Origin: Eubacteriales bacterium
GTDB lineage: Bacteria; Bacillota; Clostridia; Oscillospirales; CAG-272
Direction: 5' to 3'
Length of the DNA stretch: 50,481 nt
NCBI GenBank assembly: GCA_045532805.1
Contig: JAZSGQ010000023.1
Span: forward strand, 1-50,481
This document shows, piece by piece, positions 1 through 50,481 of this stretch. A model generated the notes under the pieces. That model saw nothing but the letters and a program-made list of their open reading frames with translations, was not told the origin of the DNA and searched no databases. Numbering within the stretch: the stretch's first letter is position 1; the number at the start of each line of letters is the position of its first letter. The position numbers were made by a program, and so were the translations under genes.

Positions 1-6
1 ACTGAT

Positions 7-44
7 AAAAAAGCGCGTATGCCATATGGCATACGCGCTTTTTT
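7..44. terminator. Bidirectional intrinsic terminator
   Basis: Perfect palindrome AAAAAAGCGCGTATGCCA-TA-TGGCATACGCGCTTTTTT. Confidence 0.8.
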
Positions 45-84
45 CTGTGACAGACGGGGTCGCACCAGGCGTGTGTCACGGCAG

Positions 85-113
85 TTGACATTTTTCCAAA
101 AATACGGTAAAAT
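85..113 (+). promoter_or_regulatory. Sigma70/SigA promoter
   Basis: TTGACA(85-90)-17 bp-TAAAAT(108-113). Confidence 0.7.
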
Positions 114-167
114 GTAGATAGGGTGGCATCCACTCGCCAACCCAAAATCAAGACAATGGAGGTGCTT

Positions 168-1013
168 ATGGCCAACGTTACTTCGCGTAACATCGCCCAC
201 GGTGAAAGAGTCGCTCTTTCCAACAGGTACAAAAACGCAAGAATCAACCTGCTCGTTGTGGCACTGATCACGTTGCTCAACGTCATACTTGCCGCCGTCG
301 CCAGTGACACGTATTTCCTTTTCTCCGCGGCCATTCCGTTCGTTCTTACACTGCTGGCCGCCATTTATTGCGGCATATATCCGCCCGAATATTACGAGGG
401 CGACCTGGAGGGCATTCTGTTTTTGCCCACGCAGATATTTTACATCGCGCTCACGCTTTCCTTGGCGATCATTGCACTTTACGTGCTCGCCTTCTTCCTT
501 TCCAACAAGGGCAGGGGCGGTTGGCTCGTGTTCGCACTGGTGCTGTTTTCGCTTGACACCCTGGTCATGTTCGCGTATTACGGACTTGCCGCTATGTGGA
601 TCGCGGATTATCTGTTCCACGCCTGGATCCTCGTCATTCTCGCGCTTGGCGTCCGCGCGCATTTCAAGTTAAAGTGCCTGCCTGACGAGCCCATACAGCC
701 GACACAGGAACAAGGAGAGGTGCAGACCGAAGAATCCGTACCGCTCCGCATCGCCGATATGAGCGTAAAAAACAAGGTGTTTGCACAGGCAACGGCAAAC
801 GGCAACAACATCGTATATCGCCGCGTGAAACGCACCAATGAACTTGTGATCAACGGACGGGTTTACGATGAATACACCGCACTGGTGGAATATCCACACA
901 CACTCCTGGCCGTGATCGACGGACACACGTACCTGGCGGGAACAAGCGCAGGCAGTAAAATATTCATCAGTGTTGACGACGAACAACTCGTGACAAAACG
1001 CAGATGGGTCTGA
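168..1013 (+). CDS. Hypothetical integral membrane protein (about 5 TM helices plus a soluble C-terminal domain)
   Basis: GGAGG RBS before ATG168; hydrophobic N-terminal half; hydrophilic beta-rich tail. Confidence 0.75.
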   Translation: MANVTSRNIAHGERVALSNRYKNARINLLVVALITLLNVILAAVASDTYFLFSAAIPFVLTLLAAIYCGIYPPEYYEGDLEGILFLPTQIFYIALTLSLAIIALYVLAFFLSNKGRGGWLVFALVLFSLDTLVMFAYYGLAAMWIADYLFHAWILVILALGVRAHFKLKCLPDEPIQPTQEQGEVQTEESVPLRIADMSVKNKVFAQATANGNNIVYRRVKRTNELVINGRVYDEYTALVEYPHTLLAVIDGHTYLAGTSAGSKIFISVDDEQLVTKRRWV

Positions 1014-1016
1014 TTC

Positions 1017-1051
1017 AAATAATCGCCGCCTGATGGCGGCGATTATTTTTT
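1017..1051. terminator. Intrinsic terminator
   Basis: AAATAATCGCCGCC-TGAT-GGCGGCGATTATTTTTT. Confidence 0.8.
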
Positions 1052-1061
1052 CTTGATTTCT

Positions 1062-1216
1062 CGGCAAGAATCCTTCGCCGCTACCCGTCTTTGGGCAGCG
1101 AGAAAGAAGCAAGCAGGGCAAGGCTCCAACGTGTCGCGCAGATGAAGGCGTATTAACATACGTCGAAGTTGCGCGGCGCGGGGGACAGGAAGCCGTGCGC
1201 CGCTTATTTCTTGCGG
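1062..1216 (+). repeat. Long-hairpin interspersed repeat or structured element (CAAGGC...GAAGGCGTAT-N4-ATACGTCGAAG type)
   Basis: Nested inverted repeats; core resembles 5687-5746 read on the - strand. Confidence 0.5.
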
Positions 1217-1218
1217 AA

Positions 1219-1401
1219 GCAACCTCCCAGAGGGTTCTCGCACCCCCTGTAACCAAAAGCAAAAGGCACCCGTTTGGGTGCCTTTTTCGGGGGGCTCGTC
1301 CATTTCGGCTTCGCCGAAATAAACGGTTGCTCCGCAACCTCCCAGAGGGTTCTCGCACCCCCTGTAACCAAAAGCAAAAGGCACCCGTTTGGGTGCCTTT
1401 T
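1219..1401. repeat. 68-bp exact direct repeat, two copies (1219-1286 and 1334-1401), each containing a terminator-like hairpin
   Basis: GCAACCTCCCAGAGGGTTCTCGCACCCCCTGTAACCAAAAGCAAAAGGCACCCGTTTGGGTGCCTTTT occurs twice, 115 bp apart. Confidence 0.95.
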
Positions 1402-1406
1402 GCTTT

Positions 1407-1483
<77 letters not shown>

Positions 1484-1515
1484 ATAGATTGCGACAGAGA
1501 ACCGCAAGCGGCTCT

Positions 1516-1591
1516 TGGTCGGAATGACAGGATTTGAACCTGCGACATCCTGGTCCCAAACCAGGCGCGCTACCAACTGCGCTACATCCCG
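1516..1591 (-). tRNA. tRNA-Pro (anticodon TGG)
   Basis: Reverse complement CGGGATGTAGCGCAGTTGGTAGCGCG-CCTGG-TT-TGG-GA-CCAGG-...GGTTCAAATCC...CCGACCA. Confidence 0.97.
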
Positions 1592-1623
1592 ATCGAGAAA
1601 AGCGGTTCCCTGCCTACCATAGT

Positions 1624-1652
1624 ATTATAGCAAATACCCCTTGACTTGTCAA
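1624..1652 (-). promoter_or_regulatory. SigA promoter of the tRNA-Pro/tRNA-Val transcript
   Basis: On - strand TTGACA-17 bp-TATAAT with extended TG. Confidence 0.85.
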
Positions 1653-1730
1653 GCCCCATAGCGAGATTTTTTTACTCCTTTTTTCGCTTTCTTTCACACA
1701 GACACTCAAAACATACTTCGCCCAAACCGA

Positions 1731-1759
1731 TTGACAGAACCCCCGCTTCGTGCTATACT
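1731..1759 (+). promoter_or_regulatory. SigA promoter of the nth operon
   Basis: TTGACA-17 bp-TATACT with extended TG. Confidence 0.8.
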
Positions 1760-1797
1760 TACCGTATGAGATCAAACGGCCGAAAGGAGTCCGCGCG

Positions 1798-2454
1798 ATG
1801 ACGCAAAAAGAAAAGAAAAACCGTATGGCCGCCATCGTTGCGGCGCTGAAGGAAGTCTATCCCGAACCCGTGTGCGCACTGGAATCGGGCGGCGACCCGT
1901 GGAAATTGCTCGTGATGGGGCGACTTTCCGCACAGTGCACCGATGCACGCGTCAATCTCGTCTGCCGCGAGTTGTTCGCGCACTTCCCCACCGCACGGGA
2001 TCTGGCATACGCACCGATCGAAGAGGTGGAACGCCTGGTACATTCCTGCGGCTTCTATCACGCCAAGGCCAGAAACATTGTGGATTCCTCGCGTATGCTG
2101 ATCGAGGACTTCGGCGGCAAAATGCCCGAGGATATGGAAACGCTGTTGCGCTTCCCGGGTGTCGGCCGCAAGATCGCCAACCTGTTGCGGGGCGATCTGT
2201 TTGGCCTCCCCGCCATCGTGGCGGACACGCACTGCATTCGTCTTTGCGGGCGCTTTGGTATGTACCCCGAAAAAGAAAAGAATCCCACCAAGGTCGAATC
2301 GATCCTTGTGGGGCTCGTCGAGCCCTCGGAGCAAAGCGACCTGTGTCACCGTCTGGTGCAGTTTGGCCGCGACGTCTGTACGGCTCGCGCACCCCGTTGC
2401 GGCACTTGTCCACTGAAACACATCTGTGAGAAAGGAAGAAAAAACAATGACTGA
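1798..2454 (+). CDS. nth: Endonuclease III
   Basis: LSAQCTD; HhH motif PGVGRKIAN; ADTH; C-terminal 4Fe-4S motif C-TARAPR-C-GT-C-PLKHI-C; AGGAG RBS. Confidence 0.95.
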   Translation: MTQKEKKNRMAAIVAALKEVYPEPVCALESGGDPWKLLVMGRLSAQCTDARVNLVCRELFAHFPTARDLAYAPIEEVERLVHSCGFYHAKARNIVDSSRMLIEDFGGKMPEDMETLLRFPGVGRKIANLLRGDLFGLPAIVADTHCIRLCGRFGMYPEKEKNPTKVESILVGLVEPSEQSDLCHRLVQFGRDVCTARAPRCGTCPLKHICEKGRKNND

Positions 2455-3004
2455 TCTGCATATTTCGGACGTGATTCAAGGTCGCCCCAGCGCCGAGGGA
2501 CGCTCGGCGCGCGAACTCGCGGCCTACGATTTTCTGGACGCGCTCGACATTCCCTACCGTACCGTTTGTCACGACACCGCCGAAACCATGGAGCTCTGCG
2601 CCGCCATCGACGAGCGCCTTGGTGTGAAGATGTGTAAAAATCTCTTTCTCACCAACCGCCAGCAGACTGATTTTTATCTTTTGCTGATGCCCGGGGGCAA
2701 GCCCTTCAAGACCAAGGAACTCTCGGGGCAGCTCGGCGTGGCACGCCTTTCCTTCGGCTCGGGCGAAAAAATGGAGGAGCTGCTCGGTCTTTGCCCCGGA
2801 TCCGTGAGTGTGATGGGCCTCATCAACGATAAAACTCACACCGTTCGCCTGCTTATTGACAAGGATCTCCTGCAGGACAGCGAGCTTGGCGCACACCCCT
2901 GTGTGAACACCGCAAGCATTGCCCTCTCCATGAACGATCTGCTCCACCGCGTGCTCCCCGCCACGGGACACGTGCCCACCACCGTCACGCTCATCGGCGA
3001 ATGA
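2447..3004 (+). CDS. proX: YbaK/ProX-family prolyl-tRNA editing protein
   Basis: CKNLFL, RLSF, PGSVSVMGLIND and HPCVNTAS motifs. Confidence 0.85.
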   Translation: MTDLHISDVIQGRPSAEGRSARELAAYDFLDALDIPYRTVCHDTAETMELCAAIDERLGVKMCKNLFLTNRQQTDFYLLLMPGGKPFKTKELSGQLGVARLSFGSGEKMEELLGLCPGSVSVMGLINDKTHTVRLLIDKDLLQDSELGAHPCVNTASIALSMNDLLHRVLPATGHVPTTVTLIGE

Positions 3005-3025
3005 CCGCCGAGAAAGGAGACTCTC

Positions 3026-4846
3026 ATGCCCGTTACCATTTCCAAGACCGAGATCGCTTCCTTTGTGGGCGACGTTCTGCCGCTGTATCTTGTCGCCGAC
3101 AAGGATCTCACAAACGCCGACATCACCTGGGGGATCGAGGGGGATGCCGCCACGCTCACCCGCTTTGATCGCGACGAGAACACACCCTTCACCTACGGCG
3201 TGCTCGTCACCCTGCAAGCCCCCGGAACCGCTACCGTCAAGGCACTTTTTGAAGGGAATGTCTACACCTGCGAGGTGCGCGCCCGCGAGCGCCGCACGGC
3301 AAAGAAGGGCGAGGAGCTCCTCTACCTGCGCGGCGACCTGCACGTACACCCCTCAAGAACGCACAAGCCCGACCTTTTTGATGAGGATCCGCACATTCAG
3401 GCAAACTGCATCTCGCAGATCAAAAACGAGGCGCTGCTTGATTTCAGCGTGCTCTCCGACCACGCCTGCGTGATGCGCAGCAAGGGCTTCTTCAACTCCT
3501 TCGTGGAAAAGGAACTGGCCGAACCTATGGAGCCCGTGCTCTTCCCCGGCAGCGAGTCCGAGGTCTGCATCACGGAGACCGACCGTATGGGACTGAAGCA
3601 CCAGCACGCAGGTGAGCTCGTATTCCTCAATGCAAACCGTTGCTCTCACACGAAGAGCTGGGAGGCCCTTGTCGACAATATGGCACAAAGCCCCCTGCCC
3701 TTCGGTATCTTCGCACATCCCCACGTGCTCGGCCCCTACGGCCTTTGGAGTTTCCCCTTCGAGCGCTTGCACCGCCCCGAGCTCTATCGCCTGATGCACG
3801 GCATCGAGTTGGGACACGGGTCCCTCAGCGGTGTGGACTGCATGTTTGAATACGCCTATTTCAAGGCGCTGGACCACGGCTTTGCCATCAGCCCCACCTG
3901 CGGCAGCGACTGCCACGGACCCGAATGGGGCTTTCACCGTATGCCCGCCAAGACGATCGTTATGGCCACCGAAAAAAGCCGCGAGGCCATCCTCGACGCC
4001 TTTCTTTCCAATCGCTTTTACGCGTGCGAGAGTGGCAACGTGAAACTCCGCTTCGCCATCAACGGCGAGGCGGCCCCCGCACACCTTCCCCTCACCGACA
4101 CCTACTGCTTCGACGTGGAGCTCTCGCTTGTTGACGATCGCCCCGACACGATACCCACGCATTGCCAGGTCATCTCGGATCGCGGCGAGGTCGTCCACAC
4201 CGCCGAGCACTTCGGGAGCAAGTTCCGATTCACGCTGCACTCCGACACCGCGCGCTACTTCTATCTCCGTCTGTGGGACAAGGAGGGCCGCAAGACCTGG
4301 TCCGCACCCATCTGGACGGGACGTGAATTCGATGCTCCCGTCACCGAAAGCAACGCACTTATCCCCCTGGACGGTGCGGATTTCACCGCCGTCGACACGG
4401 TCACGGGCGCGGATGCGGGCATGACGCTTCGCGGTCTTCCCACCGACGCCTTCCAAAGCACCGCCACCACGGCGCGCATCGTCATTGATATGAAGCGCAC
4501 GCAGGAGATCTGCGCACTCGGCCATTGGGGCAAGCATCTGAGCAAGCTGTGGATCAAGGAGAACTTCCCCGATTGGAAGGCGGTCATCAAGGATCTGTGC
4601 ACCGAGACCTTCTGCGGCCACGCCACGCGCATCGCTATCTCCACGTCCGTGGACGGCGAGCACTTTGAGACCCGCTTTGCGGGTGCCACCTCCTCCTTTG
4701 CCGATGAGGAGATCGTGCGCTTTGCGCCCTGCAAGGCGCGCTACGTGTGCTTTGAGGTGCTCTCCACGGTGGGACGCGACAGCTGCGTTCCCGCGTTGAA
4801 GGATCACCCCGTCAACGTAGGCTCGCTCACCATATTCACAAAGTGA
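3026..4846 (+). CDS. PHP-family (CehA/McbA-like) metallohydrolase with N-terminal Ig-like and C-terminal F5/8-type-C (discoidin)-like domains
   Basis: GDLHVH, SDH, AHPH and GSDCH metal motifs; TWSAPIW; C-terminal IVIDM...ISTSVDGEHF...KARYVCFEVLS. Confidence 0.7.
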   Translation: MPVTISKTEIASFVGDVLPLYLVADKDLTNADITWGIEGDAATLTRFDRDENTPFTYGVLVTLQAPGTATVKALFEGNVYTCEVRARERRTAKKGEELLYLRGDLHVHPSRTHKPDLFDEDPHIQANCISQIKNEALLDFSVLSDHACVMRSKGFFNSFVEKELAEPMEPVLFPGSESEVCITETDRMGLKHQHAGELVFLNANRCSHTKSWEALVDNMAQSPLPFGIFAHPHVLGPYGLWSFPFERLHRPELYRLMHGIELGHGSLSGVDCMFEYAYFKALDHGFAISPTCGSDCHGPEWGFHRMPAKTIVMATEKSREAILDAFLSNRFYACESGNVKLRFAINGEAAPAHLPLTDTYCFDVELSLVDDRPDTIPTHCQVISDRGEVVHTAEHFGSKFRFTLHSDTARYFYLRLWDKEGRKTWSAPIWTGREFDAPVTESNALIPLDGADFTAVDTVTGADAGMTLRGLPTDAFQSTATTARIVIDMKRTQEICALGHWGKHLSKLWIKENFPDWKAVIKDLCTETFCGHATRIAISTSVDGEHFETRFAGATSSFADEEIVRFAPCKARYVCFEVLSTVGRDSCVPALKDHPVNVGSLTIFTK

Positions 4847-4850
4847 TCCT

Positions 4851-4880
4851 AAAAAAAGCCCATCTACGATGGGCTTTCTT
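4851..4880. terminator. Intrinsic terminator
   Basis: AAAGCCCATC-TAC-GATGGGCTTTCTT. Confidence 0.75.
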
Positions 4881-4918
4881 GCATTTTTCACAAAGTCGCA
4901 AAAGCCGCGGCAAACACC

Positions 4919-4947
4919 TTGACAAACCGCGTCGTATAAAGTATAAT
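4919..4947 (+). promoter_or_regulatory. SigA promoter of the pur operon
   Basis: TTGACA(4919-4924)-17 bp-TATAAT(4942-4947). Confidence 0.85.
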
Positions 4948-4970
4948 ATAAGAGTAATTTATAAGATAAA

Positions 4971-5077
4971 GGGTTCCTGTGACTGACGGAGATTTGTGAG
5001 AGGCCCGCTTTTGCGGTCCGATACACAGTGGAGCAGGAATTCGTGGGGGCATTCGCTCCCCGCCGACCGTCTGGGCA
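4971..5077 (+). ncRNA. ZMP/ZTP (pfl) riboswitch aptamer
   Basis: GTGACTGACGGA...GTGGAGCAG and 3' GCCGACCGTCTGGGCA with GACGG/CCGTC pseudoknot; lies upstream of pur/fhs genes; competing terminator GGGCACACG.../...CGTGTGTCT plus U-tract at about 5073-5143. Confidence 0.9.
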
Positions 5078-5158
5078 CACGATCCTCGCACAAGGCCTTA
5101 CTGCACGCCTTGCTCGCGGCATCCGTGTGTCTTATTTTATTTTCAAGGAGGTTCCCAC

Positions 5159-5659
5159 GTGAGCAAAAAAGTAGGCATCATTATGGGCAGTGACAGCGAT
5201 CTGCCCATCATCAAGAAAGCGACGGATATGTTAAAGTCGCTGGATATTCCCTTCGAGGTGCACATCTACTCGGCGCACCGCACCCCCGTTGAGGCCGCGA
5301 CCTTCGCTTCCTCGGCCAAAGAAAACGGATTTGGCGCACTCATTTGCGCCGCGGGCATGGCCGCGCATCTCGCGGGTGCCATTGCCGCAAACACGGTACT
5401 GCCCGTGATCGGCATTCCCTGCAAATCCTCCAATCTGGACGGTCTTGACGCGCTGCTCTCCACCGTACAGATGCCCACGGGCATCCCCGTGGCCACCGTC
5501 GCCATTGACGGCGGCGGCAACGCGGCACTGCTTGCCGCCCAGATCCTTGCCACCTCGGACGATGCGCTTTACGAAAAACTCGTGGCAAAGCGCCGCGCCG
5601 ACGCCGCAAAGGTGCTCGAAAAGGACGCGACCATAGCCGCACAGGAGTCGAACGCATAA
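5159..5659 (+). CDS. purE: N5-CAIR mutase
   Basis: [35 protein letters not shown]; GTG start after AGGAGG. Confidence 0.97.
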
Positions 5660-5660
5660 G

Positions 5661-5884
5661 GTTTGAAAGGATAGATTGTCACCTATCCTGCGCCGCATTT
5701 TTCTTAAATATCCGCATATTCCTCAAAAAAATGCGACTTGCCTTGGCGGCAATCTATTCCTTTGAAACTGCGAAGCACTCTACGGCAAATAAATTTTGGG
5801 ATGGTTTTGCCGTGGCAAGGCGCAGACAAGTGCGAACTTTTCAAGCCGCGACGCGCGGGAAGGCGCGAAAATTTATTGCCGCAG
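5661..5884. repeat. Two back-to-back long-hairpin interspersed elements between purE and purC
   Basis: Inverted repeats 5661-5683/5745-5768 and 5780-5797/5868-5884; CAAGGC cores in opposite orientations. Confidence 0.6.
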
Positions 5885-5966
5885 GGCTTATGCGTTCGGC
5901 TCTCGTGCGGCTAATGGAAAAACTCAACTGAACTCAAACTTATTCAACATAAAAGGAGAAAAGAAA

Positions 5967-6653
5967 ATGGCAAACAAGCTTGTTTACACAGGAAAGACTA
6001 AGGACGTATTCGCACTGGACAACGGCAACTATCTGCTCAAGTTCAAGGATGACTGCACGGGCAAGGACGGCGTGTTCGATCCCGGCGAAAATGCCGTAGG
6101 CCTCACCATCGAGGGCGTGGGCGACGTCAATCTGCGTATGTCCATCTACTTCTTCGAGAAGATCAATGCCGCAGGCATCAGAACCCACTACGTAAACGCC
6201 GATCTTGCCACCACCACCATGGAGGTGCTCCCTGCCAAGGTATTCGGCAAGGGTCTGGAGGTCATCTGCCGCTATAAGGCCGTCGGCTCCTTCTACCGCC
6301 GCTACTCCGACTACTGCACCGAGGGTCAGGATCTGCCCGCTTACGTGGAGACCACCTTCAAGAATGACGAAAAGGGCGATCCGCTCGTGACCAAGGACGG
6401 TCTTGTGGATCTTGGCGTGATGACCGCCGCCCAGTACGACGATCTCAAGGATATGACGCAGAAGATCACCAAAATCGTGGCCGACGATCTGAAGGCCAAG
6501 GGTCTTGATATGTACGATATCAAGTTTGAGTTCGGTTACGATCCCGACGGCAACGTAATGCTCATCGACGAGATCGCATCGGGCAATATGCGCGTATACA
6601 AGGACGGCCAGTACGTCGATCCCATGACGCTGAACAAACTGTTCTTCGCTTAA
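5967..6653 (+). CDS. purC: SAICAR synthetase
   Basis: [21 protein letters not shown]; AAGGAG RBS. Confidence 0.95.
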
Positions 6654-6674
6654 TTTTACCGAAAGAGGATTACA

Positions 6675-8108
6675 ATGGGCGGATTTTTCGGAGCGGCGCT
6701 GAAGCGCGATTGCGTCATTGACGTTTTCTTCGGCGTAGACTACCACACGCATCTGGGCACCCGTCGCGGCGGCATGGCCGTTTTTGACCGCGAGCAGGGC
6801 TTTCATCGCCAGATCCATAACATCAACAACACCCCCTTCCGCACCAAGTTCGAAAAGGACCTGGCGGAATTTTGCGGCAACAGCGGCATCGGCTGTATCA
6901 GTGACACCGATCCCCAGCCGCTGCTGGTGCGCTCCCATCTGGGACTTTACGCCATCACCACCGTCGGTATCATCAAAAACGCCGAGCAGTTGGTGGAGCG
7001 TTACTTCTCCGACCACGGCCATCAGTTTATGGCCATGGGCTCGGGTGAGGTCAACCAGACCGAACTCGTTGCGGCTCTGATCAACCAAAAGGATTCCCTC
7101 GTGGAAGGCATTCGCCACGCGCAAGAGGAGATCGACGGCTCCATGACGTTGCTGTTGCTCCCGAATGACGGCTCGATCATCGCCGCGCGTGACAAACTCG
7201 GGCGTCTACCTGTGCTGGTCGGCAAGAGCGAGGAGGGCTGCTGCGTCTCCTTTGAGTCCTTTGCCTACCATAAACTCGGCTATGCCGATCATTATGAACT
7301 GGGTCCCGGCGAGATTATCAGGGTCACGCCCGACGGCGTGGAACAACTTACCTCCCCCGGTGACAAAATGAAGATCTGCGCCTTCCTTTGGGCGTATTAC
7401 GGCTATCCCAACTCCAACTACGAGGGCAAAAACGTCGAAGTGATGCGCTACCGCAACGGCGCCATTATGGCGCGGGACGAGCGCGAGAGGGGCACCATGC
7501 CCGACGTGGACTTCGTGGCGGGCATTCCCGATTCGGGCATTCCGCACGCCATCGGCTACGCCAACGAGACGCACAAGGCCTTTGCGCGCCCCTTCGTGAA
7601 GTACACACCCTCCTGGCCGCGCTCCTTCACGCCTCCCACGCAGGCACTGCGCAATCAGGTGGCCAAGATGAAGCAGATTCCTGTGCCCGAGCTCATCGAG
7701 GGCAAGAAACTGATGTTCATCGACGACTCGATCGTGCGCGGCACGCAGCTGCAGGAAACCGTGGACTTCCTGTATGAAAGCGGCGCCAAGGAAGTGCATA
7801 TGCGCTCCGCTTGCCCGCCCCTGATGTATGGCTGTAAGTACCTGAACTTCTCCTCCAGCCGTTCCGAGATGGAACTGCTCTCCCGCCGCATCGTTGAGGA
7901 GTTGGAGGGCGAGGAAGGACACCGCCATCTTGACGAATATGCCGACGCCTCTACGGAGCGCGGACAGTGCATGCTTAAAAAGATCTGCGAAAAATTCGGC
8001 TTCGATTCCCTTGGATACCAGTCCCTTGACGGACTGCTGGAGGCCATCGGCCTTGACCGAGACAAGGTCTGCACCTACTGCTGGACAGGCAAAGACGATA
8101 ACGAATAA
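6675..8108 (+). CDS. purF: Amidophosphoribosyltransferase (N-terminal Cys replaced by Gly)
   Basis: QPL; GIPDSG; PRPP loop IDDSIVRGT; C-terminal CTYC; operon context. Confidence 0.93.
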
Positions 8109-8122
8109 GAGAGGACACCGAT

Positions 8123-9169
8123 ATGGAAAAGAGTTTTTCTGAAAGCTATAAGGCCGCGGGCGTTGACATCACCGCGGGCTACCGTGCCGTAGAACTGATG
8201 AAAAAGCACATCGCACGCACCAAAAATGAGGGCTGCGTGGACGACGTGGGCGGCTTTGGCGGCTGCTTCGGCCTGCCTCTGGCAGATATGGAGGAGCCCG
8301 TACTCGTTTCGGGCACCGATGGCTGCGGCACCAAGGTCAAACTGGCTATTCTGATGGACAAGCACGACACCATCGGCATCGACGCCGTGGCGATGTGCGT
8401 CAACGATATCATCTGCTGCGGCGCGCGTCCCCTGTTTTTCCTGGACTACATCGCTTGCGGCAAGAATATCCCCGAGAAGATCGCGGAGATCGTGGGCGGC
8501 GTGGCCGAGGGCTGTGTGCAGTCGGGTGCCGCACTCATCGGCGGCGAGACCGCCGAGCACCCCGGTATGATGCCTGTGGAGGAATACGACCTCGCGGGCT
8601 TTGCCGTGGGCATCGTGGACAAGAAAAAGATCATCGACAACAATAAAATGGCCGCAGGTGACGTGGTGATCGCGCTCCCTTCCACGGGCATTCACTCCAA
8701 CGGCTTCTCGCTTTGCCGTAAGGTGTTCAACATCGACAACAACGATCCCCAACTCTACGTAGCACGTGAGGAACTCGGCGGCAAGACCATTGCCGAGGCA
8801 CTGCTCACCCCCACCCGTATCTACGTCAAGCCCGTCCTGGCCTTGCTCCAAAAGGTGAACGTCAAGGGCATCTCGCACATCACGGGCGGCGGCTTCTATG
8901 AGAATATCCCGCGCTCGATCCCCAAGGGTCTCACGGCAAAGATCAACAAGGCCGCCGTCAAGGTGCTGCCCATCTTTGACCTGATCGCAAAATTCGGCAA
9001 CATTCCCGAGCGCGATATGTTCAACACCTATAACATGGGCGTTGGTATGAGCATCGTTGTGCCCGCCGACGAAATGCAGACCGCACTGGACGTGCTGAAG
9101 GCACACGGCGAGGACGCATACGTGATCGGTGAGATCGTCGCAGGCGACGACGGCGTGGTGCTTTGCTGA
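8123..9169 (+). CDS. purM: AIR synthetase
   Basis: [37 protein letters not shown]. Confidence 0.97.
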
Positions 9170-9786
9170 TGCGCGCCGACAAGATCCGCGTCGCGGTACT
9201 CGTATCAGGCGGCGGCACCAATCTGCAGGCGATCATTGACGCATCTGCCGCGGGCAACATGCCGCACGCAGAACTCGCACTCGTGGTGTCGAACAAGGCA
9301 GGCGCTTTCGCACTGGAGCGCGCCGCAAAGGCGGGCATTCAGAGCGTGACGCTCCTCAAAAAGGAACTCGGCTCCGCCGAGGCCTTCGAAGAGGCACTGA
9401 TGAACACGCTGGCCGAGCACAAGATCGACCTTGTGGTGCTCGCGGGGTTCCTGGCTATTCTGTCCGAGAAATTCACCACCGCTTATCAAAGACGCATCAT
9501 CAACGTGCACCCCTCTCTGATCCCCTCGTTTTGCGGCAAGGGCTTTTACGGCCTGCGCGTGCACGAGGCGGCCCTCGCTTACGGTGTGAAGGTCACGGGT
9601 GCCACGGTACACTTTGTCAACGAAATTCCCGACGGGGGCGAGATCATTCTGCAAAAGGCAGTTGCCATCAAGGAAGGTGACACCCCCGAGATCCTCCAGC
9701 GCCGCGTGATGGAGGAAGCCGAATGGCTGTTGCTCCCCGCCGCGGTAGAACAGGTCGCCGCCGACCTTTGCAAAGAAAGAGGTTAA
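9169..9786 (+). CDS. purN: GAR transformylase
   Basis: VLVSGGGTNLQA, INVHPSLIP, GATVHFV; TGATG overlap with purM. Confidence 0.97.
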   Translation: MRADKIRVAVLVSGGGTNLQAIIDASAAGNMPHAELALVVSNKAGAFALERAAKAGIQSVTLLKKELGSAEAFEEALMNTLAEHKIDLVVLAGFLAILSEKFTTAYQRRIINVHPSLIPSFCGKGFYGLRVHEAALAYGVKVTGATVHFVNEIPDGGEIILQKAVAIKEGDTPEILQRRVMEEAEWLLLPAAVEQVAADLCKERG

Positions 9787-9787
9787 T

Positions 9788-10498
9788 ATGGATATTTACG
9801 CAACGCCGACCATCGGCGAGAGAATTTTCGGCAACCCCTACGTGGGTCGCGGCATTGTGCTTGGTGTCACGCCCGACAGCAAAAAGGCCGTCGCCGCCTA
9901 TTTCATTATGGGCCGTAGCGTCAACTCGCGCAACCGCGTGTTCTGCGAAGAGCCCGACGGCATTCGCACCGAGGCGTTCGATCCTTCGCTGATGAAGGAT
10001 CCTCACCTGATCATCTATCACCCCGTCCGTGAGATCGGACGTGGACTGATCGTGACCAACGGCGACCAGACCGATACGGTTTGGGAGTATCTCGCCAAAG
10101 GCGAGAGTTGGGAGACCGCATTGCGTACCCGCGAGTTTGAGGACGACGGTCCCAACTGGACGCCCCGCATCTCGGGTCTTGTGGCAGGTGACGGCAGTTA
10201 TAAACTGTCGATCCTCAAATCCGCCGATGCGGAAGGCAGTGCGTGCGCACGCTTCTTCTTCGAGTACCCGGCTCTTGCGGGTGTCGGTCATTTCCTGCAC
10301 ACCTACGTGACCGACGGCAACCCGATCCCCACCTTCCAGGGCGAGCCCGAGCGCGTCAGTATCCCCTCGGACATCGACACCCTCAAAGATATGATCTGGG
10401 AAAATCTTGACGAGAACAATAAGATCTCTCTGTTCGTTCGCTACACCGATCTGGAAACGGGCGAATTTGAGCAGCGTATCATCAACAAAAACGCGTAA
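9788..10498 (+). CDS. Stand-alone IMP cyclohydrolase (PurO-like family)
   Basis: NPYVGRGI, YFIMGRSVNSRNR, IVTNGDQTD, FEDDGPNWTPRISG. Confidence 0.85.
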   Translation: MDIYATPTIGERIFGNPYVGRGIVLGVTPDSKKAVAAYFIMGRSVNSRNRVFCEEPDGIRTEAFDPSLMKDPHLIIYHPVREIGRGLIVTNGDQTDTVWEYLAKGESWETALRTREFEDDGPNWTPRISGLVAGDGSYKLSILKSADAEGSACARFFFEYPALAGVGHFLHTYVTDGNPIPTFQGEPERVSIPSDIDTLKDMIWENLDENNKISLFVRYTDLETGEFEQRIINKNA

Positions 10499-10508
10499 GA
10501 GGTAGGAC

Positions 10509-11687
10509 ATGAAAGAATTTGAATTGAAATACGGCTGTAACCCCAATCAGAAGCCGGCTAAAATTTATATGGCAGACGGCTCGGAGCTGCCCATCAAGAT
10601 CCTGTGCGGCCGTCCCGGCTACATCAACTTCCTGGACGCATTCAACTCCTGGCAGCTTGTAAAGGAACTAAAGGCCGCGCTGGGTCTCCCCGCCGTGACC
10701 TCCTTCAAGCACGTCAGTCCCACCTCTGCCGCCGTCGGTATTCCGATGAGCGAAAAACTGATGAAGGCGTGCTTCGTCACGCCCGAAGAGGTCAGCACTC
10801 CTCTGGCGTGCGCTTACGCGCGTGCGCGCGGCACCGACCGTATGTGCTCCTTTGGTGACTGGGTGGCGCTCTCCGACGTATGTGACGTGCCCACCGCCAG
10901 ACTCATTCAGCGTGAGGTGTCCGACGGTATCATCGCCCCCGGCTACGAGCCCGAGGCACTTGAGATCCTGAAAAGCAAGCGCAAGGGCGCTTACAACATC
11001 GTCGAGATCGACGAGAACTATATCCCCGCCCCCGTGGAGACCAAGCAGGTCTTCGGCATCACCTTCGAGCAGGGACGCAACAACTTTGAGATCAACCGTG
11101 AACTCCTTGCCAATATCGTCACGGAGAATAAGGACCTGCCCGAGAGCGCGATCCGCGACCTGATCGTGTCGCTCATCACGCTCAAATACACCCAGTCCAA
11201 CTCGGTCTGCTACGCCGTGGACGGACAGGCCATCGGCGTGGGCGCGGGTCAGCAGTCGCGTATCCATTGCACGCGCCTTGCAGGCACCAAGGCCGACACG
11301 TGGTTCCTCCGTCAGCACGATAAGGTGCTGAACCTCCCCTTCCGCGCCGACCTCGCACGCCCCACGCGTGACAACGTGATCGACGGTTACATCAACCGCA
11401 ACGAGGAGGACGTTTGCGCCGACGGCAACTGGCAAAAGTACTTCACCGAGCAGCCCGCGCCCCTCACGGACGCGGAGATCCGCGCTTACCTGGACACCAT
11501 GGGGGGCGTTTCTCTCGGTTCCGACGCCTTCTTCCCCTTTGACGACAACGTTCAACGCGCCGCCGCCAGCGGTGTCAAGTACGTCGCAGAGCCCGGCGGC
11601 TCGATCCGTGACGACGCCGTGATCGACTGTGCCAACAAGTACGGCATGGTGATCGCCTTCACGGGTATGCGCCTGTTCCACCACTGA
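10509..11687 (+). CDS. purH: AICAR formyltransferase lacking the N-terminal IMP cyclohydrolase domain
   Basis: Starts at LKYGCNPNQ; SFKHVSP, GQQSRIHCTRLA, SDAFFPF, MRLFHH. Confidence 0.93.
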   Translation: MKEFELKYGCNPNQKPAKIYMADGSELPIKILCGRPGYINFLDAFNSWQLVKELKAALGLPAVTSFKHVSPTSAAVGIPMSEKLMKACFVTPEEVSTPLACAYARARGTDRMCSFGDWVALSDVCDVPTARLIQREVSDGIIAPGYEPEALEILKSKRKGAYNIVEIDENYIPAPVETKQVFGITFEQGRNNFEINRELLANIVTENKDLPESAIRDLIVSLITLKYTQSNSVCYAVDGQAIGVGAGQQSRIHCTRLAGTKADTWFLRQHDKVLNLPFRADLARPTRDNVIDGYINRNEEDVCADGNWQKYFTEQPAPLTDAEIRAYLDTMGGVSLGSDAFFPFDDNVQRAAASGVKYVAEPGGSIRDDAVIDCANKYGMVIAFTGMRLFHH

Positions 11688-11705
11688 TAAGGAGATACGG
11701 CAGGA

Positions 11706-12971
11706 ATGAATATTTTAGTCGTTGGCGGTGGCGGCCGTGAGCACGCCATCATCAAAAAATTAAAAGAAAGCCCCAAGGCAGAAAAAATCTATGCCCTGCC
11801 CGGTAACGGCGGCATCGCCGCCGATGCCGAGTGCTATCCCATCAAAGCGACCGATATCGAGGGCATCGTGGCGTTTGCCAAGTCGCACCCCGTGGATTTC
11901 GCCGTAGTCGCACCCGACGATCCGTTGGTGCTCGGTTGTGTGGACCGTCTGGAGGCCGAGGGCATTCCCTCTTTCGGTCCTCACGCGAATGCCGCCATCA
12001 TCGAGGGCAGTAAGGTCTTTTCCAAGGAACTGATGCACAAATACGGCATTCCCACCGCGGCAAGCGAGACCTTCGACGATCCCGACAAGGCCATCGCCTA
12101 TCTTGCAGGGCAGGACTATCCCACCGTCATCAAGGCGGACGGTCTGGCCCTGGGCAAGGGCGTGGTGATCGCGCAAAACTTTGAGGAGGCAAGCGGGGCC
12201 GTCAAGGAAATGATGTGCGACAAGGTCTTCGGCGAGAGCGGCAGTCGCATTCTCGTTGAGGAATTTATGACGGGTCCCGAGGTGTCCGTGCTGGCCTTTA
12301 TGGACGGCAAGACCGTGGTGCCGATGGTTTCCGCTATGGATCACAAGCGCGCAAAGGACAACGACGAGGGCCTCAACACGGGCGGCATGGGCACCGTCGC
12401 GCCCAACCCCTACTTTACCGCCGAGGTGGCGGCAGAGTGCATGGAAAAGATCTTCGTCCCCACCATGAACGCGATGAACGCCGAGGGCCGCACCTTCAAG
12501 GGTTGCCTGTTCTTCGGTCTGATGATCACCCCCAAGGGTCCCCGCGTGATCGAATACAACTGCCGCTTCGGCGACCCCGAAACGCAGGTCGTGCTCCCGC
12601 TTCTTCAAAGCGACCTTCTCACGATCATGCAAGCCGTTCACGATGAACGCTTGTCCGAGGTCGAGGTCAAATTTTCCACGGGCGCCGCGTGCTGTGTCGT
12701 GCTTGCCTCCAACGGCTACCCCAAAAAATACGACAGCGGCTTTGAGATGACCCTGCCCGAGACAGCCGAGAACGAGCATCTGTTCGTCGCAGGCGCAAAA
12801 CTGGAAGGCGACAAACTCCTCACCGCAGGCGGCCGTGTGATCGGCGCCGTGGCAACCGCCGAACATCTTGAGGCGGCCATCCAGCACGCCTACGAAGTAG
12901 CCGAGCGGGTACAGTTTGAAAACAAATATTGCAGACGCGACATCGGGGCACGCGCCCTTGCCGCCAAATAA
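11706..12971 (+). CDS. purD: Phosphoribosylamine-glycine ligase
   Basis: GGGGREHA, KADGLALGKGV, NTGGMG, EYNCRFGDPETQ. Confidence 0.97.
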   Translation: MNILVVGGGGREHAIIKKLKESPKAEKIYALPGNGGIAADAECYPIKATDIEGIVAFAKSHPVDFAVVAPDDPLVLGCVDRLEAEGIPSFGPHANAAIIEGSKVFSKELMHKYGIPTAASETFDDPDKAIAYLAGQDYPTVIKADGLALGKGVVIAQNFEEASGAVKEMMCDKVFGESGSRILVEEFMTGPEVSVLAFMDGKTVVPMVSAMDHKRAKDNDEGLNTGGMGTVAPNPYFTAEVAAECMEKIFVPTMNAMNAEGRTFKGCLFFGLMITPKGPRVIEYNCRFGDPETQVVLPLLQSDLLTIMQAVHDERLSEVEVKFSTGAACCVVLASNGYPKKYDSGFEMTLPETAENEHLFVAGAKLEGDKLLTAGGRVIGAVATAEHLEAAIQHAYEVAERVQFENKYCRRDIGARALAAK

Positions 12972-12981
12972 GGGAGACAGT

Positions 12982-15900
12982 ATGGTTTATAGAGTATACG
13001 TAGAGAAAAAGCCCGAGCTCGCACACGAGGCCGCAGGTCTTCTTGGCGAACTGAAAAATCTGGTCGGCATCAAGGCACTGGAATCGGTGCGTGTCATCAA
13101 CCGCTATGACGTGGAGAACATTGACGAGGCACTCTTCGGCGCGGCCGTCCGCACCATTTTCTCCGAGCCCCAGCTTGACGTTGTCAGCGATACGCTTGAC
13201 GCCAAGGGCGGCACCGTGTTCGCCGTAGAGCCGTTGCCAGGTCAGTTTGATCAGCGCGCCGACTCCGCCGCACAGTGCATTCAGTTGCAGAGTCAGGGCG
13301 AGCGCCCCACCGTGCGCTCCGCCAAAGTCTATGTGCTCAGCGGCGCTCTCACCGACGCCGACGTGGCCGAGATCAAAAAATTCGTCATCAACACCGTAGA
13401 GAGCCGCGAGGCCTCGCTGGACAAGCCCGAAACGCTTGCCATTCAGTACGCCATTCCCGCCACGGTCGCAACCGTCGAGGGCTTTACCGCACTGAACGAC
13501 AAGGGGCTTGCTGACTTGCTGGACAACCTCGGCCTTGCCATGGACGTGGACGATCTCAAGTTCCTGCAGGGCTATTTCCGTGACGAGGAAAAGCGCGACC
13601 CCACCATCACCGAAATCCGCGTGGTCGATACCTATTGGTCCGACCACTGCCGCCACACCACCTTCTCCACCCACATCGACAGCGTCAAGATCCACGATAA
13701 GGCAGTACAGGCCGCCTACGAGCGCTACCTCGCCGCCCGTGTGGAGGTCTACGGTGAGGAAAAGGCCGCCAAGCGTCCGCAAACGCTCATGGACATCGCC
13801 ACCATCGGTGCCAAGGTCCTCAAAAAAAGAGGCCTGCTCCCCGAACTTGACGAGAGTGAGGAGATCAACGCCTGCTCGATCCACGTCACCGCAAAGGTGA
13901 ACGGCGAGGACCAGGATTGGCTCTTGATGTTCAAGAACGAAACGCACAACCACCCCACCGAGATCGAGCCCTTCGGCGGTGCCGCCACCTGTATTGGCGG
14001 CTGTATCCGCGATCCCCTCTCGGGACGCGCTTACGTACATCAGGCGATGCGCGTCACAGGCGCAGGTGACCCCCGCAAAAAACTTGCAGACACCCTCCCG
14101 GGCAAACTCCCCCAGAGAAAACTCTGCCAGACCGCGGCCGCGGGCTATTCCTCCTACGGCAACCAGATCGGTCTTGCTACGGGACATGTGGCCGAGATCT
14201 ATCATGACGGCTACGTAGCCAAGAGACTGGAGTGCGGTGCCGTTGTGGCCGCCGCCCCCGCTTATAACGTGCGCCGCGAGCGCCCCGTCCCCGGCGACGT
14301 CGTCATTCTGCTTGGCGGTCGCACGGGCCGTGACGGCATCGGCGGTGCAACGGGCTCCTCCAAGAGCCACAATATGAAATCGCTTGCCACCATGGCATCC
14401 GAAGTGCAAAAGGGCAACGCCCCCGAGGAGCGCAAGATCCAGCGCCTGTTCCGCAACGCCGAGGTCACACGCCTTGTCAAGCGTTGCAACGACTTTGGTG
14501 CAGGCGGTGTCTCCGTCGCCATCGGCGAACTTGCCGACGGCCTTCGCATTGACCTGGACGCCGTACGCAAGAAGTACGATGGCCTGGACGGCACCGAACT
14601 TGCCATCTCCGAATCGCAGGAGCGTATGGCAGTGGTGGTCCCCGCCGTGGACGCCGATGCCTTCATCGCCTTTGCCGAGGCCGAGAACCTGGAGGCCTAC
14701 CGCGTGGCAGTCGTCACCAAGGAGGCGCGCATGGTCATGTCCTGGAAGGGACAAACGATCGCCGACCTCTCCCGCGATTTCCTCAACACCAACGGCGCGG
14801 ATAAGCACACCGCCGTAGCAGTGGAGGAAAAGGATCTGTCTGTGTTCAGCCGCGCCATGTACGGCTCGCTCCGCGAGATGGCGACCGACCTCAAGACAGC
14901 AAGCCGCCGCGGACTTGTAGAGCGCTTTGACGGCTCGATCGGCGCGGGCTCCGTGCTGATGCCCTTCGGCGGTAAAACGCAGAGAACGCCCGCACAGGCC
15001 ATGGCGGCGCTCCTGCCCGTCCTTCCCGGACAGAGCACCGACCAGGCAAGTGTCATGGCCTGGGGTCTGGACCCCGATCACATGAGCGTTGACCCCTACA
15101 CGGGTGCACACGCCGCCGTTTATACCTCTATGGCCAAACTTGTGGCCGCAGGTGCGGACTATAAGGCCGCATATCTGACGTTGCAGGAGTTCTTTGAGAA
15201 ACTCCGTAGTGACTCCACCCGTTGGGGCAAGCCCTTTGCGGCTCTGCTCGGCGCAATGGACGCACAGTTGGAACTCGGCGCCGCCGCCATCGGCGGTAAG
15301 GACTCCATGTCGGGTACCTTCCTGGATATGGACGTGCCCCCCACGCTGATCTCCTTTGCCATCGCCCCCGTCAAGGCAGACGAGGTGCTTTCCCCCGAAT
15401 TCAAGGAAGCGGGCCACCCCGTCTACCTGTTTGCTCCCACGGACGAGAGCGCCGAGAGCCAGAAGGCCGCTTGGGAGTCCTTCTACGCCCTGCACAAAGC
15501 AGGTAAGATCCGCGCCGCTTGGGCTGTGGAAAACGGTCTTTCCGAGGCCGTGATGAAGATGTCCTTCGGCAACGGGATCGGCTTCAAGTCCTGCGGCAAG
15601 GTAGGAGATCAGTGGCATCTCCCCTTCTACGGTTTTATCGTGGCCGAACTGTGCGAGGAGATCGACGCACCCTTTGCCATGCAGATCGGTGAAACCACCG
15701 CCGATCCCGAAATCGTACTGGACGGCGACCGCGCAAGCGTTGCCGAGTTGCTTGCACTCAATGAAGCAACGCTCGAAGGCGTTTACCCCACCGTCGCACC
15801 CACCAAGGAGAAGGAAGCCCCCGTATTTGCTTACGATAAGGGCACGAACGCCGCACCCGCGATCAAGTGCGCAAGCCCCCGCGTGCTGATCCCCGTATTC

Positions 15901-16671
15901 CCGGGAACGAACTGTGAGTACGATTCCGCACGCGCTATGGAAAACGCAGGTGCCGAAGCGGATATCGTGGTCATTCGCAACCTCACCGCCGATGACGTGG
16001 CAAGAAGCGTCGAGGTGGTAGCAAACAAACTCGCCGAAAGCCAGATGGTCTTTATCCCCGGTGGCTTCTCGGGTGGTGACGAGCCCGACGGCTCCGCCAA
16101 GTTCATCACCGCCTTCTTCCGTAACCCTGCCATCAAGGAGCAGGTCACGAAACTGCTGGATGACCGCGACGGTCTGATGCTGGGTATCTGCAACGGCTTC
16201 CAGGCCCTCATTAAACTGGGTCTTGTGCCCTTTGGCAAGATCATGGATACCGACGCCGATTGCCCCACGCTGACCTATAACATCATCGGTCGCCACCAGT
16301 CCAAACTGGTGCGCACCCGCGTTTGTACCAACAAGTCCCCCTGGCTCGCCGAAACCCGTGTGGGTGATATCTACACCGTGCCGATCTCACACGGCGAAGG
16401 ACGCTTCCTTGCGTCCGAGGAACTGGTGCGCGAACTTGCCGCAAACGGCCAGATCGCCACGCAGTACGTCGATCTTGAGGGCAACCCCTCTCTTGACACC
16501 GCCTTCAATCCCAACGGCTCCATCTGCGCCGTGGAGGGTATCCTCTCTCCCGACGGCCGCGTGCTCGGCAAGATGGGTCACTCCGAGCGTTACGGCAAGA
16601 ATCTCTACCGCAACGTGATGGGTGAATACGATATGGGACTGTTCCGTTCCGCTGTCAAGTACTTCAAATAA
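12982..16671 (+). CDS. purL: FGAM synthase, single-chain clostridial type (synthetase plus glutaminase)
   Basis: WSDHCRH, KNETHNHPT, DFGAGG; glutaminase motifs FPGTNCE, GICNGFQ, MGHSER. Confidence 0.96.
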   Translation: MVYRVYVEKKPELAHEAAGLLGELKNLVGIKALESVRVINRYDVENIDEALFGAAVRTIFSEPQLDVVSDTLDAKGGTVFAVEPLPGQFDQRADSAAQCIQLQSQGERPTVRSAKVYVLSGALTDADVAEIKKFVINTVESREASLDKPETLAIQYAIPATVATVEGFTALNDKGLADLLDNLGLAMDVDDLKFLQGYFRDEEKRDPTITEIRVVDTYWSDHCRHTTFSTHIDSVKIHDKAVQAAYERYLAARVEVYGEEKAAKRPQTLMDIATIGAKVLKKRGLLPELDESEEINACSIHVTAKVNGEDQDWLLMFKNETHNHPTEIEPFGGAATCIGGCIRDPLSGRAYVHQAMRVTGAGDPRKKLADTLPGKLPQRKLCQTAAAGYSSYGNQIGLATGHVAEIYHDGYVAKRLECGAVVAAAPAYNVRRERPVPGDVVILLGGRTGRDGIGGATGSSKSHNMKSLATMASEVQKGNAPEERKIQRLFRNAEVTRLVKRCNDFGAGGVSVAIGELADGLRIDLDAVRKKYDGLDGTELAISESQERMAVVVPAVDADAFIAFAEAENLEAYRVAVVTKEARMVMSWKGQTIADLSRDFLNTNGADKHTAVAVEEKDLSVFSRAMYGSLREMATDLKTASRRGLVERFDGSIGAGSVLMPFGGKTQRTPAQAMAALLPVLPGQSTDQASVMAWGLDPDHMSVDPYTGAHAAVYTSMAKLVAAGADYKAAYLTLQEFFEKLRSDSTRWGKPFAALLGAMDAQLELGAAAIGGKDSMSGTFLDMDVPPTLISFAIAPVKADEVLSPEFKEAGHPVYLFAPTDESAESQKAAWESFYALHKAGKIRAAWAVENGLSEAVMKMSFGNGIGFKSCGKVGDQWHLPFYGFIVAELCEEIDAPFAMQIGETTADPEIVLDGDRASVAELLALNEATLEGVYPTVAPTKEKEAPVFAYDKGTNAAPAIKCASPRVLIPVFPGTNCEYDSARAMENAGAEADIVVIRNLTADDVARSVEVVANKLAESQMVFIPGGFSGGDEPDGSAKFITAFFRNPAIKEQVTKLLDDRDGLMLGICNGFQALIKLGLVPFGKIMDTDADCPTLTYNIIGRHQSKLVRTRVCTNKSPWLAETRVGDIYTVPISHGEGRFLASEELVRELAANGQIATQYVDLEGNPSLDTAFNPNGSICAVEGILSPDGRVLGKMGHSERYGKNLYRNVMGEYDMGLFRSAVKYFK

Positions 16672-16683
16672 GGAGTCAGGGCT

Positions 16684-18357
16684 ATGGCATTTTTAACCGA
16701 TATTGAGATCGCGCAAAGCGCGAAAATGCAACCCATTACCGCAATTGCCGCAAAGGCGGGCGTGCCCGAGGACGCACTCGAGCAATACGGCCGCTATAAG
16801 GCCAAGGTGGACTACAATCTGCTGAACACCTCCACCCGCAAAGACGGTAAATTGATCCTTGTCACCGCCATTACGCCCACGCCCGCAGGCGAGGGAAAAA
16901 CCACCACCACCATCGGTCTTGCCGACGGCCTTTCCCGTACCGGCAAGAGCGTGGCCGTGGCGCTGCGCGAGCCCTCCTTGGGGCCCGTATTCGGTATCAA
17001 AGGCGGCGCCGCAGGCGGCGGTTATGCGCAGGTGGTACCCATGGAGGACATCAACCTCCACTTCACGGGCGACTTCCACGCCATCGGTGCCGCCAACAAC
17101 CTCGTTGCCGCTATGCTGGATAACCACATTCATCAGGGCAACGCGCTTCAGATCGACACGCGCCGCATCACCTGGAAGCGTTGTGTGGATATGAATGACC
17201 GCCAACTCCGCTTTGTAACCGACGGTCTTGGTGGCCGCATCAACGGCGTGCCGCGTGAGGACGGCTTTGACATCACCGTTGCCTCCGAGATCATGGCCGT
17301 GTTCTGCCTTGCCTCCTCGATGAGAGATCTCAAGGAGCGCCTTTCTCGTATCGTGGTGGCCTATACCTTTGACGAATCCCCCGTAACGGTGGGAGATATC
17401 GGCGCAACGGGCGCCGTCGCCGCACTGCTGAAGGACGCACTGAAACCCAACCTCGTGCAGACCCTGGAGGGCACACCTGCCTTTGTGCACGGCGGTCCCT
17501 TCGCCAACATCGCACACGGTTGTAACTCGGTGATCGCCACCCGTATGGCGATGAAACTCGCCGACTACGCCGTGACCGAGGCGGGCTTTGGCGCGGATCT
17601 GGGCGCCGAGAAATTCCTTGACATCAAGTGCCGTGCCGCAGGGCTTCGCCCCGCCGCCGTGGTACTGGTTGCCACCGTCCGCGCACTGAAGATGCACGGC
17701 GGCCTGCCCAAGACCGCACTTGGCGAGGAAAATCTCACGGCACTCGAGGCGGGTCTGCCGAATCTGCTCCGCCACCTCTCCAACATCAAGGACGTCTACC
17801 GTCTGCCCGCCGTGGTAGCGGTCAACCGCTTCCCCACCGATACCGATGCCGAGATCGCACTGGTCATGGAAAAATGCCGCGAAATGGGCGTCAACGTGGT
17901 GCTCTCTACCGTCTGGGCAGAGGGCGGCAAGGGCGGCGTGGCGCTCGCCGAAGAGGTGGTACGCCTTTGTGAACAGGACAACGGGTTCACCTTCGCTTAC
18001 GACACCGATGCCACCATCGAGGAAAAGGTCGCTACCATCGTGAAGCGCATTTACCGTGGCAACGGGGTGACTTTTACCCCCCAGGCGAAAAAGCAACTCG
18101 CCACGCTCGTGGCACACGGCTTCGACAAACTCCCCGTTTGTATGGCCAAAACGCAGTACAGCTTTTCGGACGATGCCGCACTGCTCGGCGCACCCGAGAA
18201 CTTCACCGTCACCGTCCGCAACCTCAAGGTCAGCGCGGGCGCGGGCTTCGTGGTCGCACTCACGGGTGACATCATGACGATGCCGGGGCTTCCCAAATCC
18301 CCCGCGGCGCTCCGTATCGACGTGGACGACGAGGGTAAGATCTCGGGACTGTTCTGA
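16684..18357 (+). CDS. fhs: Formate-tetrahydrofolate ligase
   Basis: [42 protein letters not shown]. Confidence 0.98.
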
Positions 18358-18368
18358 TCTTTCCTTGC

Positions 18369-18397
18369 AAAAACGGGAGGGCGCGCCCTCCCGTTTT
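18369..18397. terminator. pur operon terminator
   Basis: AAAACGGGAGGGC-GC-GCCCTCCCGTTTT. Confidence 0.8.
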
Positions 18398-18502
18398 CCT
18401 TTTTTAATTATTTTTTCAAAAAAACAAATTTTTTTGATAGATTTTCCTCTTTTTTTCGACCTTTATAGTAGAGCACCAATGCTCACAAGGAAGGAGAAGT
18501 CT

Positions 18503-19114
18503 ATGAAACAGGAACATCAGATGCCGATCAGGTCCCAAGCCCCCGCCTTTATGGCCGATGGGGATATCGTGGAGCTTTATTGGCAGCGCAACGAAAAGGC
18601 GATCGAGGAGACCGACCGCAAGTACGGAAAATATCTCTACGTCGTCGCCTACAACATCGTTCACGACCGCTTGGATTGCGAGGAGTGTCTGAACGATACC
18701 TATCTTGGCACCTGGAACAGGATCCCCCCGCACCGCCCCAGCGTGTTTCAGGTATTTCTCTCGCGCATTATGCGCAATATCGCCGTGGATAAGCTGCGCG
18801 CGAACACCGCGCACAAGCGCGTACCATCTGAAATGATGGTATCGCTTGACGAGCTGAACGACTGCATCTCAAGCGACCCGCCTCTGGAGGAGGAGGTCGC
18901 CATCAAGGAGCTTTCGCGCGTGCTCAACGACTATCTGCGCACACTCAACGACCGCGAGCAATTCGTGTTCGTTTGCCGCTACTACTATGCGGACAAGGTC
19001 TCCTCCATCGCGCGTATGCTGCAGGTGGGCGAGGCAACCGTGTTCCGCGAGCTTTCCGCGATCCGCGAGGGGCTCAAAAAACATCTGGAGAAGGAGGGCT
19101 TTGACCGTGGATAA
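18503..19114 (+). CDS. ECF-type RNA polymerase sigma factor
   Basis: Region 2 DCEECLNDTYLGTW...FLSRIMRNIAVDKLR; region 4 LNDREQFVFVCRYY...SIARMLQVGEATV; AAGGAG RBS. Confidence 0.9.
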   Translation: MKQEHQMPIRSQAPAFMADGDIVELYWQRNEKAIEETDRKYGKYLYVVAYNIVHDRLDCEECLNDTYLGTWNRIPPHRPSVFQVFLSRIMRNIAVDKLRANTAHKRVPSEMMVSLDELNDCISSDPPLEEEVAIKELSRVLNDYLRTLNDREQFVFVCRYYYADKVSSIARMLQVGEATVFRELSAIREGLKKHLEKEGFDRG

Positions 19115-22100
19115 AAAGCAAAACAGATGGCTCGGCGCCCTCTCTCACATGGACGATGAGATCGTCGAAAAGCAAACGCATCAGCGTATCCTTCTTCTCT
19201 CGGGTGTAAAACGGCGCCGTTTCACCAAGCGGCTGTGGATCTCGGTCGGCTCCATGGCTGCGGCCCTGTTACTTGTCTTATCCTCCCTGCTCGTCCTCAT
19301 TCCGCTTCTTTCCAAGCAGGTGCCCATCTACACAGGCATGACCGTGTCGGGAAAGAATGACACGCCTACTCTTTCGTATGTGAGCGATCCCTTACAATAC
19401 GCGGCTCCCGGCACAAATAACGGCAATCATTACGGACAGTACAAGGGCGACTACGCAGGCCGCGAGGAGACCTTCGAGGAGATGCAAGAAAATCCGCTTG
19501 AGGATCACCTTCTGGTAACGGGCGGCGCACAATCGTTTTACACCGCCAAGCCCGGGGAAACCGTTCTGATCACCGTGCATTTCAACAACCCCGATGACTT
19601 TGAGATCCTCTCCTTCACCCTGAACGGCGAGAAATACGCCAGCCATATGTTCCGCGACGGATCAGACATGGAGAACATCATCGTTGAGGTCAACGTCGGT
19701 GACACCGAGGGTGTGGTAGAGTACACTATTGATGCCATCAAGTACGTAGACGGCACCGAGATCAAAGACGTCCGCATGGAGGGTGACGCAACCGTTCGGA
19801 TCGGCATTGCCGCAAACACCCAGCCCACAACGACCGTTACAAGCGAAAAAATCTCCTTTGATTCCGTTTCCTTCGATCTCGTGAACGAGGACGAGTTTGA
19901 CCTGATTACACTGAGCAACGGCACACTCACCGCCGTTCTCTATGACGGAAACGAGATCCTGTTCAAAAAAGATCTCCTTGCAACGGAAAACGCTTCGGTG
20001 AGCTTTGATGGGCTTTCGCCCAACCGCGTATACCAATATGCCGTCATCGCGCACTACGACGCCTTCGACGGCAACGGCGTGGCGGATCATATTCTCGTGC
20101 AAAAGACGTTTCGCACCGCTTGTCCCGTACTGTTTGACGGCATAACGGTGGGAATAAGCTCGCTTTCCTTTTCCTATCTCTGGGACGAGCAGGCCGCCGA
20201 CAGCACGATCTCGGCATCTCTTTGGCAAAACGGCATCCAGATCCGTGATATCGGTGCGGCCACGGCCATAAGCAACCTATTACCGAATACAGCCTACACA
20301 CTGGTAGCAAGCTACCGCGTGAACGGAAAGATTGAGCAGATCACACTGGAATTCACAACCGATCCGCTTATCTATACCGTGCGTTATCTGCTGGAATCGC
20401 CGGAAATCGGTTCCTACGCACTGACGGATGAGCAAAGCGTCTCTCTCGAACCCGGAGCCGCCTTTGCGCCCGAGGTGATTATGTTTGAGGGATTCACCTC
20501 TCCCAACGCCATCGTGAGGACTGCCTCCGTAGATGACCCCAACCCCGTAGTGGAATATCACTACACCCGCAACAGCTATTCTATTTCCTTTATGTCGGGT
20601 GGCTCCATGCACGCGGACACCCTTCGCTACGGCGAAACGCTGCCAAGCGGCGTGCGAGAGGGCTTCGTCTTCCTTGGCTGGTTTGACGCAAACGGTACGC
20701 AGTACACGACGGTTCCCGCAAAAAACATTGCCCTGTACGCCAGATACTCGCAAGAGCTTACCGCAGAGGATTTCTTCTATTCCGGCTCTACTGAGATCAC
20801 CATCACGGGTCTTAAAAATCTTGCGGTTACCGAGCTCGTAATCCCCGCCTACATCAACGGTGCAAGGGTGACGGGCATAGGCGCACAGGCGTTCAAAGAC
20901 AATACCCTGCTCACAAGCGTCACGCTTCCTTCTACGCTCCAAACCGTCGGCGCAGGTGCCTTTACAGGCTGTAGCGGATTGAGATCCACCTATTATGAGG
21001 GGACACTCGCCGATTGGTGCGGCATCACGTTTGAAAAAGACAGCAACGTCCAGCAAAATGAAGAGTTCCTCTACCCTGCGGAATATTATGCCGCCAACCC
21101 CATCGTATTGAGCCAAACGCTCTATCTTCTTTCCGCACCCACCGTGAACGTTCTCGGGGCCGAGATGACGCTGCCCGCCAATATCGCAACAGGCGGCTCC
21201 CTTTCCTTTGCGTGCAGCCCCATCACCAAACTCATCATCCCCGAGGGTGCTGTGCACGTTCCCTACGGCGCGTTTGCGGGTTGCCGCGATCTCACCGCGA
21301 TTCATTTTGACGCCACCGACATGCCCGATCATACCGGCAACTATTTGTATAGCATGCTCGGCGCAGGCGCGAACGGTGACGGCGTTGCCATCAGGATCGG
21401 TGAGGGCGTCACCCGTGTACCCGGCAGTCACTTGTTCCATGGCGCTAAGATTTGTGCGATCACCTTTGCCTCGGGCAGCAGATGCACCGAGATCGGCGCA
21501 CATGCATTCCAGACGGGCTATCGGGACGGCGCCTCGAAAAACATGTGCACCGAGCTCATACTCCCCGATGGACTTCTTACGATCGAAGCATACGCATTCA
21601 TTGGCATCGGCTCGGTCACGACCCTCTCGCTCCCGGACGGGCTCACCGCGATCGGCGATTACGCGTTCGCGGGCATCAGGTCGCTCACGTCTCTTGCGAT
21701 CCCCGCAAGCGTGACCACGCTCGGCACGTCGCCCTTTTCCGTATGCACCTCGCTTACGACTCTGACGATCCCTCGCGTACAGGACAAGCTCGCCACAATG
21801 CTTGGCACCAAGCCCTCCAATCTCCAAAGCGTGACGGTGCTGGGCGGCACGCAGCTGGCGGCAAGTGCATTTGCCGGCTACACCCACCTTACGAAGGTAT
21901 CGCTCCCCGGTACGCTGACCGAGATCGGCGGATCCGCCTTCAAGGGCTGCACACAGCTTGAGAGCATCACGCTACCCAACTCGGTAACAAAGCTCGATCA
22001 ATATGTTTTCCGGGACTGTGCGGCTCTCACAAACGTGACGCTTGGCAACGCCCTGCAGCAAATTGGCATCGGCACGTTCTTCGGCTGCACCTCTCTTGCA

Positions 22101-23759
22101 GACGTTTCACTGCCCTTAACGCTGACGAGCATTGGCAACCTGGTGTTCTCGGGCTGTACGGGTCTTACGAGCATCGTGATTCCCGACAGCGTTACCTCGG
22201 TTGGCACAAATCTTTTCAAGGATTGTGCAGATCTGATCACGGCAACGTTGCCCGCGATCGCATTGAGTGGATTGCCGCGCACCATTGTGTCGATCACCGT
22301 CACAAGCGGCACGAGCATCGGCGCCAATGCACTTCAGAATTGCACGAAGCTTACAAGCATCAAGATCCCCGAGAGCGTTACGACCATCGGCGCATATGCG
22401 TTCTCGGGTTGTACGAGCCTTTCCGACGTCGCGCTCCCCTCTGCGCTGAAGAGCATCGGTCGCTATGCCTTCCAGAACTGCGCGTTCGAGCAGCTTGCAA
22501 CGCCCGATTCCGTTACGCAGATCGGCCATGGATTTTTGGCAGGATGCCCCATTACCTCCCTTGTTATTTCACCCAACGTTACGAGTCTGAAGGGTCTGCT
22601 TTATGACGTTAAGCTTCTGACGGATCTCACCATACCGAATTGCGATTCCTACACAAGCTTGTATGACGGCACCACACTCGCCGAAGCCACGATCATACGT
22701 CTCACGCTTCGCGGCGGCACGGACACCTTCTTCCTTGATGCCTCCTGCACCTCGCTCGAGACTCTCACCATCACAAGCTGTGCTGGCACGATCCTCAGCT
22801 ACGATTCCTACGGAACCAATTGCCCCAATCTGACCTCTGTCAGCATTGGCGACGGCGTGACCGTCATCAACCGTTCTTCGTTTGCAGGATGCACGCGCCT
22901 TGCCAACGTTTCTCTGCCGAGCACGCTCAAAACCATTGAAAACGGGGCCTTCCAAAATTGCACGAGTCTTAGCGAGATAGCCATCCCCGAAGGCGTTGTT
23001 ACGATCGGCTCTGAAACCTTCCAAAATTGCAAAGCTATGGAAGCCGTATCCCTCCCGAGTACGCTGAAAGACATCGGAAGCAACGCATTTTGGGGGTGCA
23101 CCAACCTCAGATCCGCCCCCCTCCCGAACGGCCTCGAGAACCTGGGCTCCGGCGCGTTTGCAAATTGCACGGCGCTTCCCCTTACCGTCCATGAAAGCGG
23201 AAAATATCTTGGCAACGAAGAAAACCCGTATCTCGCGCTGATCGAAGCAACCGTCAGCACGAGCGGCTTTGAATTTTTGGAGCAAACCAGGATTATTGGC
23301 GGTAATGCCTTCGAGGGAAGCAGCCTTGACGTTCTCGTGATTCCCGAAAGCATCATCAGCATCTGCGACGATGCCTTCAGCTGGAGCGGTCTTGTAAGCG
23401 TGACTATCCATTGCAGGATCATTGGCGATCGCGCGTTTTATAACGCCCACCAGCTTCAGACCGTGGTACTTGGTGAAAACGTGGAGAGCATCGGCAGCGA
23501 TGCCTTTGTCGACACGGGCATCACCTCCATCACGATCCCCGACGGAGTCACGGGAATCGGTAACGGTGCTTTTAGCTCGTGCACCTCCCTTTCAAGCATA
23601 ACGATCTCCAATAGCGTTACAAGCATTGGAGCTTACGCCTTTGAGGGCTGCGACGACCTGACCGTGCATTTTATGGGCAGCAAGCAGGAATGGGACGCTA
23701 TCGACATTGGCGAGAGGAACGATGCCTTGATCTACGCCGAGATCATCTTCGCCGAATAA
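19107..23759 (+). CDS. Large single-pass membrane protein: anti-sigma-like N-terminus, FN3-like, MucBP-like and InlB-B-repeat-like stalk, BspA/TpLRR leucine-rich-repeat array
   Basis: GTG after AAGGAGG overlapping the sigma stop; ALSHMDDEIVE motif, basic patch and one TM helix; many LTSIxIPxSVTxIGxxAFxGC repeats; GFVFLGWF B-repeat. Confidence 0.85.
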   Translation: MDKKQNRWLGALSHMDDEIVEKQTHQRILLLSGVKRRRFTKRLWISVGSMAAALLLVLSSLLVLIPLLSKQVPIYTGMTVSGKNDTPTLSYVSDPLQYAAPGTNNGNHYGQYKGDYAGREETFEEMQENPLEDHLLVTGGAQSFYTAKPGETVLITVHFNNPDDFEILSFTLNGEKYASHMFRDGSDMENIIVEVNVGDTEGVVEYTIDAIKYVDGTEIKDVRMEGDATVRIGIAANTQPTTTVTSEKISFDSVSFDLVNEDEFDLITLSNGTLTAVLYDGNEILFKKDLLATENASVSFDGLSPNRVYQYAVIAHYDAFDGNGVADHILVQKTFRTACPVLFDGITVGISSLSFSYLWDEQAADSTISASLWQNGIQIRDIGAATAISNLLPNTAYTLVASYRVNGKIEQITLEFTTDPLIYTVRYLLESPEIGSYALTDEQSVSLEPGAAFAPEVIMFEGFTSPNAIVRTASVDDPNPVVEYHYTRNSYSISFMSGGSMHADTLRYGETLPSGVREGFVFLGWFDANGTQYTTVPAKNIALYARYSQELTAEDFFYSGSTEITITGLKNLAVTELVIPAYINGARVTGIGAQAFKDNTLLTSVTLPSTLQTVGAGAFTGCSGLRSTYYEGTLADWCGITFEKDSNVQQNEEFLYPAEYYAANPIVLSQTLYLLSAPTVNVLGAEMTLPANIATGGSLSFACSPITKLIIPEGAVHVPYGAFAGCRDLTAIHFDATDMPDHTGNYLYSMLGAGANGDGVAIRIGEGVTRVPGSHLFHGAKICAITFASGSRCTEIGAHAFQTGYRDGASKNMCTELILPDGLLTIEAYAFIGIGSVTTLSLPDGLTAIGDYAFAGIRSLTSLAIPASVTTLGTSPFSVCTSLTTLTIPRVQDKLATMLGTKPSNLQSVTVLGGTQLAASAFAGYTHLTKVSLPGTLTEIGGSAFKGCTQLESITLPNSVTKLDQYVFRDCAALTNVTLGNALQQIGIGTFFGCTSLADVSLPLTLTSIGNLVFSGCTGLTSIVIPDSVTSVGTNLFKDCADLITATLPAIALSGLPRTIVSITVTSGTSIGANALQNCTKLTSIKIPESVTTIGAYAFSGCTSLSDVALPSALKSIGRYAFQNCAFEQLATPDSVTQIGHGFLAGCPITSLVISPNVTSLKGLLYDVKLLTDLTIPNCDSYTSLYDGTTLAEATIIRLTLRGGTDTFFLDASCTSLETLTITSCAGTILSYDSYGTNCPNLTSVSIGDGVTVINRSSFAGCTRLANVSLPSTLKTIENGAFQNCTSLSEIAIPEGVVTIGSETFQNCKAMEAVSLPSTLKDIGSNAFWGCTNLRSAPLPNGLENLGSGAFANCTALPLTVHESGKYLGNEENPYLALIEATVSTSGFEFLEQTRIIGGNAFEGSSLDVLVIPESIISICDDAFSWSGLVSVTIHCRIIGDRAFYNAHQLQTVVLGENVESIGSDAFVDTGITSITIPDGVTGIGNGAFSSCTSLSSITISNSVTSIGAYAFEGCDDLTVHFMGSKQEWDAIDIGERNDALIYAEIIFAE

Positions 23760-23763
23760 CCCA

Positions 23764-23836
23764 AAAAACGGGGCGAGAAATCGCCCCGTTGCATAAAAAT
23801 AAGCCGTTCCGAGCAACTCGGAACGGCTTATTTTTC
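23764..23836. terminator. Two adjacent hairpins between convergent genes
   Basis: AACGGGGCGA-GAAA-TCGCCCCGTT and AATAAGCCGTTCCGA-GCAAC-TCGGAACGGCTTATT. Confidence 0.75.
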
Positions 23837-24034
23837 TTCCTTCACATACACCAAAATGTCCTCTACTCTGCAATCCAAGAATGTGCACAGATCATTCAGC
23901 GTAACCGTGCTGATCGGTTTATTGTGTTTCAAGCGATCGAGCAGACTGGTGCTGACCCCGTATTGATGGATCAGCTTATACGTCGTCATACCCTTTGCCT
24001 TCATCGTCTTGTAAAAGGGTGCATAGGAAATCAT
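23828..24034 (-). CDS. Small Cro/C1-type HTH regulator (YozG/HTH_26-like)
   Basis: MISYAPFYKTM...LLDRLKHNKPISTVTLNDLCTFLDCRVEDIL; GAGGTG RBS. Confidence 0.85.
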   Translation of the reverse strand: MISYAPFYKTMKAKGMTTYKLIHQYGVSTSLLDRLKHNKPISTVTLNDLCTFLDCRVEDILVYVKEEK

Positions 24035-24093
24035 ACCATCACCTCATTCGCGAATCATGTTATGCGCTCTTGGCCACAATTATCTATAAATAG

Positions 24094-24122
24094 AGTATAC
24101 CGCCAACAGCGTCATTTGTCAA
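24094..24122 (-). promoter_or_regulatory. SigA promoter of the HTH gene
   Basis: On - strand TTGACA-17 bp-TATACT. Confidence 0.7.
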
Positions 24123-24255
24123 GGAAGCAAAAACGAACCCCCTCGCACCCCTTTCGGCCTCGCTCGCCCATTCTCTCTGTCAAACTCCCCATAAAAGGCG
24201 CTCTCTTTTCATGTTTTTTCGTCACGCAGTTTTTCATTTTTCACCGCGCGCCCTC

Positions 24256-24284
24256 TTGACACGGGCGCGCGCGTATAGTATAAT
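24256..24284 (+). promoter_or_regulatory. SigA promoter of the pyr operon
   Basis: TTGACA(24256-24261)-17 bp-TATAAT(24279-24284). Confidence 0.85.
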
Positions 24285-24329
24285 ATTATAAATATGATTT
24301 ATAAGAGATTATCCCAACAGGAGGGCACC

Positions 24330-25550
24330 ATGACAAAGTTGAAGGAAATGCAGCAGATGGACACAAGCGTAATGTCCCTTGCTCCCTCTTTCCCTGTTTC
24401 CTCTATGTTTTCTCATGAGGATATCTCCCGCTTCGATTCCCCCCGTTATACTGTTTTTCCCGGCTTTTGTGACGTGCATGTGCACTTCCGTGAGCCGGGC
24501 TTTTCTTATAAGGAGACGATTGCGACGGGCTCGCGCGCGGCCGCGCGCGGCGGTTACACCGACGTGTGTACCATGCCGAATCTCTCCCCCGTCCCCGACA
24601 GCGTGGCGCATATCAAGGAGCAACTGGAGATCATCGCGCGTGATGCCGTGATCGGCGTTCATCCCTACGCCTCGATCACGGTGGGGGAGCAGGGCAAGGA
24701 GCTCTCCGACATGGAGGAGCTCGCGCCCCTTTGCATCGCCTACTCGGACGACGGACGCGGCGTGCAAAGCGACGATATGATGCGAGAGGCCATGCGGCGC
24801 GCCAGGGCCGCAGGCAAAATGATCGTGGCGCATTGCGAGGTCAACGAGCTTTTGCGCGGCGGCTATATCCACGATGGCGCGTACGCGCGCGCACACGGAC
24901 ACCGTGGCATCTGCTCCGAGAGCGAATGGGCACAGATCGCACGTGATATCGCACTTGTGCGCGAAACGGGCTGTGCCTACCACGTTTGCCACATCTCGAC
25001 CAAGGAGAGCGTTGCTCTCATTCGTGCAGCTAAAGCCGAGGGGCTTGACGTCACCTGTGAGACCGCGCCCCACTACCTTGTGATGGACGAGGGTGACCTG
25101 CAGGAGCACGGCCGCTTCAAAATGAATCCCCCCTTGCGCGGCGCGGACGACCGCGAGGCGCTGCTTGCGGGTCTGCTTGACGGCACGATTGATATGATCG
25201 CCACCGACCACGCGCCCCACTCCGCCGAGGAAAAATCCCGTGGGCTTGAGAAAAGCGCGTTTGGCATCGTGGGGCTCGAAACGGCACTCCCCCTGCTTTA
25301 CACCAAACTGGTGAAACCGGGAATCCTACCGATGGAGCGCCTGGTTGACGCCCTGTGCGAAGCACCCAGAAAGCGCTTTGGCATCAAGGCAGGCAACGAT
25401 TTCTCCATCTGGGAGTTGGATCGTAGTTTCACGGTCGATCCCGAGGAATTTGAAAGCATGGGACGCGCTACCCCCTTGGAGGGCATGGAGCTTTTGGGCA
25501 GATGCGTGTGCACCGTGCGCGACGGCAACGTCGTTTGGACAGAAGAATAA
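24330..25550 (+). CDS. pyrC: Dihydroorotase
   Basis: DVHVHFREPG, TMPN, FKMNPPLR, ATDHAPH; GGAGG RBS. Confidence 0.95.
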   Translation: MTKLKEMQQMDTSVMSLAPSFPVSSMFSHEDISRFDSPRYTVFPGFCDVHVHFREPGFSYKETIATGSRAAARGGYTDVCTMPNLSPVPDSVAHIKEQLEIIARDAVIGVHPYASITVGEQGKELSDMEELAPLCIAYSDDGRGVQSDDMMREAMRRARAAGKMIVAHCEVNELLRGGYIHDGAYARAHGHRGICSESEWAQIARDIALVRETGCAYHVCHISTKESVALIRAAKAEGLDVTCETAPHYLVMDEGDLQEHGRFKMNPPLRGADDREALLAGLLDGTIDMIATDHAPHSAEEKSRGLEKSAFGIVGLETALPLLYTKLVKPGILPMERLVDALCEAPRKRFGIKAGNDFSIWELDRSFTVDPEEFESMGRATPLEGMELLGRCVCTVRDGNVVWTEE

Positions 25551-25583
25551 ACTATAGTTTTCATAGATACGGAGGGTAACAAA

Positions 25584-28500
25584 ATGGCAAAAAGAACGGA
25601 TCTCAAGAAAATTCTCATCATCGGCTCGGGCCCCATCGTCATCGGTCAGGCCGCCGAGTTCGACTACGCAGGCACGCAAGCGTGCCTCGCACTCAAGGAG
25701 GAGGGCTACGAGGTAGTGCTTTGCAACTCGAACCCCGCCACCATTATGACCGATACCACGATCGCAGACAAGGTGTATATGGAGCCGCTGACGCTCGAAT
25801 ATATCGCCAAGATCCTGCGCATGGAGCGCCCCGACGCCATCATTCCCGGCATTGGCGGTCAGACGGGTCTGAACCTCGCCATGCAACTCGAGAAGAAGGG
25901 CGTGCTGAAGGAGTGCGGCGTGGAACTGCTCGGAACCAGTTCCGAGAGCATCGAGCGCGCCGAGGACAGAGAACTCTTCAAGGAACTCTGCCAGTCCATC
26001 GGTGAGCCCGTGATTCCCTCCGAGATCACCTACTCCATCGAGGAGGCAAAGGAAGCAGCCGCGCGTATCGGCTACCCCGTTGTGCTCCGTCCCGCCTTTA
26101 CCCTCGGCGGCACGGGCGGCGGCTTTGCCTATAACGAGCAGGAACTCGTTGAGATCGGTATGAACGCCTTCAAACTCTCCCCCGTGCACCAGGTGCTGAT
26201 CGAAAAGAGCGTCAAGGGCTACAAGGAGATCGAATTTGAGGTCATGCGTGATTCCAACGATACCGCCATCACCATCTGCGGTATGGAAAACGTTGACCCC
26301 GTCGGCGTGCACACGGGCGACTCCGTGGTGGTTGCACCCATTCTCTCGCTGAACGATCACGATTACAATATGCTGCGCAACTCCGCGCTCAAACTCATTC
26401 GCGAGCTCAAGATCTCGGGTGGCTGTAACGTACAGTTTGCGCTCAACCCCACGTCCAGCGAATACTATCTGATCGAAGTGAACCCCCGCGTTTCGCGTTC
26501 CTCGGCGCTTGCGTCCAAGGCATCGGGCTATCCCATTGCGCGCGTGACTGCGAAGATCGCCGTCGGCATGAACCTGGAGGAGATCCCCGTGGCAGGCGGT
26601 ACCGCCGCCATCGAGCCCCGACTGGACTATATCGTGGCCAAGTTCCCTCGCTTCCCGTTCGATAAGTTTGCCAACGCCACCAACGCGCTCGGCACGCAGA
26701 TGAAGGCAACGGGCGAGGTCATGGGCATCGGCTCCACGCTGGACGAGTGTATGCTCAAATCTGTGCGCTCCCTGGAAACGGGCGCATTCCACTTCCACCT
26801 GCCCAAGTTCGATGCCATGAGCATGGAGCAACTCACCGACTATATCAAGGACTACAAGGACGATACCGTCTTTGCCGTCACGGAACTGATCCGCCGCGGT
26901 ATGAGCATCGAGGAACTCCACGAGCGCACCAAGATCACCGAGTTGTTCCTGGAGAGTTTCGCCCGCATCGTGGAAATGGAGAATATCCTGCGCGATAAGA
27001 AGAACGACGCCAAGGCACTGCTTGCCGCCAAGACCATGGGCTTCTCGGACAAGTTCATCGCAAAACTCTGGGGTTGCACCGAACTTGACGTATACAACAA
27101 GCGCCACGAACTTTCCCTCTCCCCCGTGTTCCGTATGGTCGATACCCTGCACACGGGTAAGTATATCGCCTACCTGTACTCCTCTTATACGGGCGAGAAT
27201 CAGTCGCGCCTCACGGACAAGAAGAAGATCATCGTGCTGGGCGCAGGCCCCATTCGTATCGGTCAGGGTGTCGAGTTCGACTACTCCACCGTGCACGCCG
27301 TGCAGACCATCAAGCGCGCGGGCTACGAGGCCATCATCATCAACAATAACCCCGAAACGGTTTCCACCGACTACACCACCGCGGACAAGCTCTACTTCGA
27401 GCCCCTCACGCCCGAGGACGTGATGAACATCATCGAGTTCGAGCAGCCCGAGGGTGTGATCGCATCGCTCGGCGGCCAGACGGCCATTAACCTCGCGGAG
27501 CCGTTGCGCGCACGCGGCGTGAAGATCATCGGCACGGATTGCGACGCGATCGAGCGCGCCGAGAACCGCGACAGCTTTGAAAAGATCCTGCACGACCTGA
27601 ACATTCCCCAGCCCAAGGGCCATGCCGTGACCAAGATCGAGGACGGCATCCCCGCCGCCGCCGAGATCGGCTATCCCGTTCTGGTGCGCCCCTCCTTTGT
27701 GTTGGGCGGCCGCGCGATGCAGATCGTGGCAAACGAGGAGCAACTCCGCCACTACCTCAAAACCGCCGTGGAGATCGATGAGGACAAGCCCGTTCTGGTC
27801 GATAAGTATATCCAGGGCAAGGAAGTCGAGGTCGACGCCATCTGTGACGGACGCGACGTATTCGTGCCCGGCATCATGGAACTTGTAGAGCGCACGGGCG
27901 TGCACTCGGGCGACTCCATCAACGTCTATCCCACCTTCTCCATCTCGGACAAGGTCAAGGGCATCATTCTGCAGTATGCAAAGAAACTGGGTCTTGGCAT
28001 CGGTATCGTCGGGCTTTTCAACATCCAGTTCATCGTGGACGAGCACGATGACGTCTATATCATCGAGGTCAATCCCCGTTCCTCCCGTACCGTTCCCTTC
28101 CTTTCCAAGGCAACGGGTTACAGCTTGGCCGACATCGCAACCGATGTGATCATGGGCAAGTCCCTCAAGGAGCAGGGCATCTTCGATATCTATCCCCGTG
28201 AAAAGGATCGCTGGTACGTCAAGGCACCCGTGTTCTCCTTCAACAAACTCCGCGGCCTTGACGCTTACCTCTCCCCCGAGATGAAGTCCACGGGCGAGGC
28301 CATCGGCTATGACGACAAACTCAACCGCGCACTGTACAAGGCGCTCCAGGCGGGCGGCACGCATCTGCAGAACTACGGCACGGTGCTTGTGACCATTGCC
28401 GACAAGGACAAGGACGAGGCACTGCCCCTTATTCGCCGCTTCTATGACCTCGGCTTCAACATCGAGGCAACCGCAGGCACGGCGAAGTTCCTCAAGCAAA

Positions 28501-28757
28501 ACGGCATTCGTACCCGCGTGCTGAAGAAGATCAGCGACGGCTCCACCGAGATCGTGGATTCCATTCGCCAGGGACACATTGCATACGTCATCAACACGCG
28601 CGATATCGGCTCGCACGGACAGGCCTCCGACGGCGCAGAGATCCGTATGACCGCCACCGAGAACAACGTAACGATCTTCACCGCACTCGATACCGTCCGC
28701 GTCCTTCTGGACGTGCTGGAGGAGACCACGTTGCGCGTTTCCACCATTGATTCCTGA
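25584..28757 (+). CDS. carB: Carbamoyl-phosphate synthase large subunit
   Basis: IGSGPIVIGQAAEFDYAG; duplicated ATP-grasp halves; C-terminal MGS-like domain. Confidence 0.98.
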   Translation: MAKRTDLKKILIIGSGPIVIGQAAEFDYAGTQACLALKEEGYEVVLCNSNPATIMTDTTIADKVYMEPLTLEYIAKILRMERPDAIIPGIGGQTGLNLAMQLEKKGVLKECGVELLGTSSESIERAEDRELFKELCQSIGEPVIPSEITYSIEEAKEAAARIGYPVVLRPAFTLGGTGGGFAYNEQELVEIGMNAFKLSPVHQVLIEKSVKGYKEIEFEVMRDSNDTAITICGMENVDPVGVHTGDSVVVAPILSLNDHDYNMLRNSALKLIRELKISGGCNVQFALNPTSSEYYLIEVNPRVSRSSALASKASGYPIARVTAKIAVGMNLEEIPVAGGTAAIEPRLDYIVAKFPRFPFDKFANATNALGTQMKATGEVMGIGSTLDECMLKSVRSLETGAFHFHLPKFDAMSMEQLTDYIKDYKDDTVFAVTELIRRGMSIEELHERTKITELFLESFARIVEMENILRDKKNDAKALLAAKTMGFSDKFIAKLWGCTELDVYNKRHELSLSPVFRMVDTLHTGKYIAYLYSSYTGENQSRLTDKKKIIVLGAGPIRIGQGVEFDYSTVHAVQTIKRAGYEAIIINNNPETVSTDYTTADKLYFEPLTPEDVMNIIEFEQPEGVIASLGGQTAINLAEPLRARGVKIIGTDCDAIERAENRDSFEKILHDLNIPQPKGHAVTKIEDGIPAAAEIGYPVLVRPSFVLGGRAMQIVANEEQLRHYLKTAVEIDEDKPVLVDKYIQGKEVEVDAICDGRDVFVPGIMELVERTGVHSGDSINVYPTFSISDKVKGIILQYAKKLGLGIGIVGLFNIQFIVDEHDDVYIIEVNPRSSRTVPFLSKATGYSLADIATDVIMGKSLKEQGIFDIYPREKDRWYVKAPVFSFNKLRGLDAYLSPEMKSTGEAIGYDDKLNRALYKALQAGGTHLQNYGTVLVTIADKDKDEALPLIRRFYDLGFNIEATAGTAKFLKQNGIRTRVLKKISDGSTEIVDSIRQGHIAYVINTRDIGSHGQASDGAEIRMTATENNVTIFTALDTVRVLLDVLEETTLRVSTIDS

Positions 28758-28765
28758 GGTTTTTG

Positions 28766-29500
28766 ATGAAGCAAGGCATTTTTAAGATCATCGAAAATAC
28801 CCCCCTGACCGCATCCGTTTATCGGATGCGTCTGCAGGGTGATACCTCCGCCGTGACGGCGGCAGGTCAGTTCGTCAATATCGCCCTTTCGGGCAAGTAT
28901 CTGCGCCGCCCCATCTCGGTGTGCGACGTACAGGGCGACGTGCTCACCATCATCTATAAGGTGGTCGGCAAGGGCACCGAGCAAATGTCTGCCATGGCCG
29001 TGGGTGAGGAACTGGATCTCCTCACGGGACTTGGCAACGGCTACGACCTCACGGTCGCAGGCGATCGCCCCTTACTGCTCGGCGGCGGCGTGGGCGTACC
29101 GCCCCTTTATCTGCTCGCCAAGCGCCTGATCGAGGGAGGTGCCGAGGTCACCGTGATCCTCGGCTTCAACCGCGCTGACGAGGTCTTTTATGAGAAAGAA
29201 TTTGCGGCACTGGGAGCAAAGGTCATCGTAGCCACCGCCGACGGCTCGGCGGGCGTCAAGGGCTTCGTGACCGACGCACTGCCCGCGGCGTACACCTACT
29301 TCTACACCTGCGGTCCCGAGCCGATGCTGAAGGCCGTATGGAAGGCCACCACCACCTCGGGCCAGATGAGTTTTGAGGAGCGTATGGGCTGTGGCTTTGG
29401 CGCGTGCATGGGTTGCTCGTGCAAAACGCTCACGGGCAACAAGCGCATTTGTAAGGAAGGCCCCGTGATGAGAAAGGAGGAGATCCTGTGGGAAAATTGA
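28766..29500 (+). CDS. pyrK: Dihydroorotate dehydrogenase electron transfer subunit
   Basis: LRRPIS, GGGVGVPP, 2Fe-2S motif MGCGFGACMGC...C. Confidence 0.95.
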   Translation: MKQGIFKIIENTPLTASVYRMRLQGDTSAVTAAGQFVNIALSGKYLRRPISVCDVQGDVLTIIYKVVGKGTEQMSAMAVGEELDLLTGLGNGYDLTVAGDRPLLLGGGVGVPPLYLLAKRLIEGGAEVTVILGFNRADEVFYEKEFAALGAKVIVATADGSAGVKGFVTDALPAAYTYFYTCGPEPMLKAVWKATTTSGQMSFEERMGCGFGACMGCSCKTLTGNKRICKEGPVMRKEEILWEN

Positions 29501-30399
29501 GCGTCAATTTGTGCGGCATCACGCTGGACAACCCCGTGATCCCCGCCTCTGGCACCTTTGGCTACGGCTATGAGTTTGCCGAACTGTACGACATCAACTG
29601 TCTTGGCACCTTCTCCTTCAAGGGCACCACGCGCGACCCGCGCTTCGGTAACCCCACGCCCCGCATCGCAGAGTGCACCGCGGGTATGATCAACGCCGTA
29701 GGACTGCAGAATCCCGGTGTGGACAAGGTCATTTCCGAGGAACTTCCCCGACTTGCAATATGCTTCCACAAGCCCGTGATGGCCAACGTCAGCGGCTTTA
29801 GCGTGGAGGACTACGCCTACACCTGCGAGCGCCTTGACAAAGAGGAGCAGGTGGGCTGGCTGGAGGTCAACGTCAGTTGCCCCAACGTACACGGTGGCGG
29901 TATGAGCTTCGGTACCGACCCCGCGGCCGCCGCAGAGGTGACGCGCGCCGTCAAGGCGGTCACCACCAAGCCCGTGATCATCAAACTCTCCCCCAACGTG
30001 ACCGACATCGTGTCGATCGCCAAGGCGTGCGAGGAGGCGGGCGCGGACGGCATTAGTCTCATTAACACGTTGCTTGGTATGCGCATCGACCTGCGTACCA
30101 AAAAGCCCGTAATTGCCAACCGTATGGGTGGATTTTCGGGCTCTGCGATCTTCCCCGTGGCCGTCCGTATGGTGTATCAGGTCGCAAACGCCGTCAAAAT
30201 CCCCGTGGTGGGTATGGGCGGTGTGAGCAGTGCCGAGGACGTACTGGAAATGATGATGGCAGGCGCCACCGCCGTACAGGTGGGTGCGGCAAACCTTGTC
30301 AATCCCTTCGCCGCTCGTGATATCGTAAACGATCTGCCGCGCGCAATGGAACGCTACGGCATCTCTTCTCTGGAATCTATAATAGGAGTGTGTAAATAA
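29488..30399 (+). CDS. pyrD: Dihydroorotate dehydrogenase (family 1B)
   Basis: [30 protein letters not shown]. Confidence 0.96.
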
Positions 30400-31103
30400 T
30401 GGCAAAAGACGTCATCATCGCGTGCGACTTTGACAGCCGCGAAAAGGTACTCGGTTTCCTCGACCTGTTTGAAAACGAGGACAGAAAGCCCTTTGTAAAG
30501 ATCGGTATGGAACTCTACTATGCCGAGGGTCCCGAGATCGTCCGCGAGATCAAGCGCCGCGGTCACAAGATCTTCCTGGATCTCAAGCTGCACGATATTC
30601 CCAACACCGTAAAGAAGTCTATGGCGGTGCTTTCCCGTCTTGACGTGGATATGACCAACCTGCACGCAAGCGGCACCTGCCGTATGATGGAGGCCGCCAT
30701 CGAGGGACTCACGCGCCCCGACGGAACGCGCCCGATCCTCATCGCCGTGACCCAGCTCACCTCCACCGATCAGGAGAGCATGGAGAACGATCTGCTCATT
30801 CACGAGCCCATTGACAAGGTCGTGTTGCACTATGCCGCAAACGCCAAGAAGGCGGGACTTGACGGCGTGGTCTGCTCCCCCCTGGAGGCGGGCAAGGTAC
30901 ACGACACCTGCGGCGAGGGCTTCGTGACCGTCACCCCCGGTGTGCGCTTTGCTGACGGTGACGTGGGCGACCAGAAGCGCGTGATGACCCCTGCCGAGGC
31001 ACGCAAGATCGGCTCGGATTATATCGTGGTGGGACGTCCCATCACCGCCGCCGCCGACCCCGTTGCCGCTTACCGCCGCTGTGTTGCCGAGTTCCTCGGC
31101 TGA
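30399..31103 (+). CDS. pyrF: OMP decarboxylase
   Basis: [34 protein letters not shown]. Confidence 0.97.
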
Positions 31104-31116
31104 AAGGAGAACAGAA

Positions 31117-31773
31117 ATGGAAGCATATAAGAGAGAGTTTATTGACTTTTTGAAGGGTGCAGGCGTGCTCAAATTCGGTGACTTCACCGCCAAAAGCGGC
31201 CGCAAGATCCCCTATTTCATCAATGCAGGCGATATCAAAACAGGCGACCAGATCGCAAAACTCGGCGAGTTCTACGCCAAAGCCTATCTGGAAAAGGTCG
31301 GCAACAGACGCACCGTGCTCTACGGCCCCGCCTACAAGGGCATCTCGATTGCCGTTTCCTCCTCTATCGCACTCTCCAAGAACGGTCTTGATGTCCCCTT
31401 CTTCTTCAACCGCAAGGAGGCCAAGGATCACGGTGAGGGCGGCATCTTCGTCGGCTACGTACCGAAAGCGGGTGAGGAGGTGGTGATCGTCGAGGACGTG
31501 ATCACTGCAGGCACCGCGATGCGTGAGACTATGGCAAACCTTTTCTCGCATGAGGGTGTCAAGGTGGCCGCCACCTTCGTCATGGTCGACCGCAAGGAAA
31601 AGGGCAAGGGCGAAAAATCCGCCATGGCCGAGGTCGAGGAAGAGTTTGGCTTTCCCGTTTACTCCGTGGTTGACGTATACGATATCATCGAGTATCTGGA
31701 AGAGGATCCCGCCAACGAGGAGAACGTCACCCGCATCAAGAACTATCTGGCCATAAACGGCGCAAAGGATTAA
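31117..31773 (+). CDS. pyrE: Orotate phosphoribosyltransferase
   Basis: [38 protein letters not shown]. Confidence 0.96.
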
Positions 31774-31777
31774 AAAA

Positions 31778-32878
31778 ATGAAGAGTCTGATCGATATTCT
31801 GGAACTCTCCGTCTCGGAGATCGACGAACTGCTGGCAACGGCGGGCGACATCATCGAGCACCCCGCCAAGTATGCCGACGCTTGCCGTGGCAAGAAACTT
31901 GCTACGCTGTTTTTTGAGCCGTCCACCCGTACGCGCCTTAGTTTCGAGGCCGCCATGTACGAGCTCGGCGGCAACGTGCTCGGCTTCTCGGACGCAGGCA
32001 CGTCCTCTGCCTCCAAGGGCGAAAGCATGGCCGATACCGCCAAGGTCATCAGTTGCTACGCCGACATCATTGCCATGCGCCACCACAAGGAGGGCGCACC
32101 CCTGGTTGCCTCCTGCAACGCCACCATTCCCGTGATCAATGCAGGTGACGGCGGCCACGCACACCCCACGCAAACGCTTGCCGACCTTCTCACCATCAAG
32201 CGTGAGAAGGGGCGCCTTTGCGACCTCACCGTGGGCTTTTGCGGCGACCTGAAATATGGCCGCACCGTTCACTCCCTGATCGCAGCCCTCTCCCGCTACA
32301 CGGGCATTCGTCTGGTGCTGATCTCCCCCGAGGAACTGCGCGTTCCCGGTTACGTCAAGCACGAGGCCATGCGCCACATGAACTATGAGGAGACCACGGA
32401 TCTGGAGAGCAAACTCCCCGAACTGGATATTCTCTATATGACGCGCGTACAGCGCGAGCGCTTTGCGGATCTCGAAACTTACGAGCGCCTCAAGGACACC
32501 TACATTCTCACCGCCGACAAGATGAGACTTGCCAAGAGCGATATGTGCGTCCTGCACCCCCTGCCCCGCGTCAACGAGATCAGCGTGAAGATCGACGCCG
32601 ATCCCCGCGCTTGCTACTTCAAACAGGTACTCAACGCAAAATATATCCGTATGGCGCTGATCCTCAAACTCCTGGAGGCGGCCAAGGGCCGCACGCCCGC
32701 TCCCGAGCCTCTGCCCACCGAGCGCGGCGAGAAGGACCTTATTGTAAATCAGTTGACCTGTGAAAACAAGCGTTGCATCACGTCCATCGAACAGGAATTG
32801 GATCAGGTGTTCCGCTTCGTTGACCGCAAGAACGGTATCTGCCGTTGTGTCTACTGCGAAAAGAAAGTCAAAATCTGA
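31778..32878 (+). CDS. pyrB: Aspartate carbamoyltransferase with fused C-terminal PyrI-like Zn domain
   Basis: [29 protein letters not shown]; tail C-ENKR-CIT...C-VY-C. Confidence 0.93.
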
Positions 32879-32890
32879 CCAAAAACAAAC

Positions 32891-32919
32891 AAAAAAGGCG
32901 CTCTTGCGAGCGCCTTTTT
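32891..32919. terminator. Bidirectional terminator
   Basis: AAAAAGGCGCTC-TTGC-GAGCGCCTTTTT. Confidence 0.8.
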
Positions 32920-32936
32920 ATTATATTAGGTTGGAA

Positions 32937-33941
32937 TTACTGCAACGTGGTCTTGAGAACGCCCTCTGCGAGATCGATCTCAATGGGAGTAGAGGAGGAA
33001 GGAAGGATCTCCTTGAATGCCTTGAGTGCGGCGGCCTCTGCCTTCTCGCCGTAGTGAATGATGAAGTAAGCACCCGTCTCGGTCTTCTTCAATTCGATGT
33101 GATAATCGTTCTCTCCTACCTTGGAAACGATCTCGGCATCAGTAAAGGAGGTGTCACCGACCAGGATCATGTAATCTGCCTTCACAATATTGGTGTCCTT
33201 GTATACGTCCACCTCATAGCCGGCCTCCTTGCCAATGTGCGTCTGCACCTTCTCGGCAAAGCTCTGGTAGGCGTTGGTCAGATCGCTTGCGGCAGGATAT
33301 ACGACTGCGTAGCTGTCGATACGTGCATTGCACAGCACGGTCTTGCTGTAAGAGTAACGACCAACGTTGGTGAGCGAATCGGCAGTCTCCTGGTCGACCT
33401 TCAGAGAAAGCATTGCGCCCTTGTTCACGGCGTTCTTGTCACCCTGCTCGTAAACGAATGCGGTCATAAAACGAACCACTGCGGTAGCGGTTGCGTCGTC
33501 AGAACCACCCGCGATCACGAACTTGGTACCCACGATAGCCAACTCATAGTCGCTCGTTCTCTTGCCTTCCAGGATCTTTGCGGACTCGGGGCGGTTGGTG
33601 GCACCGATCAGGATCTCGTTGTCTGCCACGACGTCATCGTCAGCACCTTCCTTGTCGGAATAGCACTCACGCACGTTCAACTCGCAGTTAAGGTAGGTCT
33701 TGTAGGCATCGACCAGCGCGTTTACTGCGGCCTTCAGACCGGGGCCTGCGTTGTAGTCGAACACAACGTCATACTTTGCCTCGCCGTTGGTTACAAGGCG
33801 GAGCTCCTTGTTTTCCTCTTCCTGTTGCTGATTGTTGTTCGCATCAGGATTCTCGTCGGGAGTCTCATCCTGGCAAGCAACCAGCGGAACGGCCAGCATC
33901 AAAAGAGCGAGAATAAGAGACAGAATACGAATGGCTTTCAT
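32937..33941 (-). CDS. Lipoprotein with two tandem GH20-domain-2-like (non-catalytic) modules
   Basis: Signal peptide with LVAC lipobox; EILIGATNRPES...YELAIVGTKFVIAGGSD and a second, weaker copy; AAGGAG RBS. Confidence 0.75.
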   Translation of the reverse strand: MKAIRILSLILALLMLAVPLVACQDETPDENPDANNNQQQEEENKELRLVTNGEAKYDVVFDYNAGPGLKAAVNALVDAYKTYLNCELNVRECYSDKEGADDDVVADNEILIGATNRPESAKILEGKRTSDYELAIVGTKFVIAGGSDDATATAVVRFMTAFVYEQGDKNAVNKGAMLSLKVDQETADSLTNVGRYSYSKTVLCNARIDSYAVVYPAASDLTNAYQSFAEKVQTHIGKEAGYEVDVYKDTNIVKADYMILVGDTSFTDAEIVSKVGENDYHIELKKTETGAYFIIHYGEKAEAAALKAFKEILPSSSTPIEIDLAEGVLKTTLQ

Positions 33942-34009
33942 CGTGTTTTCTCCTTATCGTGTGTTTTTGCGGCACCAAACCGCCGCAGGGTATAGTTGGA
34001 ATCGTATTT

Positions 34010-34038
34010 ATTATACCAAAAGATGAAGGGTTTGTAAA
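34010..34038 (-). promoter_or_regulatory. SigA promoter of the lipoprotein gene
   Basis: On - strand TTTACA-17 bp-TATAAT with extended TG. Confidence 0.65.
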
Positions 34039-34128
34039 GAGTTTTTATAAAAAATCATTAAAATTATATATATACGCATATTATGGTGTTTTTTTATGCA
34101 ATATCCGAGGATATCCCTTCCGTTTCGC

Positions 34129-34157
34129 TTGCATTTGCGCGGGTAATATGATATACT
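34129..34157 (+). promoter_or_regulatory. SigA promoter of the ymdB operon
   Basis: TTGCAT-17 bp-TATACT with extended TG. Confidence 0.6.
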
Positions 34158-34212
34158 TATATCAAACAAATTCCTGCGGCGCCCTGGCGCGCCGATAGAA
34201 AGCGAAACGGTT

Positions 34213-34986
34213 ATGAAGCTTTTAGCACTCGGTGACGTGGTGGGCGAGGCCTCCCTTGCTTATCTGCGTCGCACACTCCCCGGGGTCCGCCGCGAATACG
34301 GCGCCGACCTCGTCATCGCCAACGGCGAAAACGTCTGCGATATCCACGGCATCTCCCCCGCCGCCGCGCAGGGGTTGCTCGACGCAGGCGTAGACATCAT
34401 CACGTCGGGCAATCACGTATTTGACCGCCGCGATGCCTATTCCCTCTTAGAAAATTCCACCACGCTTCTGCGTCCGTGCAACTATCCCGCAGAGTGCCCC
34501 GGTGAGGGCGCGCGCATGGTTACGTCCGCAGACGGGTGGCAAATTCTGGTGGTCAACGTGTCGGGCTGTACCTTTATGGAGCCGCTCGGCAACCCCTTTT
34601 CCGCCGTGCAGTACGCACTGGATCACGCCCGCGGTCGCTATGATTTTGCGGTGCTGGATATCCACGCGGAGGCCACGTCGGAGAAACTCGCACTGGCAAG
34701 ATACTTTGACGGAGCATTCGCTGCGATTTTCGGCACACACACGCACGTGCAGACCAACGATGCGCAGATCCTGCCAAACGGTACGGGTTATATTACGGAT
34801 CTCGGTATGACGGGACCCGTAAACGGCATTCTCGGCGTGCGTGCCGACGAGGTGATTCTGCGCAACCGCACCCACCTACCCCAGCGCTTTTCCGTGGCCG
34901 ACGGCCCCGTACGCGCACACGGCGCACTGTTTGAGATCAATCCCACGGGCGGCACTGCCATCTCGGTGAAGCCCATTTCGTTTTAA
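34213..34986 (+). CDS. ymdB: YmdB-family metallophosphoesterase
   Basis: GDVVG, NGEN, TSGNH, DIHAEATSEK, GTHTHVQT, TDLGMTG. Confidence 0.92.
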   Translation: MKLLALGDVVGEASLAYLRRTLPGVRREYGADLVIANGENVCDIHGISPAAAQGLLDAGVDIITSGNHVFDRRDAYSLLENSTTLLRPCNYPAECPGEGARMVTSADGWQILVVNVSGCTFMEPLGNPFSAVQYALDHARGRYDFAVLDIHAEATSEKLALARYFDGAFAAIFGTHTHVQTNDAQILPNGTGYITDLGMTGPVNGILGVRADEVILRNRTHLPQRFSVADGPVRAHGALFEINPTGGTAISVKPISF

Positions 34987-34998
34987 GGGGGAGACGGC

Positions 34999-35613
34999 AT
35001 GAGTAAAACAAAGTTGCGCGGCGGTGCCCTGCTCGCGCCCGTGCCACCCGTTATGGTCAGTTGCGGCACGATGGAGCACGCCAACATTCTCACCGTTGCC
35101 TGGACGGGCATCGTAAACACCATTCCGCCCAAAACCTATATTTCCGTAAGGAAAAAGCGGTTTTCTCACCCCATTATCAAGGATAGCGGCGAATTTGTGC
35201 TCAATCTCACCCCCTCGTCGCTCGTGCGCGCGGCAGACTACTGCGGCACGTTCACGGGCGCCAAGGTAGATAAATTTAAAAAATGCAACCTCACCCGCGC
35301 GGCCGCCGAGGAGGTCAGCGCCCCGATGATCGCGGAGTGCCCCATCTCGCTTTGCTGTCGCGTGACCGATGTGATCGAAATGGGCTCGCACGATATGTTC
35401 CTCGCGGACATCGTGGCAGTCTACGCCGACGATGCTCTTCTTGACGAGAACGGCAAACTCCACATCGAGCGCGCAGATCTTTGCGCGTACGCACACGGTG
35501 ATTACTATGCACTGGGTCGCCGCATCGGCAAGTTCGGATTTTCCGCAACCAAGCGAAAAAAACACCCCGTCCACGCACTAAATAAGAAAAACAAAGTCAA
35601 AGGAGAAGATTGA
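34999..35613 (+). CDS. Flavin reductase family protein
   Basis: PVPPVMVS, TVAWTG, GEFVLNL, IAECP, GSHDMF. Confidence 0.88.
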   Translation: MSKTKLRGGALLAPVPPVMVSCGTMEHANILTVAWTGIVNTIPPKTYISVRKKRFSHPIIKDSGEFVLNLTPSSLVRAADYCGTFTGAKVDKFKKCNLTRAAAEEVSAPMIAECPISLCCRVTDVIEMGSHDMFLADIVAVYADDALLDENGKLHIERADLCAYAHGDYYALGRRIGKFGFSATKRKKHPVHALNKKNKVKGED

Positions 35614-35614
35614 T

Positions 35615-35884
35615 ATGAAAGCAGTCATTACCGTAACAGGCAAGGATAGCGTGGGCATCGTCGCCCGCGTGAGCGCACTTTGCGCCGAGTACAACGCCAA
35701 CATCGTGGATATCACGCAGAGCGTGCTGTCCGAATACTTCGCCATGATCATTCTGGCCGAGATCGACCACCTCAATATCCCGTTTGCCACCTTTGCCAAG
35801 ACGCTTGCCGACGCGGGACGCGAGCAGCATCTGGACGTGCGCGCCATGCACGAGGACATCTTCAACACCATGCACCACATTTAA
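35615..35884 (+). CDS. ACT domain protein (UPF0237)
   Basis: MKAVITVTGKDSVGIVA...NIVDITQ...HEDIFNTMHHI. Confidence 0.9.
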   Translation: MKAVITVTGKDSVGIVARVSALCAEYNANIVDITQSVLSEYFAMIILAEIDHLNIPFATFAKTLADAGREQHLDVRAMHEDIFNTMHHI

Positions 35885-35896
35885 GAGGTAGTACGC

Positions 35897-37255
35897 ATGC
35901 TCAATACTACTGATATTCTGGAAACCATCGGTATGATACGCGAGGAAAACCTCGATATCCGTACCATTACTATGGGGATTTCCCTTTTCGACTGCGTCAG
36001 TGACGACGCAAACCGCCTTTGTGAGAAGGTTTACGACAAGATCACGCGCACGGCCGAGCACCTGGTTGCCACGGGCGTGGACATTGAAAATAAATACGGC
36101 ATTGCGATCGTCAATAAGCGCGTTTCGGTCACGCCCGTTTCGCTCATCGGCGGCAATATGTCCCCCGACGGGTATTTAAAACTGGCACACACCCTGCAAA
36201 GGGCGGCCAACACGCTCGGCATCAACTTCATCGGCGGCTACTCCGCACTCGTGCACAAGGGTATGACGGCAGGCGAGCGCAACCTGATTTCCGTGATCCC
36301 CGAGGCACTCACCGAAACCGACATCGTCTGCTCCTCCGTGAACGTGGCCACCACCAAGGCGGGCATCAATATGGACGCGATCCGTTTGATGGGCAGTGCG
36401 ATCAAGCGCGCCGCGTATCTGACGCGCGACAACAACTCCATGGCTTGTGCAAAACTGGTCGTTTTCGCCAACGTCCCCGAGGATAACCCCTTTATGGCAG
36501 GTGCCTTCCACGGCGTGGGCGAGCCCGATTCCGTCATCAACGTCGGTGTGTCGGGCCCCGGTGTGGTCGCCGCGGCCATTCGCCGCGCGGGCGATTGCAA
36601 CCTCTCGGAACTTGCCGACATCATCAAGAAAACGGCCTTCAAGATCACGCGCGTAGGTCAACTGGTGGCAAGTGAAGCCGCCGAGCGACTGGGCACTCCC
36701 TTCGGCATCATCGACCTTTCCCTGGCCCCCACCCCCGCCATCGGCGATTCGGTGGCGCACATTCTGGAGGAAATGGGTCTGGAATCCTGTGGCGCACACG
36801 GTACCACCGCGTGCCTTGCCATGCTCAACGACGCCGTGAAAAAGGGCGGCGTGATGGCCTCCTCGCACGTGGGCGGCCTGTCGGGCGCTTTCATTCCCGT
36901 CTCCGAGGACGCGGGCATGATCGCCGCCGTGGAGCGCGGCGCACTCTCGCTTGAAAAACTGGAAGCCATGACTGCCGTTTGCTCGGTCGGTCTTGATATG
37001 ATCGCCGTGCCCGGCGACGTTTCCGAGGAAGTCATCTGCGGTATCATCGCAGACGAGATCTCCATCGGCGTGGTCAACACCAAAACCACTGCCGTGCGCA
37101 TCATTCCCGCCTACGGTAAGGGCGTTGGCGAGAGCGTGGATTTCGGCGGATTGCTCGGCTCCGCACCCATCATGCCCGTGCGCGAGTACTCCCCCGCACG
37201 CTTCATTCACCGCGGCGGACGCATTCCCGCACCCATTCACTCACTCAAAAACTAA
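35897..37255 (+). CDS. DUF711/UPF0210 (PFL-like) family protein
   Basis: [51 protein letters not shown]; usual partner of the ACT gene. Confidence 0.92.
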
Positions 37256-37263
37256 ACAGATCA

Positions 37264-37295
37264 GGGTCTCGCGTCATGAGCGCGAGACCCTTTTT
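37264..37295 (+). terminator. Intrinsic terminator
   Basis: AGGGTCTCGCG...CGCGAGACCCTTTTT. Confidence 0.75.
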
Positions 37296-37422
37296 GGAAC
37301 CTTTTTTCACCGCGCACTTTTTCGAAATCGGGACACCCCCTTTCCGCGTTTGGAAAGAAATTCCCGCTTTTGGATCACCCCTTCCTTTTTTCATCGCGAG
37401 AATCCCCAAAACCCCGTTTTGC

Positions 37423-37496
37423 TGTGGAAAACCCTGTGGAAACTGGGTAAAACTCGGCAGAATCAGCGTTTGCGGACAAGGGGTGCCTGTGGAAAA
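37423..37496. promoter_or_regulatory. Cluster of DnaA-box-like 9-mers
   Basis: TGTGGAAAA (37423), TGTGGAAAC (37435), TGGGTAAAA (37444), TGCGGACAA (37471), TGTGGAAAA (37488) versus consensus TGTGGATAA; all same orientation. Confidence 0.6.
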
Positions 37497-37563
37497 CTCG
37501 GTGTTCTCCCCTTTTTCGCGCAAGATCGACAGGAAGCGATTTTTCCGATTTGGAAGCACCTGC

Positions 37564-37592
37564 TTGCATTCCGTCGTTTTTTATGCTATACT
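37564..37592 (+). promoter_or_regulatory. SigA promoter
   Basis: TTGCAT-17 bp-TATACT with extended TG. Confidence 0.6.
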
Positions 37593-37662
37593 CTATGTAG
37601 CCGCTCGGTCTGTTTTATTACAGTTCTCGCGGATCCCTTCCTATCCTCATAAGGAGGCCTCT

Positions 37663-38229
37663 ATGAACGAATTTTCCACCTATGAATTTGCCGTAAAGCA
37701 AAAGATCGAAGGCAAATGGCGCCTTGCTCGCTTCGCGTTGATCCTTTTATATGTCCTTTTCGTGTCGGCCTGGCTGCTGTTCGGCTTCACGATGCAACTG
37801 TTCGTGCAACTCCTCGCGCTCATTCCCATCACCACGTGGATCCTGGTGTTCTTCACCTGGCGCTACGTTTCGGTGGAATACGAGTATTCCATCACCTCGG
37901 GAGAACTCACCTTCAGCAAGATCTTTGGCGGTCGCTCGCGCCGTACCTGTCTGCGCCTTTTGCTACGTGATGCCGTGCGCATCGCGCCGCTGGAGGACGG
38001 TGAGGAAGCGGAAAAAGCCGCGGCCTATCACCCCGAACGTGAATTTTCCGCCATTTCCTCGCTCCGCGCACCCGACATTTACTTCGTTTTGTTCGAATAT
38101 GAATTTAAGGAGCACGGCAAGATCAAAAAGCGCCGCGCCATCTTCTATTTCGAGGCAACCGCCAAAGCGTTGCAGATCTGCCGCTTTTACAATCCCAGCG
38201 CGACTGTGATGACCAAAACACAGCGCTGA
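37663..38229 (+). CDS. Two-TM membrane protein (tentatively DUF6106-like)
   Basis: AAGGAGG RBS; two TM helices then VEYEYSITSGELTFSKIFG. Confidence 0.75.
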   Translation: MNEFSTYEFAVKQKIEGKWRLARFALILLYVLFVSAWLLFGFTMQLFVQLLALIPITTWILVFFTWRYVSVEYEYSITSGELTFSKIFGGRSRRTCLRLLLRDAVRIAPLEDGEEAEKAAAYHPEREFSAISSLRAPDIYFVLFEYEFKEHGKIKKRRAIFYFEATAKALQICRFYNPSATVMTKTQR

Positions 38230-38262
38230 CACCACTACAAGTTTGAGTAAGGAGCGCTCTGT

Positions 38263-40125
38263 ATGAAGCAATCCACAAAAATCGCCGTCATCGGTGCGGG
38301 ACACGCAGGCATCGAAGCGGCACTCGCCGCCGCCCGCATGGGACTGGACACGATCCTGTTCACCATTTCGCTGGAATCGGTGGCCAATATGCCCTGTAAT
38401 CCTTCTATCGGAGGCACCGCCAAGGGACATCTCGTGTATGAGATCGACGCACTGGGCGGCGAAATGGGACGTGCGGCCGACGCCGTGACACTCCAATCGC
38501 GCACCCTGAACCTCGGCAAGGGCGCCGCCGTGCACAGCAAGCGCGTGCAAGCGGACAGAAAACACTATCATTTATATATGAAGGCGCTCCTGGAGCGCAC
38601 CCCCAATCTGCGCCTCGTCCAAGCCGAGATCACCGACGTGCTCACCGAAAACGGAAAGGTCACGGGAGTACGCACACGCCTTGGCGAGGAGTTTGCGTGC
38701 AAGGCCGCGATCGTGGCGGCAGGCACGTATCTGGAAAGCCGCATCTTTACGGGTAATGCGAGTTTTGAAAGCGGTCCCGACGGCTTTTTGCCCGCCAAGG
38801 GACTCTCCGCATCGCTCTCCTCTCTTGGCATCAAACTGATGCGCTTCAAAACGGGCACGCCCGCGCGCATCAACCGCCGCTCGGTTGACTTTTCTAAATT
38901 AGAGGAGCAAGCGGGGGAGGAGGGAGGACTTCCCTATTCCTATTACACCCCCGAAAACTATCTGGAGGGCACGGAGCAACTTCCCTGCCATATTCTTTAC
39001 ACCGGTGAGGAAACACACCGCATTATTCGCGAAAACCTGACCCGTTCCGCTATGTACGGCGGTCATATCCACGGCGTTGGACCGCGCTACTGCCCCTCGA
39101 TCGAGGACAAGGTGGTGCGCTTTGCCGACAAGGAGCGGCACCAGTTGTTCCTTGAGCCCATCGGGCGCGATACGGACGAGTTGTACCTGCAGGGCTTCTC
39201 CACCTCGATGCCCACCGACGTGCAGTATGAGATGCTCCACAGTCTCAAGGGACTCGAGCACGCGGAAATGCTCCGCTACGCCTACGCCATTGAATACGAT
39301 TGCTGTGACCCCACAGCTCTGCTCCCGACACTGGAATTCCGCGATCTTGAAGGTCTTTACGGTGCAGGACAGTTCAACGGCACCTCGGGCTACGAGGAAG
39401 CAGCCGCGCAGGGTCTTGTCGCAGGCATCAACGCGGCACTGAAAATAAAAGGCGAAGAGCCCTTGATCCTGCACCGCACGGATTCCTATATCGGCACGCT
39501 GATTGACGATCTGATCACCAAGGGTACGAACGAGCCCTACCGCATGATGACCTCGCGCTCGGAATATCGGCTTCTGCTCCGCCAGGACAACGCCGACGCG
39601 CGTCTGACACCCAAAGGTCGGCGCGTGGGGCTCATTGATGACGAGCGCTTTGCCGCGTTTGAAGAAAAGCAACGCCGCATCGCCGCAGAGATCGCACGCC
39701 TGGAGTCAACGCACCTGTCCCCCGCCAAGGCGGCTCCGCTCCTTTCGGAGCTGGGGCTCCCCCCGCTTACATCAGGCGCATCACTGGCCGATCTCCTGCG
39801 CCGCCCGGGTATCACCTATGCCCTTCTCGCCCCTCTGGACGAGGCGCGCCCCACGCTCTCGCGTGCCGAAGCGCTCTGTGCAGAGGTTCAGCTCAAATAC
39901 GCGGGCTATATCCAGCGCCAGCTTGCCGAGGTGGCAAAACAAGAACGCCTGGAATCGCGTCCTCTGCCCGCCGACCTTGACTACCGCACGATCACGGGAC
40001 TGCGGCTCGAGGCCGCCCAGAAATTGCAGGAGCGCCGCCCCCTCACCGTGGGAGGTGCCTCGCGCATCAGTGGCGTCAGTCCCGCCGACATCTCTGTCCT
40101 GCTCATTTATCTGGGACTCCGCTGA
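38263..40125 (+). CDS. mnmG: tRNA U34 carboxymethylaminomethyl modification enzyme MnmG (GidA)
   Basis: VIGAGHAGIEAA, CNPSIGG, RFKTGTP, GPRYCPSIEDK, AGQFNGTSGYEEAAAQG. Confidence 0.98.
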   Translation: MKQSTKIAVIGAGHAGIEAALAAARMGLDTILFTISLESVANMPCNPSIGGTAKGHLVYEIDALGGEMGRAADAVTLQSRTLNLGKGAAVHSKRVQADRKHYHLYMKALLERTPNLRLVQAEITDVLTENGKVTGVRTRLGEEFACKAAIVAAGTYLESRIFTGNASFESGPDGFLPAKGLSASLSSLGIKLMRFKTGTPARINRRSVDFSKLEEQAGEEGGLPYSYYTPENYLEGTEQLPCHILYTGEETHRIIRENLTRSAMYGGHIHGVGPRYCPSIEDKVVRFADKERHQLFLEPIGRDTDELYLQGFSTSMPTDVQYEMLHSLKGLEHAEMLRYAYAIEYDCCDPTALLPTLEFRDLEGLYGAGQFNGTSGYEEAAAQGLVAGINAALKIKGEEPLILHRTDSYIGTLIDDLITKGTNEPYRMMTSRSEYRLLLRQDNADARLTPKGRRVGLIDDERFAAFEEKQRRIAAEIARLESTHLSPAKAAPLLSELGLPPLTSGASLADLLRRPGITYALLAPLDEARPTLSRAEALCAEVQLKYAGYIQRQLAEVAKQERLESRPLPADLDYRTITGLRLEAAQKLQERRPLTVGGASRISGVSPADISVLLIYLGLR

Positions 40126-40205
40126 TTTTTCATTTACCCCCTGAACGGTATGAGTTTTTGCCGTTTTCTGGACAAAAAAGCAACACGAAAGGTACTTCCT
40201 TCAAT

Positions 40206-40937
40206 ATGATGGATTTTTCGGAATTTTCCGCCATTTTTCACACCGTTATGGCACATAATGCGCAAGAATGCTTTGCCACCGAGCCGTTGGCCGCCAAATT
40301 TCACGCACTGACCGAGCGCATGCTCGAAGTCAATGAATATATGAATCTGACGGCCATCAAGGAGCCGCGCGCCGTGATTCTGCGCCATTTCGCCGATTCG
40401 CTCACCGTGGAACCGTTTTTGCCGCAAAACGCGCGCGTGGCGGACATCGGGTGCGGTGCGGGCTTCCCCTCGTTGCCGCTTGCCATTTGCCGCCCCGATC
40501 TGCGCATTCTCTCGCTTGACAGCACCGCCAAGCGCATTCGCTACGTCGCCGAGACCGCAGAACTGCTTGACTGCCAAAACGTCGAGGCCGTTGCCATGCG
40601 CGCCGAGGAGGGCGGAAAAGGCCGCTACCGCGAGCGTTTTGACGTCTGCACGGCGCGCGCCGTGGCCGCACTGCCTGTTCTTGCAGAACTTTGCTTGCCC
40701 TTTGTACGTACAGGAGGCAAATTTCTCGCCATGAAGGCGCGTCGGGGCGAGGAGGAGTGGGAGAGTGCCGAGCGCGCCGTCCATCGCCTTGGAGGCCGCC
40801 TTGTCGCCCGACACAACGTGACGCTCTGCGACGGTGACGAGGAGGACGAGCGTCTGATCCTAGAGATCGAAAAGGTGAGACCCACACCGCCCGAATTTCC
40901 CCGCGCCTTTGCCAAGATCACAAAGTCGCCGCTTTGA
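40206..40937 (+). CDS. rsmG: 16S rRNA m7G527 methyltransferase (GidB)
   Basis: MNLTAI, HFADSL, DIGCGAGFP, TARAVA. Confidence 0.95.
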   Translation: MMDFSEFSAIFHTVMAHNAQECFATEPLAAKFHALTERMLEVNEYMNLTAIKEPRAVILRHFADSLTVEPFLPQNARVADIGCGAGFPSLPLAICRPDLRILSLDSTAKRIRYVAETAELLDCQNVEAVAMRAEEGGKGRYRERFDVCTARAVAALPVLAELCLPFVRTGGKFLAMKARRGEEEWESAERAVHRLGGRLVARHNVTLCDGDEEDERLILEIEKVRPTPPEFPRAFAKITKSPL

Positions 40938-40981
40938 CGCGCAATTAAAAACCCACCGTCAAAACTGCGTTTCTTCAACAC

Positions 40982-41012
40982 AACCCCACCCGTTGCCTTG
41001 GGTGGGGTTTTC
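40982..41012 (+). terminator. Intrinsic terminator
   Basis: AACCCCACCC...GGGTGGGGTTTTCT. Confidence 0.65.
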
Positions 41013-41194
41013 TTTGCCGATTCTTCATACACGCATCCGTGCGTTTCTTTTGTGGGAGCGGTCTTTTGCCGATTGCCAATCCTTGTATTTCCTGTGCTTT
41101 TTCTTTATGCGTTTCCATTATTTACCATTTTTGTGACAAAATTCGCGTACTTGTCCTGATATAATGGGGATAACACATCAAAAGGAGTGCTATC

Positions 41195-42139
41195 ATGCAG
41201 GATTACTATATGCCAACGCGCCCAAAAGAGGAATATGAGCCGTTTTTACCCACCGCACGCGCACAAACAGGCGTCATTCTCTTTCTGCGCCCCGGTCAGA
41301 TCATTCTGTCGACGGGTACAAAGAGAACGAAAAGCAGGAATTACGTCATCCGTTTGGCGGAATCCATCAAGCGATACGGCCTACTCGAGCCGTTGCAAGT
41401 GCGATTATTGCACGGCGTGAACGGAGAGATCCTGTACGAGTTGTGCGAAGGTAGCGAACTCCCCTTTCAGGCGGCTTGCCTTGCGGGAATGGACAAGCTC
41501 CCATGCGTGATCCCGCAAGAAAGCGAAAAAACAAGGGGTTCAGAGGAGATTTTCGCCCAAATTCGGCAAAAAAAGCTACATATGTTCGACCAAGCGGCCG
41601 CTTTTCGCGTCTTATTACAGGAATACAACCTGACACAAGGTGAAATTGCAGAGCGCCTGGACATTTCCCAATCCGCCGTCGCCAACAAACTCCGCCTTTT
41701 GGGTCTTTCTGCCGAGGAAAGACGTGAGATTCTGCAAGGAAACCTCTCAGAGCGGCACGCACGCGCCATTTTGCGCCTGAAAACGCACGAGGACCGCACC
41801 AAAACCATACGCACGATCCGAGAAAACCGTCTGACCGTAGCCGCAACCGAGGAATTGATTGAGGAAATGCTAAACAAGCACCTCACGCAGACCGCACACG
41901 CGCGCGAGTTTCCCGTAAATACCGCCGCGCAGACACCGTCACTCTTTGAGGAATCCACACCCACTTACGAAACCGTACAGCCGCGCAAATTCGTGCTCAA
42001 AAGCCTGCAACCCTTGTACAACTCCATCGACCGCACGCTTTCTATTTTCAAAAAGACGGGGTGCGAGGCGCAAGTAAGCCGCGAAGAAAGCCCCGACGGG
42101 GTCTGTATCACCATTAAGATCCCCGCCAGAGGTCAATAA
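41195..42139 (+). CDS. Noc-like ParB paralogue with degenerate CTPase motif
   Basis: LAESIKRYGLLEPL; HTH LTQGEIAERLDISQSAVANKLRLL; LSERHARAIL; Noc-like C-terminus; sits between rsmG and parA. Confidence 0.8.
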   Translation: MQDYYMPTRPKEEYEPFLPTARAQTGVILFLRPGQIILSTGTKRTKSRNYVIRLAESIKRYGLLEPLQVRLLHGVNGEILYELCEGSELPFQAACLAGMDKLPCVIPQESEKTRGSEEIFAQIRQKKLHMFDQAAAFRVLLQEYNLTQGEIAERLDISQSAVANKLRLLGLSAEERREILQGNLSERHARAILRLKTHEDRTKTIRTIRENRLTVAATEELIEEMLNKHLTQTAHAREFPVNTAAQTPSLFEESTPTYETVQPRKFVLKSLQPLYNSIDRTLSIFKKTGCEAQVSREESPDGVCITIKIPARGQ

Positions 42140-42150
42140 AACCGACAAAG

Positions 42151-42294
42151 AGTTTCACGTGAAACACCATTTTGTTTCCGTGGGACTCTTTTTTGTTTCA
42201 CGTGAAACACAAGTTTAAGAAGCCGCCGATTCCGTTTCACGTGAAACATAATTCTTTACCGCCGTCCCCCGGGTGTCGCGTTTCACGTGAAACA
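42151..42294. promoter_or_regulatory. Array of four parS centromere sites
   Basis: NGTTTCACGTGAAACA at 42151, 42194, 42233 and 42279, matching the B. subtilis-type parS consensus TGTTNCACGTGAAACA. Confidence 0.92.
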
Positions 42295-42322
42295 AAATGC
42301 GGCAAAAAATGCGGAAAACATA

Positions 42323-42351
42323 TTGCAAAACAGGGAATAAGGTGCTATAAT
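42323..42351 (+). promoter_or_regulatory. SigA promoter of parAB-serS
   Basis: TTGCAA-17 bp-TATAAT with extended TG. Confidence 0.75.
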
Positions 42352-42414
42352 ATTGCCAAGGATAGAGTTTGAGTGATATCCACCCCCACTAAAACCCAAG
42401 GAAAGGAGCGCGGC

Positions 42415-43176
42415 ATGGGCAGAATCATCGCATTAGCCAACCAAAAAGGCGGCGTGGGCAAGACCACCTCTGCCGTGAATCTGGCCGCAAGTCTCGGCAC
42501 TTTGGGTTATCGGGTGCTTTTGGCGGATCTCGACCCACAGGGAAGCGCCACCAGTAGTCTTGGCGTCGCAAAGAAAGCCCTGCGCTTCTCGGTTGCCGAT
42601 CTTTTGATCGGCGGTTGCCGCGCGGCAGATGCGATTCTTTCTACTCCCTTCAAAAATCTCGACCTTTTGCCCGCCAACATCGCTTTGGCGGCCACGGAAT
42701 ACGATTTGTTGGAGGGCGACGGCGCAGAAGGACACCTGCGAGAGGTGCTTTTGCCCCTGAAGGCCGACTATGACTTCATTATACTGGACTGTCCGCCCTC
42801 GCTCGGTATGCTCACCGTCAACGCCATGGTGGCGGCAGACGGCGTTGTAATCCCGATGCAGTGCGAATTTTTCGCCCTGGAGGGCCTTTCCCAACTGATG
42901 ATGACGATCAATCGCATGAAGAAGCGGTATCGCCCCAATCTGATGGTGGTGGGTATCCTGGTCACCATGTACAACGGACGGCTTTTGCTTTCCTCACAGG
43001 TGATGACCGAACTCAAAAAGCACTACGGAGAGCGCGTATTCGACACCACGATCTCGCGCAACGTCAAACTGTCCGAGGCACCCGGCTTCGGTGTGCCCGT
43101 ATATTACCACGATAAAAGCGCCAAGGGTGCAAAGGAATACGTGCGCGCGGCAAAAGAACTGTTGGAGCGCATATAA
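42415..43176 (+). CDS. parA: Chromosome partitioning ATPase ParA/Soj
   Basis: NQKGGVGKTT, DLDPQG, DCPPSLG, QCEFFALEGL, RNVKLSEAP. Confidence 0.96.
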   Translation: MGRIIALANQKGGVGKTTSAVNLAASLGTLGYRVLLADLDPQGSATSSLGVAKKALRFSVADLLIGGCRAADAILSTPFKNLDLLPANIALAATEYDLLEGDGAEGHLREVLLPLKADYDFIILDCPPSLGMLTVNAMVAADGVVIPMQCEFFALEGLSQLMMTINRMKKRYRPNLMVVGILVTMYNGRLLLSSQVMTELKKHYGERVFDTTISRNVKLSEAPGFGVPVYYHDKSAKGAKEYVRAAKELLERI

Positions 43177-43192
43177 AAAAGGAGGAGAAGCA

Positions 43193-44080
43193 ATGGCAAA
43201 GAAACCCGGAGGTCTTGGCAGAGACTTTTACGCAATATTGGACGACAATATTATGGATATGAAGGAAGGTGCGGCCACCACACTGCGCATTTCCGAGATC
43301 GAGCCCCGCGCCGATCAGCCCCGCAAGCAGTTTGAGAAGGAATCCCTGGAGGCACTGGCCGATTCGATCGCCGCATACGGCGTGTTGCAGCCCATTCTGG
43401 TGCGCCAGAACCCTAATTTCGAAGGGTCTTTTGAGATTATCGCAGGCGAGCGCCGTTGGAGAGCTGCTAAAATGGCAGGCCTCACCGAAATTCCCGCCGT
43501 TATCCTGGACGGCGATGACCTCAAGACCGCGCAGATCGCAGTCATTGAGAACGTACAGCGCGAAGATTTGAACGTCGTGGAAGAAGCATTCGCTTACCGC
43601 GCACTGATCGAACGCTTTGGTCTGACGCAGGATCAGGTAGCAAAGCAGGTGGGCAAGTCCCGTCCCGCTATCGCAAACCTTCTGCGCCTGCTTGACCTGC
43701 CCGACGAGGTGCTGGAGCAACTCAAGGAGGGTGACATCACCGCAGGACACGCAAGAGCCCTGCTGGGTCTCACCGATCCCGAGAAGATCGTGCCCCTTGC
43801 CAACCGCATCATCGCGAAGAACCTCTCTGTGCGCGAGGTAGAGATCATCGTGCGCAAAGAAAACACCGAGCCCGCACCCGAAGTCGCCGACATCGAAGGC
43901 CACGTACAGAACCGTGCCTGGATGCTGGATCTGGAGCGTCGCACCAGAGAAACCCTCGGACGCAAAGTGAAAATCACCCAAAACAACAAAAAGAAATCCA
44001 TTGAGCTGTATTACGAGGACAATGACGATATGGAAGCATTGCTCCTTGCGCTGTGCGGCCCCGATTTTTTCAAGGAATAA
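43193..44080 (+). CDS. parB: Chromosome partitioning protein ParB/Spo0J
   Basis: GLGR N-terminus, QPRK, IAGERRWRAA, IENVQREDLN, KSRPAIANLLRLL. Confidence 0.96.
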   Translation: MAKKPGGLGRDFYAILDDNIMDMKEGAATTLRISEIEPRADQPRKQFEKESLEALADSIAAYGVLQPILVRQNPNFEGSFEIIAGERRWRAAKMAGLTEIPAVILDGDDLKTAQIAVIENVQREDLNVVEEAFAYRALIERFGLTQDQVAKQVGKSRPAIANLLRLLDLPDEVLEQLKEGDITAGHARALLGLTDPEKIVPLANRIIAKNLSVREVEIIVRKENTEPAPEVADIEGHVQNRAWMLDLERRTRETLGRKVKITQNNKKKSIELYYEDNDDMEALLLALCGPDFFKE

Positions 44081-44095
44081 AAGAAAGGAACTCTT

Positions 44096-45376
44096 ATGTT
44101 AGACATTAAGTGGATCAAAGAAAACGCCGCATACGCAAAAGAAAGACTGGCTACCCGTCAAAAGGATTACAGCGCAGAGATCGACAGATTGCTCGAACTC
44201 GACGTAGAACGCCGTGCTCTGATTGCAGACACCGAAACCAAAAAGGCAGAACAGAACAGAATCTCCAAGAGCATTCCTCAAATGAAAAAGGAAGGCAAGG
44301 ACGTTGCCCCGATTTTTGCCGAAATGAAGGCGCTTTCCGACACGGTAAAGGCCGAAACCGAGAAGATCAGCGGTATTGATGCCGAAATTGAGGGCATTCT
44401 GCTCTCGATCCCCAACGTGCCCAACGAAAAGGTGCCCGTAGGCAAGGACGATACCGAGAACGCAGAACTTCGCCGCTGGAGCGAGCCCCGCACCTTCGGC
44501 TTTGTGCCCAAGCCCCACTGGGATCTCGGCCGCGAGTTGGAGATCCTGGATCCCGACACCGCCGCAAAGGTTACGGGCACGCGCTTCCACTTCTACCGCG
44601 GTCTTGGCGCAAGACTGGAGCGCGCCGTGATCAGCTACTACCTGGATACGCACACTGAGCACGGCTACACCGAGGTATTTCCTCCCTTCATGGTCAACCG
44701 CGACTCCATGCGCGGCACGGGCCAGCTCCCCAAGTTTGAGGAGGACGCCTTCCGCGTGGCCAACAACGATTGCTTCCTCATTCCCACGGCAGAGGTTCCC
44801 GTCACCAATATGCACCGCGACGATATCCTGAACGGCGCCGATCTGCCCATTTGCTACTGCGCTTACTCCGCTTGTTTCCGCGCAGAGGCGGGCTCCGCAG
44901 GCCGCGACACCAGAGGCCTGATCCGTCAGCACCAGTTCAACAAGGTGGAATTGGTAAAATTTACCACTCCCGAGACCTCTTACGAGGAACTTGAGAAACT
45001 CACGAACGATGCAGAGCGCGTCCTGCAGGGCCTGGGCCTGCCCTACCGCGTGGTACGTCTGTCCACGGGCGATCTCGGCTTCTCCAGTGCCATGACCTAC
45101 GATATCGAGGTCTGGATGCCCTCTTACAACCGCTACGTGGAGATCTCCTCCTGCTCGGACTTCGAGGACTACCAGGCACGCCGTGCCAATATCCGCTACC
45201 GCGAAACGCCCAAGGATAAGCCCCGTCTTGTCCACACGCTCAACGGCTCGGGTGTCGCAGTCGGACGTACGGTTGCCGCCATTCTGGAGAACTATCAGAA
45301 CGAAGACGGCTCCGTCACCGTGCCCGAGGCACTCCGCCGCTATATGGGCTGTGACGTGATCCGCCCCGCAAAGTGA
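44096..45376 (+). CDS. serS: Serine-tRNA ligase
   Basis: [48 protein letters not shown]. Confidence 0.98.
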
Positions 45377-45882
45377 TGCCCGTCGCCACCCACCTTGCCT
45401 CTTTTTTCAGAGTAACGGCAGAGGACTACGAGAAATTACACTTCTCCGAGTCGGACGCGCTCACCGCAACGCTGTTCATCTGGGGCATCTGCATCGGCAT
45501 CGTGCTCGCCGCGCTTTACACGCTGTATCAGCAAAAGGCGCTGGGCGGTGCCGTGCGCGCGATCCTGCGCGCCGAAGCGTTCTCCGAGGAGTGCGCCAAA
45601 ACCGTCGAGGAGTTGGGACTCCCGCCGCGCTCGCTTGCACGCCGCGCCCTGACGCGCGCCGGGGCCCTGCGAAGCGTTGTGTGCACCGTCCAAGGGGAGG
45701 ACGGGGATACCCGTTATTATATCCCCGAGGAGAGAAAGTACGCCGCAGATCTCCGTTTCGACAAACGGGAAAACAACGTCGCGGGCGTGGTGCTCACCGT
45801 CGTACTGGCCGTGGGACTTGCCCTTTTGCTCATTCGTTTCTTCCCCATGATCCTTGGCATGATCAACGGCTTGCTTTCATAA
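45376..45882 (+). CDS. Hypothetical two-TM membrane protein
   Basis: ORF overlapping the serS stop; N- and C-terminal hydrophobic helices. Confidence 0.65.
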   Translation: MPVATHLASFFRVTAEDYEKLHFSESDALTATLFIWGICIGIVLAALYTLYQQKALGGAVRAILRAEAFSEECAKTVEELGLPPRSLARRALTRAGALRSVVCTVQGEDGDTRYYIPEERKYAADLRFDKRENNVAGVVLTVVLAVGLALLLIRFFPMILGMINGLLS

Positions 45883-45890
45883 AAACACCC

Positions 45891-45923
45891 GCGGGTGAGT
45901 GCTTGACGCTCACCCGCTTTTTT
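45891..45923 (+). terminator. Intrinsic terminator
   Basis: GCGGGTGAGTG-CTTGA-CGCTCACCCGC followed by a T-tract. Confidence 0.75.
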
Positions 45924-45965
45924 AGTCATATTCACAACAAAACCGTTACATTTGTCACACATCGC

Positions 45966-45995
45966 TTGACAATATGGGAAAACAAGGAGTATAAT
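45966..45995 (+). promoter_or_regulatory. SigA promoter
   Basis: TTGACA-18 bp-TATAAT. Confidence 0.7.
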
Positions 45996-46046
45996 GGGGG
46001 TGATATCTCGCAATACCAATACCAGTTATAAAGAGAGGTATATCAA

Positions 46047-47750
46047 GTGAAAAAGTATTCCGTAAAAAAAAATCCCCGTATTTATACGCCCATCAATAAT
46101 TTCCGCCACCTGCTCTCGATCTGCGAGGGCCGCGTCGGCCGTCCCGCCTTCAAGTATCCGAAGGGCAAGGAGTTCATCACCGTCACCTACGATGAGTTTG
46201 CAAAAATGACCTATGCCGTGGCCGCCGGTCTCAAGGCAACAGGACTTGCGGGCAAACGCGTTGCCGTGATCGGCGAGACCTCTCCCGAGTGGGTCGCCGC
46301 CTATCTCGGTGTCGTGACAAGCGGTGGCGTGATCATTCCCATGGACAAGGAACTGGCCGTGAACGAGATCGAGGGCTTCCTTGCGGGCGTGGACGCCGAG
46401 GCGATCGTATATGCCCCCTCCTTCAACGAGAAATTCGCCGCTACCGTGGACACTCATCCCACGCTGAAGAAGTTTATCCCCATGAAATACGAGGGCGAGC
46501 AAACCGATAAGATCCTGCCCCTTGCCTCCCTTATGGAAGCAGGCAAGGCCGAGTTGGAGCGCGGCTACACACTTCCCGAGCGCGATTTTGAGAGTATGGC
46601 CATTATGCTCTTTACCTCGGGCACCACGGGCACGAGCAAGTGCGTGATGCTCAGCGAAAAGAACATCTGCTCCTGCGTGAACGCCGCCTGCGCGACCGTG
46701 AACTTCTCGAGTGAGGACGTCACGCTCTCGGTTCTTCCCCTGCATCACACCTACGAGCTCGCCATTATGATCGCGAGCCTGACGTACGGCATTATGGTCG
46801 GTATCAACGACACGCTTTCTCACCTGATGCGCAACCTGAAAGAGATCCGCCCCACAGGCCTTGTTCTCGTGCCGTTGTTCGTCAATACGATGTACAAGCG
46901 CATCATGACCGAGGCAAAGAAGAAGGGCAAGGATAAGCTGCTGAAGAATATGATCCCCGTATCCAACGGGCTGCGCCGCATCGGCTTGGATCTGCGCGGC
47001 AAGCTCTTTGCAAGCGTGCTGGAGGCCTTTGGCGGCAGACTTTGCAAGATCATCTGCGGCGGAGCTCCCTTAAACCCCGAAATGGTGCACAATTTCGAGG
47101 CGTTTGGCGTACAGATCTGCGAGGGCTACGGCATCACCGAATGCTCGCCGCTCATTTCCGTTGCTCCCTATTTTGACAACCGTCCCGGCTCCGTCGGCCC
47201 CGCCAGCCCCTCCTGCACCGTGCGCATCGCCGCCACGGGCAAGAACGATAAGGGCTTTGACGAGGGTGAGATCCAGGTCAAGGGCGACAACGTGATGCTC
47301 GGCTACTACAAGAACGAGGAGGCGAACGCCGCCGCCTTTACCGAGGACGGCTGGTACCGCACGGGTGACGTGGGCTACCTCGGCGCCGACGACTATATCT
47401 ATATCACGGGACGCCTGAAATCCGTCATCGTGCTGGAGAACGGCAAGAACGTGTTCCCCGAGGAGATCGAGGAATATCTGGAGGACATCGAGGAGATCGC
47501 CGAGAGCGTGGTGGTCGGCCGCAAGGCAGAGGATGGCGAGACCGTGGTGCTCACCGCCGTGGTTTTCCCCAACCGCGATATGTTCCCCGAGGGCACGGAC
47601 AACGATACGATCTACAAGACCATTTACGACAAGATCATGGAGCAGAACAAGCGCGTGGCTTCCTTCAAGAAGATCATGGCACTGGAGCTGCGTGAGACCG
47701 AGTTCGAAAAGACCACGTCCAGAAAGATCAAGAGACATCTGGTAAAATAA
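46047..47750 (+). CDS. Long-chain fatty-acid-CoA ligase (AMP-binding)
   Basis: FTSGTTGTSK, LPLHH, EGYGITE, GWYRTGD, GKNVFPEEIE. Confidence 0.9.
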   Translation: MKKYSVKKNPRIYTPINNFRHLLSICEGRVGRPAFKYPKGKEFITVTYDEFAKMTYAVAAGLKATGLAGKRVAVIGETSPEWVAAYLGVVTSGGVIIPMDKELAVNEIEGFLAGVDAEAIVYAPSFNEKFAATVDTHPTLKKFIPMKYEGEQTDKILPLASLMEAGKAELERGYTLPERDFESMAIMLFTSGTTGTSKCVMLSEKNICSCVNAACATVNFSSEDVTLSVLPLHHTYELAIMIASLTYGIMVGINDTLSHLMRNLKEIRPTGLVLVPLFVNTMYKRIMTEAKKKGKDKLLKNMIPVSNGLRRIGLDLRGKLFASVLEAFGGRLCKIICGGAPLNPEMVHNFEAFGVQICEGYGITECSPLISVAPYFDNRPGSVGPASPSCTVRIAATGKNDKGFDEGEIQVKGDNVMLGYYKNEEANAAAFTEDGWYRTGDVGYLGADDYIYITGRLKSVIVLENGKNVFPEEIEEYLEDIEEIAESVVVGRKAEDGETVVLTAVVFPNRDMFPEGTDNDTIYKTIYDKIMEQNKRVASFKKIMALELRETEFEKTTSRKIKRHLVK

Positions 47751-47756
47751 AAAACA

Positions 47757-47791
47757 CCCGCATCGCCGCATCGCGGCGATGCGGTTTCTTT
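47757..47791 (+). terminator. Intrinsic terminator
   Basis: CCGCATCGCCGC-ATC-GCGGCGATGCGG followed by TTTCTTT. Confidence 0.75.
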
Positions 47792-47819
47792 ATATTATAA
47801 TAAAATTTAGAAAAAACAC

Positions 47820-47848
47820 TTGACATGGGAGCGCCGTTGTGATATAAT
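47820..47848 (+). promoter_or_regulatory. SigA promoter of rpmG-secE-nusG
   Basis: TTGACA-17 bp-TATAAT with extended TG. Confidence 0.85.
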
Positions 47849-47979
47849 GCTTATTACCTCTGCGAGCGGGCTTTTTTGTCGTGCCCTGCGCCACCCGAAA
47901 AGGGAAGGGAACACCGCGGACGGAGGGAGGTACACGGATCTCTTGGATCCAAAAAATAAAATAGGAGGTGCCGAAAAAC

Positions 47980-48141
47980 ATGGCTAATGAAGCACGCGTC
48001 AAGGTTACTCTGGTGTGCACCGAGTGCAAGCAGAGAAACTACGACACAAAGAAGAACAAGAAGAACGATCCCGACAGACTCGAGATGAAAAAGCACTGCC
48101 GCTTCTGCAAGAAGCACACGCTTCACAGAGAGTCCAAGTAA
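47980..48141 (+). CDS. rpmG: 50S ribosomal protein L33, Zn-binding type (absent from the ORF track)
   Basis: [53 protein letters not shown] (53 aa); AGGAGG RBS. Confidence 0.96.
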
Positions 48142-48165
48142 TCACGGCGAAGGGAGTACAGAACA

Positions 48166-48555
48166 ATGAACAAGAAAATTTTGGTCCTGTTGCTCACTCT
48201 TTGCCTTACCTTCTCTCTGTTTACTCTGGCCGTTGGTGCCGAGGACGGTACGGGTGTGTTCGGAACGAACATGTCCACCTTCACCTTCGTGTCGCTGGTA
48301 GTCGCAGCGGCGCTGATCGTGCTGGTCGTTGTCCTTTGCATCATCAAGCGCGAGGCCGTTGGCGAAGCGCTGAAGGCGTACAAGAGTGAGATGAAGAAGA
48401 TCACCTGGTATTCCTGGAAGAACGTTGTCCGCGGAACCGTGTTCGTACTGGTTTCCGTTCTCGTGATCGCAGTTGTTGTAGGTCTTTTGGACATCGTATT
48501 CTTTGAAGCACAGCATTTGCTTACCGGAACCGGATTCTCTTTCTTTGGGAACTAA
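48166..48555 (+). CDS. secE: Preprotein translocase SecE with N-terminal extension
   Basis: KSEMKKITWYSWKNVVRGT plus TM helix; position between rpmG and nusG. Confidence 0.88.
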   Translation: MNKKILVLLLTLCLTFSLFTLAVGAEDGTGVFGTNMSTFTFVSLVVAAALIVLVVVLCIIKREAVGEALKAYKSEMKKITWYSWKNVVRGTVFVLVSVLVIAVVVGLLDIVFFEAQHLLTGTGFSFFGN

Positions 48556-48558
48556 GCA

Positions 48559-49122
48559 ATGAGCAACATCAATGAGATGAACGTTGGCCCGAGATGGTAT
48601 GTGGCGCACACCTACTCCGGTTACGAAAACAAAATCAAAACCAGCCTGGAAAAGGTGATCGAGAACAAGGGTCTTCAGGATCTGTTCTTCGACATTCAGA
48701 TCCCGGTTGAGATCACCATTGAGAAAAAGGGCGACGTGGAGAAAGAGGTTGAAACCAAACTCTTCCCCTGCTACGTCTACATCAAGATGGTGATGAACGA
48801 CGACACCTGGCACGCCGTGCGTAACATTCAGGGTGTCACGGGCTTTGTGGGCCCCGGATCCCGCCCCACTCCCATCTCCGAAGAGGAGGTGCGCGCGCTC
48901 GGTCTTGAGGGTGGCAGCGATGCAGCCGCCGAAAAGCAGATCTCGCTCTCCTTCAAGGAAGGCGACAGCGTTGTTGTCACCACCGGCCTTTTCGAGGGAT
49001 ACAACGGCATTGTGCAGGCCATTTCCGACGACCGTACCATGGTAACGGTTCTCGTCAAGCGCGGCCGCCGCGATATGCCTGTTGAGCTTGAGGCCTCCTG
49101 CCTCCAGCTCGAGAATGCTTGA
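48559..49122 (+). CDS. nusG: Transcription elongation factor NusG
   Basis: WYVAHTYSGYENK, GVTGFVG, C-terminal KOW domain. Confidence 0.96.
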   Translation: MSNINEMNVGPRWYVAHTYSGYENKIKTSLEKVIENKGLQDLFFDIQIPVEITIEKKGDVEKEVETKLFPCYVYIKMVMNDDTWHAVRNIQGVTGFVGPGSRPTPISEEEVRALGLEGGSDAAAEKQISLSFKEGDSVVVTTGLFEGYNGIVQAISDDRTMVTVLVKRGRRDMPVELEASCLQLENA

Positions 49123-49167
49123 GATCGGCAAACAGATCTTAGTGCCGCAACAACGGCGCGTATCATC

Positions 49168-49209
49168 GTGGGAGGGAGAAAATACTGTATTCTCCCGTAT
49201 CGTACCACA
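49168..49209 (+). promoter_or_regulatory. L1-binding leader of rplK-rplA
   Basis: GTGGGAGGGAGAA...TTCTCCC...ACCAC hairpin just before the rplK RBS, as in Bacillota L11/L1 leaders. Confidence 0.7.
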
Positions 49210-49226
49210 TAGGAGGTTATATTAAA

Positions 49227-49652
49227 ATGGCTAAGAAAGTAATGGGTTATATCAAGCTGCAGCTTCCCGCAGGCAAGGCAACCCCTCAGCCCCCCGTAGG
49301 CCCTGCTCTGGGTCAGTACGGTGTGGCTATCCCCGTGTTCACCAAGGAATTCAACGAGCGTACCAAGAACGATATGGGTCTTATCATCCCCGTTGTCATC
49401 ACGGTTTACGCTGACCGTTCCTTCACCTTCATCACCAAGACTCCTCCCGCTCCCGTTCTGATCAAGAAGGCCGCCGGCATCGAGACTGCTTCCGCAGTTC
49501 CGAACAAGACCAAGGTTGCCAAGATCACCAAGGAGCAGGTCAAGAAGATCGCAGAAACCAAGATGCCCGATCTCAATGCCGGCTCTGTTGAGGCCGCTAT
49601 GAGCATGATCGCAGGCACCGCCCGTAGCATGGGCGTCGAAGTGGTTGACTAA
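49227..49652 (+). CDS. rplK: 50S ribosomal protein L11
   Basis: [28 protein letters not shown]. Confidence 0.98.
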
Positions 49653-49666
49653 GGAGGGAGTACACA

Positions 49667-50353
49667 ATGGGAAAGAAGTATATTGACAGCGTAAAGCTGA
49701 TTGAAAAGAACAGACTGTATGATCCCTCCGAGGCACTTGCACTCGTTTGCGAGACCTCCAAGGCAAAGTTCGACGAGACCATCGAGATCCACGTTCGTCT
49801 TGGCGTTGACTCCCGTCACGCTGACCAGCAGGTTCGTGGTGCCGTCGTGCTCCCCAACGGTACCGGTAAGAAGGTACGCACCCTGGTTCTGACCAAGGGC
49901 GACAAGGTTGAGGCCGCTAAGGCCGCCGGCGCTGATTACGTCGGTGATATGGAGTACGTTGACAAGATCATGAAGGAGAACTGGTTCGAGTTCGACGTTG
50001 TGATCGCAAGCCCTGATATGATGGGTCTGGTCGGCCGTATGGGTAAGGTTCTGGGTCCCAAGGGCCTAATGCCCAACCCCAAGGCAGGCACCGTTACCCC
50101 CGACGTGGCTCGTGCCGTTACCGAGGCTAAGGCCGGTAAGATCGAGTACCGTTTGGACAAGACCAACATCATTCACTGCCCCATCGGCAAGGCTTCCTTC
50201 GGCGCCGAGAAGCTCGCAGAGAACTTCAACACGCTGATGACCGCCATCATCAAGGCAAAGCCCGCCGCTGCAAAGGGTCAGTATATCAAGAGCTGTGTCG
50301 TGGCTTCCACCATGGGCCCCGGCATCAAGGTCAACCAAGCAAAGCTGGGCTGA
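49667..50353 (+). CDS. rplA: 50S ribosomal protein L1
   Basis: [34 protein letters not shown]. Confidence 0.98.
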
Positions 50354-50375
50354 TTTTCAAAACGCTCGTACAGCA

Positions 50376-50409
50376 AACGGCCGTGTGGATCATACCGCAC
50401 GGTCGTTTT
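50376..50409 (+). terminator. Intrinsic terminator after rplA
   Basis: AACGGCCGTGTGG...CCGCACGGTCGTTTT. Confidence 0.7.
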
Positions 50410-50438
50410 CACTTTGACTGACAGGAAAGGAACAGACT

Positions 50439-50481
50439 ATGAAATTTTTAAAGACGCTCCCCGGCATCGCGCTTTCGGTTG
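50439..50481 (+). CDS. 5' fragment of a probable membrane protein (MKFLKTLPGIALSV...), cut by the window end
   Basis: AAAGGA RBS and ATG50439; hydrophobic start; does not resemble L10. Confidence 0.45.
   Translation, partial: MKFLKTLPGIALSV

What the first reader, a model, noticed from the sequence alone, without database searches (positions are those of the whole stretch)
18503..23759. ECF sigma factor coupled to a giant LRR-ectodomain protein: putative LRR receptor-type anti-sigma system
Seen: a two-gene unit bounded by terminators, with overlapping reading frames (GTG19107 inside the sigma gene end). The partner has a ~40-aa cytoplasmic N-terminus (ALSHMDDEIVE, like clostridial anti-sigma N-termini), one TM helix (~19235-19310), a stalk of two FN3-like, one MucBP-like and one InlB-B-like domain (~19820-20750), then ~1000 aa of BspA/TpLRR repeats. 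No LPxTG, SLH or dockerin anchor is visible. Known: anti-sigma factors with extracellular sensors exist (RsgI-CBM, RsiV); BspA-type LRRs are described mainly as protein-binding adhesins. Inference: a one-step transmembrane signalling system in which an LRR solenoid senses an extracellular protein ligand and releases the sigma factor. This is the best candidate for an undescribed system in the window.
Basis: partly seen in the sequence, partly recalled or inferred. Interest (0 to 1): 0.78.

Follow-up and report, generated by a model that had tools for sequence, protein, structure and literature searches.

The report
Sigma factor with LRR-tipped anti-sigma partner
A gut Clostridia bacterium carries a small alternative sigma factor next to a giant membrane protein whose short inner tail probably holds the sigma factor inactive and whose outer part is a long leucine-rich-repeat rod, one member of a very large family of such pairs that databases do not label as anti-sigma factors.

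Summary
An ECF-type sigma gene (18503-19114) overlaps by 8 nt a 1550-aa partner gene (19107-23759), and the pair lies between terminators. The partner has a 42-residue basic N-terminus and one membrane helix. Outside follow three FN3-like domains, one Listeria-Bacteroides repeat and about 930 residues of BspA-type LRR_5 repeats.

The anti-sigma reading is supported by computation only.
- Of 93 related sigma genes, 91 are followed, mostly with a 4-nt overlap, by a gene with the same N-terminal motif plus helix but a different ectodomain (LRR, serpin, M23 peptidase, beta-propeller, mostly unknown).
- A profile of this module finds 9,833 cluster representatives.
- It matches no Pfam, NCBIfam or PDB entry.
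- A complex model of sigma with partner residues 1-46 scores 0.90 against 0.00 for the best control.

A conserved two-block promoter precedes the sigma gene. In this genome its only close copies precede two other BspA-type LRR surface-protein genes. That link was not found in two relatives searched.

Ligand sensing by the LRR rod remains inference. I rate this a new variant of a known kind (ECF sigma with a single-pass anti-sigma), of moderate to high interest.

The parts
18370..18397 (+). Intrinsic terminator of the upstream formate-tetrahydrofolate ligase gene. It marks the 5' boundary of the unit.
   Evidence: 12-bp stem, 7 GC pairs, T run. (FTHFS at 16684-18354).
18435..18460 (+). Candidate autoregulated promoter: -35 TGATAG (18435-18440), a 16-nt T-rich spacer, and -10 CGAC (18457-18460), 43 nt before the sigma start codon.
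   Evidence: A two-block motif sits at a conserved distance (~-77) in 93 upstream regions. The orthologue-group PWM scores this site 18.6, which is within the random-genome range. Near-identical copies occur at two other loci of the genome.
18503..19114 (+). ECF-type (group 4) sigma-70 family sigma factor, 203 aa.
   Evidence: The closest solved relative is SigW 5wuq, E 1.3e-10.
19107..23759 (+). Partner gene, 1550 aa: a single-pass type II membrane protein and putative anti-sigma factor.
19107..19232 (+). Cytoplasmic N-terminus (aa 1-42): the conserved sigma-binding motif (W..L..ALSHMDDEIVEK) followed by a basic stretch.
   Evidence: Alignments A2 and A5. Profile specificity. Predicted contacts of residues 1-37 with sigma regions 2 and 4.
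19233..19313 (+). Single transmembrane helix (aa 43-69), carrying the family's conserved AA(C/A) pair.
   Evidence: the only Kyte-Doolittle peak. (A51 and A52 nearly invariant).
19533..20375 (+). Three tandem FN3-like beta-sandwich domains (aa ~143-423). This is the conserved 'stalk' of the orthologue clade.
   Evidence: blocks with pLDDT 82-96. (best PDB matches are tandem FnIII, E 6.4e-10). (homologous in 15 of 94 partners).
20577..20741 (+). Listeria-Bacteroides repeat (Flg_new) domain, aa 491-545.
   Evidence: E 6.1e-06, 26.7 bits against a cut-off of 27.
20868..23666 (+). BspA-type LRR_5 repeat region.
   Evidence: E 1.9e-162, 8 stretches. (eight LRR_5 matches between these coordinates). 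(HupY/LrrG-like at 205 bits, far below the 1250-bit cut-off).
23767..23835 (.). Two hairpins after the stop codon. The second (23795-23835) is flanked by an A-run and a T-run, so it is a bidirectional terminator. Together they mark the 3' boundary of the unit.

Best explanation
This is a co-transcribed ECF sigma factor and its cognate single-pass anti-sigma factor.

Proposed mechanism:
1. The first ~40 residues of the 1550-aa partner lie in the cytoplasm. They clamp sigma regions 2 and 4 and hold the sigma factor inactive at the membrane (predicted, not measured).
2. The ectodomain is a flexible linker, three FN3-like domains, a Listeria-Bacteroides repeat and a ~930-residue BspA-type LRR solenoid. 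It projects from the cell.
3. An event at the ectodomain (ligand binding, pulling or proteolytic clipping) is inferred to start regulated proteolysis. A site-2 protease of the M50 family is encoded in the genome. This frees the sigma factor (inferred by analogy with RsiW, RsiV and RsgI).
4. The free sigma factor is proposed to transcribe from TGATAG-N16-CGAC promoters. These precede its own operon (positive autoregulation) and, in this genome, two further genes for BspA-type LRR surface proteins (sequence evidence only).

The pair belongs to a very large family in gut and rumen Clostridia. In that family the same short N-terminal module is fused to many different ectodomains.
For: 1. Gene arrangement. 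The two genes overlap by 8 nt, there is one promoter-like site upstream, and terminators lie on both sides.

2. The sigma is ECF-type.

3. Linkage.
- In 30 loci of the same GTDB family, 32 of 33 sigma ORFs have a same-strand partner starting within -26 to +2 nt; 25 have a 4-nt overlap.
- In 80 loci of other genomes, 91 of 93 have such a partner, and 70 of the 91 have a 4-nt overlap. A hydrophobic segment follows in 88 of 91, and the motif regex matches 82 of 91.

4. Swapped ectodomains. Of 82 complete partners, 9 match LRR_5, 3 Serpin, 3 Peptidase_M23, 1 Beta_propel, 1 DUF4349, 1 VWA and 1 SBP_bac_1. Most match nothing. The paralogue pair in this genome (contig C97) has a Beta_propel ectodomain.

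5. Module specificity.
- An HMM built on one set of N-termini hits 91 of 94 partners of the other set, median 45.6 bits.
- Among this genome's ORFs it hits only the two sigma-linked proteins (55.3 and 37.9 bits; the next scores 11.1).
- A profile of 120 N-termini finds 9,833 representatives at E<=1e-3. In nearly all of the best 150 the match starts at residue 1.

6. Complex model of sigma with partner residues 1-46.
- Score 0.90 in each of three runs; best of 3 controls 0.00.
- The mark was reached by 58 of 80 solved complexes and 2 of 110 mismatched pairs. These counts hold only roughly because my own alignments were used.
- The runs agree in >=94% of contacts, and the partner's pLDDT is >=82.
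- Partner residues 1-37 touch sigma residues 81-99 and 111-173.
- The partner profile has no sequence match in the PDB, so the pass does not come from likeness of the partner to a solved chain.

7. Orthologues. The closest sigmas (55-63% identity) pair with partners that share the stalk (15 found). Nine of those carry LRR_5.

8. Promoter.
- A two-block motif lies ~77 nt before the start codon in most of the 93 upstream regions. Its -35 and -10 letters are clade-specific.
- A PWM built from 13 orthologue sites, with this genome left out, has its top hit in this genome at C26:3230, score 28.9. The next hit scores 22.2. The maxima of 6 random genomes were 16.1-23.4.
- TGATAGA-N8-TTTTTTTCGAC occurs only twice in the genome: here and at C26. 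A third close copy lies at C74, which is the same locus as C43.
- Both extra sites sit 45-49 nt before genes with a signal sequence and LRR_5 repeats.
- Only ~12 loci of the genome carry LRR_5, and the other 9 lack the motif.

9. A Peptidase_M50 gene is present (C38, E 5.2e-64).
Against: - There is no experimental datum of any kind. No RNA data could be found.
- The complex score is the model's own confidence, and ECF sigma/anti-sigma complexes are a well-solved class on the sigma side.
- The window's own promoter site scores 18.6 and ranks 11th in the genome. That is within the range of random-genome maxima. Its credibility rests on its position and on the near-identical C26 and C74 copies.
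- The extended LRR regulon was not reproduced in two orthologue genomes. Exact-pattern searches in G020 and G124 found the operon's own promoter plus one hit each that is not promoter-like and not before an LRR gene, at the level of the control.
- The LRR part is dispensable in the clade. Six stalk-type partners lack it, and others carry Glug or fn3 domains instead. The LRR rod may therefore be an effector or adhesin rather than the sensor.
- The partner's LRR is not specially similar to the LRRs of the two putative target genes.
- The ECF group could not be assigned.
Confidence: 0.68

Rival explanations
1. Self-reporting surface protein rather than ligand receptor. The partner is first of all a BspA-type adhesin or coat protein. 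Its N-terminal sigma-binding tag gives feedback: each intact molecule in the membrane sequesters one sigma. Shedding or proteolytic damage of the ectodomain frees sigma, so that the coat (its own operon plus the other LRR proteins) is re-made. No specific ligand is sensed.
For: - Ectodomains in the family include effector-like domains: Serpin 3, Peptidase_M23 3, VWA 1 and LRR_5 9 of 82.
- The LRR part varies from absent to 8 stretches within the orthologue clade.
- The candidate targets are other LRR surface proteins.
- This reading shares all the sigma-binding evidence of the best explanation.
Against: - Nothing distinguishes this reading from ligand sensing with the present data.
- Known systems of this design that I recall (RsgI with carbohydrate-binding modules, RsiV with lysozyme) do sense specific ligands.
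Confidence: 0.22
2. Plain activator plus cargo. The sigma factor only switches on the downstream adhesin gene. The partner's N-terminus is a long signal-anchor with no sigma binding.
For: - The N-terminus matches no known anti-sigma family.
- It is only 42 residues long, shorter than class I anti-sigma domains. Passages read in PMC7406223 give 101 +/- 33 aa for these.
Against: - A pure anchor would not keep a cytoplasmic motif conserved across 9,833 cluster representatives with unrelated ectodomains.
- The motif is found only after sigma genes in this genome.
- The complex model scores 0.90 against a best control of 0.00 (58 of 80 solved complexes and 2 of 110 mismatched pairs reached the mark).
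- A 4-nt overlap, suggesting translational coupling, occurs in 70 of 91 pairs.
Confidence: 0.07
3. Cleaved secretion signal. The N-terminal ~70 residues are removed, and the LRR protein is released or attached to the wall by other means.
For: None beyond the presence of a hydrophobic segment near the N-terminus.
Against: - The region before the helix is 42 residues long, carries 11 K+R and is conserved.
- No small-residue cleavage motif follows the helix (the sequence reads ...IPLLSKQVP).
- There is no LPxTG, SLH or other anchor.
Confidence: 0.03

Closest known systems
SigI/RsgI systems of cellulolytic clostridia (passages read in PMC6056542; listing and abstract of PMC6582324)
   Same: - Many paralogous sigma/anti-sigma operons per genome.
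- Each is autoregulated.
- Each anti-sigma has a cytoplasmic sigma-binding N-terminus, one helix and a variable extracellular module.
- The sensor module is of the same kind as the regulated surface proteins.
   Different: - The sigma here has a normal region 4 (Sigma70_ECF and r4 hits), not the SigI-C domain.
- The partner gives no RsgI_N hit.
- The ectodomain is an LRR solenoid, not a carbohydrate-binding module.
[quoted passage not shown]
   Same: - A very short cytoplasmic sigma-binding part (<50 aa) followed by one helix.
- Predicted contacts with both sigma regions 2 and 4.
   Different: - No sequence similarity was detected.
- From recall, CnrY is a small protein that works with a separate periplasmic sensor, whereas here a ~1480-residue ectodomain is fused.
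- The phylum differs.
- The geometry of the predicted interface was not compared with the CnrY structure.
SigV/RsiV and other DUF4179-type anti-sigma factors of Firmicutes (passages read in PMC7826278; listing and abstract of PMC9044953)
   Same: Firmicutes ECF sigma with a single-pass anti-sigma. Activation by regulated intramembrane proteolysis is the model I borrow.
   Different: - DUF4179 does not match this protein.
- It matches 4 of 31 family N-termini only faintly (best E 0.026) and 1 of 82 whole partners (2.2e-9).
BspA-type LRR (Pfam LRR_5) surface proteins; NCBIfam HupY/LrrG adhesin model
   Same: The outer ~930 residues are LRR_5 repeats. The HupY/LrrG model scores 205 bits.
   Different: - That score is far below the HupY/LrrG cut-off of 1250, so the protein is not an equivalog.
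- The other LRR_5 proteins of this genome start with lipoprotein-like or ordinary signal sequences and have no sigma gene upstream.
- Only this one carries the sigma-binding N-terminus.

Membership tests
ECF (group 4) sigma-70 family sigma factors | Only regions 2 and 4 are present, with no region 3 or 1.1; length about 200 aa. | tested here: met
   203 aa. Sigma70_r2 at aa 39-102, Sigma70_ECF at 85-196 and r4 at 145-180, with no r3 hit. TIGR02937 scores 75.9 bits against a cut-off of 42.9.
ECF (group 4) sigma-70 family sigma factors | Co-transcribed cognate anti-sigma factor. | tested here: inconclusive
   The gene order, overlap and conserved partner module are shown. Binding is only predicted.
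ECF (group 4) sigma-70 family sigma factors | Autoregulation from a group-specific -35/-10 promoter. | tested here: inconclusive
   A conserved two-block motif lies upstream. No transcript data are available.
ECF (group 4) sigma-70 family sigma factors | Assignment to a numbered ECF group (classification 2.0). | not testable with these tools
   All specific NCBIfam sigma models score below their cut-offs. The group descriptions sit in the supplements of PMC7826278, which are closed.
Class I anti-sigma domain (ASDI, zinc-binding or not) | A four-helix cytoplasmic domain of about 100 aa, often with HxxxCxxC. | tested here: not met
   Only 42 cytoplasmic residues, with no Cys. No zf-HC2 or RskA hit. 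ASDI size is taken from passages of PMC7406223.
Class II anti-sigma domain (CnrY-like) | A short (<50 aa) two-helix cytoplasmic part that binds sigma regions 4 and 2. | tested here: inconclusive
   The size fits. The predicted contacts touch both regions. No sequence similarity was found, and no comparison of structures was made.
RsgI-type anti-sigma-I factors | An RsgI_N domain, with a cognate sigma that carries the SigI-C domain. | tested here: not met
   No RsgI_N hit in the partner or in 31 family N-termini. The sigma has region 4.
DUF4179 / RsiV-type anti-sigma factors | A DUF4179 domain around the helix. | tested here: not met
   No hit for this protein. 4 of 31 N-termini match at E >= 0.026. 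1 of 82 partners matches at 2.2e-9.
BspA-type LRR proteins (Pfam LRR_5) | Tandem LRR_5 repeat units. | tested here: met
   E 1.9e-162, 532.5 bits, 8 stretches.
Sortase-, SLH- or dockerin-anchored surface proteins | A C-terminal LPxTG with a hydrophobic tail, or SLH or dockerin modules. | tested here: not met
   No such Pfam hits. The only LPxTG-like string, LPNTA at aa 392, is internal, and there is a single hydrophobic segment at aa 43-69.

The most novel reading that the evidence does not exclude
A bacterial counterpart of LRR receptor signalling. A ~930-residue LRR solenoid on an FN3 stalk is wired through one helix and a 40-residue clamp directly to an RNA-polymerase sigma factor. That sigma factor controls a small regulon of BspA-type LRR surface proteins.

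More broadly, gut Clostridia would use a previously unannotated mini anti-sigma tag (at least 9,833 sequence clusters). With it, many different surface modules (LRR rods, serpins, M23 peptidases, beta-propellers) would report their own engagement or cleavage to transcription.
Probability: 0.3. Interest if true: 0.8.

Novelty: new variant of a known kind. Interest (0 to 1): 0.58.

Why it matters
BspA-type LRR proteins are abundant in gut and oral anaerobes. From recall, they are known mostly as adhesins, and how commensal Clostridia regulate them is essentially unknown. This locus offers a concrete, testable handle: a dedicated sigma factor, a predicted 40-residue inhibitory peptide, a defined promoter and two candidate target genes.

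The wider result may matter more. A short sigma-binding module without any Pfam or NCBIfam model heads thousands of otherwise unrelated membrane proteins that public records call 'leucine-rich repeat protein' or 'hypothetical'. The census of class I anti-sigma domains deliberately dropped domains under 50 aa (passages of PMC7406223). This class is therefore likely under-counted in current pictures of signal transduction in gut Firmicutes.

Tried and rejected
No earlier notes were seen. The look-up of encoding contigs is marked closed and was not called.
- Expression: no RNA holder was listed.
- Insertion test: in the two same-genus genomes, fhs and pyrC are not neighbours. Whether the pair is an insertion between them could not be tested.
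- Conservation of the extended regulon:
  - Exact-pattern searches with the orthologues' own -35/-10 letters in G020 and G124 found the operon's own promoter plus one hit each. Those hits lie inside or beside non-LRR genes, at control level.
  - In 21 orthologue loci the PWM hits of 17 or more were the 16 sigma promoters, one site before a PP2C/kinase operon 258 nt away, and one on the opposite strand.
- I asked whether the partner's LRR resembles those of the candidate targets. It does not do so specially; C94 and C44 are closer.
- Known-family searches on the N-terminus (Pfam, NCBIfam, PDB profile) gave nothing significant.
- The structure of residues ~424-600 had pLDDT under 50 with my shallow alignment. 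The MucBP-like claim could be neither confirmed nor excluded.
- Literature: seven searches were run. No listed title or abstract describes an anti-sigma factor with an LRR or BspA ectodomain or this N-terminal module. I read listings and abstracts, plus passages of PMC7826278, PMC6056542 and PMC7406223. The supplements of PMC7826278, which describe each ECF group, are closed and may already list this group with a 'putative anti-sigma factor'.
- The signal-peptide reading and the plain-anchor reading were considered and given low odds (see the rival explanations).
Full report
WHAT IS THERE. The window lies in a 1.8-Mb, 100-contig genome (92.4% complete). The relatives found are gut and rumen Clostridia assemblies labelled Oscillospiraceae, Eubacteriales, Lachnospiraceae, Christensenellales and others.

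The unit sits between two housekeeping blocks. Upstream are purine genes and formate-tetrahydrofolate ligase, which ends in a terminator at 18370-18397. Downstream, beyond a small minus-strand gene at 23828-24034, are pyrimidine genes.

The sigma gene runs from ATG 18503 to 19114 (203 aa). It has Sigma70_r2, Sigma70_ECF and r4 hits and passes TIGR02937 sigma70-ECF. Every more specific NCBIfam sigma model scores below its cut-off.

The partner starts at GTG 19107, nine bases after a GGAGG, and so overlaps the sigma gene by 8 nt. It ends at 23759. Two hairpins follow immediately (-48.2 kcal/mol, z -11.2). The second is flanked by A and T runs.

ANATOMY OF THE PARTNER.
- Residues 1-42 are hydrophilic (11 K+R, 5 D+E) and end in KRRRFTKR.
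- Residues 43-69 form the only hydrophobic segment of the protein.
- There is no C-terminal sorting signal.
- An AlphaFold2 model of residues 69-600, from a 16-row alignment, has mean pLDDT 65.9. It is confident for model residues 75-355 (partner ~143-423). These form three beta-sandwich domains whose best PDB matches are tandem fibronectin type III domains (4gh7_D at 6.4e-10; titin 8bxr).
- Pfam adds a Listeria-Bacteroides repeat at 491-545, just under its cut-off, and LRR_5 at E 1.9e-162 in 8 stretches. The genome search places LRR_5 matches between 20868 and 23666.
I see three FN3-like domains and one InlB-B-type repeat, with no MucBP-like domain detected. Residues ~424-600 are poorly modelled.

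IS THE N-TERMINUS AN ANTI-SIGMA MODULE?

(a) Linkage.
- The sigma has homologues at E<=1e-20 in 107 of 151 genomes of the same GTDB family, counting this one.
- In 30 loci from these genomes, 32 of 33 sigma ORFs are followed on the same strand by an ORF that starts within -26 to +2 nt; 25 overlap by 4 nt.
- In 80 loci from a species-level genome collection, 91 of 93 sigma ORFs have such a partner; the other 2 lie at locus edges. Of the 91, 70 overlap by 4 nt, 88 have a hydrophobic segment after the N-terminus, and 82 match my motif expression.

(b) Conserved head, swapped body.
- The partners align over the first ~65 residues. The pattern is a hydrophobic-x-x-hydrophobic stretch, then (I/L/M)-D-x-(D/E)-hydrophobic-hydrophobic-E, a K/R-rich stretch, and a helix with a nearly invariant AA(C) pair. 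They do not align beyond that.
- Of 82 complete partners, 9 carry LRR_5, 3 Serpin, 3 Peptidase_M23, 3 Flg_new, and one each DUF4349, Beta_propel, DUF4179, VWA and SBP_bac_1. Most have no Pfam domain.
- This genome's second pair (contig C97, sigma 42% identical) has a Beta_propel ectodomain.

(c) Specificity.
- An HMM of the head built from the first set of loci finds 91 of 94 partners of the second set (median 45.6 bits).
- Among all ORFs of at least 120 aa in this genome, it finds only the two proteins that follow the two sigma genes (55.3 and 37.9 bits; the next scores 11.1).
- A profile of 120 heads finds 9,833 representatives of 50%-identity clusters at E<=1e-3 and 647 at 1e-10. In nearly all of the best 150 the match begins at residue 1. 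Those 150 proteins are 54-677 aa long.

(d) Known families. The head has no significant match in Pfam, NCBIfam or PDB sequences. There are only faint DUF4179 hits: 4 of 31, with E >= 0.026.

(e) Complex model of sigma plus partner residues 1-46, both given as alignments.
- The score is 0.90 in all three runs, against 0.00 for the best of three controls.
- The tool's calibration: the mark was reached by 58 of 80 solved complexes and 2 of 110 mismatched pairs. This holds only roughly because my own alignments were used.
- The runs agree in at least 94% of contacts, and the partner's pLDDT is at least 82.
- Partner residues 1-37 contact sigma residues 81-99 (end of region 2) and 111-173 (linker and region 4).
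- This supports binding but does not show it.
- With 42 cytoplasmic residues the head is far shorter than class I anti-sigma domains (101 +/- 33 aa). It falls in the under-50-aa range that the class I census discarded as possible class II. The one solved class II member, CnrY, uses two helices to bind regions 4 and 2 (passages of PMC7406223).

THE LRR CLADE.
- The sigmas closest to this one (55-63% identity) pair with partners that share the segment after the helix (KQVP-x-Y-x-GMTVS) and the FN3-like stalk. Fifteen such partners were found among 94. Nine carry LRR_5, and six end after the stalk.
- Two LRR-bearing partners have another stalk.
- In the large protein library, 648 proteins of 852-2713 aa match residues 1-430 at E<=1e-10. 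Only the 8000 candidates sharing most words were scored. Most carry LRR_5; some carry Glug, fn3 or nothing. The few with names are called 'leucine-rich repeat (domain-containing) protein' or 'hypothetical protein', never anti-sigma.
- Within the GTDB family the stalk type is patchy. It was found in 6 of 151 genomes searched, counting this one, and in neither of the two same-genus genomes.
- The conserved core of this clade is therefore sigma plus head plus stalk. The LRR rod is a frequent add-on of variable length.

PROMOTER AND CANDIDATE REGULON.
- A Gibbs search over the 93 upstream regions found a two-block motif about 77 nt before the start codon. It has an A-rich lead, a -35 block, a T-rich spacer and a -10 block. 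The letters differ between sigma sub-clades.
- In the LRR clade the motif reads about AAA..TG.CAG-N16-CGACT.TATAG. Here it is TGATAG (18435-18440), N16, CGAC (18457-18460).
- I built a PWM from 13 orthologue sites, leaving this genome out, and scanned the whole genome. The window's own site scored 18.6 (rank 11). That is within the maxima of six Markov-2 random genomes (16.1-23.4), so it is not significant on score alone.
- The top hit, C26:3230, scored 28.9, above the next hit (22.2) and above all six random maxima.
- That site has the same TGATAGA, the same spacing, the same T7 run and the same CGAC as the window's site. The 18-letter pattern TGATAGA-N8-TTTTTTTCGAC occurs only at these two places in the genome.
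- A third close copy (TGATAGG...T7-A-CGAC, followed by TATATAGTGAGGCACC as in the window) lies at the end of contig C74 and again on C43, evidently one locus.
- The C26 site precedes, by 49 nt, a gene with a lipoprotein-like signal sequence, collagen-like repeats and LRR_5; the gene is cut by the contig end. The C74 site precedes, by about 45 nt, a 697-aa protein with a signal-anchor, Cys-rich repeats and LRR_5 at 2.2e-91.
- Only about 12 loci in the genome carry LRR_5, and the other nine lack the motif (PWM <= 6). The association with LRR genes is thus unlikely to be chance in this genome.
- Against this, exact-pattern searches in two orthologue genomes found nothing beyond the operon's own promoter. 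In orthologue loci the motif otherwise marks only the sigma genes. The extended regulon is thus a hypothesis for this genome alone.

HOW IT MOST LIKELY WORKS.
- Shown by sequence: a two-gene operon, an ECF-type sigma, a type II membrane partner with an LRR ectodomain, and a conserved head.
- Predicted: the head clamps regions 2 and 4 of the sigma.
- Inferred by analogy with Firmicutes systems (RsiV: abstract of PMC9044953; RsgI: passages of PMC6056542): an event at the ectodomain leads to cleavage. A site-2 protease (Peptidase_M50 at C38, E 5.2e-64) then releases the head, and the freed sigma transcribes its own operon and, here, two further LRR surface-protein genes.
The effector-like ectodomains elsewhere in the family (serpins, M23 peptidases) and the dispensability of the LRR part within the clade give the second view real weight.

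COMPARISON AND NOVELTY.
- In logic the system is closest to SigI/RsgI of cellulolytic clostridia: many paralogous, autoregulated pairs with swapped extracellular modules related to the regulated surface proteins. It fails both defining features of that family (no RsgI_N; a normal region 4).
- It is not a class I (about 100 aa, four-helix) anti-sigma domain, and it has no DUF4179.
- It resembles class II (CnrY) in size and in the predicted dual contact, without sequence similarity.
- Seven literature searches listed no title or abstract describing an anti-sigma factor with a BspA/LRR ectodomain or this head module. The ECF classification's per-group supplements were closed, so the sigma group may already be catalogued with an unnamed 'putative anti-sigma factor'.
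- I therefore rate it a new variant of a known kind. The architecture is canonical. The ectodomain type, the unannotated mini-module and its scale, and the possible LRR regulon are new.

VERDICT.
- Confidence that this is a sigma/anti-sigma pair acting as described: 0.68.
- Interest: 0.58.

Noticed in passing
G000 contig C97:13203-15703 (locus L035:1201-3698, minus strand): This is the second sigma/partner pair of the genome. The sigma is 42% identical. A 647-aa partner overlaps it, has the same N-terminal motif and carries a Beta_propel ectodomain (E 8.4e-73).
   Followed up: partly
Partners in loci L036-L115 (alignment A3): Three of 82 complete partners carry a Serpin domain (best E 6.6e-90) and three a Peptidase_M23 domain behind the same sigma-binding head. 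A membrane-anchored serpin wired to a sigma factor could act as a protease sensor. I did not record which loci these are.
   Followed up: no
G000 contig C26:3236-4020 (L117), and C74:17130-19292 (L116), the same locus as C43:1-139: Two genes for BspA-type LRR surface proteins lie behind near-copies of the window's promoter. One is lipoprotein-like with collagen-like GEQGPQ repeats. The other has four Cys-rich ~40-aa repeats. Both lie at contig ends, so the C26 gene is incomplete.
   Followed up: partly
L039:10433-10472, then 10691-14493: A second copy of that genome's own sigma promoter (same TGCAAG and CGAC letters, PWM 21.1) lies just after the LRR partner gene. It is 258 nt before a PP2C phosphatase / Ser-Thr kinase operon, as I read the translations; no Pfam search was run on them.
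   Followed up: no
L100:3668-5041: This looks like a decayed pair. A shortened sigma ORF (151 aa) is followed, after a 38-nt gap, by a 293-aa LRR-like ORF without the head or helix.
   Followed up: no
G075:C7:20239-20553 (L125): A second stalk-type fragment in that genome is 62% identical over 104 aa and has an in-frame TGA. It lies next to a sigma match that covers only residues 50-200, so it is possibly a pseudogene pair.
   Followed up: no
window 18461-18475, and the same place in orthologue promoters: The letters just after the -10 block (T-TATAG-T-R-AGG) are conserved across the orthologue clade and in the C74 site. This is more than a -10 element alone would need. It could be a start-site or leader element.
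   Followed up: no
window 23828-24034 (minus strand): A 68-aa ORF between the unit and the pyrimidine operon reads like a small helix-turn-helix (XRE-type) regulator by eye. It has its own promoter-like sites at 24094-24122. No family search was run.
   Followed up: no
G000 contig C59 (locus L126), and G008:C78 (L124): Proteins of about 1190 aa share the first part of the stalk (37-39% identity over ~200 aa). In this genome there is no sigma gene upstream, so the stalk domains also occur outside the sigma-linked family.
   Followed up: no
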